The notes under the pieces are model-generated. The model searched no databases, was not told where the DNA came from, and saw nothing but the letters and a program-made list of their open reading frames with translations. From Flavobacteriales bacterium (GTDB lineage Bacteria > Bacteroidota > Bacteroidia > Flavobacteriales_D > UBA2798): a stretch of DNA of 43,422 bases. The stretch is from the NCBI GenBank assembly GCA_046289975.1, contig JBKBUQ010000004.1:1-43422 (forward strand). The letters are read 5' to 3'. Position 1 is the first letter of the stretch, and each line of letters starts with the position of its first letter. The translations under genes were made by a program, and so were the position numbers. This document shows, piece by piece, positions 1 through 43,422 of the stretch.

Positions 1-1029
1 TTCCTGATGCACAACACTACGTCCAAGCAATGGCATCATGTATTGCGGATCAGTACTGCTCATTCGGAAATGCATAACAGAACGTGCAATGTTTGAACGC
101 GCAATTACATGGGTGAGCTGAGGAGTAATAAACTGTTGCGGAATTTCACAGACTCCCAACATTGCCGGATCAAGTGTTTTGAAAAACTCAAGCCGAATCG
201 GCCGGTAATTGCAATGTCCACCATCACTATGGCAAAATCCACAATTAATATCCAAATAAGAACGAACTCGTGTTTCAAGCGGCTGGGTGTCGTCAGTCCA
301 ATCTGCTACACGCGCAATTGTACCCGGAACATTTCCGTTGAGGTATCCGACTTCCTGCCATTTTACCAGCTGATTCTTTACGCCATCTGAATATGTGAAA
401 TCCTTATCGAGGTTCTGAGGTTTTGGCGCAATCGGAATTTTATTTCCATTGGATTTATGACAAGTGAAACACTCGACTTCCGAAGGAATACGAAATGTCA
501 GTGACTGATTAACGCCTTGGTCGTCTATCCATTGAACAGGAACATAACTCCCATTGGTTTCATAAACAGCTTCCGACTGATCCTGATTCCAGATGTAATC
601 TGCAAATTTCCATTCTCCTTCTTTTTTATACAGAAGTCTTGTCTCCAAAATTTTTCGATCGCCGCTTGGAACAACATTATCGTAATAGAAGTTTTTAATG
701 AATACTGTTCCATCCGGAAAATCGAATAGACTATGATCGGAAACATATTGTGCGCTACTATCTTTCATCATCCACACAAATCGTGATTTATGCGCATAAT
801 CGGAAAAGAGTGGTGTAATGGGCTCATAAGGCAACACTCTTTCATTCGGGTTCAAATTTTTTAATGCACCCGTAAAAAATTTATAATCGCTTAACTTAGG
901 ATAAGGAACCTGATTGAGATTAAATACAACTCCGGCATCCTCCTCCGGAATATCATCCGGAATAGGGACATCCCTTCTGCAGGCTGCAATAAATGCAAGC
1001 GCAAAAACAAAAAAGAGTATTCTGATCAT
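1..1029 (-). CDS. Di-haem c-type cytochrome lipoprotein, SO2930/HNE_0200-like family (3' end beyond window edge)
   Basis: Not in the ORF track. Manual translation from ATG at 1029 is open to base 1: MIRILFFVFALAFIAA-C (lipobox), YPKLSDYKFF, YEPITPLFSDYAHKSRF, FPDGTVFIKNFYY, ETRLL, CFTCH (457-471), RSYLDINCGFCH (229-243), MMPLLGRSVVHQE. These motifs are characteristic of the family. Confidence 0.85.
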   Translation of the reverse strand, partial: MIRILFFVFALAFIAACRRDVPIPDDIPEEDAGVVFNLNQVPYPKLSDYKFFTGALKNLNPNERVLPYEPITPLFSDYAHKSRFVWMMKDSSAQYVSDHSLFDFPDGTVFIKNFYYDNVVPSGDRKILETRLLYKKEGEWKFADYIWNQDQSEAVYETNGSYVPVQWIDDQGVNQSLTFRIPSEVECFTCHKSNGNKIPIAPKPQNLDKDFTYSDGVKNQLVKWQEVGYLNGNVPGTIARVADWTDDTQPLETRVRSYLDINCGFCHSDGGHCNYRPIRLEFFKTLDPAMLGVCEIPQQFITPQLTHVIARSNIARSVMHFRMSSTDPQYMMPLLGRSVVHQE

Positions 1030-1148
1030 AGCTACTAAATGTAAAAAAAAGTCCCCTACCCTAAACAACCGATCCCACTTTCAATTCCTGATTTCGGAAG
1101 GAATGCAATTGTAGAAGTGGTAATACCCTGAAATACAAACTACTTTCC

Positions 1149-1178
1149 AAAAACAAAAACCCCCGCACAAGGCGGGGG
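1149..1178 (-). terminator. Intrinsic terminator ending the dcw/yqeY transcript
   Basis: Stem CCCCCGC-N5-GCGGGGG (1160-1178) followed on the minus strand by TTTTTGTTTTT, about 30 nt after the yqeY stop. Confidence 0.85.
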
Positions 1179-1210
1179 CTTCGTTAACAAACAACAAAAC
1201 AAAACAAAAT

Positions 1211-1654
1211 TTATCCCAAAAGCTGCTTAACAAGTGCAGAAATGAGCTTACCATCGGCTTTACCCTGGAGCTTGGCCATGGCAGGACCCATAACCTTACC
1301 CATATCAGCAGCAGAGCTTGCGCCAACAGAGGCAATGACTTCCTGAATTACAGCTTTTACCTGTTCTTCACTCATCTGTTCAGGCAAATAGGCTTTTATG
1401 ATATTCGCCTGAAAGATTTCCGTTTCGGCGAGTTCAGGGCGACCCTGCTGAACAAAAATCTCTGCTGCTTCATTGCGTTGCTTATACATTTTCTGCAGCA
1501 TTTTCACTTCAGCATCATTAGAAACCTCACCGGTTCCTTTTGTTTGCTCAAGAAGTAATGCCGCTTTAATGGCACGCAACGCTTCCAGCTTTTCTTTTTC
1601 TTTTGCCAACATCGCTGATTTGATGTCGGCATTGATTTGCTCACTCAGATTCAT
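1211..1654 (-). CDS. yqeY: GatB/YqeY domain protein
   Basis: MNLSEQINADIKSAMLAKEKEKLEALRAIKA...YLPEQMS...DMGKVMG...GKADGK. Start re-called at 1654, just after the ftsZ stop. Confidence 0.93.
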   Translation of the reverse strand: MNLSEQINADIKSAMLAKEKEKLEALRAIKAALLLEQTKGTGEVSNDAEVKMLQKMYKQRNEAAEIFVQQGRPELAETEIFQANIIKAYLPEQMSEEQVKAVIQEVIASVGASSAADMGKVMGPAMAKLQGKADGKLISALVKQLLG

Positions 1655-1655
1655 A

Positions 1656-3569
1656 TCAGTCAACGTTATCGTGAAGAAAGGAATTATTGGATCGCAATCC
1701 GCCACCGTTTCCGCTTTCATCTTTGCCATCACCACCTACCGAAAAACGGGAGATGTTTGACTCGGATGAATGCTGGGTTTTGTCCAATGTAATTTTGCGA
1801 CGGATGTACGCTGGCTCGTTTTCCAGATCGTTTAGTCCGGCAGGCGATTTCAATTTGGAACTAAGTTCCTTAATACGTGCCAAACGTTCCTGAGCTCTGC
1901 GCTGCTGCTCTTCCGAACTCAATTGCTTTTCCTTTTCAGGATCAACATTCTCAACAGGAAACAAGGTGCTTTGTCCCTTCGTGGAAGGAATCTCACTACG
2001 CACATCCTGTTGCTTATTCTCGCCGGTTGTTTCAGGTGTGTTTTGCTGAGAATTCATTTCAGGACCTTTCGCCTTCAAATCGTTTACATCTTCACTTTCA
2101 TCTAGCCAGTGGCGAATGACATTCTCCTGTGGAGTTTCTGCACTTACATCAATGGTTTTTGGTGCTTCGGTGCGTACCTCAAATTGCAGCGTTTCTTCTT
2201 CAACGGATGAGGTGATTTCCCATTCAGGACTTTCAGAAACTGGTAGATCAGCATTCTTTTCACACGTAAAAACCACATTTTCCTCAATAGAACTTGTGAT
2301 CTCTTCGATGGATGTGGTATCGAGTGTGTGACGGGTTATTGGTGTTTCACTCACTGTATTTTCTGCAACAGGAGTTACATTTACCGGATCCATAATTTTC
2401 AAAACGGGTTCGTCCAATGCAACTGACGATTCAGACATCTCAGCCTGCACTTCCTCAACGCCACCTTTAAGATAGGGCTCAGGAACCGATTCAGAAACCG
2501 TCTGACGCTGCGTTGGTGATTGAATAGGCGCAGTGATTGCAGTTGGTGTTTCCTCTGTAAGAATGACCTTGTTTTTTTCTGGCATTTTCATCGCAACTCC
2601 TGTATCAGGCGTGCGATTAAATCCGGTTGCAATAACTGTTACAGAAACAGAATCGCCTAACATTTCATCAAATCCATGTCCCCAGATTACATCTGCAGTT
2701 GATCCTGCTTCTTCCTGAATATAATCAGTGATCTCAGCAATCTCATCCATGGTGACTTCCTGCGTACCATATGTAATATTCAGAAGCACGTATTGCGCAC
2801 CGTAAATATGATTTTCGTTTAGCAATGGTGAAGACAAAGCCTTTTCAACAGCAATGCGTGCACGATTTTCTCCTGCAGCAGAAGCTGATCCCATAATGGC
2901 AACACCGCTGTTACGCATAACTGTGTTCACATCATTGAAATCGACATTGATTAATCCGGTTACGGAAATCATTTCTGCGATTCCGCGAGCAGCAGTATTC
3001 AACACTTCATCTGCCTGTGAAAACGCATTTGCAAGGGTAAGATTACCGTACATCTCACGCAATTTGTCATTGTTGATCACAAGCAATGTATCAACAGCCT
3101 GACGCATGAATTCCAAACCTTCTTCGGCTTGTTGTTTCCGTTTTTTCCCTTCGAAACCGAACGGAATGGTAACAATACCTACAGTAAGAATTCCCATTTC
3201 GCGGGCAGCCTGGGCAATTACCGGTGCAGCACCTGTTCCGGTACCTCCACCCATACCTGCAGTAATGAATACCATGCGGGTATTCTGACCGAGAATGGCC
3301 TTGATGTCTTCAATGTTTTCAATTGCAGCGTTGCGACCCACTTCAGGAATCGCACCTGCTCCGAGTCCTTGTGTAAGACTCGCCCCCAATTGAATTTTAG
3401 TTGGGATAGGACTCATTTCGAGTGACTGACTGTCTGTATTACAGACGATAAAGTCGACACCCTTAATCTGATGGCGGAACATATAATTCACGGCATTACT
3501 ACCGCCTCCGCCCACACCGATCACCTTTATGATCGATGCTTGTTCTCTGGGTAATTCAAACTTGAACAT
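1656..3569 (-). CDS. ftsZ: Cell division protein FtsZ with long acidic linker
   Basis: IKVIGVGGGGSNAV, GMGGGTGTG tubulin signature, NVDFNDV T7 loop, C-terminal PAYIRR...FLHDNVD typical of Bacteroidota. Confidence 0.99.
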   Translation of the reverse strand: MFKFELPREQASIIKVIGVGGGGSNAVNYMFRHQIKGVDFIVCNTDSQSLEMSPIPTKIQLGASLTQGLGAGAIPEVGRNAAIENIEDIKAILGQNTRMVFITAGMGGGTGTGAAPVIAQAAREMGILTVGIVTIPFGFEGKKRKQQAEEGLEFMRQAVDTLLVINNDKLREMYGNLTLANAFSQADEVLNTAARGIAEMISVTGLINVDFNDVNTVMRNSGVAIMGSASAAGENRARIAVEKALSSPLLNENHIYGAQYVLLNITYGTQEVTMDEIAEITDYIQEEAGSTADVIWGHGFDEMLGDSVSVTVIATGFNRTPDTGVAMKMPEKNKVILTEETPTAITAPIQSPTQRQTVSESVPEPYLKGGVEEVQAEMSESSVALDEPVLKIMDPVNVTPVAENTVSETPITRHTLDTTSIEEITSSIEENVVFTCEKNADLPVSESPEWEITSSVEEETLQFEVRTEAPKTIDVSAETPQENVIRHWLDESEDVNDLKAKGPEMNSQQNTPETTGENKQQDVRSEIPSTKGQSTLFPVENVDPEKEKQLSSEEQQRRAQERLARIKELSSKLKSPAGLNDLENEPAYIRRKITLDKTQHSSESNISRFSVGGDGKDESGNGGGLRSNNSFLHDNVD

Positions 3570-3623
3570 AGCGTTGGGTTTTTGTTGTTTGTTTATTGTT
3601 GTTTGTTTGTTTGCATTGAGTAT

Positions 3624-4895
3624 TTAATCGATATCCTCTTCGAAAAACGATTTGCCTACTTTTCCGAAAATCTTTTCGAAGAATGAACCTTTCGTTTTTT
3701 GCGAGTGCGTTTTGATAACCGCGTTTTTGCTGCGTGCTTGTTTCTCGTATTTCTGGAAACCCATTAGTACAAGTCCAACACCGGTCGAGAACATCGGACT
3801 GGTAACGCCTTCTGCACCTTTTCCGAGATGTTCGGTTGGGTATCCAATTCGGGCATCCATTCCTGTGATGTATTCAAACAGCTGGGTGATATGCTTCAAT
3901 TGCGATCCGCCACCGGTTACCACTATTCCACCGATTAGTTTCTTCTCGTATCCTGAATTTTTTATTTCATAATACACATGCTCAACGATCTCTTCCATTC
4001 TCGCCTGAATGATAGAAGCCAGGTTGCGTACTGAAATTTCTTTTGGGTCGCGCCCGCGTAAACCGGGAATACAAACAATTTCATTGGCCTGTGCTTCACT
4101 TGCCAATGCACTTCCGAATTTTACTTTCAAAAGCTCTGCCTGTTTGTGAATGATGGTACATCCTTCCTTAACGTCTTCGGTGATCACGTTTCCACCAAAA
4201 GGAATTACAGCAGTATGGCGAATAATTCCATCCTGGAAAATGGCAATATCCGTTGTTCCACCACCTATATCCACCAATACAACACCGGCTTCTTTTTCTT
4301 CTGTGCTCAAAACAGCTTCACTCGAAGCAAGCGGTTCAAGAATCAATTCATCAACTTCCAATCCTGCTTTGGCAACACATTTATGAATGTTTTTTGCAGC
4401 AGCGATTTGCCCGGTGATGATGTGGAAATTTGCCTCCAGACGGATTCCCGACATACCGATCGGATCTTTAATTCCCTGTTCGTTATCGACAATATACTCC
4501 TGTGGCAAAACATGAATAATCTCCTCACCCGGCAACATAACCAATTTGTACATGTCGTCGATCAGTGCATCGATATCGTTCTGCGCAATCTCCTCCTCGA
4601 TGGTGCTTCGCGTACGAATACCACGGTGCTGAAGACTTTTGATGTGCTGACCGGCAATACCGACGTTTACAACATTAATCTCTACTCCCGATTGACGTGA
4701 GGCTTCTTCAACAGCTGCTTTTATTGATGCAACCGTTTTTTCGATGTTGGAAACAACACCGCGCGTTACGCCTACCGATTCCGATTTTCCTACGCCGAGG
4801 ATCTCGATCTTTCCATGTTCATTTTTGCGTCCCACCAGGCAGGCGATCTTGGTGGTTCCGATGTCGAGTCCGACGATGATCTCAGGTGATTCCAT
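3624..4895 (-). CDS. ftsA: Cell division protein FtsA
   Basis: GLDIGTTKI, VDIGGGTTDIA, VTGGGSQL actin-like ATPase motifs; lies directly upstream of ftsZ. Confidence 0.99.
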   Translation of the reverse strand: MESPEIIVGLDIGTTKIACLVGRKNEHGKIEILGVGKSESVGVTRGVVSNIEKTVASIKAAVEEASRQSGVEINVVNVGIAGQHIKSLQHRGIRTRSTIEEEIAQNDIDALIDDMYKLVMLPGEEIIHVLPQEYIVDNEQGIKDPIGMSGIRLEANFHIITGQIAAAKNIHKCVAKAGLEVDELILEPLASSEAVLSTEEKEAGVVLVDIGGGTTDIAIFQDGIIRHTAVIPFGGNVITEDVKEGCTIIHKQAELLKVKFGSALASEAQANEIVCIPGLRGRDPKEISVRNLASIIQARMEEIVEHVYYEIKNSGYEKKLIGGIVVTGGGSQLKHITQLFEYITGMDARIGYPTEHLGKGAEGVTSPMFSTGVGLVLMGFQKYEKQARSKNAVIKTHSQKTKGSFFEKIFGKVGKSFFEEDID

Positions 4896-4931
4896 GATTA
4901 TACTTGTTTGTTGTTTGTTTCTATTGTTGGA

Positions 4932-5717
4932 TTATTTTTTTGAGCAAACGATTTGATTCTTGTATTTTAAATTTATGGTGTCGTATCTGTTCCATCCGGT
5001 TTGTTTAATTCCTTCCTTGTAAAACACCATCAGCTTATTGAATTTTTCTTCCATGTGCGAAGTATCTCCAAAAATGATTCGATGATCTCCGACAACGGGA
5101 ATTAATTCCATATCACCCTTTCTGCTGAAATAGATCTCCTGTATCTGCGCATTCCAAAAAGAATTCCCTGAAATGAAATTTGCCATCGCATAAATATCGT
5201 CTGTACGCATAATGGAACGAAGCAAAGAATCTCCGGCAATTTCATGCGCACTTTCCGTCAATTCAGGCTCACTGATGTAACCATGAACAACAGGTACACG
5301 CGGAAAATAATAATTACTCACCGGCATCTGGAATCCGCGATCATCGATATAGAACTGTCTTCCATTACTGTTAATTACCCGTACTATTGGACGGCGTTGC
5401 GCAATAGAAACGCCTACCCTACCGTCAATTGTTTTGAATACTTCGACAGACTGCACTTCAGGAATTTTCATCAGAACCGCCTCCATTTCGTCAACCTGAA
5501 CATTCAACATTTTCTTACCTGTTGGATCAGTGTTGGATTGACGCAATCGGTTAACCACATCTTCTCTGGAAAGAAACTGCATGCCGTTTTCGTAATCTAT
5601 ATGCACGTTCAACTCTGCGCATAACAATTCATTTTGTGCAGCATTGGAAAATCCAAGTAGAACCAATATTCCAATTGGAATAAAAATCCAAAATGCTATG
5701 TTGAGAATCCGCTTCAT
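4932..5717 (-). CDS. ftsQ: Cell division protein FtsQ/DivIB
   Basis: N-terminal TM helix, POTRA-like region, QRRPIVR, C-terminal INLKYKNQIVCSK; lies between murC and ftsA. Confidence 0.92.
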   Translation of the reverse strand: MKRILNIAFWIFIPIGILVLLGFSNAAQNELLCAELNVHIDYENGMQFLSREDVVNRLRQSNTDPTGKKMLNVQVDEMEAVLMKIPEVQSVEVFKTIDGRVGVSIAQRRPIVRVINSNGRQFYIDDRGFQMPVSNYYFPRVPVVHGYISEPELTESAHEIAGDSLLRSIMRTDDIYAMANFISGNSFWNAQIQEIYFSRKGDMELIPVVGDHRIIFGDTSHMEEKFNKLMVFYKEGIKQTGWNRYDTINLKYKNQIVCSKK

Positions 5718-7069
5718 CCTTCCAGCCCTTTCCGTAATGGTTCAACAAGACGATCGATATCTCCGGCACCCAGCACCAATAAGACTTCCGGCTTTCTGTT
5801 CACTAATTCTTTAATAGCATCTTCCTTGGAAAGTAGCTCTCGTTTTGGTGTTTTAATCTGTTCCAAAAGAGCAGAAGAGCTCACGCCTTCCATTGGCAAT
5901 TCCCTTGCAGGATAAATATCCAGCAATATCAATTCATCCAGCATTGACAAACTCTCAGCGAAACCTTCCATGAAATCACGCGTCCTGCTGAATAAATGCG
6001 GCTGGAATAATCCGGTTATTTTTTTTGTCGGAAAAAGTTCACGGGCAGCGCCTATTGCAGCCTTTAATTCCGCCGGGTGATGAGCATAATCATCGATCAG
6101 GACACATTTCTCATTGCGGAGAACAAACTCGAAGCGACGACGAATGCCTTTGAAATCTTTCAGTGCAATACGCACACCTTTTTCTGTCGCGCCGAATGAA
6201 AGTGCAAGTGTAATTGCTGCAGTAGCGTTTTCAACATTATGTTTTCCCGGCATTGTAAACTCAAGTCCGGACATGGAAATTTTTTCTCCTACATAGTCAA
6301 ATACAAACAAGCCGTTTTCGACCCTGATATTTTCAGCGCGATACTTGGATTGATCACTGTAATAAATCTGATCTGCATACTCCTGTACATTTGCATTCAG
6401 CGCCAGAGGGAGTCCGTTGCGCAATACCACAATTCCATTCTTTTCTACTCCATTTATAAAATCGCTGTAGGCATGCAGCATGTTTTCCGCGGTGCCATAT
6501 ATATCGAGATGATCGGGATCGGAGGAGGTTACAATGATTCCGTTCCTTGACAATTGCAGAAAGGAACGATCATATTCATCTGCTTCCATTACAACGATTT
6601 CAGAATTACCCGAAATAAAATTGCTTCCGTAATTCCCGGCAATTCCACCAAGAAATGCTGTTACGTCTACACCCGAACTTTTAAGAATATGTGTGAGCAA
6701 AGTTGTGGTAGTCGTTTTTCCATGAGTACCGGCAACACATAAACAAGTATGGTTTTTACTGATCATTCCCAATACTTCGGCTCGCTTATAAATCGGAATA
6801 TTATTTTCCATCAGGCGTTTCCACTCCTGAAGATCTTTCGGAATAGCAGGAGTGAGAATTACCAAATCAATATCAAGCGGTAGCTGATCGGGAGCATCAT
6901 GGTAATGAATCTGCATTCCCTCTTTTACAAGCTGAGTAGTTAAATCAGTTTCCGTTTTGTCATAACCTGAAACACGAACTCCTCTTCCCAGAAAATAGCG
7001 GGCTAGCGCACTCATACCGATACCACCGATGCCAAGAAAATAGATATGTCGTAATCCACTCAAGTTCAT
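5714..7069 (-). CDS. murC: UDP-N-acetylmuramate--L-alanine ligase
   Basis: FLGIGGIGMSALA, AGTHGKTTT, EADEYDRSF, DDYAHHP, FQPHLFSRTRDF. Start re-called at 7069 (ATGA overlap with the murG stop). Confidence 0.98.
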   Translation of the reverse strand: MNLSGLRHIYFLGIGGIGMSALARYFLGRGVRVSGYDKTETDLTTQLVKEGMQIHYHDAPDQLPLDIDLVILTPAIPKDLQEWKRLMENNIPIYKRAEVLGMISKNHTCLCVAGTHGKTTTTTLLTHILKSSGVDVTAFLGGIAGNYGSNFISGNSEIVVMEADEYDRSFLQLSRNGIIVTSSDPDHLDIYGTAENMLHAYSDFINGVEKNGIVVLRNGLPLALNANVQEYADQIYYSDQSKYRAENIRVENGLFVFDYVGEKISMSGLEFTMPGKHNVENATAAITLALSFGATEKGVRIALKDFKGIRRRFEFVLRNEKCVLIDDYAHHPAELKAAIGAARELFPTKKITGLFQPHLFSRTRDFMEGFAESLSMLDELILLDIYPARELPMEGVSSSALLEQIKTPKRELLSKEDAIKELVNRKPEVLLVLGAGDIDRLVEPLRKGLEG

Positions 7070-8166
7070 TTCACAAGATCTGCTATGACCGAAGCAATAG
7101 CTTCTGCCGAATTCGTAAAACCCAAACCACCGATATTCCGATGCAGAGAATGGCATTTCTCTTCGTTCTCCAACAATTCCAAAACCGTTGTTGCCAGTTG
7201 ATCTTTCGCATCAACATCTTTTACAAGCAATGCCGCATGATGATTAACCAAGGCCATAGCGTTTTTTGTCTGATGGTCTTCTGCAACATTTGGAGATGGA
7301 ACCAGAATTACAGGCTTGCGCACAAGGCATAATTCCGAAATCGCGATTGCCCCTGCACGAGAAATCACCACATCTGCCATTGCATATCCCAAATCCATTC
7401 TGGTAATAAAATCCATCACCTTAATATTTTCTGCCTGTGCATCCTGAACCGCTTTTTGTGCAACAGGAAAATAACTTTTACCGGTTTGCCAAACCACTTG
7501 CACACCTGCTGCTTTAAATCGCTCGATGGAATGATGAACGGCCTCATTTATCGTTCTTGCACCTAAACTTCCACCAACAACCAGAATTGTTTTTATCTCA
7601 GCATTCAATCCAAAAAGTTCAGCAGCTCTTGCCCTTTTCCCTTCCAATTGAACCACATCTTCCCGCACCGGGTTTCCGGTCAATACGATTTTATCTTTTG
7701 GAAACCACTTTTCCAAACCATCATAGGCAACACAAATCCGGCTAACCGATTTAGCAAGCATCTTATTCGTTTTACCGGGGAATGAATTCTGTTCCTGTAT
7801 GACAGTAGGAATTTTCTTTTGCGTTGCAATTTTCAACATCGGACCGCTGGCATATCCACCTACACCAACAACAACATCAGGATTAAATTCCCTCATGATG
7901 CGACGCGCTTTCACCATACTTCGAAATAGATCTCTGAAAAAGGAAAACCATTTAAGCGTAACTTTTCTTGGCATTCCCTGAATTCGTAATCCTGTAATTT
8001 TGTATCCCGCAGCGGGCACCTTTTCCATTTCCATTCTACCTTCAGCACCCACAAAAAGTATTTCCACATCCGGATAGCGCTTTTTCACTGCATTGGCAAT
8101 TGCAATTGCAGGGAAAATATGTCCACCTGTTCCACCACCACTTATTAGTATTTTACGCAACGGCAT
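7066..8166 (-). CDS. murG: Lipid II GlcNAc transferase MurG
   Basis: SGGGTGGHIFPA, GGYAS, QEQN, TGNPVR, GGSLGA, SRAGA, HQTKNA. Start re-called at 8166. Confidence 0.98.
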   Translation of the reverse strand: MPLRKILISGGGTGGHIFPAIAIANAVKKRYPDVEILFVGAEGRMEMEKVPAAGYKITGLRIQGMPRKVTLKWFSFFRDLFRSMVKARRIMREFNPDVVVGVGGYASGPMLKIATQKKIPTVIQEQNSFPGKTNKMLAKSVSRICVAYDGLEKWFPKDKIVLTGNPVREDVVQLEGKRARAAELFGLNAEIKTILVVGGSLGARTINEAVHHSIERFKAAGVQVVWQTGKSYFPVAQKAVQDAQAENIKVMDFITRMDLGYAMADVVISRAGAIAISELCLVRKPVILVPSPNVAEDHQTKNAMALVNHHAALLVKDVDAKDQLATTVLELLENEEKCHSLHRNIGGLGFTNSAEAIASVIADLVK

Positions 8167-9343
8167 AAGAACCTCCTTTCTCCTCATTCAAATCAGTTCT
8201 AACAGTATTTCCTTCCTGTTTTACTTCCTCTTCAACAGATCGGCTTACACTTAATATTATTCCAAGTGAAATAAACGTAAACCAGGTTGAAGTACCTCCC
8301 ATTGATATCAAAGGCATATTTTGACCTGTAACGGGAATTATTTTCGTGCATACCGCCATATTGATAAATGCCATGAAAACAAGATTCAGACATAAACCAA
8401 TCACCATCAATGAACCAAAAACACTTTGGCATTTTGAAGCAATCCGAATTCCTCTGAACAAAAGCATCATGTACATCAGCAATAATACTCCACCTCCCAT
8501 CGATCCGAATTCTTCAATAAAAGATGCGTAAACAAAATCTGCATAAGCCTCAGGAATGATGTGTTTCATCTGACCATTACCCGGACCTTTTCCAAGTAAG
8601 CCACCATTATCAATTGCCATCATCGCATTATTGATCTGCCATTGTTTACGCGGATCTTCTGAAGAGTGGCTGGTAAATCGATTCATCCACGTCTCCAATC
8701 GGGGAAGCAAATCAGGGTTTGCTTTAGCCAGCAAGATCATCAGTCCAAAGGCAGCAATTGCACCACCAACAATTCCAAAAATGTATTTAAACGGAACTTT
8801 AGCTATAAAAAACAAAATGAGTGTCAGTCCAAAAATGAGAACTGCGGTAGAAAGATTCTGTGTAACAATTAAGCCAATAACCAATCCAACCGGAATTAAA
8901 ATCGGCACAATTCCCTCTCTGAAGTCGTGAAACTTATCTCTGTTAATTGTGAGCATTCGCGCCACGAAAACAATCAGCACTACTTTTGCAAAGTCGGATG
9001 TTTGGAATTTGATATTCAGCACAGGAATTTCCAGCCAACGCTCAGCAGCATTGATCCGAACACCTGCAACCAGGGTAACAAAAAGTAAAATCACACTTAC
9101 CCAAATCAGGATCTGAGAGATGCGCGAATAGTATTTAAAGTTGATGTTGTGCACATAAAACATAATGACAAATCCGGAGAATACCATCATCACATGCTTC
9201 AACAGGAAGCCCTCAGTTCCTGAATCACCACGCGCAAGGATGGGGGTAAAGGAATACACCGAGACTAACGAAAACAACGAGAGTATCAGGGTAATCATCC
9301 AGATCACCTTATCACCTTTGAGGTATGTAAAAAACGTACGCAC
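8153..9343 (-). CDS. ftsW: SEDS peptidoglycan polymerase FtsW
   Basis: Multiple TM helices; AERWL, FQTSDFAK, PEAYADFVY, PVTGQNMPLISMGG. GTG start. Confidence 0.97.
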   Translation of the reverse strand: MRTFFTYLKGDKVIWMITLILSLFSLVSVYSFTPILARGDSGTEGFLLKHVMMVFSGFVIMFYVHNINFKYYSRISQILIWVSVILLFVTLVAGVRINAAERWLEIPVLNIKFQTSDFAKVVLIVFVARMLTINRDKFHDFREGIVPILIPVGLVIGLIVTQNLSTAVLIFGLTLILFFIAKVPFKYIFGIVGGAIAAFGLMILLAKANPDLLPRLETWMNRFTSHSSEDPRKQWQINNAMMAIDNGGLLGKGPGNGQMKHIIPEAYADFVYASFIEEFGSMGGGVLLLMYMMLLFRGIRIASKCQSVFGSLMVIGLCLNLVFMAFINMAVCTKIIPVTGQNMPLISMGGTSTWFTFISLGIILSVSRSVEEEVKQEGNTVRTDLNEEKGGSYAVA

Positions 9344-9841
9344 TTATTTAAAAATACCTCCTACAAAAGCTTTGAATGAATCGCCACGGTGACGGTAATC
9401 ATCAAAAAGTGAAAAACTGGTACACCCCGGGGAAAACACCACTACCCCTCCGGTTTTTGTGAGTGATTTTGATTGTGAAACGGCATCCTGAAGATCATTT
9501 GCCCTTATAAAATGATCGACATTCTGGCCAATTGAATTCCTGATCAACTCTTCGCTGCCTGTACCAAACACCACAAGTGAAACAACTTTGTATTTCACTA
9601 CATCGTACAGACAAGAATAATCCTCATGTGTATCGGAGATCTGCATGATCAGCGTAACAGGTTTTTCAATTTGCATTAATGTTTCTTCCACCGCACGTGG
9701 GTCTGTTGCTTTGGAATCGCTGATGTATTCTACACCATCAATAATTGCAACAGACTCGTTACGGTGTTCAATTAACGAAACACCTTTAGAGCGGACATCC
9801 AGCCAGCTCCCTGTTCGGGTTTGTGTTGAACGTTTTTCCAT
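9344..9841 (-). CDS. Stand-alone Mur ligase C-terminal (MurD domain 3, D-Glu-binding-like) protein
   Basis: 165 aa, colinear with the last ~140 aa of the adjacent MurD: EHR, DSKAT, KP, DYS, SPGCTSF-LF--Y--RG--FK. No ATPase or UDP-binding domains. Fills the murD-ftsW gap (10 nt after the murD stop; abuts the ftsW start). Confidence 0.88.
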   Translation of the reverse strand: MEKRSTQTRTGSWLDVRSKGVSLIEHRNESVAIIDGVEYISDSKATDPRAVEETLMQIEKPVTLIMQISDTHEDYSCLYDVVKYKVVSLVVFGTGSEELIRNSIGQNVDHFIRANDLQDAVSQSKSLTKTGGVVVFSPGCTSFSLFDDYRHRGDSFKAFVGGIFK

Positions 9842-9851
9842 AACGGAAGTA

Positions 9852-11195
9852 TTAAAGTGCCTTTACAGCTTGTTTAAATTTTTGTCCTCGCTCTTCGTAA
9901 TTCTCGAAAAGATCAAACGATGCGCAACTTGGTGAAAGAAGTACAACCTGATCTTTTTTCGCAAGACGATAAGAAAGCGCTACAGCTTCATCGGCAGATT
10001 TCGCTTCGACAATGGTTTGAACCTTACCGGAAAAATGCGAAACGATCTTGCTGTTATCCGTTCCCAGACAAACAATCGCCTGTACTTTTTGCTGCACGAG
10101 TTCATCAAGCATCGAATAATCGTTGCCTTTATCAACTCCACCTACGATCCATACGATAGGTTTATTGATAGATTCGAGCGCATACCAGGTACTGTTTACG
10201 TTGGTTGCTTTGGAGTCGTTTATGAATTCGATTCCATGCACCCGCGTAACAAACTCGAGGCGATGTTCTACATTCTGGAAATCCATCAGACATTCGCGGA
10301 TGGTTTCCTTGCGGATCTCGAGCAACCTCGCGGCAATACCGGAGGCCATCGAGTTGTAAGTGTTGTGCTTACCTTGAAGGGCCAGATCAAAAATTGACAT
10401 AGTTTGTGTGGTGTTGTTTGTGGTTATATTGATGGTGTTTGTTTCATAATCTGCATATGCGCCTTCTTCAATTTTCTTTGAATTGCTAAAGGGATACATA
10501 CGGGCATTCACTGTTCTAACTGATAATCCTTCATTGGTAATTGGATCATCAGCGCAATAGATGAATGCATCTTCTTTGGTTTGATTTTGAAGAATTCTGA
10601 ATTTTGAATTCACATAATTCTCCAGTTTGTATTCGTACCGATCGAGATGATCAGGTGTAATATTGGTAAGAATGGCAATGTTTGCTCTGAATGAATACAT
10701 GTTATCAAGTTGAAAACTGCTCAACTCCAAAACATAATGATCATGATCATTTTCAGCAACCTGCAAAGCAAAACTTTGTCCAACATTTCCTGCCAATCCA
10801 ACATTTAATCCGGCGCGTTTTAAAATATGGTAGGTCAAAAGCGTAGTTGTTGTTTTTCCATTTGATCCCGTTATACAAATCATTTTTGCGTTTGTATAGC
10901 GACTGGCAAATTCAATTTCCGACAACACAGGAATATCTTTTTCTTTCAACTTCTGAACGATGGGTGCCTTATCAGGTATACCCGGACTTTTTATCACTTC
11001 ATCAGCGTTCAGAATCAATTCTTCGGTATGCGTATTCTCTTCCCACTTCACATGATGTGCATCCATCAGTGTTTTGTAGCGGGATTTTATTGTACCCTTA
11101 TCCGAAACAAAGACATCATAGCCCTGCTTTAAACCAAGAATTGCAGATCCTGCTCCGCTTTCACCGGCACCTAATATGACGAGTCTCTTCTTCAA
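9852..11195 (-). CDS. murD: UDP-N-acetylmuramoyl-L-alanine--D-glutamate ligase
   Basis: [56 protein letters not shown] start overlaps the mraY TGA. Confidence 0.98.
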
Positions 11196-12433
11196 CGAAG
11201 TTTAAGTGTTACAATAGAAACAACTGCCAGCATGATTCCAACGATCCAAAAACGGGCAACAATTTTCGATTCATGCATTCCTTTTTTCTGGTAATGGTGA
11301 TGCAGAGGAGACATCAAAAAGATGCGTCGTCCCTCACCGTATTTCTTCCGGGTATACTTGAAATACGACACCTGCATCATCACGGAAAGATTTTCAATCA
11401 GAAAAACTCCACAGAAAATTGGGATCAGTAATTCTTTCCTGATTGCAATCGAAAATACAGCAATGATTCCCCCAAGCGCGAGCGATCCGGTATCACCCAT
11501 AAACACTTGCGCGGGATAGGCGTTGTACCAAAGAAATCCGATACAGGCACCAACAAATGCAGCAATAAAAACAACAAGCTCTCCCGAATCCGGGATGTAC
11601 ATGATGTTGAGATAATCGGCAAATGCAAGGTTACCCGACAAGTAGGCGAAAATTGCAAGCACTGTTCCTATTATCGCTGATGTTCCGGTTGCAAGTCCAT
11701 CCAGTCCATCTGTAATATTTGCACCATTCGACACTGCGGTAACAATAACGATTACAATCAGCACGAATAAAACCATAGTGAGTATTGTACCTGAACCTGA
11801 AATCCAGGAATAATCGAATTCATTGTTTTTTACAAATGGAATTGTGGTTTTCAGGGAGCGGGTTTCTTTCCAAACATAATTCGCATCACTACAAGGAATC
11901 AAGTCGCCTTCTTCTGTAACAATTTCGTAGGTCTTATCCGGATCGATCGCCACTTTCTCCTTGATCTTTACATCCTGATGAAAATAAAGTGTGAAACCAA
12001 CGATTAATCCGATTCCCAACTGACCAAGTATTTTAAACTTACCTGCTAGTCCCTTTTTATCCTTCTTAAAAACCTTAATGTAATCATCAATAAAACCGAT
12101 TGTCCCCAGCCATACGGTAGAAACGATCATCAGTATCACGTAAATATTCTGAAGTTTGGCGAACAACAAGGTTGGAATAAGAATAGCCATCAAAATGATA
12201 ATCCCACCCATAGTTGGAGTTCCCTTCTTCTCCATTTGCCCTTGTAAACCAAGATCACGGATCGTTTCACCTACTTGTTTATACTGCAGGAAATTGATCA
12301 ACCGCTTACCAAAAAGCATGGAGATAATAAGTGAAGTGATGATTGCCATCGCTGCACGAAATGAGATGTAGTGGAACACTCCCGCTCCGGGGAAATCCAT
12401 TTCATCGAGGTAACTGAACAAGTAGTATAACAT
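11192..12433 (-). CDS. mraY: Phospho-N-acetylmuramoyl-pentapeptide transferase
   Basis: [40 protein letters not shown]. Confidence 0.99.
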
Positions 12434-13896
12434 CAGCTTCCAATGAGTTTAAAACAGTTTTGTACTTCTTCGAGATCATCGAAATGTTGTCGTTCTCCTT
12501 TGATCTCCTGGTATTTTTCATGACCCTTTCCGGCAATAAGTAAAATATCCCCCGGCTGTGCCATCATACATGCTGCACGAATTGCTTCACGACGGTTGGT
12601 AATGGACATCACTTTTCGGGTTTGATCCGATTCCACACCATTCATCATATCCATGATAATTGCTTCCGGTTCTTCACTGCGGGGATTATCGGATGTAATA
12701 ATTACTTTATCACTCAGCTCGCAGGCAATTCCCGCCATTAACGGACGCTTTCCCTTATCACGATCGCCACCACAACCTACAACCGTAATCACCATTTCGT
12801 TTCCGGTACGTATATCGCGAATGGTATTCAATACATTCTTCAAAGCATCTGGTGTATGCGCATAATCCACAATGGCCGTTATGTCGTTGCTCGATTTCAC
12901 ATATTGAAATCTTCCTTCGGGTGCATTGAGTGTACTTATCTGGGTTAAAACGGTTAAATCATCCTGACCCAACAATCGCGCAACAGTATAAACAGCAAGA
13001 ATGTTATAGGCATTAAAACTTCCAATCAGTTTTGTCCAGAGATCTTTTCCATCGATGTTCAGCTGCAATCCACTAAACTGATTTTCCACAACCTTTGCGC
13101 GAAAATCGGCCATACTTTTTACAGCATATGTTCTTACCCTTGCTTTGGTGTCTTTCACCATTTCTTCTCCGTGGTAATCGTCTTTATTTACCAAGGCAAA
13201 AGCATCAGCGCTCAGCATATCAAAAAAGCCCTTTTTCGCTTTTAGGTATTCATCAAAAGTTCCATGATAATCGAGATGATCATGAGTTATATTGGTAAAT
13301 ACAGCTCCGGCAAAACGAACACCGCCAATTCGTTTCTGATGAACGGCATGTGAACTCACTTCCATAAAGCAATACGTACAACCTGCATCCACCATATCAC
13401 GCAACAAAGCATTTAACTCAATTGCATTGGGTGTGGTATGGGTTGCTGTAACCGTTTCATTATGGATGCGATTTACTACAGTAGAAAGTAAACCGGTTTT
13501 AAAACCCATTCGCTTAAACAAACTGTACAAAAGCGTAACAGTTGTCGTTTTTCCGTTAGTACCGGTAACACCAATCAGTTTCAGTTTTTCCGAAGGATGG
13601 TCGTAGAATTCCGCAGCCATTACCCCAAGAGAAGCAGCAGCGTCGTTCACGCGAACATAAGTTACATGCGGGTGACGCTCAGACGGAGTCTGTTCGCAGA
13701 TAATGCAATCTGCTCCCAGCTCAATTGCCTTATTTATGAAATCATGTCCATCCGATTGCAAACCTTTAATGGCTACAAACATCCAATTGGGTCGAACCTT
13801 TCTTGAGTCGAGCGTAATTCCCTCTACAGCAATATTGGTTGAGCCCTCTACCTCAAGGATGCGCACACTGTATAATATGTCGCGTAATAACTTCAT
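12433..13896 (-). CDS. murE: UDP-MurNAc-tripeptide synthetase (meso-DAP type)
   Basis: [34 protein letters not shown] (meso-DAP specificity motif), AGKGHE. Confidence 0.98.
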
Positions 13897-16019
13897 TACA
13901 TCAACTCAATCTCAATTGTTTCACCTTGTTGAATTGCCTTTCCTTCGGGAAGTGACTGGCGTTTTACTTTTCCACTTCCTTTTACTTTTACCACCAGACC
14001 TCTGTTTTCCAATAGGAAAAGCGCATCTTTTAATCCCATTCCAATTACGGTTGGAACTTTATTTTCCGCAATTTCTTTTTTCTGCAATACAATTCGCTTT
14101 TCACCATCAGCGATGGGACGCACCCATTCTGCACCTTCATCCCCGGTTGAAGAAGCAATTTTCAGTGTCTTGAATATTTCGGTCAGGTCTTTTTGATGGG
14201 CAGCCTTACTTACAGGTAATTCGTTTGAGGCCATAAGAGATTCACGCTCCCTCTCACTTACTTCGAGTGAACGTGCATACATTTTATCTGCAATTTCCTT
14301 AAACACATTTCCAGCTACTGCATTACCGTAGTAGCCTGTCAGTACATTGGGTTCCATTACCCACACAATACAACTATACCGTGGTGCATCAGCAGGAAAA
14401 TACCCAACAAATGATGCGAGGTATTTTTCTTTGTTGTATGCTCCCTTACTATGTATCTGAGCAGTTCCTGTTTTTCCTGCAATAGAAAAATTTGCTGCTT
14501 TTAAATTCATTGCTGTACCGGTATCAACCACACCTTCCAGCATAGGTCGAATCATATTCAGTGTTTTCTCACTGCAGATTTTTTCCTTCATTACGATAGG
14601 CTTGTACTTCTTCACAATTTTTCCGTTGCGACGGATATCCTGTACAAACTGCGGCTTAACCATCATTCCGTTATTGGCAATGGCATTATAAAAAGTGAGA
14701 ATTTGAATGGGAGCAAGTTTAGATTCATATCCAATAGCCATCATTGGCAAGGTTACACCCGACCATTCATTTCTATTGGAAGGATCTTTTAAATAAGGTT
14801 TTGCCTCACCTGCGATATCAAGACCAAGCAGTTCTCCAATCCCCAACTTCTTTAGCCCTTCAATAAACCGTTTCGGATCGCGACCGTATGCTTCCACGAT
14901 AGGCTTGGAACAACCGATATTGGAGGAGACCTCAAGCGCATGTTTAATTGTAATTGTCCCATGCGGTTTGGTGTCCTTCATTTTAATATTGTAGTAACTG
15001 TATTCTCCCTTGCCTGTTTTAACGGAATCGAAAGGCTTGAACATTCCGTCCTCGAAACCGACCATGAGCGAAGCGGTTTTAAACGTTGAACCGGGCTCAA
15101 TTGCTGTTCCGATGGCATGATTGAAATGTTCGTAATACTGGCCGTCTTCACCAATGGAAAGATTTGCCATGGCTTTAACCATTCCGGTTTCTACTTCCAT
15201 CAATACAACACAACCACTTTTGGCCTCGTATTTTTGAAGCTGACTTAATAGCGCATTTTCAGCAACGTCCTGAATGTTGATATCTATACTTGTAAAAACA
15301 TCTGCACCGTCGACCGGATTTACTTCGTAATTATCAGAAACCGGACGCCATTGCAACCCTACTTTTTTCATGAGTTGCTTTCCGTCTGTTCCGCTTAACT
15401 CTTTCGAAAACGCTCCTTCCAATCCGATGCGGGAAATGAATTGCGGATTATCGGGATCGGGACGCTCGTAACCAATGAGTCGTGCGGCGAGTAAACCGTA
15501 GGGACGACTTCTCTTGTTTTCTTTTACTACAATTAATCCACCTTTGTTTTTTCCCAATTTGAAAATGGGAAATTTTTTCATCGCCTGCAGTTCGGGATGC
15601 TTAACCTTTGCTCTGACCAGGTAATAACGGTTTCCGTTCTTTCTTGCTTCGATAAGATCCTGGTAAAAACGCGCTTTGGGTTTATCCGAAAACAAACGGG
15701 AAAGTTTGTAAGCCAGCGAATCCACATTATCGAAGAAGATTTCATCTGTTAAGCCATCAGCTCCCATATCCATGCGCACTTCATAAACCGGGATTGAAGT
15801 GGCAAGCAGACTTCCGTTGTCGGAATAAATATTTCCGCGTACTGCTTCAATGGTTCGCAAATCGGTAAGCAATTCCTCAGGCTGACCAATTACAGAAACG
15901 GTATCCATTTGAATGCGGAAAACCTTTACCACAACAACCAGCGCAAAAACGCAAAGCACAAGATAAACCAGGTACATCCTCCGCATCATGTCTTTTCTAT
16001 CGTCGCTTTTTTCTTTCAC
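13896..16019 (-). CDS. ftsI: Class B PBP (FtsI/PBP3) with C-terminal PASTA domain
   Basis: RGNIYS, GLEG, EPGSTFK (SxxK), SSN (SxN), KTGTAQ; C-terminal VPTVIGM..KDA...LE..GL PASTA domain. Confidence 0.96.
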   Translation of the reverse strand: MKEKSDDRKDMMRRMYLVYLVLCVFALVVVVKVFRIQMDTVSVIGQPEELLTDLRTIEAVRGNIYSDNGSLLATSIPVYEVRMDMGADGLTDEIFFDNVDSLAYKLSRLFSDKPKARFYQDLIEARKNGNRYYLVRAKVKHPELQAMKKFPIFKLGKNKGGLIVVKENKRSRPYGLLAARLIGYERPDPDNPQFISRIGLEGAFSKELSGTDGKQLMKKVGLQWRPVSDNYEVNPVDGADVFTSIDINIQDVAENALLSQLQKYEAKSGCVVLMEVETGMVKAMANLSIGEDGQYYEHFNHAIGTAIEPGSTFKTASLMVGFEDGMFKPFDSVKTGKGEYSYYNIKMKDTKPHGTITIKHALEVSSNIGCSKPIVEAYGRDPKRFIEGLKKLGIGELLGLDIAGEAKPYLKDPSNRNEWSGVTLPMMAIGYESKLAPIQILTFYNAIANNGMMVKPQFVQDIRRNGKIVKKYKPIVMKEKICSEKTLNMIRPMLEGVVDTGTAMNLKAANFSIAGKTGTAQIHSKGAYNKEKYLASFVGYFPADAPRYSCIVWVMEPNVLTGYYGNAVAGNVFKEIADKMYARSLEVSERERESLMASNELPVSKAAHQKDLTEIFKTLKIASSTGDEGAEWVRPIADGEKRIVLQKKEIAENKVPTVIGMGLKDALFLLENRGLVVKVKGSGKVKRQSLPEGKAIQQGETIEIELM

Positions 16020-16023
16020 TTGT

Positions 16024-16419
16024 TCAGTAAATGGTTTTCAATTGATTTTCAGGAACACGTATTACTCTTGGCGATTCATCCTTCATTTCAAATAGCCCTA
16101 TTGAAGCAGTTGAATCAGCGATCTGAGATTGTCGGCTGATAAGATTGAGTTCTGTTTTTACACTGATGTATTCAGAATTCAGCTCCACGAGTTCACTTTC
16201 AATTCTTTCTATGCGACGGGCATTTTTATCGGTTGTGTACCCCATTGCGATGTACACCAGCATTAGCACAGTGAGAAAAAAGAAAAACGGAAGGTTGTTG
16301 ACCCCATAATCACGGGTGAGAACCTTTCCATTAAGCACGTCGCGAAAGGAACGCACAACACGAGGCTCTTTACGGGCCTTTTTGGTGCTTTCTTTTTTTG
16401 CGACTTTGTACTTGTTCAT
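16024..16419 (-). CDS. ftsL: FtsL-like cell division protein
   Basis: Basic N-terminus, single TM helix, coiled coil; lies between rsmH and ftsI. Confidence 0.85.
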   Translation of the reverse strand: MNKYKVAKKESTKKARKEPRVVRSFRDVLNGKVLTRDYGVNNLPFFFFLTVLMLVYIAMGYTTDKNARRIERIESELVELNSEYISVKTELNLISRQSQIADSTASIGLFEMKDESPRVIRVPENQLKTIY

Positions 16420-17327
16420 ATTTCTTTCTTTTCTGCTATGCGGAGTTTTGCACTTCTTGATCTTGGGTTCTCTTCTTGCTCTGCTGTATCGGGTATGATG
16501 GGTTTGCGTGTGATCTCGTTAAATGGTGTGAGTGGACGTCCGTAAAAATCCTTGTGCAACTCTCCTTCAAGATTTCCGGTGCGCATAAAATTTTTCACCA
16601 GTCGATCTTCAAGCGAGTGATAAGCGATTACCACCAATCGTCCGCCCGGAGCAAGTGCTTTTAAACTTTGCTCCAGAAACTCACGCAGTACTCGCATTTC
16701 GTCATTGACTTCAATCCGGATTGCCTGAAAAACTTTAGCCTGGTATTGTTTTACTTTTTTAGGCGATGCAGCACGATCGATGATGGAAAGCAAGTCTCCG
16801 GTGGTAGTAATTGGATTCTGTTTTCTTCTTTCGGTGATGTAGTGCACCAACCGTCCGGCTTGTTCAACTTCTCCGTATTCACGCAAAATGGTTTTCAAAC
16901 GATTTTCATCGTAGTGATTGATCACCTCTTGCGCATCGGGATGTGAGTTTTGATCCATCCGCATATCGAGAGGAGCATCAAAGCGCAAGGAAAACCCTCG
17001 AGTCGGATCATCAAATTGATGCGATGAAACTCCCAGATCAGCAAGAATTCCGTTTACCGGAACAGCATTGCATTCTTCGATTGAAGAGAGCATTTGCGAA
17101 AAATTCCTTGGGATGAAACTTACACGTTCATCATCCGGAACATTTGCCTTGGCATCAGGATCCTGGTCAAAAGCGATGAGTCGGCCTCCCTGAAGTTGAT
17201 TCAGGATTAAACGGGAATGACCGCCACCTCCAAAGGTGACATCCACATAAATTCCGTCGGGTTGAAGATTGAGCCCCTTAACAGCAGCATGTAAAAGAAC
17301 AGGGATGTGGTAGCTGTTACTGGCCAT
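16416..17327 (-). CDS. rsmH: 16S rRNA C1402 N4-methyltransferase RsmH (MraW)
   Basis: YHIPVLL, DVTFGGGGHS, DLGVSSHQFD, LDMRMD, FQAIRIEVN, YHSLEDR, NPRSRSAKLR. Start re-called at 17327. Confidence 0.98.
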   Translation of the reverse strand: MASNSYHIPVLLHAAVKGLNLQPDGIYVDVTFGGGGHSRLILNQLQGGRLIAFDQDPDAKANVPDDERVSFIPRNFSQMLSSIEECNAVPVNGILADLGVSSHQFDDPTRGFSLRFDAPLDMRMDQNSHPDAQEVINHYDENRLKTILREYGEVEQAGRLVHYITERRKQNPITTTGDLLSIIDRAASPKKVKQYQAKVFQAIRIEVNDEMRVLREFLEQSLKALAPGGRLVVIAYHSLEDRLVKNFMRTGNLEGELHKDFYGRPLTPFNEITRKPIIPDTAEQEENPRSRSAKLRIAEKKEI

Positions 17328-17784
17328 CCTCTTCTCCAAGATTGCCAAGTAACTTTTCGGCAAGCATGGAGAATTCCGCCAATCCTTCCTTCATCTCCTG
17401 TTCATATTTCGATCTGTCCCATAGCTCCACCCGATCAAAAGCTCCCACCACAGTGAGTTCTTTTTTGATACCGGCGTACTGCATGAGATTCTGCGGCAGA
17501 AGTAATCTTCCACTCGAATCGATCGAAACGGGAACCGCCCCATTACGGAACTGTCTAAGCAGACGTCGCCCCTCTTCCGTGAACTGGTTGACTTTTTTCG
17601 TCACCCTGCTCATCAGATTTTCCCACTCCTTCATGGTATACAGATTAAGCTGCTGCTCGAAACCACGGTTAACCACGAACGTGTCGTGATCCGTAGGCTC
17701 GAGCTGCTTCTTGATACCCGCAGGAAGGACAAACCTTCCCTTGTCATCAAGCTTAACCTCATATTCTCCAATGAATCCTGCCAT
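17317..17784 (-). CDS. mraZ: Transcriptional repressor MraZ
   Basis: Two DxxGR repeats (DDKGRFVLP, DSSGRLLLP); first gene of the dcw cluster. Confidence 0.97.
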   Translation of the reverse strand: MAGFIGEYEVKLDDKGRFVLPAGIKKQLEPTDHDTFVVNRGFEQQLNLYTMKEWENLMSRVTKKVNQFTEEGRRLLRQFRNGAVPVSIDSSGRLLLPQNLMQYAGIKKELTVVGAFDRVELWDRSKYEQEMKEGLAEFSMLAEKLLGNLGEEDGQ

Positions 17785-17823
17785 AACAGCTTACCACCAA
17801 TAAGGCGTAAAAATAATTAAAGT

Positions 17824-17850
17824 CTCCCACTTCACTCCACTTACTCCCAC
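17824..17850 (-). promoter_or_regulatory. MraZ operator: three GTGG(G)AG repeats at 10-bp period
   Basis: The minus strand reads GTGGGAG-TAA-GTGGAG-TGAA-GTGGGAG, 40-66 nt upstream of mraZ, matching the known GTGG/TGGG 10-bp-spaced MraZ binding repeats. Confidence 0.8.
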
Positions 17851-17882
17851 AATGTTGATAAGTTTCTACGAAATAAGGTTTG

Positions 17883-17890
17883 CGAAGTTA
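17883..17890 (-). promoter_or_regulatory. Candidate dcw promoter -7 element (TAACTTCG, variant of TAnnTTTG)
   Basis: One mismatch to the Bacteroidota sigma70 consensus, immediately upstream of the MraZ repeats. Confidence 0.5.
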
Positions 17891-18014
17891 CAATTTCTTC
17901 TGATTTATCCAATAAAATCAAAGAAAATACCTAGTGGGAGAAAGTGGGGATTATGAACAAAACTACTCCCACAACGGAGTGTTGATACATCCGACAAAAA
18001 TTGCAGGCTTTTAT

Positions 18015-18022
18015 TAACTTTG
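18015..18022 (+). promoter_or_regulatory. Bacteroidota sigma70 -7 element TAACTTTG
   Basis: Perfect TAnnTTTG about 25 nt before the hydrolase ATG at 18047. Confidence 0.65.
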
Positions 18023-18046
18023 AACCTACACCAATGCTTAGCGGAT

Positions 18047-18808
18047 ATGTCACAACAAGTGATCCAAGAGGGAGAATTTGAATACATCGAAAAAGGTGAA
18101 GGTCAGACACTTGTACTGCTTCACGGGCTTTTCGGAGGGCTCAGTAATTTCGATGACGTGATCAATCATTTCTCACCTCATTGCAGGGTTATTGTCCCTC
18201 AATTACCCATTTACAACCTTCCCATCCTCAACACCAACATCAGTGCCTTATCGAAATTTATCCTGCGCTTTCTGGATCATAAAAAGCTGGAAAAAGTAAC
18301 ACTGCTCGGCAATTCTTTAGGCGGACATGTGGGATTGGTATTCACCAAAGAGAATCCTGACCGCGTTGAGCGCCTCATACTTACCGGCAGTTCAGGATTA
18401 TATGAAAACGCATTTGGGGGATCTACACCTAGAAAAGGCGACAAGGAATATATCAGAAACAAAGTATCCCTTACGTTTTACGACCCCAAGCATGCAACTG
18501 ACGAAATTGTTGATGAGTGTTACGGGATACTTTCCGATAAGACGAAACTGATCAGAATTTTATCGCTTGCAAAATCAGCGATTCGTCACAATATGGCGGC
18601 AGATCTGCCAAGCTTAACACTGCCCACTTGCCTGGTGTGGGGTAAACAAGACACCATAACTCCGCCTGAGGTAGCAGAAGAATTTAAACGTCTGATGCCA
18701 AACGCAGAACTTTTTTGGATCGACAAATGTGGTCATGCCCCAATGATGGAGCACCCTGAAGAATTCAACAGGATTGTGAAAGACTGGCTGGGGAAATTCG
18801 GAATCTGA
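18047..18808 (+). CDS. Alpha/beta-fold hydrolase
   Basis: LLHGLFG oxyanion motif, GNSLGG nucleophile elbow, WGKQD, CGHAP catalytic His. Start re-called at 18047. Confidence 0.92.
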   Translation: MSQQVIQEGEFEYIEKGEGQTLVLLHGLFGGLSNFDDVINHFSPHCRVIVPQLPIYNLPILNTNISALSKFILRFLDHKKLEKVTLLGNSLGGHVGLVFTKENPDRVERLILTGSSGLYENAFGGSTPRKGDKEYIRNKVSLTFYDPKHATDEIVDECYGILSDKTKLIRILSLAKSAIRHNMAADLPSLTLPTCLVWGKQDTITPPEVAEEFKRLMPNAELFWIDKCGHAPMMEHPEEFNRIVKDWLGKFGI

Positions 18809-18809
18809 A

Positions 18810-19406
18810 GTGGAAATCCGCAGCGCAGAATTTGTAAGCAGTTATGTAAAGCTCAACCAGCTTCCACGACCTGAAAAGCCGGAATATGCTTTTATCGGAA
18901 GGTCGAATGTGGGAAAAAGTTCCCTCATCAATATGCTTACAGGTAGAAAATACCTCGCTAAAATATCTTCAACACCCGGAAAAACACAAACCATCAACCA
19001 CTTTATCATTAACAACGAATGGTACCTGGTAGATCTTCCCGGATTTGGCTATGCAAAAACATCAAAAACGTTGCGGGCACTTTGGAAAGGATTCACCTTT
19101 GATTACCTGAAACAAAGAGAGAATCTGCTATGTGTATGTGTTCTTCTCGACTCAAGACTTGAACCGCAGAAAATCGATTTGGAATTCATGGAATGGCTGG
19201 GAAAAAATGGAATTCCCTTTGTGATGGTATTTACCAAGGCCGACAAAAACACAAAGAGGGAACTGGCAAAAAACCTTGAAAATTACCAGCGAAAAATGCT
19301 CGAAACATGGGAGTTTCTTCCGCAGATATTTGTCACCTCTGCCGAGAAACAAACGGGCAAGGAAGAGCTGCTTGCATTCTTTGATGAAGTGAACGAGCGT
19401 TTTTAA
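18810..19406 (+). CDS. engB: GTP-binding protein EngB/YihA/YsxC
   Basis: GRSNVGKSS, PGKTQ, DLPGFGYAK, TKADK, TSA G-motifs. Confidence 0.97.
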   Translation: MEIRSAEFVSSYVKLNQLPRPEKPEYAFIGRSNVGKSSLINMLTGRKYLAKISSTPGKTQTINHFIINNEWYLVDLPGFGYAKTSKTLRALWKGFTFDYLKQRENLLCVCVLLDSRLEPQKIDLEFMEWLGKNGIPFVMVFTKADKNTKRELAKNLENYQRKMLETWEFLPQIFVTSAEKQTGKEELLAFFDEVNERF

Positions 19407-19408
19407 AA

Positions 19409-19744
19409 TTACTGCTCCAGCAGTTTTAGCTTTTCGGCAAAATAAAAACAGAAATCACGCATATCACCTGCCATCTTTTCTTCACCGGTAGCTCGCTCAA
19501 GCGTATCTGCCATTGTTAAAAGGGTTTGGTGAAAAAACTGTTTCATTTCATCGGTAGTCATCTCCTTTGTCCAGAGATCCATTCGTAGTGTATTTTTTTC
19601 CTTTTCGTCCCAAAGCGCGAGCATTAGTGCTTTTGCAGGACTATTCTCCATCCCTGTATCGGTAGCGGTCCATTTCATATCTACAGGAATATGATTTTCA
19701 TCCAGACTAACAGCAATATTGATTTCGGTTGTTTTGGCACTCAT
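19409..19744 (-). CDS. gldC: Gliding motility protein GldC
   Basis: LDENHIP, LRMDLWTKEM..DEMKQFFHQTL, DMRDFC.YFAEK; directly downstream of gldB. Confidence 0.95.
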   Translation of the reverse strand: MSAKTTEINIAVSLDENHIPVDMKWTATDTGMENSPAKALMLALWDEKEKNTLRMDLWTKEMTTDEMKQFFHQTLLTMADTLERATGEEKMAGDMRDFCFYFAEKLKLLEQ

Positions 19745-20757
19745 TCCTTTGGTGGTTTATACGATTTCAAAATTTTTCTTTCATTTTTTTCATCCAGCAA
19801 ATCCGGAAGTTTTAATTCAGGATGATCCTTCATGTAAGCACGAACAATCATCCAGCCCAACCAGTTTCCCACCCGGCCGGGAGAATTTTGCGGGAGTCCG
19901 CTTGTAAAGGGCGATTCATCACAAAACTTCCGAATCTCCATCTGATCGCTGGTATACAACAATTTTTTATCGACAATATCCCGCCAGATATTTTTCTCAT
20001 TTTGCAAACACCAACCAAGTTGTTCGGGAGTATATCTTATCTTTATGTGATCAGGATCGGCAGGAAGCAATGCATCCATTGCATACAGAATCTTTCCCTC
20101 GTGAATAATCCTGGAAAGAAAATCCTGGCCTTTAAAAGCATCCAAATAATTGGCTTCTATCCAGCCGCGCATGATGTCGACCACCATATATTCCTTAATC
20201 ATTTTCTCTTTCAAGAATTGCGGTAAGGCTTCAGGAGAGATCTTTTTTACAGTTCGGTTTTCCGGTCCCAGATACATATCCAATCCCAATCCAATCTGGC
20301 CCTTGAATGTAGAAACACCGTAATTGAAAACAGAATTGTAGGTAACGATACGAGGAATTGCGGCATCGGGATAATAATACCTCAAATAGCGAAAAGCCTG
20401 CTCCAAGTCCTCTTTTAACCAATCAAGATCGGGATAAGTTGCAGAGATATCCTGATAGACCTGAATCATGGTTGGATCACTGATGAACCGATCCAGAGAA
20501 ACAACGATCATGGAATCCTTTGGGGTGCCTGAACGCAACATCACACTCACATAAATCTCCCACAGTTCTCCGTATCGCTCCTGAAAATCATTATTCAACC
20601 GCTCCAAATCGCCGGGACGAGCATCAAATAGCTGCTTTTCCATACGTTCGATGGTAACAGTGGCTTCAATTTGGCTGACATCAACCATCAATGGATTTTT
20701 CTCCCCACATGAGGATAAAATAACCAATGAAATGAATACATAAAAAAACCTTTTCAC
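19741..20757 (-). CDS. gldB: Gliding motility lipoprotein GldB
   Basis: Lipobox ILSS-C, IGLGLDMYLG, EGKILY, SPGRVG.WLGW.IVRAYM, SYKP; ATGA overlap with gldC. Confidence 0.92.
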   Translation of the reverse strand: MKRFFYVFISLVILSSCGEKNPLMVDVSQIEATVTIERMEKQLFDARPGDLERLNNDFQERYGELWEIYVSVMLRSGTPKDSMIVVSLDRFISDPTMIQVYQDISATYPDLDWLKEDLEQAFRYLRYYYPDAAIPRIVTYNSVFNYGVSTFKGQIGLGLDMYLGPENRTVKKISPEALPQFLKEKMIKEYMVVDIMRGWIEANYLDAFKGQDFLSRIIHEGKILYAMDALLPADPDHIKIRYTPEQLGWCLQNEKNIWRDIVDKKLLYTSDQMEIRKFCDESPFTSGLPQNSPGRVGNWLGWMIVRAYMKDHPELKLPDLLDEKNERKILKSYKPPKE

Positions 20758-20814
20758 CTTATCTGTTGAAATATGAGAATTGCCTATTATTGCACTGAAA
20801 TCAACGCTAAAACT

Positions 20815-21612
20815 ATGAAAAAACTTACTGGAATCGTGTTAGGCCTGTTTTTAGGCACAGCTCTGATGGCTCAGGACGGTGCTGGAAATGAACAAAATTT
20901 CCGCTTCGGTCTTAATGCAATGCCTTCAATCAACTTCTACAAGCCTGCTGATATCAAGCGCTTCGAAAGCAATGGTGCCGTTATGAAGTTTGCCTGGGGC
21001 TTAAGTCTCGACTTCAAACTTGGCGGAACTGCTTGGTTATCGACCGGATTACAAGTCGCCTATGATGGCGGAAAGATCGGCTTTAAGGATACAGTTGTTT
21101 CTTTTATTAAAGACAATGAGTTCAGCACTCCTGATGCGTTTGTACAAGGAGCCGGTGTAGGATTTACCCAAACTCGCGTTGAAGAAAGAAAATACAGCGC
21201 AACCTATGTTACTCTTCCTTTGAATATTAAAATGAAAACCAAAGAGATCGGATATCTCAACTATTATGGTTTATTCGGTGTTTCTGCCGGAATCAAAGTA
21301 AAATCAAGGGTAGATGAAGACGGAAAGCTATTTGGCACAAACAATGCTGCTTCAAACGATGCCATGGACAACAGCAAAGATATGGGCTTTTTCCGCGCTG
21401 GTGTAAACATTGGTGGTGGTGCTGAATGGAACCTAAGCGGTACAACCAGCCTAACCTTCGGCCTTCAGTACAATATGGGATTCACTAACGTTGTTAAAAA
21501 AGATTCTGATTACCTGTACAAATATTCCTCTTCACCATCTCCGGCCTTTACTTCATTGAATCAGAAATTCTCTTCCAGCTATATCGGACTGGTTGTTGGA
21601 GTTTTATTCTAA
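20815..21612 (+). CDS. Outer-membrane beta-barrel protein (OMP_b-brl_2/PorT-like porin family)
   Basis: Signal peptide MKKLTG...LMA/Q, FRFG, YVTLPLNIKMKT, alternating amphipathic strands, terminal Phe (GVLF). Start re-called at 20815. Confidence 0.82.
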   Translation: MKKLTGIVLGLFLGTALMAQDGAGNEQNFRFGLNAMPSINFYKPADIKRFESNGAVMKFAWGLSLDFKLGGTAWLSTGLQVAYDGGKIGFKDTVVSFIKDNEFSTPDAFVQGAGVGFTQTRVEERKYSATYVTLPLNIKMKTKEIGYLNYYGLFGVSAGIKVKSRVDEDGKLFGTNNAASNDAMDNSKDMGFFRAGVNIGGGAEWNLSGTTSLTFGLQYNMGFTNVVKKDSDYLYKYSSSPSPAFTSLNQKFSSSYIGLVVGVLF

Positions 21613-21636
21613 TATTCTTCGAAATCCTCTACCTTT

Positions 21637-21669
21637 ATCCCGCTCCCTATACAGGGGCGGGATTTTTTT
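21637..21669 (+). terminator. Intrinsic terminator after the beta-barrel gene
   Basis: ATCCCGC(T)CCCT-ATAC-AGGGGCGGGAT followed by a T run that ends at the nadE ATG. Confidence 0.75.
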
Positions 21670-22489
21670 ATGCAGCATTCCAGAGTCATCCTCCATATAA
21701 GTAACTGGTTGAAAGATTATTCCAACCTATCCAACACCAATGGATTTGTTGTGGGTATTTCCGGGGGGATTGATTCTGCTGTTACATCTGTACTATGCGC
21801 ATTAAGCGAAAAAAAAAGTGGTGTTAGTCAATATGCCCATTCATCAGCGCGAACAAGAATATAACAGAGCAAAAAAACATATCGAGAATGTATGTGAGCG
21901 ATTTTCGAATGTATCGTCTTGCGAGGTATCACTTACCGATGCATTTGAACAATTGCGAAAGTCGATGCCAGATTCAACTTCCGGTCATTTCCTTGCTATG
22001 GCAAACACACGCGCACGTTTACGCATGACAACGCTGTATGCTATTGGTCAGACCGAAGGACTCCTGGTTGCCGGAACCGGAAATAAGATTGAAGATTTTG
22101 GGATTGGATTCTATACCAAGTATGGCGATGGAGGTGTTGATCTTAGTCCTATTGCTGATCTCACCAAAACGCAAGTTTTTGTGCTTGCAAAAGAACTTGA
22201 AGTAATCGCGGAAATCCGAAATGCAAAACCTACCGACGGATTATGGGAAGACGGTCGATCGGATGAAGACCAAATTGGAGCAACTTATCCGGAATTGGAA
22301 TGGGCGATGGAATATGTAAATCGCTTTTCGGGAAGTTCTGTTAACAGAATTGATCCGGAGTTTGTTCCCAAAAACGGACTCGATGATCGTCAGCAAAAAG
22401 TGCTTTCTATATATATCCGCTTGCACAATGCCAATAAGCACAAAATGCTTCCCATTCCCGTTTGTGAAATTCCCCAGGAACTTTTCTGA
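21670..22489 (+). CDS. nadE: NH3-dependent NAD+ synthetase, frameshifted at A9 (21809-21817)
   Basis: The 5' ORF has GISGGIDSAV; the 3' ORF (+1 frame) has ANTRARLRM, GTGNKIED, FYTKYGDGG, PTDGLW, DEDQIG, HK. Removing one A gives a continuous ...SEKKVVLVNMP... frame. Confidence 0.9.
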
Positions 22490-22578
22490 TGGACCGCATC
22501 CCCAAATGGCTTAAGCTAATAATTGTGTGTATTATTTGCCTGGGATTGATCTCAACACTTGTAATCGTGTTGAGTTGA
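22489..22578 (+). CDS. Putative 29-aa single-pass membrane microprotein
   Basis: TGATG overlap with the nadE stop; MDRIPKWLKLIIVCIICLGLISTLVIVLS*; fills the intergenic gap. Confidence 0.5.
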   Translation: MDRIPKWLKLIIVCIICLGLISTLVIVLS

Positions 22579-22579
22579 G

Positions 22580-23353
22580 CTATTTTACCCTTACGCCATC
22601 TACAAACTTTACAACAAAAGCTCCTTTAAATCCTTTTTGCCGCATCAGTTCCTGTATTTGTGCAGCTTCACCAACGTTATTGAAATTTCCAACTGTGTAT
22701 TTATAAATTCCATTATCATGGTAAGTCCAAACGTCCTTTTCGCCTTTGAATACAGGATCTGTGGCAGCAAGCAATTTACCCGAAGTCAGAATCTGAACCC
22801 GATAAACAGTTCCTGCAGTATGAATGCCTGCCTGCCCTTTGTCTGTTTCCTTTTTTACCTCAACGGATTTTTTATCCTCAATACCTTTTTGAACAGCCAG
22901 AGCAGGATTCTTTTCAGGAAAACGATTCCTGATTGTGATTTCATTTAACAGAACAAATTCTTCGCTTTCACGCAATACATAAATCTCCAATTTACCGTCA
23001 AGCGGGAATCCACCCGAAATTTTATTCTTGCCGGAATTTGATTTTATCACCACCGAATCTGATCCGGGAACAATAGTGCGGCACCATAAACGGATTTTTC
23101 CATTGTAATCATTATAGGTGATTTCAATTCCGGAACGATCTAATAATACTGCTCCGGAAGAATCAGGAATAAGAATTTTTGACTCTGTGTTTTGATCAAT
23201 TTTGATCCTTATTTCCGGATACGGAGAAAATGACAATCCATCAAAAAAACAAATTCGTACTTCCTGTTGTGAGAAAACATTATCAACGCCGATAACGAGT
23301 TTCAGCAATATAAAAACAACCCATTCCTTTTTCACAATTCTACTAAACCACAT
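22580..23353 (-). CDS. Exported protein with C-terminal SPOR-like peptidoglycan-binding domain
   Basis: Hydrophobic N-terminus; C-terminal YRVQIL...YKYTVGNF....A......R.KGFKGAFVV.F.DG.RV, typical of Bacteroidota SPOR domains. Start uncertain (23371, 23353 or 23335). Confidence 0.75.
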   Translation of the reverse strand: MWFSRIVKKEWVVFILLKLVIGVDNVFSQQEVRICFFDGLSFSPYPEIRIKIDQNTESKILIPDSSGAVLLDRSGIEITYNDYNGKIRLWCRTIVPGSDSVVIKSNSGKNKISGGFPLDGKLEIYVLRESEEFVLLNEITIRNRFPEKNPALAVQKGIEDKKSVEVKKETDKGQAGIHTAGTVYRVQILTSGKLLAATDPVFKGEKDVWTYHDNGIYKYTVGNFNNVGEAAQIQELMRQKGFKGAFVVKFVDGVRVK

Positions 23354-23421
23354 TATTCCGCAATTGAGCATCTAAAATCGTATTTTAGTCGCTCAGTTAC
23401 AACACCAACTATCAAGAATTA

Positions 23422-24618
23422 ATGACCGCGAGTATCATAATCTCTTTTTGCAGTTTGCTTCTTTTGGCATATGTCTTTGATCTAACATCATCAAGAACGA
23501 GAATTCCGACTGTAATATTACTGCTCCTTCTTGGCTGGGGCGTTCGACAGGTAACGGATTTGTTTTCCTTCGAAATCCCGGACCTGAATCCACTACTCCC
23601 TATTCTCGGAACAATTGGTTTGATTTTAATTGTATTGGAAGGCTCACTGGAGCTTGAGTTGGGCAAGGATAAACTCCCAATGATCAGAAAGTCGATTTTT
23701 GGAGCAGTACTCCCATTGGTTGCGCTTACCGTTCTTATTGCATTTGCATTCAACTATTTCTTTGACGCCAGTTTAAAAGATAGTATTACTAACGCAATAC
23801 CATTCTGTATTATCAGTAGTGCGATTGCAATTCCTTCAGTAAGAAACCTGCGAAAAGAAAACAGGGAATTTATAATATACGAAAGCAGTTTGTCTGATAT
23901 TATCGGTGTGTTGTTCTTCAATTTTTTTGCCTACAATGCCGTTATCCACATGGAAGCCGTGGGTTATTTCGCATTTGAAATCATACTAATGATTTTCATT
24001 TCTTTTATCGTTACAATTGGTTTGTCTTTTCTGCTAAGTAAAATAGATCATCATATAAAATTCTTCCCTATTATTTTACTTATTGTGTTGATTTATTCAC
24101 TTTCAAAAATCTACCATCTTCCCGGTTTGATTTTCATCCTGATTTTTGGGCTTTTTGCCAACAATATTCAATTGCTCAAGACCAACAAATGGATATCAAA
24201 ATTCAACCCGGAAGGTTTGTCTAAAGAGGTGGACAAATTTACCGAGCTTACCATTGAAGCTACGTTCATGGTACGATCATCCTTTTTTCTCTTGTTTGGA
24301 TTTTTGATTGAAACAAAAGAAGTAATCGACATCCATACTCTTCCATGGAGCGTTTCAATTATCGTAAGCATTATACTAATGAGAATTGTGCAACTGAAAC
24401 TTTCTAAACTTCCGAATATGCCTCTCCTTTTTGTTGCTCCGAGAGGATTAATCACCATTCTTCTGTTTTTATCAATTGAACCATCCAGCAAAATTCCTAT
24501 GGTCAATAACTCAATGGTTATTCAGGTCGTGATTTTATCGGCCTTACTGATGATGTTTGGATTGATGATCCATAAAAAAGCTCCTGAAGAAATAGAAAAA
24601 AGTACCGCCGAACAATAA
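23422..24618 (+). CDS. Cation:proton antiporter (CPA family)
   Basis: About 12 TM helices, LEGSLEL, SSAIAIPS, YESSLSDI, PRGLIT. Confidence 0.88.
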   Translation: MTASIIISFCSLLLLAYVFDLTSSRTRIPTVILLLLLGWGVRQVTDLFSFEIPDLNPLLPILGTIGLILIVLEGSLELELGKDKLPMIRKSIFGAVLPLVALTVLIAFAFNYFFDASLKDSITNAIPFCIISSAIAIPSVRNLRKENREFIIYESSLSDIIGVLFFNFFAYNAVIHMEAVGYFAFEIILMIFISFIVTIGLSFLLSKIDHHIKFFPIILLIVLIYSLSKIYHLPGLIFILIFGLFANNIQLLKTNKWISKFNPEGLSKEVDKFTELTIEATFMVRSSFFLLFGFLIETKEVIDIHTLPWSVSIIVSIILMRIVQLKLSKLPNMPLLFVAPRGLITILLFLSIEPSSKIPMVNNSMVIQVVILSALLMMFGLMIHKKAPEEIEKSTAEQ

Positions 24619-24623
24619 CACTG

Positions 24624-24950
24624 TTAACTCTCAGGAGCGAGTTCTACTTTAATGCCATCAATTTCATCCGACAACTTAATCTGGCAGCCTAAGCGCGAAT
24701 TGGATTTTACATGAAATGCCTGATCAAGCATTGCCAATTCATCATCGCTTTGTTCCGGTAAAGTGGTATCGCTTATCAGATAACATTGACATGTTGCACA
24801 CATTGCCATGCCGCCACATGTACCTTCCACCGGCAATTCATACGATTTGCAGAGCTCCATTAAGTTCATGCCCATGTCGGTAGGTGCCTCCAAAACATGC
24901 TCCTTTCCTTCCCGGTCTACTACTGTAACAGTTATCGTGTTCGCTGCCAT
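24624..24950 (-). CDS. fdx: 2Fe-2S ferredoxin (adrenodoxin/Fdx type)
   Basis: CGGMAMCATC...SRLGCQI (C-x5-C-x2-C...C). Confidence 0.93.
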   Translation of the reverse strand: MAANTITVTVVDREGKEHVLEAPTDMGMNLMELCKSYELPVEGTCGGMAMCATCQCYLISDTTLPEQSDDELAMLDQAFHVKSNSRLGCQIKLSDEIDGIKVELAPES

Positions 24951-24957
24951 AATCAGA

Positions 24958-25977
24958 TTAAAATCCGTTTACACCATTTACGGTTGTGTACTTCAATACA
25001 AGGTTTTTGTCGGGATAAATTCGCTTAAATGCAGATTGAACCATTAGTGTTCCTTCATGGAATCCACACAGAATAAGCTTCAATTTACCTGGATAGGTAT
25101 TTACGTCTCCAATTGCATAGATACCGGGAATATTGGTTGAATAATCAAAGGTATTTACCTTGATAGAACCCTTCTCAATTTCCAGTCCCCAGTTGGCAAT
25201 TGGACCAAGTTTTGGAGTTAAGCCAAACAAGGGAATAAAATGATCAGTTGCCAGATCATATTCACCCTTATCTTTTTGCTGAATCACAACTTGCTCTACC
25301 GAAGCCCCGCCTTTCAGACCAACAACTTCACCATCCAAAACCAGATTAAGTTTTCCTTCGGCAGCCAAATCAAAAACGCGTTGTACAGAATCCAGGTGAC
25401 CTCTGAATGTTTGCGAACGATGAACTAGCGTAACGTGAGCTGCGATCTTTTTATCGATCAGGTAGATTGTCCAATCCAATGCAGAATCACCACCTCCCGC
25501 AATAACCACGCGCTTTCCACGGTAGAACTCAGGATCCTTAATGATGTATTCAACGCCTTTGTCTTCGAAGTCGGTAATATTGGAAATTGGTGGTTTTCTG
25601 GGCTCAAAAACTCCCAGTCCGCCGGCAATTGCCACAATCGGTGCAATGTGTTGAGTGCCTTTATTGGTGGTCACCACAAATTTGCCATCCTCTCGTTTCT
25701 CAACATGTTCGGCCGATTCACCAAGCGTAAAACCGGGCTTGAAAGGTGCTGCCTGCTCCATGAGATTATCCACCAATTCACCTGCCAGTACAGAGGGGAA
25801 TCCGGGAATATCATAAATAGGCTTTTTGGGATAGATCTCCGAACATTGTCCGCCGGCCTGAGCCAGACTGTCGATAAGGTGACAACGAAGCTTCAATAAT
25901 CCGGCTTCAAACACAGTGAAAAGCCCGCATGGACCGGCTCCAACAATGATAATATCAGTTTCAATAGGTGAATTCAT
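24958..25977 (-). CDS. TrxR-fold ferredoxin--NADP+ reductase (YumC-like)
   Basis: GAGPCG, GGQC..IYP.K.IYDIPGF, GGGDSALDW, AIGDV.TYPGK.KLI; no thioredoxin-reductase CxxC; adjacent to fdx. Confidence 0.92.
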   Translation of the reverse strand: MNSPIETDIIIVGAGPCGLFTVFEAGLLKLRCHLIDSLAQAGGQCSEIYPKKPIYDIPGFPSVLAGELVDNLMEQAAPFKPGFTLGESAEHVEKREDGKFVVTTNKGTQHIAPIVAIAGGLGVFEPRKPPISNITDFEDKGVEYIIKDPEFYRGKRVVIAGGGDSALDWTIYLIDKKIAAHVTLVHRSQTFRGHLDSVQRVFDLAAEGKLNLVLDGEVVGLKGGASVEQVVIQQKDKGEYDLATDHFIPLFGLTPKLGPIANWGLEIEKGSIKVNTFDYSTNIPGIYAIGDVNTYPGKLKLILCGFHEGTLMVQSAFKRIYPDKNLVLKYTTVNGVNGF

Positions 25978-25982
25978 GGGCG

Positions 25983-25990
25983 CAAATTTA
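25983..25990 (-). promoter_or_regulatory. Bacteroidota -7 promoter element TAAATTTG
   Basis: Perfect TAnnTTTG only 5 nt before the FNR ATG. A second perfect copy (TACATTTG) lies at 26077-26084. Confidence 0.6.
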
Positions 25991-26138
25991 CAATTTCCTT
26001 AGCCTTCTGGGAGGAATGAAAGTCACAAAGTCGGTTAAGATGTTTCCAACAAGCCAAGCCCGAGATTGTTCCGGTACAAATGTAAGCTGAGGCTAGTAAC
26101 TTGTAAATGAAGCTTCAGGGCAATTGCCCCATACAATT

Positions 26139-29100
26139 CTAAATCCTGTTCTTGTCGATACTCTCAAAGCGAATGAGATACCGTGTGCCCTGCCCTTCAA
26201 GGAGTTCTATCTCGCCATTGAGCTGCTCCGTTAAAATCCGGATGAGATCCACACCCAGGGTTTTATTCGATTCAAGGAAGACTTTGCGGTCGAGGCCAAT
26301 GCCATTATCCCCAATAAGCAATTCAAATTTCTTGCCTTCACCCTTTAAATGAAAATACAAAACACCATCTTCTTTACCCGGAAAGGCATACTTCAGGGAA
26401 TTGGAAACAATCTCATTCAACAGTAACCCTAGCGGAATGATGGTGTCGAACCCGAAATTATCGGCATTGATGGATCTGTCGATATGTATGCGTGTATCGG
26501 TACCATAGGTCTCCACAAGCTCTTTCACCAATGTATCCAGGTATTCCCCAATATTAACTTTGGAAAAATTCTTGCCCTCGTATAACTTTTCATGAATAAG
26601 GGCCATGCTCTTAATACGACTCTTGGAATCTTCCAGCAATGCAATTGATTCCGGATCTTTTACATAGTCCGAATGGATATTGAGTAATGATACTATTACC
26701 TGCAGGTTATTCTTTACACGATGGTGAATCTCCTTAAGCAATAATTCCTTTTCCTCTTTTTGCTTAAGAATCTCGCGCGTACGCACATTTACTTTCTCCT
26801 CCAGCAATTGATTCTGACGCAATACATTTCGCTGCATAAACGTATTGAAGTAATACACGCCATATACAAGAGAAACGAGCAACAATAAAAAGAACCACCA
26901 GGTCTGATAAAATGCAGGTTCAATTGTGAACGAATAACGTGCCTCCGGAATACTCCATAAACCTGATTTACTTCTGGCTTTGACCCGAAACAAATATTTT
27001 CCCGGCGCAAGATTAGAATAGGTAGCCAATGTGGATCTGCTTAATGGCGACCACTTTTTATCAAATCCCTCTAACATATAAGAATATTCTAATGTTTCAG
27101 GATAACGCTGACAGATTCCGATAAACTCAAAATTAATACTGTTCTGGTCGTGACGAAATACCGGTTCAATAGGAAGATCGAACCAATCAAATGTCTTATA
27201 ATTCTGATCCTTTTTCCATTTTGTATCGTGAAACAGTCTTACGTCTGAAATATGAATATAAGGACGAACCTTTTCCTCCGGTTCTTCATTTGGATCAAAA
27301 CGAATTAGTCCCTTTACTGTACCGAACCAAACAACTCCATTTACGTCAACGTGCACGGCTTTATTGTTGCATTCAATTCCCAAAAAGCCATCGTTATGGG
27401 TGTAGTTCTTTATTGCGGAAATCTGACCATAAGCAGAAAAAGACACCACGTCAAACCCTTTGTTGGTTCCCACAATTAAATTCCCCGAATGATCAGTAGC
27501 CAAAAGATAGATTGTATTCGAGCCTAATCCATCCGACACATCATAATTGGTAAATCGTCGGCCGTTGAACCTGGAAATACATTTATCGGTTCCTACCCAG
27601 ATATTTCCAAAACGGTCTTCAGCCATACTTCCCACATAACTGTTACACAGTCCTTCCTTCCCATCGTAAGAAGAAAAAATTCCATCTGCATATTTTGTCA
27701 ATCCTGCTCCTGTTCCTATCCACAAATTTCCTTTTGAATCTTCGAGAAAGGAATGCACATAATCATGAGGCAATCCATTTGTAACCGTAAATATTTCCAA
27801 TTTGTTTCCTTCCATCATCACCAATCCACCTCCTGCAGTTCCAAGCCAGATCCTTCCGTCTTTTGTCTGTGTCAAACACCGAATATTACGGCTGGATAAT
27901 CCCTGATCCTCGGTAAAAACTTTAAAACGAATTCCATCGAAAATGCAAAATCCTTCCTTGGTTGCCAACAGCAAATCGCCATTACTAGCCAGAATTATTT
28001 GCCTAATTACAGGAGAAGGTAATCCGTCTTTCTGACTGTATTTCCGTATTGTTTTTCCATCAAAACGGAAAAGTCCCTCCGACATTGCTCCTACCCACAA
28101 TACACCATCCTTATCGGTTGTTATGCCAAAAATATCAGGCAGGCCCAGTCCTTGTAAACCAAAATAATTTGAAAAGGCAAAATCGGAAAATCGTAAAACG
28201 CCTGAACCGCGTGTACCTACCCAAAGTTGTCCTGAGCGATCCGAAAAAACACATTGAACATTTTTGTCGGTCAACCCATTTTCAGGCGTGAAATGAAAAA
28301 TCTTGTCGCCTTTATATAGGAACAATCCGTCCGACTCAGAGGCTATCCATATATGACCGAATGCATCAATATGTGTGCTTGTTAAAGTGGAAAAATCCAG
28401 TTCATTACAAGTAGTAATGGCCGATGGTAATTCCATATTCTGCATATCAGATGTTCGAAGTCGGAACAATCCGGTTTCTGAAGTAATCCAAAGCGAAACA
28501 GAATCGACTGTTACATGTCGTATTGCCTGATCGAGCGTGGAAGGAACCAAGCGGGCTTTATTATCCTCACCCACCAAAAACAGTCCGTTGGAAGTTGCAA
28601 CTGCCAACTCTCCTTCATTGGTAATTGCCATTGAAACTACGTCCAGTTGATTAAAATCAGGGTGACGAACAACAACATCATTTTCGATGTAAGCCAGGCA
28701 CCAATGCAAACCAACCCAAACGCGCGACTTTTCCGGATCGAAAATCAGACTTTTCACTTCATTGGTTGTGAAGCCGTTTTCTTTGCTGAAAATTTTGAAA
28801 TTCTTTCCATCAAAACAGGTCAAACCACCCCATGAAGTGCCAAACCACATTCTTCCTTTGTCATCTTCAGTGATACAAGTAGCGATTTGTCCTGCTAAAC
28901 CTTCCTTTTCTTCGTATTGCAAAAACCGGGTGCCATCAAATCGTGCTACACCTCCGCCCTGTGTGGCAAACCATAGAAATCCTCTTGAATCTTCAAAAAT
29001 GGAATTAACCTGCGACTGTGGCAATCCATTTTCCACAGAATATTGCTGAAAATAAAACCTTCTTGGATCTGCATAGTTTTGTGCACGCACTAAACCAAAC

Positions 29101-29147
29101 TGCAAAAACAGAATCAGGAATACGATATGTTGCTTTACTTGTTTCAA
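26139..29147 (-). CDS. Membrane sensor histidine kinase: Reg_prop beta-propellers + Y_Y_Y + TM + HisKA_2/HATPase
   Basis: About 14 repeats of GL....V..I.ED..G.LW.GT..G; Y.Y.LEGFD..W...ATYSNL.PG.Y.F.V; TWWF-TM; EIHHRVKNNLQ, NEIVSNSLKYAF, DNGIG. TTG start overlaps the upstream TGA. Confidence 0.92.
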   Translation of the reverse strand: MKQVKQHIVFLILFLQFGLVRAQNYADPRRFYFQQYSVENGLPQSQVNSIFEDSRGFLWFATQGGGVARFDGTRFLQYEEKEGLAGQIATCITEDDKGRMWFGTSWGGLTCFDGKNFKIFSKENGFTTNEVKSLIFDPEKSRVWVGLHWCLAYIENDVVVRHPDFNQLDVVSMAITNEGELAVATSNGLFLVGEDNKARLVPSTLDQAIRHVTVDSVSLWITSETGLFRLRTSDMQNMELPSAITTCNELDFSTLTSTHIDAFGHIWIASESDGLFLYKGDKIFHFTPENGLTDKNVQCVFSDRSGQLWVGTRGSGVLRFSDFAFSNYFGLQGLGLPDIFGITTDKDGVLWVGAMSEGLFRFDGKTIRKYSQKDGLPSPVIRQIILASNGDLLLATKEGFCIFDGIRFKVFTEDQGLSSRNIRCLTQTKDGRIWLGTAGGGLVMMEGNKLEIFTVTNGLPHDYVHSFLEDSKGNLWIGTGAGLTKYADGIFSSYDGKEGLCNSYVGSMAEDRFGNIWVGTDKCISRFNGRRFTNYDVSDGLGSNTIYLLATDHSGNLIVGTNKGFDVVSFSAYGQISAIKNYTHNDGFLGIECNNKAVHVDVNGVVWFGTVKGLIRFDPNEEPEEKVRPYIHISDVRLFHDTKWKKDQNYKTFDWFDLPIEPVFRHDQNSINFEFIGICQRYPETLEYSYMLEGFDKKWSPLSRSTLATYSNLAPGKYLFRVKARSKSGLWSIPEARYSFTIEPAFYQTWWFFLLLLVSLVYGVYYFNTFMQRNVLRQNQLLEEKVNVRTREILKQKEEKELLLKEIHHRVKNNLQVIVSLLNIHSDYVKDPESIALLEDSKSRIKSMALIHEKLYEGKNFSKVNIGEYLDTLVKELVETYGTDTRIHIDRSINADNFGFDTIIPLGLLLNEIVSNSLKYAFPGKEDGVLYFHLKGEGKKFELLIGDNGIGLDRKVFLESNKTLGVDLIRILTEQLNGEIELLEGQGTRYLIRFESIDKNRI

Positions 29148-32100
29148 TGTTTACCACAAACACATTGGGGACGTGTAAACCCATTTGTTTCAGAATGCAC
29201 TTTGAAGGATTGATTGCTATTTGGCAGCTCCCAGAAAAAACGGGAACGCTTTTTATCATAATTTCCAATTTCATTCATCTGCTCAGCATCGTACAACCTG
29301 CCGTTTACCATCACCAATGAAATAGATTCCGTATTACGGATATCGTTAAGCGGGTCATTATCCAGCACCAGTAAGTCGGCAAGTTTCCCCTTCGCAAGGG
29401 AACCAACCTGATCTTCAATTCCGATATAATGTGCACCATTATAAGTTGCAGCACGTAAGGCTTCAAGTGGAGACATTCCGCCTTGAACAAGCATCCAGAT
29501 TTCCCAGTGTGCACCGATTCCCTGGATCTGACCATGCGAACCCATATTTACTTTTACCCCCTGATCAGCTAATGCCTTACATGTTCTGGATGCCAGGATA
29601 TGTCCGTTTTCGTATTCTTCTTCCGGAACCATTGTGCGATGACGCGAACGTGCATCAATCACTGCTCGTGGAGTGAAACGCAATAAACGTTCCTTTTCCC
29701 ATACATTGGTGTGCTGGTACCAGTAATACTCCCCGTTTACTGATCCGTATGAAACGATCAAAGTAGGTGTGTACCCCGTTGCAGAATTTTTCCAAAACTG
29801 AATGACATCGTTGTATGCTGGGGCAACCGGAATATTATGCTCAACACCGGTGTGTCCGTCTGCAATCATGGTCATGTTATGATAAAATGTTGATCCACCT
29901 TCCGGAACAACCATGCACAATTGTTCGCGCGCAGCCTGAATAACCATTTGTCGTTGTTCGCGCCGGGGTTGATTGTAGCTTTTAACACTGAACGCGCCAT
30001 ATGCCATAGTACGTCGTATTGCAGAGCGGGCATCATCAATCGAATTAATGGGTGCTTTAAAATCGCCATCCGCCCCGTAAAGAATGGTGCCCGTAGAAAA
30101 AACACGCGGACCAACCATTAATCCTGATTTCACCAATTCTGAATAAGCGAAAACCATTTCTGTATTCGTTGACGGATCGTGTGTTGTAGTAACACCGTAT
30201 GCGAGATTTGCATAATACTGCCAGTGCTTGTCTTCAGTAAGCCCTTGACGAAAATGACCCACATGCGCATGAACATCAACAAATCCGGGAATGATCACTT
30301 TTCCTTTCGCATCAATTACCTTGCATCCTGAAGGGATTTTAACTTCTGCATCTTTGCCCAAGTTCTCAATCCGGTTTCCGTTAATTATGATTGTTCCGCT
30401 TTCAATGACCTCATTCCCGTTCATGGTAATGATCTTTGCTCCTTTAAATGCAATTCTTCCTTCCGGTCGATCTGTTTTCAATTGTAAACCGACTCGAATG
30501 CCGGTCGAATCATTGATCGCTTTTGCAGGATTTCCGTTTCTAAGGAAATCAAATTTCTGATTGAGCGGAACAGAAAAATATTCCTCGCCTAACATCCAGT
30601 GCAGAACCTTTCCATCGCCACTCCAATGCAAATTGATTCCTGCATCACGTGAAACTTTTGCCAGAGGAACACTTTTTGTCTGTGCACTCAAGTCAATGGC
30701 TTTACCACTTGCAGGAAATGCAGCCACATAAACATTGTGCAATTCACGAAATGCAATCCAGCGATTATCAGGACTAGGAACAAAATCTGTTGCGTACCGA
30801 GAAGTGAAATGCAATTGCTCGTCATTTCCATACAGGTCAACACTCTTGTATTCCACGTTGGGAAATCCACTTCCAAAAAAGAAAATCCGCTTTCCATCCG
30901 ATGAAAAAAGTGGTTTCTCTCCACCGGGTGTTACTAAAACAGGGTCGCCTCCTGCTGCATCCATTCTGTAAATTCCTGGCTCGGTTCCAAATGTGAAACC
31001 CATATCTTCATTTCCGCCTTCAAGCACGAAAACAATTATTTTTCCATCCGGAGAAAAAGAGGGCTGACGATAGATTCCACGCGATTTTGATAATGGAATT
31101 GATTTCTTCGTCCTAAACTGATACTTCAATAGCGATCCTCCTCGTTCGTCGTTCCAATTCACATAAACCAGTTCCTGACCATTTGGCGAAAATGCCGGTT
31201 CGGATTCCTGTTCCTTTGAAACGGTTAATCGTTCAGGTTTTCCGTTGGGCAATTCCTTTTTCCACAAAAAACCTGCTGCATTAAAAACAAGCAATTTTCC
31301 ATCCGGAGAAGTTACCGCATTGCGAATCACTTTAGCTGTGAACACATCCGGATCTATTTGCTGACGAAAACGCAGCGCTTCTTCAATTTCAATTTTTACG
31401 TCTGCTGTAAAAGGAATTTCTTCAACAGTATTCATCTGCGCACCCATCGGCCCTGATTTGGCTTGGTGCACATTTATTTTTCTGATTCTTCCTCCGGCCC
31501 AAACAACTATTTGCTGATCATCGGGCGTCCAGTTATATCCGGTATACACTCCAAAAATTGCCCATGCCTCCTGTTGATCTTTACTTAAGGCATCGTATAT
31601 CGGCCACTCCTCACCACTGGAAAGATCGCGTACAAAAAGAACTGATTTCGTACGAATACGTCGCACGAATGCAAGCATTTTTCCATTCCTTGAAATTTGC
31701 GGGCGCATTGCTCCTCCTGCACCACCGATCAGGTTTTCCAGTTTACCGGTTGAAAGGTTATACCTTCGAATAACATAAACCTGATTATTGGGGTCCTTGT
31801 TATATTGAAAATATCCTCCAGGGTACATATCCTCCGAGAAATAAAGGTATTTTCCATCAGGGGAAACGCATGGTTCATTTACATCCTGTTGTTCGTTCTT
31901 CCGCTGCGTGAGGCGCACACCTTCACCTCCGCTGATATGATACATCCACATTTCTCCGGCACCCAGAGAACGTGTTGCTGTGAAATGCTTTCTGGCGATC
32001 AGATAATTTCCGTCGGGAGTCCAAACTGCGTTATTCAGTAAGCGGAAATCTTCGGTAGTTACTTGCCGTGCGTTTTCACCGGTAACATCCATTACCCAGA

Positions 32101-32425
32101 TATTATCACCGCCTCCGGAATCGGAAGTGAAACTTATTTTTTTTCCATCCGGACTAAAGCGAGGTTGTATCTCCCAGGCATGACCACCACGTAGTAATTT
32201 TGCTTTTCCGCCGGTAATTGGGAGGACATAAATATCTCCTAACAGATCAAAAACTACATTTTTTCCATCGGGGCTAACATCCAGGTTCATCCATGTGCCT
32301 TCGCTGGTTGTAAAAGAAACCGATTTGGAAGGACCATGAGTTTGATTCGTATTCCATTTATTTTCCTTGGCAGAACCGAAAGAAAATGCACACAAAAATG
32401 CAAAGGCCAATAAGCCAGTCTTCAT
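29144..32425 (-). CDS. Exported amidohydrolase-family protein with N-terminal TolB/PD40 beta-propellers
   Basis: Signal peptide; repeated P.FSPDG PD40 motifs; IPGFVDVHAH (HxH), YGVTT, GSLAKGKLADL; C-terminal CVCGKH. Confidence 0.92.
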   Translation of the reverse strand: MKTGLLAFAFLCAFSFGSAKENKWNTNQTHGPSKSVSFTTSEGTWMNLDVSPDGKNVVFDLLGDIYVLPITGGKAKLLRGGHAWEIQPRFSPDGKKISFTSDSGGGDNIWVMDVTGENARQVTTEDFRLLNNAVWTPDGNYLIARKHFTATRSLGAGEMWMYHISGGEGVRLTQRKNEQQDVNEPCVSPDGKYLYFSEDMYPGGYFQYNKDPNNQVYVIRRYNLSTGKLENLIGGAGGAMRPQISRNGKMLAFVRRIRTKSVLFVRDLSSGEEWPIYDALSKDQQEAWAIFGVYTGYNWTPDDQQIVVWAGGRIRKINVHQAKSGPMGAQMNTVEEIPFTADVKIEIEEALRFRQQIDPDVFTAKVIRNAVTSPDGKLLVFNAAGFLWKKELPNGKPERLTVSKEQESEPAFSPNGQELVYVNWNDERGGSLLKYQFRTKKSIPLSKSRGIYRQPSFSPDGKIIVFVLEGGNEDMGFTFGTEPGIYRMDAAGGDPVLVTPGGEKPLFSSDGKRIFFFGSGFPNVEYKSVDLYGNDEQLHFTSRYATDFVPSPDNRWIAFRELHNVYVAAFPASGKAIDLSAQTKSVPLAKVSRDAGINLHWSGDGKVLHWMLGEEYFSVPLNQKFDFLRNGNPAKAINDSTGIRVGLQLKTDRPEGRIAFKGAKIITMNGNEVIESGTIIINGNRIENLGKDAEVKIPSGCKVIDAKGKVIIPGFVDVHAHVGHFRQGLTEDKHWQYYANLAYGVTTTHDPSTNTEMVFAYSELVKSGLMVGPRVFSTGTILYGADGDFKAPINSIDDARSAIRRTMAYGAFSVKSYNQPRREQRQMVIQAAREQLCMVVPEGGSTFYHNMTMIADGHTGVEHNIPVAPAYNDVIQFWKNSATGYTPTLIVSYGSVNGEYYWYQHTNVWEKERLLRFTPRAVIDARSRHRTMVPEEEYENGHILASRTCKALADQGVKVNMGSHGQIQGIGAHWEIWMLVQGGMSPLEALRAATYNGAHYIGIEDQVGSLAKGKLADLLVLDNDPLNDIRNTESISLVMVNGRLYDAEQMNEIGNYDKKRSRFFWELPNSNQSFKVHSETNGFTRPQCVCGKH

Positions 32426-32498
32426 CGCTATGGTGTTGGGTTATGGTTAAAATTAACCAATTCCAAGCACTAAACAATCGATGTGTGAAAGAATTAGA

Positions 32499-32750
32499 TC
32501 AGACCTCGACGGAATGATCGTTAATGGCGACGACGGCGCGTATTTCAGGTACTTCCCTGCGAATGGTCTCTTCAACACCGGCACGCATGGTCATAGCGCT
32601 CATGGAGCAACTGCTGCAGGCACCAAGCAAGCGAACTTCAGCCACAAAATCAAGAGTAACACCAACCAGCTCGATATTTCCTCCATCTGCTTCCAGATAC
32701 GGGCGGATTTTGGCAATAGCCAATTCAATTTTCTCGTTTAGCTCAGACAT
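32499..32750 (-). CDS. NifU/Nfu C-terminal-domain Fe-S carrier
   Basis: IRPYLEADGG.IEL, LLGACSSC.MS..T...GVE. Confidence 0.93.
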   Translation of the reverse strand: MSELNEKIELAIAKIRPYLEADGGNIELVGVTLDFVAEVRLLGACSSCSMSAMTMRAGVEETIRREVPEIRAVVAINDHSVEV

Positions 32751-33841
32751 TAGCCTTGCATTTCAACCGGTTTGGTGGGTGCCATGTGCGTGTTTCGCCA
32801 GTTAACCCTCTCTACAAAATTAGCCACAATAAGATCAAAAGCAATAGCAGTAGGCGTTCCTTCCTGTAAAACAGCCGGTCGACCGGCGTCACCACTTTCA
32901 CGAATACTTTGCACCAGAGGTACCTCACCCAAAAAAGCGACATCAAGTTGCCCTGCAAGCTGACGTGCACCACCTTGCCCAAAAATGTAGTATTTGTTCT
33001 CCGGAAATTCTGCAGGAGTGAAATAAGCCATGTTTTCAATCATACCCAAAACCGGCACCTTAATGGAATCCAACTGAAACATCGAAACTCCCTTTTTTGC
33101 ATCTGCCAATGCAATTTGCTGAGGTGTTGAAACAACAACTGCACCGGTAAGCGGAACCAATTGAACCAAACTCAAATGAATATCGCCGGTTCCGGGAGGC
33201 AAATCAATAAGCATATAATCCAGTTCGCCCCAATGCGTATCTCTGAACATTTGTGTTAATGCCTTTGATGCCATTGCGCCTCGCCAAACAATTGCCTGAT
33301 CCAACTCCGCGAAAAAACCTATCGACAACAATTTCACTCCATAACTTTCTACCGGCTTGATCATTGATCGACCATCGACCTCCAAAGCCACAGGTTTTTC
33401 ATGTTGTACATCAAACATGATAGGCATGGAAGGACCATAAATATCGGCATCAATAAGACCAACTTTATACCCTTTTTTTGCCAAGCCTGCAGCCAGATTT
33501 GCAGTGATAGTAGATTTACCTACTCCCCCTTTCCCGGAGGCGATCGCAACAATATTTTTGACGCCTGGTAAAATTGAACGCTGATCAGGAGAACGGTCAG
33601 CACCCAGCGCTACTACATTTACAGAAACCTTATAGGTATTTCCAAGAAAACGTTCAATTGCAAAGCGACATGCTTCTTCCATTCGCTTACGTGAATGCAA
33701 AGCAGGGTTGTTGATCCGGACTGTAAATGAAATTTCAGTGTTGTCAACCTTAATATCGGAAACCAGATCAAGTGCAATCAAATCCTTTTTCAGATCAGGT
33801 TCGATCACATTGGAAAGTGCTTCCTTTATTTTTTCAATCAT
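32750..33841 (-). CDS. mrp: Mrp/ApbC (NBP35) P-loop NTPase with N-terminal DUF59-like domain
   Basis: ASGKGGVGKST, DADIYGPS, WRG, DLPPGTGD, TPQ, ENM; TAATG overlap with the nfu gene. Confidence 0.95.
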   Translation of the reverse strand: MIEKIKEALSNVIEPDLKKDLIALDLVSDIKVDNTEISFTVRINNPALHSRKRMEEACRFAIERFLGNTYKVSVNVVALGADRSPDQRSILPGVKNIVAIASGKGGVGKSTITANLAAGLAKKGYKVGLIDADIYGPSMPIMFDVQHEKPVALEVDGRSMIKPVESYGVKLLSIGFFAELDQAIVWRGAMASKALTQMFRDTHWGELDYMLIDLPPGTGDIHLSLVQLVPLTGAVVVSTPQQIALADAKKGVSMFQLDSIKVPVLGMIENMAYFTPAEFPENKYYIFGQGGARQLAGQLDVAFLGEVPLVQSIRESGDAGRPAVLQEGTPTAIAFDLIVANFVERVNWRNTHMAPTKPVEMQG

Positions 33842-33855
33842 TGATGAAATTTTTA

Positions 33856-33863
33856 CAAAAATA
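33856..33863 (-). promoter_or_regulatory. Bacteroidota -7 promoter element TATTTTTG for mrp-nfu
   Basis: Perfect TAnnTTTG 14 nt upstream of the mrp ATG. Confidence 0.6.
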
Positions 33864-34103
33864 CTGACTTGTTTAATGCGGATGACGTAAAATCACTATT
33901 GTTTTTCCATCGATTTTTGAAACAATTGTCCGGGTGCTTTGTTGAGGTACGATTGATGAAAAGTTAATCCCCCCAAAAAAAAACGCTGTTCTTTTGTGAT
34001 TAATGGTAAATCAAACTTCCTGAACCAATATCCGTTAACTCATCCGACTTGGAAACATTCATTTCCTTAATTATCTTAAGCGCCAATACCTCAATTTGCT
34101 ACT

Positions 34104-36068
34104 GTGAAGAAATCTATCGTTATTCTGCTCATCGCAATCATGGGAGTTTCCTTCATGGCCACCATGAATGCCAAAGTAAATCCACTTCTCAGCAAAGAAG
34201 AGATCTACAAAGTTCATGACTCCCTGTTTCGTACTTACAATCGCGTACCTCTTCCCTTCAATGAGTTTTTTCATCACTCCGTACAATGCGCAGGATGTCA
34301 TGGTTATGATTCTACCGGATTTGCAAGCACGGATGGTGCAGGTAATGATGTAAATCTGGTTGACGACTGGAAAACAAGCATGATGGCATTATCTGCTATC
34401 GATCCGCTTTGGAGAGCAAAAGTTTCGCACGAGGGTCAGGTGAATCCAGGACACGCCACAGCATTGGAAAATACGTGCACAAAATGCCATGCGCCAATGG
34501 GCCACTACACGGCGCGTTTTAAAGGTCTTGCACCTTATACCATTGCAACCCTTGTTACAGATTCACTCGGACTTGATGGTGTTTCATGCAGTGGATGTCA
34601 TATGATAGATTCTACGGTTGGACTAACTTTTTCAGGCGAAATTCCTTTTGATACGATACACAGAGGAACAAACGGCTATCGCACCGAATACGGCCCATTT
34701 CAAAACCCGGTTACTGCCAATATGCAGTTGTATGTTGGTATTACCCCAACTTTTAGCACACATGTCAGCGAAGGAAGAATGTGTTCATCCTGCCACACAC
34801 TTGTTACAAACACAGCCGACCTCAGCGGTAACCTAACAGGAGGAACATTTGTAGAACAGGCAACTTATCACGAATGGTTAAACTCTTCCTATCCTTCAAT
34901 GGATATTACCTGCCAGAAATGCCATATGCCTCAACTGGAAGATCCGATTGTTCTCTACAATGAACTGGGGATGATCGGAAGAGCTCCTTTCAATCTACAT
35001 TTCTTCCAGGGCGCGAATGCGTTTATGGTGGATTTGATTAAACGAAATAAACAAAAACTTGGGCTCAACCATTTGGCAGATATTCACTTTGAGAATACCA
35101 TAGCTGCCATTGAAGATATGATGACCAACAGCACACTGGATCTGGACATCATTGGTACCCCATACACAGCTCAGGACTCATTGTATATCGATTTGTCTCT
35201 GTTGAATAAAGCAGGACATAAATTTCCATCCGGATATCCTTCCAGAAGAGCTTTTGTTCAAATGATTGTGATAAAATCAAATGGCGATACCTTGTTTCGA
35301 TCCGGTTTGATGCAACCCAATGGTGAGATTATGCATAACACAGGTCCTTACCAGAATCATTATGCCATGATCAATCAAGAAACACAAACCCAGATTTACG
35401 AAATGATTATGGGTGATGTAATGGGCGACAAAACTACTGTGCTTGAAAGAGCTGCTGTGCATCTTAAAGACAATCGTATTCCTCCTTTAGGGTTCACAAC
35501 AACTCATTCAGCATACGACACTATTCAAATTATTGGCAACGCAACAAGCGATACCAATTTTAACCGCAATGGTGCCACAGAAGGAACCGGAAAGGACATT
35601 CTCCATTACCATATTCCACTCAACGGCTTTATGGGAGAGGTGAGTATCTACACCAAAGTCTATTACCAAACCGTTAACCCCGGATGGTTGAATGAAATGT
35701 TTGCCTACAACACACCTGCAATTGATTCCTTCAGAAATTGGTACAACCAATCCGACCAAACCCCTTTGTTGGTAGCCCGGGACTCGTTGCTTCAACTTGC
35801 ATTAAACGTTTCTGTACAGGATAACCTAAGCAACCGCATTCAAGTCTACCCCAACCCAAGTTCCGACGGAATTATACGGATTGATAACCAATGGGTTGCC
35901 ATTCAATCGCTGAGCATTTATGACCTGACAGGTAGATTAGTAGGAACTTATTCAGGACAAGAAATCAAAGTGCTGAATAACTTGCAGTTACCGAGTTCCA
36001 GCGGGACTTATATCCTGAAAATCAACACTGAAGAAGGTCAGCTAACGAAAAAGGTCATTCGTTATTAA
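34104..36068 (+). CDS. Penta-haem c-type cytochrome with T9SS type-A C-terminal sorting domain
   Basis: Signal peptide; five CxxCH motifs (CAGCH 34287, CTKCH 34476, CSGCH 34587, CSSCH 34782, CQKCH 34911); AGHKFPSG motif; C-terminal VYPNP...IYDLTGRLV...GTYILKI.....TKKVI. Confidence 0.9.
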   Translation: MKKSIVILLIAIMGVSFMATMNAKVNPLLSKEEIYKVHDSLFRTYNRVPLPFNEFFHHSVQCAGCHGYDSTGFASTDGAGNDVNLVDDWKTSMMALSAIDPLWRAKVSHEGQVNPGHATALENTCTKCHAPMGHYTARFKGLAPYTIATLVTDSLGLDGVSCSGCHMIDSTVGLTFSGEIPFDTIHRGTNGYRTEYGPFQNPVTANMQLYVGITPTFSTHVSEGRMCSSCHTLVTNTADLSGNLTGGTFVEQATYHEWLNSSYPSMDITCQKCHMPQLEDPIVLYNELGMIGRAPFNLHFFQGANAFMVDLIKRNKQKLGLNHLADIHFENTIAAIEDMMTNSTLDLDIIGTPYTAQDSLYIDLSLLNKAGHKFPSGYPSRRAFVQMIVIKSNGDTLFRSGLMQPNGEIMHNTGPYQNHYAMINQETQTQIYEMIMGDVMGDKTTVLERAAVHLKDNRIPPLGFTTTHSAYDTIQIIGNATSDTNFNRNGATEGTGKDILHYHIPLNGFMGEVSIYTKVYYQTVNPGWLNEMFAYNTPAIDSFRNWYNQSDQTPLLVARDSLLQLALNVSVQDNLSNRIQVYPNPSSDGIIRIDNQWVAIQSLSIYDLTGRLVGTYSGQEIKVLNNLQLPSSSGTYILKINTEEGQLTKKVIRY

Positions 36069-36147
36069 AATTCACCTTTTCGTCCAAATCGCTAAAAAAC
36101 TTAACCAATATTGGCTATATTTCAACGTGCACATTTACTAACTGAAA

Positions 36148-39012
36148 ATGAAAAGAACTTTACGAATCACCGCAGGAATCGCGTCGCTTTGTATGTTGGC
36201 TGGAGCCACATCTGCGCAGATTGCCTTCACGAACGGAAGCTCAAGGCTTACGAATAGTGTAAAAAGTACGAACGTACTCACCGTTGCCGACTGGAACAAC
36301 GATGGTTTGGATGATATCATCCGACTTCATGAAGGTTATCAGTTGGTAATTGACGAGCAGCGCCCTGGTCAGAATTTTCTCGAACACAACTTCGGAACGG
36401 TAGGAAGCGGTTCCGGTTGGGCATGGGGTATGGCAGTAGGTGATTTTGATGGTAATGGTTATAAGGATGTTGTAGCGGGAGGATACAGTTCCGGAACACC
36501 TCTTCGTGTTATCATGATGAATTCAACCGGTACTGGAATTACTATTCAAAACCTGACACCCGGTGGATTCTTTGTACAAAACATTACGCTTGGAGACATT
36601 AACAATGACGGTCATCTCGATATTTTTGTTTGTGATGATAATGCTATGTCACACATTTTCATTAATAATGGAACTGGAGCGTTTACACACAACACCACAT
36701 TGATGAATTTCGACGTAACAGCTACAGACGACTCAGGTAACTACGGTTCGGTTTGGACAGATTACGATAACGATGGAGACCTCGATCTTTATATTGCAAA
36801 ATGTCGTCAGTCGGTAAGTAATCCTGCTGATGGTCGACGTATCAACGTACTTTTCCGCAATAACGGTGACGGTACATTTACTGAAGCTGCTGCACCTGCA
36901 AACATCAATGTCGGATGGCAGTCTTGGACCGCAAGTTTTGGTGACATCGATAATGACAATGATTTTGATCTGGTTCTTACCAACCACGATTACGCTGCTC
37001 AGTTATTTACCAATAACGGAAGTGGTGTATTTACAGAAAACACAACATCAGGGATCAATACAACAGGGTTCACACCTATTCAGAGTGGATTTGAAGACTT
37101 CGATAATGATGGTTTTGTTGACTTATTAATCACAGGTAGTTCCGGTGCAAAAATGTTCCGTAACAATGGTGACCTTACGTTTTCGCAAATTACCGTTCCT
37201 TTTCAGGCAGCACCTGCAATTTATACTCCGTCATGGGGAGACTTGAACCATGATGGTTTCATCGATGTATTTGCTTCTTACGGGACCATTTATAACAACC
37301 CATCATCAACCAACAACGACCGCCTTTATCTTGGTACACCAAACGGAAATCACTTCCTCTGTGTGAATCTCACCGGTACAATTTCCAATCCTGATGCTGT
37401 TGGTGCACGTGTTACGATTTACGGACCATTTGGACTTCAGACACGTGAAGTACGCGCCGGTGAATCTTATGGAAACCAGTACTCCGGGCTCATTCATTTT
37501 GGATTAGGAAGCAACACACAAATTGACTCTATTCTTATCGATTGGCCAACAAGCGGAGTTCAGGTAATTGAAAATCCAACTGTAGACAATTTCATCACAG
37601 TTGTTGAAAGCAATTGCGTATCTCCTCTTACAGGAAATATCACATCTTCCAATGGCTCATTCGCTTTCTGTACCGGACAAAGTGTAACTCTTCAAGCTCC
37701 AGCTGGAACTGGTTATACATATCTGTGGAGCAACGGATCAACAGCATCTTCCATCAACGTAAATACTACAGGAGAATACAGTGTAGTTATTACCCAATCA
37801 GGAAATGCCTGCCCTTCTATTTCTCCTTCAGTTAATGTAACTGAAAACCCCGATGAAACGCCTACTATTTCTGCAAACGGACCAACTTCTTTCTGTTACG
37901 GTGAATCCGTTACACTTGTCGGTCCATCCGGAATGAATGGCTACGATTGGTCTAACGGAGAGCAGACTTCATCAATAGTGGTTACTCAGGCAGGAACCTA
38001 CTCACTTGATGTAACAGGGACCTGTGCAACTTTTTCATCCAACAACATTGTAGTGGATGTAATGACTGCTCCATCACCCACAACTTCAGACGTTTCAATC
38101 CCTGTTCCCGGAACTGCAAACCTATCTGCATCGGGGAACAGTGTTGTATGGTACGACGCAGCAGTTGGTGGAAATCAGGTTGGCATTGGAAACAACTGGA
38201 CAACTCCTTTCCTCAATACAACAACATCTTTCTTTGCTGAGGACATGGAAATTTTCGGTGGCGATCAGTACAGTGGAGGTAAAATCTACGGACCCACACC
38301 AGCAGCTTATGGTGGTAACACTACCAATCCAAAAACATTCTTCAACGTTACTGAAGCAGGAACACTGGAAAGCGTGAAAGTTTATACTGATCGCTACGGT
38401 ATTCGTCGCATTCAGGTATTCAACAATGCAGCGCAACTGGTTGCTTTTGTTGATGCCGACATCCAGGCCGACACGGTAGTTGTTCCTTTAAACATCGACC
38501 TTAATCCAGGAACAGGATATTACATCACCACCGACGGAACAACAAATACTAACATTCCAGGTAACGGAGGTAACACAACTCCTCGTTTAATGCGTCACGC
38601 ATCCGGAGTTACCTATCCTTATAATGTTGGACCTTCAATTAGCATAACCGGAAATGATTTGTCGGCCGGTTATTATTATTTCTTCTACGACTGGAGATTT
38701 AAAACAACAGAATTTGATTGTCCCGGTCCACGTGCTCAAGCAGTTGTAACAGTTGTAAATCCAGTTGGCTTAAATGAAGTGACAGAAGGCGGATTCCGCA
38801 TCTTCCCTAACCCAACACGCGACTTACTTAACATCGAAAGCAAAGGAAACTATGCGATTGAAATTATCGATCTAACAGGACGTGCTGTTTACTCCATGAG
38901 CAATGCTAACGGCAACCAGCGCATTGATGTAAATTCACTTATCCCCGGTGTTTACTTTGTTCGCCTAAATGGTGAATCAGGTAAAACCATTCAGAAGATT
39001 GTTATTCAGTAA
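36148..39012 (+). CDS. FG-GAP/VCBS propeller + ASPIC/UnbV (CRTAC1-like) + Ig-like repeats + T9SS type-A CTD protein
   Basis: Seven D(x)DNDG..D Ca-binding repeats; DAVGARV, HFGLG, IDWP (ASPIC/UnbV); two Y.WSNG....SI.V...G.YS repeats; WYDAAVGG Ig domain; IFPNP...DLTGR...GVYFVR...KIV CTD. Confidence 0.9.
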   Translation: MKRTLRITAGIASLCMLAGATSAQIAFTNGSSRLTNSVKSTNVLTVADWNNDGLDDIIRLHEGYQLVIDEQRPGQNFLEHNFGTVGSGSGWAWGMAVGDFDGNGYKDVVAGGYSSGTPLRVIMMNSTGTGITIQNLTPGGFFVQNITLGDINNDGHLDIFVCDDNAMSHIFINNGTGAFTHNTTLMNFDVTATDDSGNYGSVWTDYDNDGDLDLYIAKCRQSVSNPADGRRINVLFRNNGDGTFTEAAAPANINVGWQSWTASFGDIDNDNDFDLVLTNHDYAAQLFTNNGSGVFTENTTSGINTTGFTPIQSGFEDFDNDGFVDLLITGSSGAKMFRNNGDLTFSQITVPFQAAPAIYTPSWGDLNHDGFIDVFASYGTIYNNPSSTNNDRLYLGTPNGNHFLCVNLTGTISNPDAVGARVTIYGPFGLQTREVRAGESYGNQYSGLIHFGLGSNTQIDSILIDWPTSGVQVIENPTVDNFITVVESNCVSPLTGNITSSNGSFAFCTGQSVTLQAPAGTGYTYLWSNGSTASSINVNTTGEYSVVITQSGNACPSISPSVNVTENPDETPTISANGPTSFCYGESVTLVGPSGMNGYDWSNGEQTSSIVVTQAGTYSLDVTGTCATFSSNNIVVDVMTAPSPTTSDVSIPVPGTANLSASGNSVVWYDAAVGGNQVGIGNNWTTPFLNTTTSFFAEDMEIFGGDQYSGGKIYGPTPAAYGGNTTNPKTFFNVTEAGTLESVKVYTDRYGIRRIQVFNNAAQLVAFVDADIQADTVVVPLNIDLNPGTGYYITTDGTTNTNIPGNGGNTTPRLMRHASGVTYPYNVGPSISITGNDLSAGYYYFFYDWRFKTTEFDCPGPRAQAVVTVVNPVGLNEVTEGGFRIFPNPTRDLLNIESKGNYAIEIIDLTGRAVYSMSNANGNQRIDVNSLIPGVYFVRLNGESGKTIQKIVIQ

Positions 39013-39027
39013 TAAATTTGCACAACG

Positions 39028-39061
39028 AAAAAAATCCCGGCTTTAAAGTCGGGATTTTTTT
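39028..39061. terminator. Bidirectional intrinsic terminator
   Basis: A7-TCCCGGCTT-TA-AAGTCGGGA-T7 between convergent genes. Confidence 0.88.
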
Positions 39062-39064
39062 ATG

Positions 39065-39427
39065 CTATTTAAATCCAAGCTCTTTAACAGGATCCCAAAA
39101 AAGTTTATCAAAATCAATTACTGTATCATCTACAATAAGAATACCTTCTGCCTCTAGCAATTGTTGCATTTCAACAGGAGAAGAAAAGTGCATTTTTCCG
39201 GTTAACTCACCATTGCGATTAACTACCCGATGGGCAGGCACACCCTTTTGCACGTGTGAAGCATTCATTGCCCATCCCACCATACGTGATGATCGAGCCG
39301 ATCCAAGGTAGTTGGCTATTGCTCCATAACTGGTTACACGACCATAAGGCACAAGTCGTACCACCTGGTAAACCAGATCAAAAAAATCCTTGTTCTTTTC
39401 GCTTAACTTAACGGGTTTTGTACTCAA
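39065..39427 (-). CDS. Alkyltransferase-like (ATL/YbaZ, MGMT family) protein
   Basis: VPYGRVTSYG.IA, RMVG.AM, PAHRVVN (Ala in place of the catalytic Cys of PCHR), LLEAEG. Start is probably TTG 39427. Confidence 0.88.
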   Translation of the reverse strand: MSTKPVKLSEKNKDFFDLVYQVVRLVPYGRVTSYGAIANYLGSARSSRMVGWAMNASHVQKGVPAHRVVNRNGELTGKMHFSSPVEMQQLLEAEGILIVDDTVIDFDKLFWDPVKELGFK

Positions 39428-40190
39428 TGGTTTTATAGTATTTTTCAAGCTCGGCCAAAGATGGATCGAGTTCAATTCGCAATTCAGGATTCATCTTAAA
39501 ATCAGCTGGCAACTCAAATTTCAGATACTTGATCTTTTTTCCTTTTGCAAGCCACATTTGTTCATAATGCGTCCGGATATCAAGAATATCGCGGGTAGAT
39601 ATATCAAACGTTTCAAATTGATCGCCATAAAGATCTCCGGTGTCTACCAAACATTTCAAATTGTATTTGTTGATCACTTCACGTGTAAAAACATACAATA
39701 AATCACTATCGGTTTTTACATGAATCAATCCATTCGGCTTTAAAAAAGAACAATAATTCTCGAGAAAATACGGGGAGCTGAGTCGTTTATTTTCTTTGCC
39801 TTCACGTGGTTGTGGATCAGAAAAAGTCAACCAGATCTCGTCCACCTCATCTTTACTAAAAAACGCTTTTATAAAATCAATCCGAGTACGAAGAAAGGCT
39901 GCATTTTTTATGGACTCGTCCACAGCAGTTTTTGCTCCTCTCCAAATCCGGGCGCCTTTTACATCTACTCCAATAAAATTCCGTTCCGGAAACCGCTTTG
40001 CCAATCCTACCGTATACTCACCCTTACCGCAACCCAACTCGAGGGTAATGGGATGCTCATTGTTAAAAATTTCCTTTTTCCAATTGCCTTTGATTGGATG
40101 ATCCGTTTCCAATAACTCTTTTCCCGACTGCTGAATCACATTCGGAAAACCTTCCATTTCAGCCCATCGCTGCAGCTTGTTCTTGCCCAT
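39408..40190 (-). CDS. trmB: tRNA (guanine46-N7)-methyltransferase
   Basis: LELGCGKGEY, GVDVKGARIW, WLTFSDPQ, KRL, KTDS, THYE. Confidence 0.96.
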   Translation of the reverse strand: MGKNKLQRWAEMEGFPNVIQQSGKELLETDHPIKGNWKKEIFNNEHPITLELGCGKGEYTVGLAKRFPERNFIGVDVKGARIWRGAKTAVDESIKNAAFLRTRIDFIKAFFSKDEVDEIWLTFSDPQPREGKENKRLSSPYFLENYCSFLKPNGLIHVKTDSDLLYVFTREVINKYNLKCLVDTGDLYGDQFETFDISTRDILDIRTHYEQMWLAKGKKIKYLKFELPADFKMNPELRIELDPSLAELEKYYKTIEYKTR

Positions 40191-40281
40191 AATTGCAAAG
40201 AAAGTTATTCATCCCCTTATACCCACAAAAACAAACAGGAAAATACGAGTTGAAGGTAAAATTATCACCTATTTTGCACTT

Positions 40282-41226
40282 GTGTTCAACCCTCAGCGCA
40301 TACTCGTAGCACCACTCGATTGGGGACTCGGCCATGCATCCCGATGTATTCCGCTCATCAGGCAATACGTTGCGGAAGGTCATCAGGTAATTCTGGCAAC
40401 ATATGGTAATTCAGCAGCCTTGCTACAAAACGAATTTCCGGAACTACGATCCATCCTTCTTCCCGGAATCGAAATACAGTATCCAAAAAATGCCGGAATG
40501 AAATTCACAATGCTGAAACAATACTTCTCAATAAGAAAAGCTATTCGCTCTGAACATCGTTTATTTCAGGATATAATTGAAAAAGAAAAAATCGACAGGG
40601 TAATATCCGACAACAGGTATGGCCTTTATTCTTCAAAAATCCACTGTACAATTATAACACATCAATTGTTTATTCGTGCCGGAATATTCTCAGGGATTAT
40701 AAATGCTATCAATCGATCCTACCTGAAAAAATTCGATGAGGTGTGGGTACCTGATTTTGAAGGCGAGAAAAATCTTTCGGGAGAGCTTTCGCATGGAAAA
40801 CACCGATTAAAAAATGTAAAGTATATCGGACCGCTATCACGCTACGCAGGACAATCTGGAGAAATGACGGAGAAAAAATTTGACATCCTTATACTTTTAT
40901 CCGGTCCTGAACCCCAAAGGAGCTTATTGGAAATTGAACTTGCCGATAAATTAAAAAGTACTGCCAAAAAAATTGCGTTGATACGTGGCACATTAAAAAA
41001 TATAGAAAACCCATTTAAAAGTGAAACAATAATCGTTCCAATGGCCAATGAAAAACAAATCCTCGAATTGATTCGCCATTCCGAACATATCATTTGCCGT
41101 TCAGGGTATTCTACGATTATGGATCTGCATGCCTTAGGTAGAACTGCAGAATTCATTCCAACTCCCGGACAAACCGAACAAGAATACCTTGCTCAACTTC
41201 ATAAACCTAAAGCCCAATCAACTTAG
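40282..41226 (+). CDS. GT-B glycosyltransferase (GT28 C-terminal/MJ1255-like)
   Basis: APLDWGLGHASRCIP, ISDNRYG, SGPEPQR, CRSGYSTIMDL, PTPGQTEQEYLA. Start re-called at GTG 40282. Confidence 0.9.
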   Translation: MFNPQRILVAPLDWGLGHASRCIPLIRQYVAEGHQVILATYGNSAALLQNEFPELRSILLPGIEIQYPKNAGMKFTMLKQYFSIRKAIRSEHRLFQDIIEKEKIDRVISDNRYGLYSSKIHCTIITHQLFIRAGIFSGIINAINRSYLKKFDEVWVPDFEGEKNLSGELSHGKHRLKNVKYIGPLSRYAGQSGEMTEKKFDILILLSGPEPQRSLLEIELADKLKSTAKKIALIRGTLKNIENPFKSETIIVPMANEKQILELIRHSEHIICRSGYSTIMDLHALGRTAEFIPTPGQTEQEYLAQLHKPKAQST

Positions 41227-41963
41227 TTGGTCGCCATTTCAATTTTCTCATTCCTGATCCACTTCACTAACAAATCATCATTGGCCAACAGATCACCAAC
41301 CATAAAGTAATTGGAGTGTGTTATGGCTTGTGCTTCGTGAAATGATTCACGTACAACTTTCCAGGGATAAAAGCCCGATGAATGAATCATAAAAATGGAA
41401 GTGTCTTGTTTTTGTAAAAAACCAACATGCGAATCAAGTCCGAGAATGAAAATTGAATTTTTCTGTCGCAATAAATGTTCTTTCAATTTATCTCTTCTCC
41501 CATTGGTAAAAACAAATACATCCTTCTCTCTACACAGCGAATTAATGATGATACTTGCTGCTTGTTGCGCTAGTCGGACCCGATCCAATTCAAATCCTGC
41601 ATGAAGCAATGTTGTTGTAACAAAATACCCGCAGGCAATATTGCCTTCGCCCGGATTTTCTGTTGTACCATTAAAATCCCACGGAGTACCATACCAAAAT
41701 TGAAAAAGAGAATCGCTGAGTGTAGTGTATAAGTATTATCGGGATCGATCGACCCAATTTTTCTTTTCACTACCTTTCATCTTCTTTACTAGCGGTTTAC
41801 GGAACCTATCCATTCTTATACGAAGTCCGCTGTATTCGGCACGGAAATATTCCTTTTGCATGCCTTGTAAACTATGATACCATGAATCTTCAGGCAATCT
41901 GATTCTTTCCTTTTGGGAACAGGAAAGAATCAGAAACACAAATAATAGAAATACATACTTCAT
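41223..41963 (-). pseudogene. Lipoprotein with putative NlpC/P60-like (papain-fold) Cys-His motifs, interrupted by an in-frame TAA at 41736-41738
   Basis: MKYVFLLFVFLILS-C lipobox; the frame continues past the stop as YLYTTLSDSLFQFWYGTPWDFNG...IACGYFVTTTL..AGF...LAQQAAS...SHVGFL...MIHSS into ORF 41223..41609. Confidence 0.75.
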
Positions 41964-42070
41964 ACAGAAAATGACCTCTGTAAATCTAAAACCTCCATCA
42001 TCAATCAAAACTCCCAATGATTATGTGCAGTAACCGGGCTATTGACCGCCGAAAAAGTTGTAAGGAAAAT

Positions 42071-43117
42071 TTAGCGGCTGCGCTCGAGCGTAAATGCAAA
42101 GGTAGTCCCAACATTTTCGGTACTCCTCACATTAAGGGCCTGGCCATGAGCTTCAACAATGTGTTTTACAATTGAAAGTCCTAGTCCTGACCCCCCCTGA
42201 TTGCGGGCGCGGCTTTTATCTACTCTATAGAAACGTTCAAATATTCGTGGCAGGTGTTCTGATGGAATTCCGGGGCCATTATCAGCAACTTCAATCAATA
42301 CTTTATCATCAACATCAAAAAAACGAATATTCGTTTTCCCGCCTTCTTTTCCATAGTTAACTGAATTCACAAGGAGGTTGGTCAATACCTGCGCAATTCT
42401 TCCCTTATCGCAATTAACGAAAATTGGTTTATCGTAACTCTTATTAAAGTTTAAGGAAATAATTCGTTCACGTGCTTTCATTTCGAGTGAATCCATCACT
42501 TCTTTACAGAGTTCGATAATATTCACCTTACGAATATCAAGTTCCACCCTGCCGGACTCAAGCTGATTGATCATATCCAGATCTTCGATGATGTGCGTAA
42601 TACGATCCACACCGTTAGCAGCTCTCTGAAGAAAATTGCGATTGATGGAAGGATCTTCGAGTCCACCATCCAACAAAGTGAGAATATAACCCTGAATACT
42701 GAATATGGGAGTTTTCAATTCGTGCGCCAGGTTGCCAAGGAATTCGCGTCTGAAACTCTCCTGTTCTTTTAATTTTTCAATTTCCTTCTCCTTATCTTCT
42801 GCCCAGCCCATTACTTCCTTATCCACATCAGCAATCATATCCTCAGAGCGCTGAATTTTTTCCTTTAGCTCCTTTCCGATCTTCTGATTATAAATGGATT
42901 TATAGATCACTTTTACGCGTGCGTAAATAAATCGATCTACCAAATAAAAAATAAATACGAAGGAGACTATAAATACGAGTACGGACGCTACGAACGGGTA
43001 TACAAACTCCCACTGAGAAGAGTAGATGTATACCATTACCATAACAATTAAAAAAGAAAGCACCCCAAGTATCAGCGATACAAAAAAAGCAATGCCCCTG
43101 GGTGTTGATGTATTCAT
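42071..43117 (-). CDS. PhoR-like sensor histidine kinase (HisKA + HATPase)
   Basis: Two TM helices, REFLGNLAHELKTP, NLLVNS, DNGPGI, FERFYRVDKSR, GSGLGLSIVKH. ATG 43117 overlaps the regulator stop. Confidence 0.93.
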   Translation of the reverse strand: MNTSTPRGIAFFVSLILGVLSFLIVMVMVYIYSSQWEFVYPFVASVLVFIVSFVFIFYLVDRFIYARVKVIYKSIYNQKIGKELKEKIQRSEDMIADVDKEVMGWAEDKEKEIEKLKEQESFRREFLGNLAHELKTPIFSIQGYILTLLDGGLEDPSINRNFLQRAANGVDRITHIIEDLDMINQLESGRVELDIRKVNIIELCKEVMDSLEMKARERIISLNFNKSYDKPIFVNCDKGRIAQVLTNLLVNSVNYGKEGGKTNIRFFDVDDKVLIEVADNGPGIPSEHLPRIFERFYRVDKSRARNQGGSGLGLSIVKHIVEAHGQALNVRSTENVGTTFAFTLERSR

Positions 43118-43422
43118 CAATTTTCCAACTTGTATCCAACACCTTTAACAGTGCGAATTAAATCTTCTCCAAGTTTTTCACGCAGTTTTCGGATGTGAAC
43201 ATCAATAGTACGATCTCCAACCACAATATCATTCCCCCAAACTTCATTTAAAATGGCTTCACGGGTAAAAACTTTTCCGGGCTTGGAAAGCAGCAATGCA
43301 AGTAATTCAAACTCCTTTTTGGGAAGCGACATCTCTTCACCATCCTTAAACACCAAATAACGCTCGCGGTCTACACTGATTCCTGACATACTTTCGGGTG
43401 AAGCAACATTTAAGGCAGATCC
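43117..43422 (-). CDS. OmpR/PhoB-family response regulator, C-terminal DNA-binding domain (5' part outside window)
   Basis: LPKKEFELL, VFTRE.IL..VWG, DRTIDVHIRKLREKL, TVKGVGY. Frame is open to the window edge. Confidence 0.93.
   Translation of the reverse strand, partial: GSALNVASPESMSGISVDRERYLVFKDGEEMSLPKKEFELLALLLSKPGKVFTREAILNEVWGNDIVVGDRTIDVHIRKLREKLGEDLIRTVKGVGYKLEN

Follow-up and report, generated by a model that had tools for sequence, protein, structure and literature searches.

Few gene orders in bacteria are as conserved as that of the dcw cluster, so that a further gene, kept by selection between murD and ftsW, would not be expected there. Just such an additional open reading frame is found in the window—a term covering here the whole analysed stretch of 43,422 nucleotides from a Flavobacteriales bacterium—and it raises the question of what the encoded protein is and which role it could have between its two neighbours. 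The frame, a stand-alone paralogue of the third domain of MurD, is referred to below as SA. The genes on the reverse strand of the window are ordered ftsI (13896-16019), murE, mraY, murD, SA, ftsW, murG, murC and ftsQ, the three of immediate concern being:

9852..11195, reverse strand: murD, TIGR01087 400.8 bits against a cut-off of 212, with GGVDKG and NDSKATN intact
9344..9841, reverse strand: SA, stand-alone MurD domain-3 paralogue, 165 aa, ATG start, stop codon included
8153..9343, reverse strand: ftsW (SEDS glycosyltransferase), Pfam FTSW_RODA_SPOVE 233 bits, GTG start abutting the SA stop

The murD stop codon (9852-9854) is followed by 10 nt (TACTTCCGTT) and then by the ATG of SA at 9841, and the TAA stop of SA (9344-9346) directly adjoins the GTG of ftsW (9341-9343), the gap being 0 nt; the tight packing reported in an earlier note on this DNA was confirmed base by base. 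The reading frame of SA differs from that of murD. Its GC content of 0.418 is similar to that of the neighbouring genes and there is, therefore, no sign of a recent import. Contigs from four DNA runs, originating from four studies, cover the region with 103-115 substitutions and leave SA free of indels.

Concerning the relatedness of SA to MurD, the earlier note had spoken of an intact 165-aa frame about one-third identical to the MurD C-terminal domain, and this estimate held, BLASTP aligning residues 24-163 of SA with residues 309-447 of the neighbouring MurD at 52/140 identities (37%, E 3e-27). The Pfam family Mur_ligase_C (PF02875) was matched by residues 26-138 with 29.7 bits, thus passing the gathering threshold of 28.4, the same match reaching 28.5 bits in the scan of the whole genome. 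The MurD equivalog model TIGR01087 gave 112.1 bits, which is below its cut-off of 211.95, and covered only model positions 304-439 of 441; it was the sole match in the NCBIfam scan of SA at E<=1. Since Pfam families Mur_ligase_M, MurD_N and MurD-like_N found no match in SA, both the UDP-binding domain and the P-loop ATPase domain are absent.

The AlphaFold model of SA, built on the alignment of 31 family members, has a pLDDT of 87.8 and a pTM of 0.81. Its 33 top matches in the PDB, as revealed by Foldseek, are all MurD (query TM 0.71-0.78, rmsd 1.5-2.5 A), followed further down by MurE, Mpl, FolC and MurF. The family profile, when compared with solved structures, recognised best the Thermotoga MurD (4BUC, E 1e-30), its only matches other than MurD being two spurious designer PPR chains (E ~1e-6). 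SA thus has in common with MurD (PDB 4BUC, 7U35, 3LK7, 2UAG) the fold as well as the HR, NDSKAT, SPxCxS and RG motifs; it differs from it by the lack of domains 1 and 2, hence of the UDP-MurNAc site and the P-loop, by the loss of the GGxDKG loop with Lys348, by its score under the family cut-off, and by the replacements of Asn322 by Asp, Leu409 by Phe and Ala329 by Ser.

The N-terminal part deserves a separate remark, since it had been described as some 23 new residues. The feature concerned is:

9782..9841, reverse strand: N-terminal 20 residues of SA (MEKRSTQTRTGSWLDVRSKG), basic, predicted disordered, pLDDT < 50

In the family alignment, however, the N-terminal ~23 residues align with the MurD helix located just before domain 3, and an arginine column of that helix (E. 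coli R286) is occupied by Arg in 84% of the SA copies and 92% of the MurD proteins. The segment is therefore not wholly new but corresponds to the pre-domain-3 helix of MurD, of which it is, judging from the alignment, a remnant, and the breakpoint of the duplication accordingly falls inside the end of domain 2. Sequence and predicted fold thus show SA to be a free-standing paralogue of MurD domain 3, with the linker helix in front of it and no catalytic capacity.

The motifs listed in the earlier note, including the two replacements QISDTH and DSKATD, are all present. With the E. coli numbering of the literature, transferred by alignment with the E. coli MurD, they are as follows:

9755..9769, reverse strand: EHRNE, equivalents of E. 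coli His301, Arg302 and Glu304
9701..9721, reverse strand: SDSKATD, equivalent of the NDSKATN loop (Asp317, Lys319, Thr321), with Asn322 changed to Asp
9626..9643, reverse strand: QISDTH, in place of the MurD GGxDKG loop (GGVDKG in the neighbour) that bears Lys348
9413..9436, reverse strand: FSPGCTSF, equivalent of LSPACASL (Ser410-Pro411 to Ser415-Leu416), with Leu409 changed to Phe
9383..9397, reverse strand: YRHRG, equivalents of Phe422, Arg425 and Gly426

These positions were counted in 31 SA copies and compared with 38 MurD proteins of Flavobacteriales. Asp317 and the pair Ser410-Pro411 are invariant in SA (31/31 each), followed by Gly426 (29/31), Asn316 and an aromatic residue at Phe422 (28/31 each, the latter ~90%), Ser318 and Arg302 (27/31 each, i.e. 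87% for Arg302), Glu304 and Arg425 (26/31 each), Thr321 (24/31, 77%) and Lys319 (22/31, 71%, with Arg in a further 4/31, 13%); His301 is kept in 20/31 and Ser415 in only 18/31 (58%). Gly345 and Lys348 are found in none of the 31 SA copies vs 38/38 MurD proteins, the position of Lys348 being occupied by F, H, V, L and others, and the positions after it being variable. Three changes are specific to the family, i.e. Leu409 to Phe (28/31), Ala329 to Ser (27/31) and Asn322 to Asp (22/31). In MurD, Lys348, Ala414 and Leu416 lie near D-Glu and Lys319 near ADP (PMC8788868, section 5). The loops that face the ATP/D-Glu pocket of MurD are thus, by these counts, retained in SA as Arg302, Asn316-Asp317-Ser318-Lys319, Ser410-Pro411 and Arg425-Gly426.

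Without domains 1 and 2, and with the Lys348 loop missing from 31/31 copies, SA cannot be a ligase; the earlier view of a catalytically dead protein is borne out in this respect. That note had also considered SA as a domain 3 acting in trans, either with specificity for a new amino acid or in the service of a ligase lacking a domain 3 of its own. The residues on the α-carboxylate side are indeed kept, and both the Pro at the Ala414 position (10/31 copies) and the Phe at Leu416 resemble residues of MurD2 (PMC8788868, section 5). The loop replacing GGxDKG is, however, variable and contains no newly conserved residue, i.e. it has not been re-specified, and all the checkable proteins of the Mur-ligase type in the genome have their own C domain; moreover, MurI is present and the Asp182/Lys348 positions of MurD are canonical. 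A trans-acting domain 3 is therefore not supported and is considered very improbable.

The genome-wide inventory on which this relies contains eight Mur_ligase_M and eight Mur_ligase_C matches. Both domains are borne by the frames of MurE, MurD, MurC and a MurC/Mpl-like ligase, the last one (478 aa, G000:C334, L178:904-2340) scoring below both family cut-offs. MurF (TIGR01143) and an 822-aa MurF-Alr protein (NF008897, 1077 bits; no Pfam C match) matched the full MurF model of NCBIfam; the latter, a MurF-alanine racemase encoded at G000:C109:12396-14864 (L177:896-3364), occurs besides the separate MurF. One further frame with M and C matches (C154:14409-15452), named by none of the scans, is probably FolC, and the M-domain match that breaks off where contig C285 ends is presumed to go on in the C-domain match with which C217 begins. 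Based on these M, C and full-model matches, none of the checkable ligases is devoid of domain 3, and the idea of an orphan ligase in need of one was rejected.

The same fate met the MurD2/MurL pathway of Xanthomonas, in which MurL has no known conserved domains and is found where MurI is missing (PMC8788868), and MurD2 has Glu/Arg at the positions of Asp182/Lys348 (PMC8788868, sections 4 and 5). The likeness consists in an extra gene adjoining a murD-type gene and in the Glu step, whereas the genome of the window differs by the presence of MurI, by its canonical MurD and by SA being a Mur_ligase_C domain (compared with PMC8788868). The glutamate racemase MurI was identified on contig C132 (TIGR00067, 206 bits, above cut-off), and the MurD of the window has both PDH (Asp182) and GGVDKG (Lys348) in canonical form, so that an L-Glu route is not needed.

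The conserved NDSKAT and SPxCxS loops, along with the equivalents of Thr321 and of the aromatic Phe422, might also fit a free small-ligand binder, one that would sense or buffer an adenine nucleotide, D-Glu or a UDP-MurNAc-peptide and signal to an effector. In MurD, however, it is chiefly the domain-2 P-loop that holds ATP, and UDP-MurNAc is bound by domains 1 and 2; SA has neither domain, and its Lys348 loop is lost and variable in sequence; such a binder is thus rated as quite unlikely. No output domain or fusion of the SA type was found among the 150 best representatives. Fusions were, in general, tried as clues to function and set aside: in two of those 150 the C domain lies near the N-terminus—a MurD-FtsW fusion fragment and an odd protein with the canonical Lys loop—neither of them being of the SA type. 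In the protein P0056 (379 aa), residues 69-182 form a canonical MurD C-domain that has the Lys loop, flanked by ~65 N-terminal and ~175 C-terminal residues that belong to no Pfam family.

In E. coli MurD, Arg302 and Asp317 contact the nucleotide. It is the nucleotide side that is best kept in SA (Arg302 87%, Asp317 100%, Lys319 71% plus 13% Arg), the D-Glu side having lost Lys348 in 31/31 copies and keeping Ser415 in only 58%. This pattern, and the descent of SA from MurD, would suit a protein that is purely a modulator of MurD, competing with MurD's own domain 3 for the central domain in its ATP-loaded state and thereby restraining the addition of D-Glu, its coupling to ftsW being just operon packing. 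Against it, a free domain would have to prevail over a tethered one, none of the MurD positions co-varies with the presence of SA, SA goes with ftsW and not with murD where the two are separated (see below), and SA derivatives without the motifs persist; on balance this explanation seems unlikely, even if it deserves more credit than the ligand binder.

Concerning the distribution of the family, the murD-ftsW region was inspected in the 40 closest relatives and in the window's own genome, i.e. in 41 genomes. A MurD-C-like frame of 146-176 aa occupies the place between murD and ftsW in 27 of them (including that of the window; one frame is cut by a contig end), six of the 41 containing full tandem pairs, and the frames of these 27 are free of internal stops; the search for short Mur_ligase_C-only frames next to murD, proposed previously, has thus yielded orthologues at the same spot. 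A recognisable SA is missing in the remaining 14.

A wider sample comprised 301 Flavobacteriales genomes of at least 90% completeness, in which two or more SA-profile matches at E<=1e-8 were counted, not individually inspected. It should be noted that in this count, according to which about 74 of the 301 genomes are apparent carriers, a second match can also be simulated by a MurD divided between two contigs. By family, these uninspected profile counts are:

f1 8/9, f2 3/3, f3 26/27, f4 6/6, f5 2/2
f6 1/2, f9 1/1, f13 20/20 (all with two extra copies), f14 4/4, f15 1/1
f10 2/102, f11 0/102, f7 0/13, f8 0/3, f12 0/6

SA is thus present in roughly one quarter of the sampled Flavobacteriales, nearly all of them outside the two largest families (f10 and f11), from which it is almost absent. 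No genome carrying SA and lacking MurD was seen among the 301. As for MurD itself, G575 and G579 of this sample have neither a MurD nor an SA-profile match and G167 of the class sample has no MurD match, the completeness of the three being 90-100% and assembly gaps being a conceivable reason; G541 and G549 show weak MurD matches and no SA-profile match. In one genus of f11, MurD is a longer single frame (487-548 aa, e.g. G527:C2:510090-511511 and G436:C9:83659-85074) with extra sequence between the parts matching residues 5-222 and 244-447, at weak E-values. Outside the order, no SA was detected in the phylum-wide sample of 296 other Bacteroidota genomes, the sole second match there (G069) being a MurD broken across two contigs.

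A search of named public genomes, done with a 6-row alignment, returned 80 loci. A small SA-type frame is present in 20 of these, all metagenome-assembled genomes (MAGs), with labels Parvicellaceae, Crocinitomicaceae, Cryomorphaceae and Flavobacteriales; one each is labelled 'uncultured Weeksellaceae' and 'Chryseobacterium gleum', both labels being doubtful. The other 60 represent full MurD, including those from cultured Wenyingzhuangia, Polaribacter, Bergeyella and Roseivirga, so that the cultured organisms among the 80 loci have MurD only. The closest named relative of the window, obtained by a search with the single SA protein, is the MAG 'Flavobacteriales bacterium UBA2798', at 98% identity. 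In the ESM Atlas, 27 of the 30 nearest clusters are Bacteroidota Mur_ligase_C proteins of 160-177 aa, and the best 150 of 1.84 billion representatives include 22 with <=200 aa and no GGxDKG-like loop. The source databases, where they name SA proteins at all, label them MurD, i.e. automatic annotation names SA as the ligase itself. SA belongs to an old family of uncultured Flavobacteriales, and the literature searches brought up no account of a MurD C-domain protein of this stand-alone kind. Of the 17 tblastn matches in phages, two carry a murD annotation and the majority come from faecal contigs named 'Bacteriophage sp.' that have no annotation, and on these grounds they are presumed to be ordinary murD; the viral contig set contained no SA match.

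The evolutionary tree was calculated from the 31 SA copies, the 38 Flavobacteriales MurD C-domains and nine outgroup MurD sequences (a quick IQ-TREE run under LG+G4 with SH-aLRT and no bootstrap). All 31 SA copies form one clade (SH-aLRT 97) apart from the MurD C-domains, covering at least 11 families and having branches several times longer than those of MurD; the SA of the window groups with those from G001 and G003 (SH-aLRT 99). The downstream copies from genomes with two copies constitute a sub-clade of their own (SH-aLRT 97). The single clade together with this sub-clade argues for one old event of partial duplication, after which tandem duplications and losses took place, and not for repeated independent births; accordingly, the tree indicates that SA arose once, when part of murD was duplicated in tandem in an ancestor shared by several Flavobacteriales families, and that some lineages later gained a further copy while in others SA disappeared or degenerated.

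Degradation is seen in two forms. In G034, which was counted among the 14 genomes without a recognisable SA, a 157-aa frame lies between murD and ftsW (L038:2540-3013, reverse strand), homologous to SA by hhalign (94.9%, E 4e-8); it has lost the HR, NDSKAT, SP and RG motifs and kept the N-terminal helix 'QLLEARNRNL'. In G015 (family f5), a second, strongly degenerate copy of 146 aa (L027:2773-3213, forward strand; hhalign 95.7%) immediately follows the first SA, preserving 'GDIVLFSP' and devoid of the NDSKAT loop; from an equal gap, the same can be inferred for G030 (f5, L026). Since the motif-poor copies of G034 and G015 persist as open frames, the ligand-side loops are not indispensable everywhere. 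A different irregularity occurs in G387, where murD (L193:4034-5212, reverse strand) is a 392-aa frame covering only query residues 4-388, separated by a 167-nt gap from two SA copies, which may be due to a frameshift or an assembly error.

With regard to selection, SA of the window and that of the closest strain, G002, are distinguished by 17 substitutions, three of them non-synonymous, corresponding to a dN/dS of 0.085 (MurD 0.089, FtsW 0.011). Within the genus of the window, where dS is saturated, dN amounts to 0.45-0.52 for SA, 0.13-0.18 for MurD and 0.13-0.22 for FtsW (for the pair G000-G001, 0.45 vs 0.14 and 0.13), i.e. in the window's family the dN of SA is ~3x that of MurD or FtsW; SA is, furthermore, missing in G006 and G009 of that family. 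In family f1, the dN/dS of SA is 0.45 for G007-G010 and 0.118 for G005-G011, and it is 0.135 for G012-G027. The dN values in family f3 are 0.19 and 0.31 for SA, 0.18 and 0.27 for MurD, and 0.27 and 0.30 for FtsW. The low dN/dS against G002, on the one hand, and the high dN within the genus together with the parity in f3, on the other, point to a selected gene with a lineage-dependent constraint: by these comparisons, SA is under purifying selection, whose strength differs from lineage to lineage and is comparatively low in the family of the window. The purifying selection invoked in the earlier note is thus supported by the dN/dS of 0.085 and by the 27/41 genomes with stop-free orthologues, whereas the constraint at this place is weaker than had been assumed.

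The weak constraint could also mean that SA in the lineage of the window is a drifting leftover of the old duplication, with little or no function and heading for loss, as may be seen in the ~3x dN within the genus, the dN/dS of 0.45 for G007-G010, the losses in G006 and G009, and the degenerate copies elsewhere. We doubt this strongly, giving it about as little credence as the ligand binder, because the frame is intact in the relatives bearing SA, dN/dS against the closest strain is 0.085, no SA indels were seen in the contigs from four studies, the clade spans at least 11 families, and the constraint in f3 equals that of MurD. If SA were nevertheless dispensable, it would be a well-dated case of a partial gene duplicate persisting in an essential operon.

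As to the spacing of the genes, the last SA copy is separated from ftsW by <=5 nt or overlaps it in 21/28 loci (median 2), and murD is followed by SA within <=5 nt in 2/28 loci (median 11); in genomes without SA, the gaps between murD and ftsW are 1-227 nt, plus 521 nt in G034 with its degenerate copy. In G427 and G431, belonging to one genus of f3, two genes for membrane proteins are inserted between murD and SA, and SA of G427 is still 5 nt from ftsW (the contig of G431 ends inside SA). The short spacing in most loci and the staying with ftsW upon separation from murD argue that SA is, in terms of gene arrangement, tied to ftsW more than to murD. The inserted genes themselves (L190:1636-3690 and L191:1675-3670) encode paralogous, lipoprotein-like, multi-pass proteins of ~300-350 aa without a Pfam family, sharing the motif 'VVHNGFLQKRKYxKGY' after a lipobox-like Cys.

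No column of MurD or FtsW convincingly tracks the presence of SA. In MurD the largest difference in frequency is 0.59, and in FtsW a single column separates the genomes with and without SA (difference 0.72), by a conservative exchange of Val and Ala. It is residue 314 of the window's FtsW (about 8402-8404), located in a membrane segment, with Val in 21/26 genomes having SA and Ala in 10/12 without it; the pattern is probably a phylogenetic signal. The prediction of a three-chain complex of SA, FtsW and MurG with alignments scored 0.00, allowing no call either way.

Taking the MurD-like face that has been kept, the ligase parts that have been lost, and the stop codon abutting ftsW, SA would best be seen as a non-catalytic accessory made together with FtsW. 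The most likely of the roles considered, although held only tentatively, is that of an accessory, adaptor or modulator between MurD and FtsW. SA would act where the cytoplasmic synthesis of precursors meets the septal polymerase; as a mimic of domain 3, its MurD-like face would dock on a Mur ligase, most likely MurD, at the central domain loaded with nucleotide, and the docking would modulate or localise the D-Glu-adding step without catalysis. SA may also be a sensor, regulator or scaffold, as suggested before. In case SA binds MurD, FtsW or both, it would represent a new kind of regulator or adaptor linking cytoplasmic peptidoglycan precursors to the septal polymerase, and a natural case in which a domain taken from an enzyme serves again as a subunit without catalysis. 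Several observations speak against the adaptor, namely the fast evolution in the window's family (dN 0.45; dN/dS 0.45 for G007-G010) with the absence from G006 and G009, the persistence of degenerate copies without the NDSKAT loop (G034, G015), the fact that no MurD column and just one conservative FtsW column follow SA, the short cytoplasmic N-tail of FtsW of only ~12 residues, and the tight spacing common to dcw operons in general.

In favour of the adaptor, fused MurD-FtsW proteins are known in other phyla: natural MurD-FtsW chimeras make up 3% of the Mur chimeras and come from Proteobacteria and Actinobacteria (PMC10214165). The same paper reports that Mur ligases bind each other via their central domains with a KD near 0.8 uM. 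One MurD-FtsW fusion was seen directly as the fragment P0079, with Mur_ligase_C at residues 75-188, then FtsW at 237-518, and the loop GGEDKG. The chimeras are similar to SA in having MurD domain 3 directly before FtsW; unlike SA, which is free, dead and additional to a full MurD, they contain a complete and presumably active MurD with the Lys loop. A chimera in the window itself was rejected, since the TAA stop of SA precedes the ftsW GTG and SA is out of the murD frame. A bolder version, which we regard as improbable and somewhat less credible than the modulator acting on MurD alone, would make SA the free counterpart of these fusions: a dead domain 3, co-translated with FtsW and staying at its cytoplasmic face, which would dock ATP-loaded Mur ligases through its preserved MurD-like surface, as a new divisome accessory coupling the precursor supply to septal synthesis in a large group of uncultured Flavobacteriales.

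Precedents of two kinds, finally, come from relatives and partners of the Mur ligases. The weaker Foldseek matches of SA include chains of the plastid polymerase entries 8RAS and 8QMA (ranks 43 and 47), which we take to be PAP11. This MurE-like subunit of the plant plastid RNA polymerase provides a precedent for a structural use of the Mur-ligase fold, and the MurD-binding protein MigC from Acinetobacter one for a protein partner tuning MurD; unlike SA, neither of the two is a domain 3 on its own encoded in a dcw cluster.

Follow-up and report, generated by a model that had tools for sequence, protein, structure and literature searches.

A pentahaem c-type cytochrome with a type IX secretion tail and a conserved CRTAC1-like neighbour in a Flavobacteriales bacterium

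The window, the whole stretch of 43,422 nucleotides analysed here, contains a forward-strand open reading frame (34104..36068) that starts with GTG and encodes a 654-residue pentahaem c-type cytochrome with a type IX secretion system (T9SS) tail (P0001). A second gene, encoding a CRTAC1-like protein, follows after an intergenic gap of 79 nt, in which no terminator-like site was reported. The features of the two genes are collected in Table 1. The window also holds genes for an ApbC/Mrp Fe-S carrier, a PD40-amidohydrolase, a Reg_prop/Y_Y_Y histidine kinase, a methyltransferase, an Ogt-like protein and a glycosyltransferase; as functional context these neighbours were rejected, being unrelated and not conserved beside the pentahaem-cytochrome (PHC) family.

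Table 1. Coordinates of the cytochrome gene, its downstream partner and their parts in the window.
Feature	Coordinates	Strand	Evidence
Pentahaem cytochrome gene	34104..36068	+	ORF list and translation; >3124 homologues
Sec-type signal peptide (predicted), ~residues 1-24, without lipobox	34104..34175	+	Sequence reading; helix 2-21 in model
Pentahaem domain, ~residues 50-300	34251..35003	+	Invariant motifs; Pfam Cytochrome_C7; alignment to 5ZE8
CxxCH motif DNA	34287-34301, 34476-34490, 34587-34601, 34782-34796, 34911-34925	+	
Enlarged Ig-like beta-sandwich domain, ~residues 305-570	35016..35813	+	Model pLDDT; 5ZE8 match
Family signature loop N-K-A-G-H-K-F-P-S-G-Y-P-S-R-R, residues 368-382	35205..35249	+	HMMER alignments to 9wt8 and 5ze8
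Type-A T9SS C-terminal sorting domain, residues 581-652	35844..36059	+	PF18962; TIGR04183; fold match
CRTAC1-like partner gene, 954 aa	36148..39012	+	Pfam; Foldseek; adjacency across loci
ASPIC domain of partner	37396-37596	+	
Type-A C-terminal sorting domain of partner	38800-39006	+	
Terminator-like hairpin, 15 pairs and T run, 3' of partner gene	39028..39061	+	Hint only

The original prediction had read this protein as a Sec leader, five CxxCH motifs within the N-terminal ~275 residues, several extra His and Met residues, a beta-rich middle with a GHKFPSG motif and a type-A C-terminal sorting domain (CTD), and all of these elements were recovered, the leader as a putative one. The leader, MKKSIVILLIAIMGVSFMATMNA, read by eye, has a basic n-region and a hydrophobic core and lacks a lipobox Cys; the predicted structure places a helix at residues 2-21, and the 30 aligned homologues begin with the same kind of N-terminus. 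The haem-binding motifs, all in the first 275 residues, are CAGCH (62-66), CTKCH (125-129), CSGCH (162-166), CSSCH (227-231) and CQKCH (270-274). They are invariant both in the aligned homologues (30/30) and in a set of diverse family representatives (111/111), and five motifs are present in 82 of the 83 family proteins taken from loci. The genome has 8690 stop-to-stop frames with a length of 80 aa or more, and just three of them carry three or more CxxCH, the other two being one paralogue and one ActA/QrcA-like hexahaem protein; such frames are so rare that the five motifs cannot be attributed to chance. Furthermore, the Pfam model Cytochrome_C7 matches the domain at 30 bits (cut-off 24.8).

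Beyond the motifs, six His and Met residues are conserved among the 111 representatives (H299 in 110, H372 in 111, H419 in 111, H220 in 96, M207 in 109 and M94 in 104), and these candidate distal ligands could suffice for all five haems. The haem domain is poorly modelled, with pLDDT <50 at residues 22-54, 62-87, 162-232 and 253-303, and the ligand assignments are for this reason based on conservation. H220 is replaced by Gln in 11 of the 111 members, leaving room for an open or labile coordination site. Moreover, E251 and Q252 are invariant (111/111), a conservation for which we have no explanation, and the conserved Cys residues are confined to the CxxCH motifs, both in the 30 homologues and in the 111 representatives.

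Unlike the haem domain, the beta-sandwich that follows it (~305-570) is well modelled, with pLDDT mostly between 75 and 94, and it contains the GHKFPSG motif at residues 371-377 (GHKFPSGYP). Residues 52..564 of the model align by VIA-align with cytochrome c552 of Thermochromatium tepidum (5ZE8_A; Z 15.5, rmsd 3.3, 275 aligned residues, 19% identity), while for this region the unrelated structures that rank next reach Z <=8.7. The same structure is recovered by Foldseek (E 5.1e-8) and by a sequence profile (E 0.0077). The cytochrome thus belongs to the PHC fold family, and is a distant relative of ExtKL/MccSep. The loop H-x-x-P-x-G-x-P is present and aligned by HMMER to 5ze8 and 9wt8, and its residues H372 and P375 are conserved in 111/111 members. 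Cytochrome c552 is a soluble protein. It shares with the window protein an N-terminal five-CxxCH domain followed by an Ig-like beta-sandwich, as well as the loop H-x-x-P-[ST]-G-x-P-x-R; however, its chain has 385-435 residues, its deposited sequence lacks a T9SS tail, it has Ala at the position of Tyr378, and its beta domain is much smaller than the ~265 residues found here. The function of c552 is itself described as unknown in the accessible text of the study on cable-bacteria PHC proteins (PMC11976967). This text proposes a family with small and large versions (sPHC/lPHC, with ExtKL and Gsu2801) and varied fusions, built on the same pentahaem and Ig-like concept; the members that it describes are periplasmic and have truncated-haemoglobin fusions, and it mentions neither a Bacteroidota branch nor a T9SS tail (PMC11976967).

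The tail is matched by two models above their curated cut-offs, PF18962 of Pfam (41.9 bits; cut-off 27) and TIGR04183 (52.9 bits; cut-off 23), and was also found by a genome-wide scan at C279:35844-36059. Its model superposes on the NucA CTD as solved in complex with the SprA translocon (8glk_D; Z 11.5, rmsd 1.4, 73 residues), and the fold comparison with the translocon-bound CTDs 8glk_D, 8gl8_D, 8gl6_D and 8glj_D gave Z 9.2-11.5. By TIGR04183 and by fold, this CTD is like those of characterised type-A T9SS cargo (among others, the NucA, RemA and FspA CTDs in SprA complexes, and gingipain RgpB). TIGR04183 matches 30/30 aligned homologues of the cytochrome, and a CTD HMM built in this analysis matches 82/82 family proteins, from 81 loci. 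Known T9SS cargo consists of hydrolases, adhesins and motility proteins. A literature search found no paper that ties multihaem or c-type cytochromes to the T9SS, or that describes a covalently haem-loaded redox protein among its cargo, in agreement with the original description of the route as little described.

The original prediction had also called for a genome that encodes a T9SS and cytochrome c maturation, and both searches returned matches. The genome encodes SprA (2448 bits), GldM (204.9 bits), PorV (332 bits) and PorU (1285 bits), the last two side by side on contig C19, together with 104 CTD matches. For maturation, two proteins match PF01578 above cut-off, a CcmF/NrfE-like frame of 832 aa that a contig end truncates and a CcmC-like frame of 348 aa; under the NCBIfam models the two stay below the curated cut-offs (146.7 vs 569 and 69.4 vs 186 bits, respectively). 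Maturation of the ResB/CcsB type was rejected, as the ResB model PF05140 has no match in the genome and Ccm-like proteins are present instead. With the CTD above cut-off, T9SS and Ccm-like genes present and the CxxCH motifs conserved, T9SS export of the holo-cytochrome is the best reading of these data; the uses that the original prediction suggested for it, metal or humic electron exchange or an oxidative attack, are speculative. The fold family, the neighbouring partner gene and the spread of the architecture go beyond that prediction.

An exported cytochrome of this kind would resemble MtrC/OmcA of Shewanella in being a multihaem c-type cytochrome outside the outer membrane. The MtrC/MtrF domain II/IV model PF22113 gives a weak local similarity (27.5 bits; cut-off 30), and TIGR03507 reaches 20 bits against a cut-off of 209.3. 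However, MtrC/OmcA have ten haems, T2SS export and a porin-cytochrome conduit, whereas the window protein has five haems, is no lipoprotein, carries a T9SS tag and occurs without an MtrAB-like conduit. In fact, among the genome frames of at least 80 aa there is no candidate multihaem protein for an MtrAB-like or other porin-cytochrome conduit, nor any known route for respiratory electrons over the outer membrane; at 95.4% completeness of the genome, this absence of a conduit is not proven.

The CRTAC1-like partner is the sole conserved neighbour of the cytochrome gene. It combines an FG-GAP propeller with an UnbV/ASPIC domain, Ig-like domains and a type-A CTD, and by Foldseek it matches murine CRTAC1 (9etn) with E 1.2e-20; FG-GAP_3, UnbV_ASPIC and Por_Secre_tail are found in 26/26 of its orthologues. 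Of 81 loci, 46 have the partner beside the cytochrome gene, the next best neighbour cluster reaching 9; in 37 loci it follows immediately and in the same direction, mostly after 13-125 nt, and in 8 the two genes adjoin in other orientations. In a family tree built with FastTree (SH-like support only, midpoint root), the partner is present in 45/61 loci of the clade of the window protein, or in 45/56 once loci that offer less than 2 kb downstream are set aside; in a second clade, to which the paralogue from the same genome belongs, it occurs in only 1/22. At the level of whole genomes the linkage is weak: ASPIC-domain proteins occur in 19/24 PHC-positive sampled genomes and in 163/376 others, but the domain is common in the phylum (183 of the 401 genomes sampled) and related genomes are not independent.

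Transcription signals and complex prediction added little to this picture. The terminator scan gave 4 sites against a shuffle mean of 4.5, that is, no excess, so that the hairpin downstream of the partner gene is a hint; the scan for sigma-70 promoters returned 12 sites against 12.8 in shuffles, again no excess over chance. Bacteroidota promoters differ from the sigma-70 consensus. No contig from three sludge metatranscriptome runs of one study (word shares 0.07-0.12) was placed on 33000-39500. Prediction of a complex between cytochrome residues 48-570 and partner residues 24-495, with alignments, gave ipSAE 0.00 twice, in a setting in which the controls were not folded, and so weighs on neither side of the question of binding.

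The PHC-CTD family is large and patchy: it makes up 949 clusters at E <= 1e-30 and reaches no fewer than 569 species genomes, and it occurs in 25 of the 401 sampled genomes of the phylum; among the members listed, the names are generic, either hypothetical proteins or T9SS sorting-domain proteins. Carriers with near-complete assemblies include two genomes of a single contig and one of 4 contigs. Another genome has a PHC-CTD gene preceded by a Sortilin/Vps10 propeller that bears a CTD. In 5 of 5 loci, a form without the tail comes after a gene for a monohaem cytochrome-barrel protein. Relatives from other phyla occur as GSDH+PHC, GSDH+F5/8-type-C+PHC and DUF642+PHC+TSP3+dockerin fusions, and these combinations of the pentahaem module with PQQ sugar dehydrogenase, carbohydrate-binding and dockerin modules are extracellular-looking redox architectures and suggest a link to extracellular sugar or polymer oxidation. 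The fungal cellobiose dehydrogenase and PQQ pyranose dehydrogenase are secreted and join a cytochrome module, a dehydrogenase and a carbohydrate-binding module. The cytochrome domains of the fungal enzymes are unrelated b-type single-haem folds, so the resemblance in layout to the GSDH+F5/8-type-C+PHC and DUF642+PHC+dockerin relatives is a functional analogy only; unlike the fungal systems, moreover, the window genome has no dehydrogenase-PHC fusion. A lytic polysaccharide monooxygenase as partner was also rejected, PF03067 (LPMO_10) having no match in the 95.4%-complete genome.

The analysis establishes the sequence features, the fold family, the genes for secretion and maturation and the conserved pairing of the two genes; from these we infer haem loading, export, haem ligation, a partnership with the propeller and a direction and purpose of electron flow. 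The reading that we prefer, with a probability of roughly 0.6, is that the cytochrome is an electron carrier exported by the T9SS, that every one of its haems is six-coordinate, and that it works with the CRTAC1-like partner. The protein would consist of an N-terminal five-haem domain and an Ig-like beta-sandwich cap that inserts a conserved His-bearing loop. Its Sec leader would take it to the periplasm, where a Ccm-type (CcmC/CcmF-like) system would attach the haems; the type-A CTD would then be recognised, the folded protein would pass through the SprA translocon, and PorU/PorV would either release the cytochrome or leave it anchored at the cell surface. Once exported, the protein would most likely act as an electron-transfer module, with about four His/His haems and one His/Met haem, and not as a substrate-binding enzyme. 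It probably cooperates with the co-encoded, co-exported propeller protein, and electrons would probably be exchanged with diffusible or co-secreted redox partners rather than with a trans-outer-membrane conduit. More tentatively, and with doubt, the T9SS of environmental Bacteroidota may export the haem-loaded cytochrome and the propeller as a free-standing extracellular redox pair without a conduit. The cytochrome would then shuttle electrons between a propeller or dehydrogenase module, secreted or bound to substrate, and acceptors or oxidising enzymes outside the cell, such as Fe(III), humics and polymer-attacking enzymes.

It is unlikely that the exported protein has instead a non-respiratory role as a surface or secreted haem protein, that is, a peroxidase-like detoxifier of reactive oxygen species, a reserve of haem or iron, or a buffer of redox state (a 'capacitor') in fluctuating oxygen. 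The carriers of the family seem, to judge from record titles, to be heterotrophs of lakes, sludge and soil, and such a role would suit the genome without an outer-membrane conduit and the unexplained E251 and Q252; in the available part of a survey of sludge MAGs, capacitor-like roles are also a subject of speculation for multihaem proteins of Bacteroidota that are predicted to be secreted (PMC11495043). However, no peroxidase or haemophore family appears among the HMM matches, and the pairing with the propeller, together with the dehydrogenase and carbohydrate-binding fusions, suits an electron relay better.

The comparison with MccSep/ExtKL of Geobacter sulfurreducens (9wt8), a polysulfide-reducing pentahaem selenoenzyme, raises the question of a secreted multihaem enzyme that would use haem 2 to reduce polysulfide, or else selenite or some similar oxyanion, with the Ig-like loop providing a key residue. 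The two proteins share a two-domain plan of pentahaem cap and Ig-like stem, and the loop N-x-x-G-H-x-x-P-x-G-X-P can be aligned to the active-site loop described, with Sec325, in the available text of 10.1101/2025.11.18.688581, A-G-H-S-I-P-D-G-U-P in MccSep corresponding to A-G-H-K-F-P-S-G-Y-P here. With the ExtKL model NF040886, 22 of the 30 members of the family score E <= 1e-3, the lowest value being 6.5e-13, and the invariant E251/Q252 and the H220 to Gln variants would allow a special haem pocket. On the window protein itself, however, NF040886 scores 15.4 bits against an equivalog cut-off of 250, and at the position of U325 there is neither Sec nor Cys but Tyr378. Across the 111 diverse members this position is Y58/F33/I16/H3, and in the 122 representatives, out of 150, that a regex matched the Sec325 equivalent is Y68/F35/I17/H2, a variation that fits a packing residue in the aligned sequences and not a catalytic one; Tyr378 as a catalytic substitute for Sec325 was dropped for this reason. 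As all conserved Cys residues belong to CxxCH motifs, Cys239, which ligates haem 2 in MccSep, has no counterpart, and a low-confidence alignment places T248 there. Furthermore, MccSep is periplasmic and 97% of its homologues are predicted to be so, according to the same available text (10.1101/2025.11.18.688581), whereas the window protein is T9SS-tagged. The absence of the catalytic Sec and Cys residues, with His or Met candidates for all five haems, argues for an electron-transfer module, and an enzyme of the MccSep type seems decidedly improbable here.

That the protein is an ordinary soluble periplasmic cytochrome, its CTD vestigial or a mere Ig-like spacer, is very improbable indeed: the closest studied relatives, MccSep and the soluble c552, are not exported and the tail is absent from many relatives of 530-620 aa, but in the family the tail is retained above cut-off in every member examined (30/30 and 82/82) with the fold of translocon-bound CTDs, the partner orthologues are also CTD-tailed (26/26), and every T9SS part searched for is present beside the 104 CTD matches.

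If the cytochrome is exported with its haems, as we favour, redox proteins loaded with a covalently bound cofactor would join the T9SS cargo as a new class. The Bacteroidota, major polymer degraders of lakes, soils and sludge, would gain an extracellular redox route unlike those of Shewanella and Geobacter, and, should the free-standing redox pair be real, it would be a bacterial counterpart to the fungal dehydrogenase-cytochrome systems. To our knowledge, the function of the CRTAC1 domain family is poorly understood, and the pairing described here would offer a bacterial handle on it. Finally, since the family is large and its members are named only generically, one experiment could give a role to thousands of genes.

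The 654-residue protein encoded at 34104-36068, whose gene opens with a GTG codon according to both the ORF list and the translation, is well supported as a genuine and well-conserved pentahaem c-type cytochrome of the pentahaem-cytochrome (PHC) fold with a genuine type-A T9SS tail. The GC content of the gene (0.426) is like that found across the window (0.39-0.44). The features on which the original prediction was built, namely a secretion leader, five CxxCH motifs and a T9SS C-terminal sorting domain (CTD), are all present: the leader, MKKSIVILLIAIMGVSFMATMNA, looks by eye like a typical Sec leader and lacks a lipobox Cys, the motifs were located (see table), and the CTD scores 41.9 bits with PF18962 (cut-off 27) and 52.9 bits with TIGR04183 (cut-off 23). 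The protein also matches a Pfam Cytochrome_C7-type model (30, cut-off 24.8), and the MtrC/OmcA-type models of Pfam and NCBIfam remain below their cut-offs. Chance does not explain five CxxCH motifs: the 3.27-Mb genome holds 8690 stop-to-stop frames that reach 80 aa, and only 3 of them carry three or more.

The architecture is shared by a large family. A word-seeded search with the main protein gave 3124 homologues at E ≤ 0.001 among 8000 scored candidates; the best 120 of them (615-680 aa, 46-97% identity) come from MAGs of Flavobacteriales, Bacteroidia and Chitinophagales and, where named, are just "hypothetical protein" or "T9SS type A sorting domain-containing protein". In an alignment of 30 rows (the main protein and 29 of these 120), the five CxxCH, H220, H299, H372, H419 and the signature loop A-G-H-K-F-P-[ST]-G-Y-P-[SA]-R-R are invariant, and TIGR04183 matches every row. 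HMMER against 1.84 billion cluster representatives retrieved 7167 clusters with E ≤ 0.001, of which 2479 reach 1e-10 and 949 reach 1e-30, and contigs taken from one genome per species contain at least 598 stretches with the pattern, at least 569 of which were confirmed as family. Given these counts, and matches at E ≤ 1e-20 in only 25 genomes from 20 genera when the phylum was sampled evenly (401 genomes, 180 genera), the family is large but patchy.

Feature	Position	Strand	Remarks
Coordinates of the features discussed (plain numbers, window; residues, main protein; C, contigs of the same genome; L, related loci)
Main gene	34104-36068	+	654 aa
CxxCH motifs (five)	residues 62-66, 125-129, 162-166, 227-231, 270-274		
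Type-A T9SS sorting domain	residues 581-652		Pfam and NCBIfam, both above curated cut-offs
Partner gene	36148-39012	+	954 aa; starts 79 nt downstream of main gene
Terminator-like hairpin	39028-39061		15 pairs; after partner gene
Histidine kinase, Reg_prop propeller and Y_Y_Y domains	26139-29147	-	1002 aa
PD40-repeat amidohydrolase	29144-32425	-	1093 aa
Open-ended frame at window's start	1-1068	-	two CxxCH
Second PHC cytochrome with T9SS tail	C277:5556-7484 = L001:5556-7484	-	642 aa
Hexahaem frame	C110:20139-21482 = L084:6140-7483	+	448 aa; six CxxCH; same contig as sprA
Second UnbV/ASPIC-domain gene with T9SS CTD	C223:414-881	+	295-aa frame; short contig
Plastocyanin/azurin-type copper protein with T9SS CTD	L067:9825-10454	-	209 aa; adjoins clade-A PHC gene
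Sortilin/Vps10 propeller with T9SS CTD	L090:4810-7851	+	1013 aa; directly upstream of PHC-CTD gene
Monohaem gene (~400 aa) before tail-less PHC	L085:6552-7847		
Monohaem gene (~400 aa) before tail-less PHC	L086:6646-7848		
Monohaem gene (~400 aa) before tail-less PHC	L087:6683-7879		
Monohaem gene (~400 aa) before tail-less PHC	L088:9714-10907	-	
Monohaem gene (~400 aa) before tail-less PHC	L089:6634-7830		

An AlphaFold2 model built from the 30-row alignment (mean pLDDT 68.5) renders the beta-sandwich (~305-570) and the CTD well and the haem domain poorly, as expected of a model made without haems. Its top Foldseek match is the pentahaem c552 of Thermochromatium tepidum (5ZE8, E 5.1e-8), and VIA-align against 48,161 chains ranks 5ZE8_A first (Z 15.5, rmsd 3.3, 275 aligned residues, model 52-564), followed by CTDs solved in SprA complexes (8glk_D, Z 11.5, rmsd 1.4 over 73 residues). 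At the sequence level, the family profile reaches 5ze8 (E 0.0077) and MccSep (9wt8, E 0.033). The "PHC" family is described as uniting ExtKL, Gsu2801, c552 and proteins of cable bacteria (PMC11976967), and MccSep as a homotetramer that reduces polysulfide in the periplasm and combines a five-haem cap with an Ig-like stem, in which four haems are His/His-ligated, haem 2 is His/Cys239-ligated and Sec325, on a stem loop, is placed at the distal pocket of haem 2 (10.1101/2025.11.18.688581). The loop N-K-A-G-H-K-F-P-S-G-Y-P-S-R of the main protein aligns with P-H-A-M-P-T-G-A-P-F-R in c552, and its A-G-H-K-F-P-S-G-Y-P portion with A-G-H-S-I-P-D-G-U-P in MccSep. The main protein is a Bacteroidota branch of the PHC family that has an enlarged beta domain and a T9SS tail.

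The residue equivalent to Sec325 is Tyr378. A catalytic Tyr378 in place of Sec325 was first suspected and then rejected, the position being Y, F, I or H across the family (Y68, F35, I17 and H2 in the 122 of 150 representatives matching the loop pattern; Y58, F33, I16 and H3 in 111 aligned rows covering diverse members 500-760 aa long, each with at least five CxxCH), a variation typical of a packing residue. In the same 111 rows, candidate distal ligands are conserved for all five haems (H372 and H419 in 111, H299 in 110, M207 in 109, M94 in 104, and H220 in 96, with Gln in 11), and no Cys is conserved besides those of the haem motifs, which together favour a six-coordinate electron-transfer protein in which, putatively, some four haems are His/His and one is His/Met. 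The invariance of E251/Q252 and the H220Q variants would suit an enzyme instead, a reading to which we give low odds.

The capacity to export such a carrier, a check set out in the original prediction, was sought in the organism's own genome (334 contigs, 95.4% complete). The T9SS is represented by SprA (2448 bits), GldM (204.9 bits), PorU (1285 bits) and PorV (332 bits), the last two encoded side by side, and by 104 matches to the CTD model. For haem attachment, two Cytochrom_C_asm proteins are present, one a CcmF/NrfE-like frame (832 aa, interrupted by a contig end) and the other a CcmC-like frame (348 aa); each scores below the NCBIfam cut-off, and the ResB model has no match in this 95.4%-complete genome. 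Probable export of the main protein is well supported. Apart from the main gene, three or more CxxCH occur just in a paralogue and in an ActA/QrcA-like hexahaem protein of a respiratory complex, and no known outer-membrane electron conduit was visible among the frames of at least 80 aa scanned for CxxCH. The hexahaem frame scores 84.5 bits with the QrcA model, below the cut-off of 180, and is read as a putative ActA-like subunit of alternative complex III.

The genes flanking the main gene are unrelated to it, with the exception of the next one downstream; the histidine kinase and amidohydrolase genes, which overlap by 4 nt, have no relation to the cytochrome. The downstream partner contains FG-GAP repeats, UnbV/ASPIC, CHU_C-type Ig domains and its own type-A CTD (Pfam). 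Clustering of every ORF that reaches 90 aa, in the window and in 80 related loci, showed it to be the only conserved neighbour (46 of 81 loci, vs. 9 for the next cluster), lying directly downstream on the same strand in 37 loci, mostly with gaps of 13-125 nt, downstream and convergent in 7 and upstream in 2; in six of the 35 partner-less loci the sequence stops within 600 nt downstream. All 26 partners examined, taken from the 46 for being complete, carry FG-GAP_3, UnbV_ASPIC and Por_Secre_tail. The partner model (pLDDT 84.7) best matches murine CRTAC1 (9etn, E 1.2e-20, TMt 0.67) and further resembles Ig-like stalk pieces of the Aureispira grappling hook, integrin alpha chains and fungal aldos-2-ulose dehydratase. 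The terminator scan reported a hairpin after the partner and none between the two genes; as shuffled sequences give at least as many such sites, this is no more than a hint. The main gene is encoded with a CRTAC1-like propeller protein predicted to be co-exported. The second UnbV/ASPIC gene of the genome is unlinked to both cytochrome genes.

Family phylogeny (FastTree, 83 proteins, SH-like support, midpoint root) resolves two clades, split at 99% support. The first, to which the window's gene belongs, numbers 61 rows; 45 of them have the partner, a figure that becomes 45 of 56 (80%) when 2 kb or more of downstream sequence is required, against 46 of 75 overall. The second (22 rows) has it in one, and includes the paralogue. 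This second copy is 46% identical to the main protein, shows five CxxCH together with a weaker CTD (Pfam, just 21 bits), and is flanked by a CitMHS transporter, an HD-domain protein and CarboxypepD_reg/Plug proteins. Recurring neighbours of the propeller-less clade are confined to one Flavobacteriales lineage and include a CTD-bearing cupredoxin and a CTD-positive M28 peptidase; the CTD copper protein, a predicted second secreted redox protein, occurs at five further loci, all of that lineage. One of the 80 loci (L014), from a record titled uncultured Bifidobacteriaceae bacterium and hence labelled Actinomycetota, holds the full PHC-CTD and FG-GAP/ASPIC-CTD pair and nests among Bacteroidota rows; this MAG is probably mislabelled or mis-binned.

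More distant relatives place the module in other surroundings. Many cluster representatives of 530-620 aa match the profile at ~50-555 only, without a tail. Fusions comprise GSDH + PHC (941 aa, a Phycisphaerae protein named "PQQ-dependent sugar dehydrogenase"), GSDH + F5/8-type-C + PHC (1142 aa) and DUF642 + PHC + TSP3 + dockerin (820 aa); a 1919-aa protein with the module is named subtilisin-like proprotein convertase/cytochrome c553 (fusions and names of this kind: P0188, P0205, P0253 and P0209). In genome G097 a Sortilin/Vps10 protein, another propeller, occupies the place of the FG-GAP/ASPIC partner. Tail-less PHC genes (~555 aa) are directly preceded by a ~400-aa monohaem cytochrome c gene in five of five cases in sampled genomes of the phylum; the rest of this protein matches Phenol_MetA_deg, a family of outer-membrane barrels, in one of the five, and in 12-20% of the members of its Atlas look-alike clusters, commonest in Acidobacteriota. 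The two genes may form a porin-cytochrome-like pair.

The open-access literature searched contained no paper joining T9SS or type IX secretion with multihaem or c-type cytochromes, and a looser search of the same scope listed none whose title or opening abstract lines concern T9SS-exported cytochromes. In MAGs from sludge, one survey has predicted that Bacteroidota secrete multihaem cytochromes, and its authors speculate that electrons are transferred outside the cell; it does not use the word T9SS (PMC11495043). The recurrence of the PHC module next to, or fused with, beta-propellers, carbohydrate-binding modules and cell-surface anchors fits an electron relay that would operate at or past the outer membrane. 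By analogy, the electrons may be supplied by co-secreted partners and not by the respiratory chain; the organism's own genome has one GSDH gene (contig C136), and LPMO_10 was not found in it at 95.4% completeness. The cytochrome family and the secretion signal are each known, their combination being undescribed in the open-access literature searched, and a proposed role as extracellular electron carrier is the best-supported mechanism for the protein that unites them.
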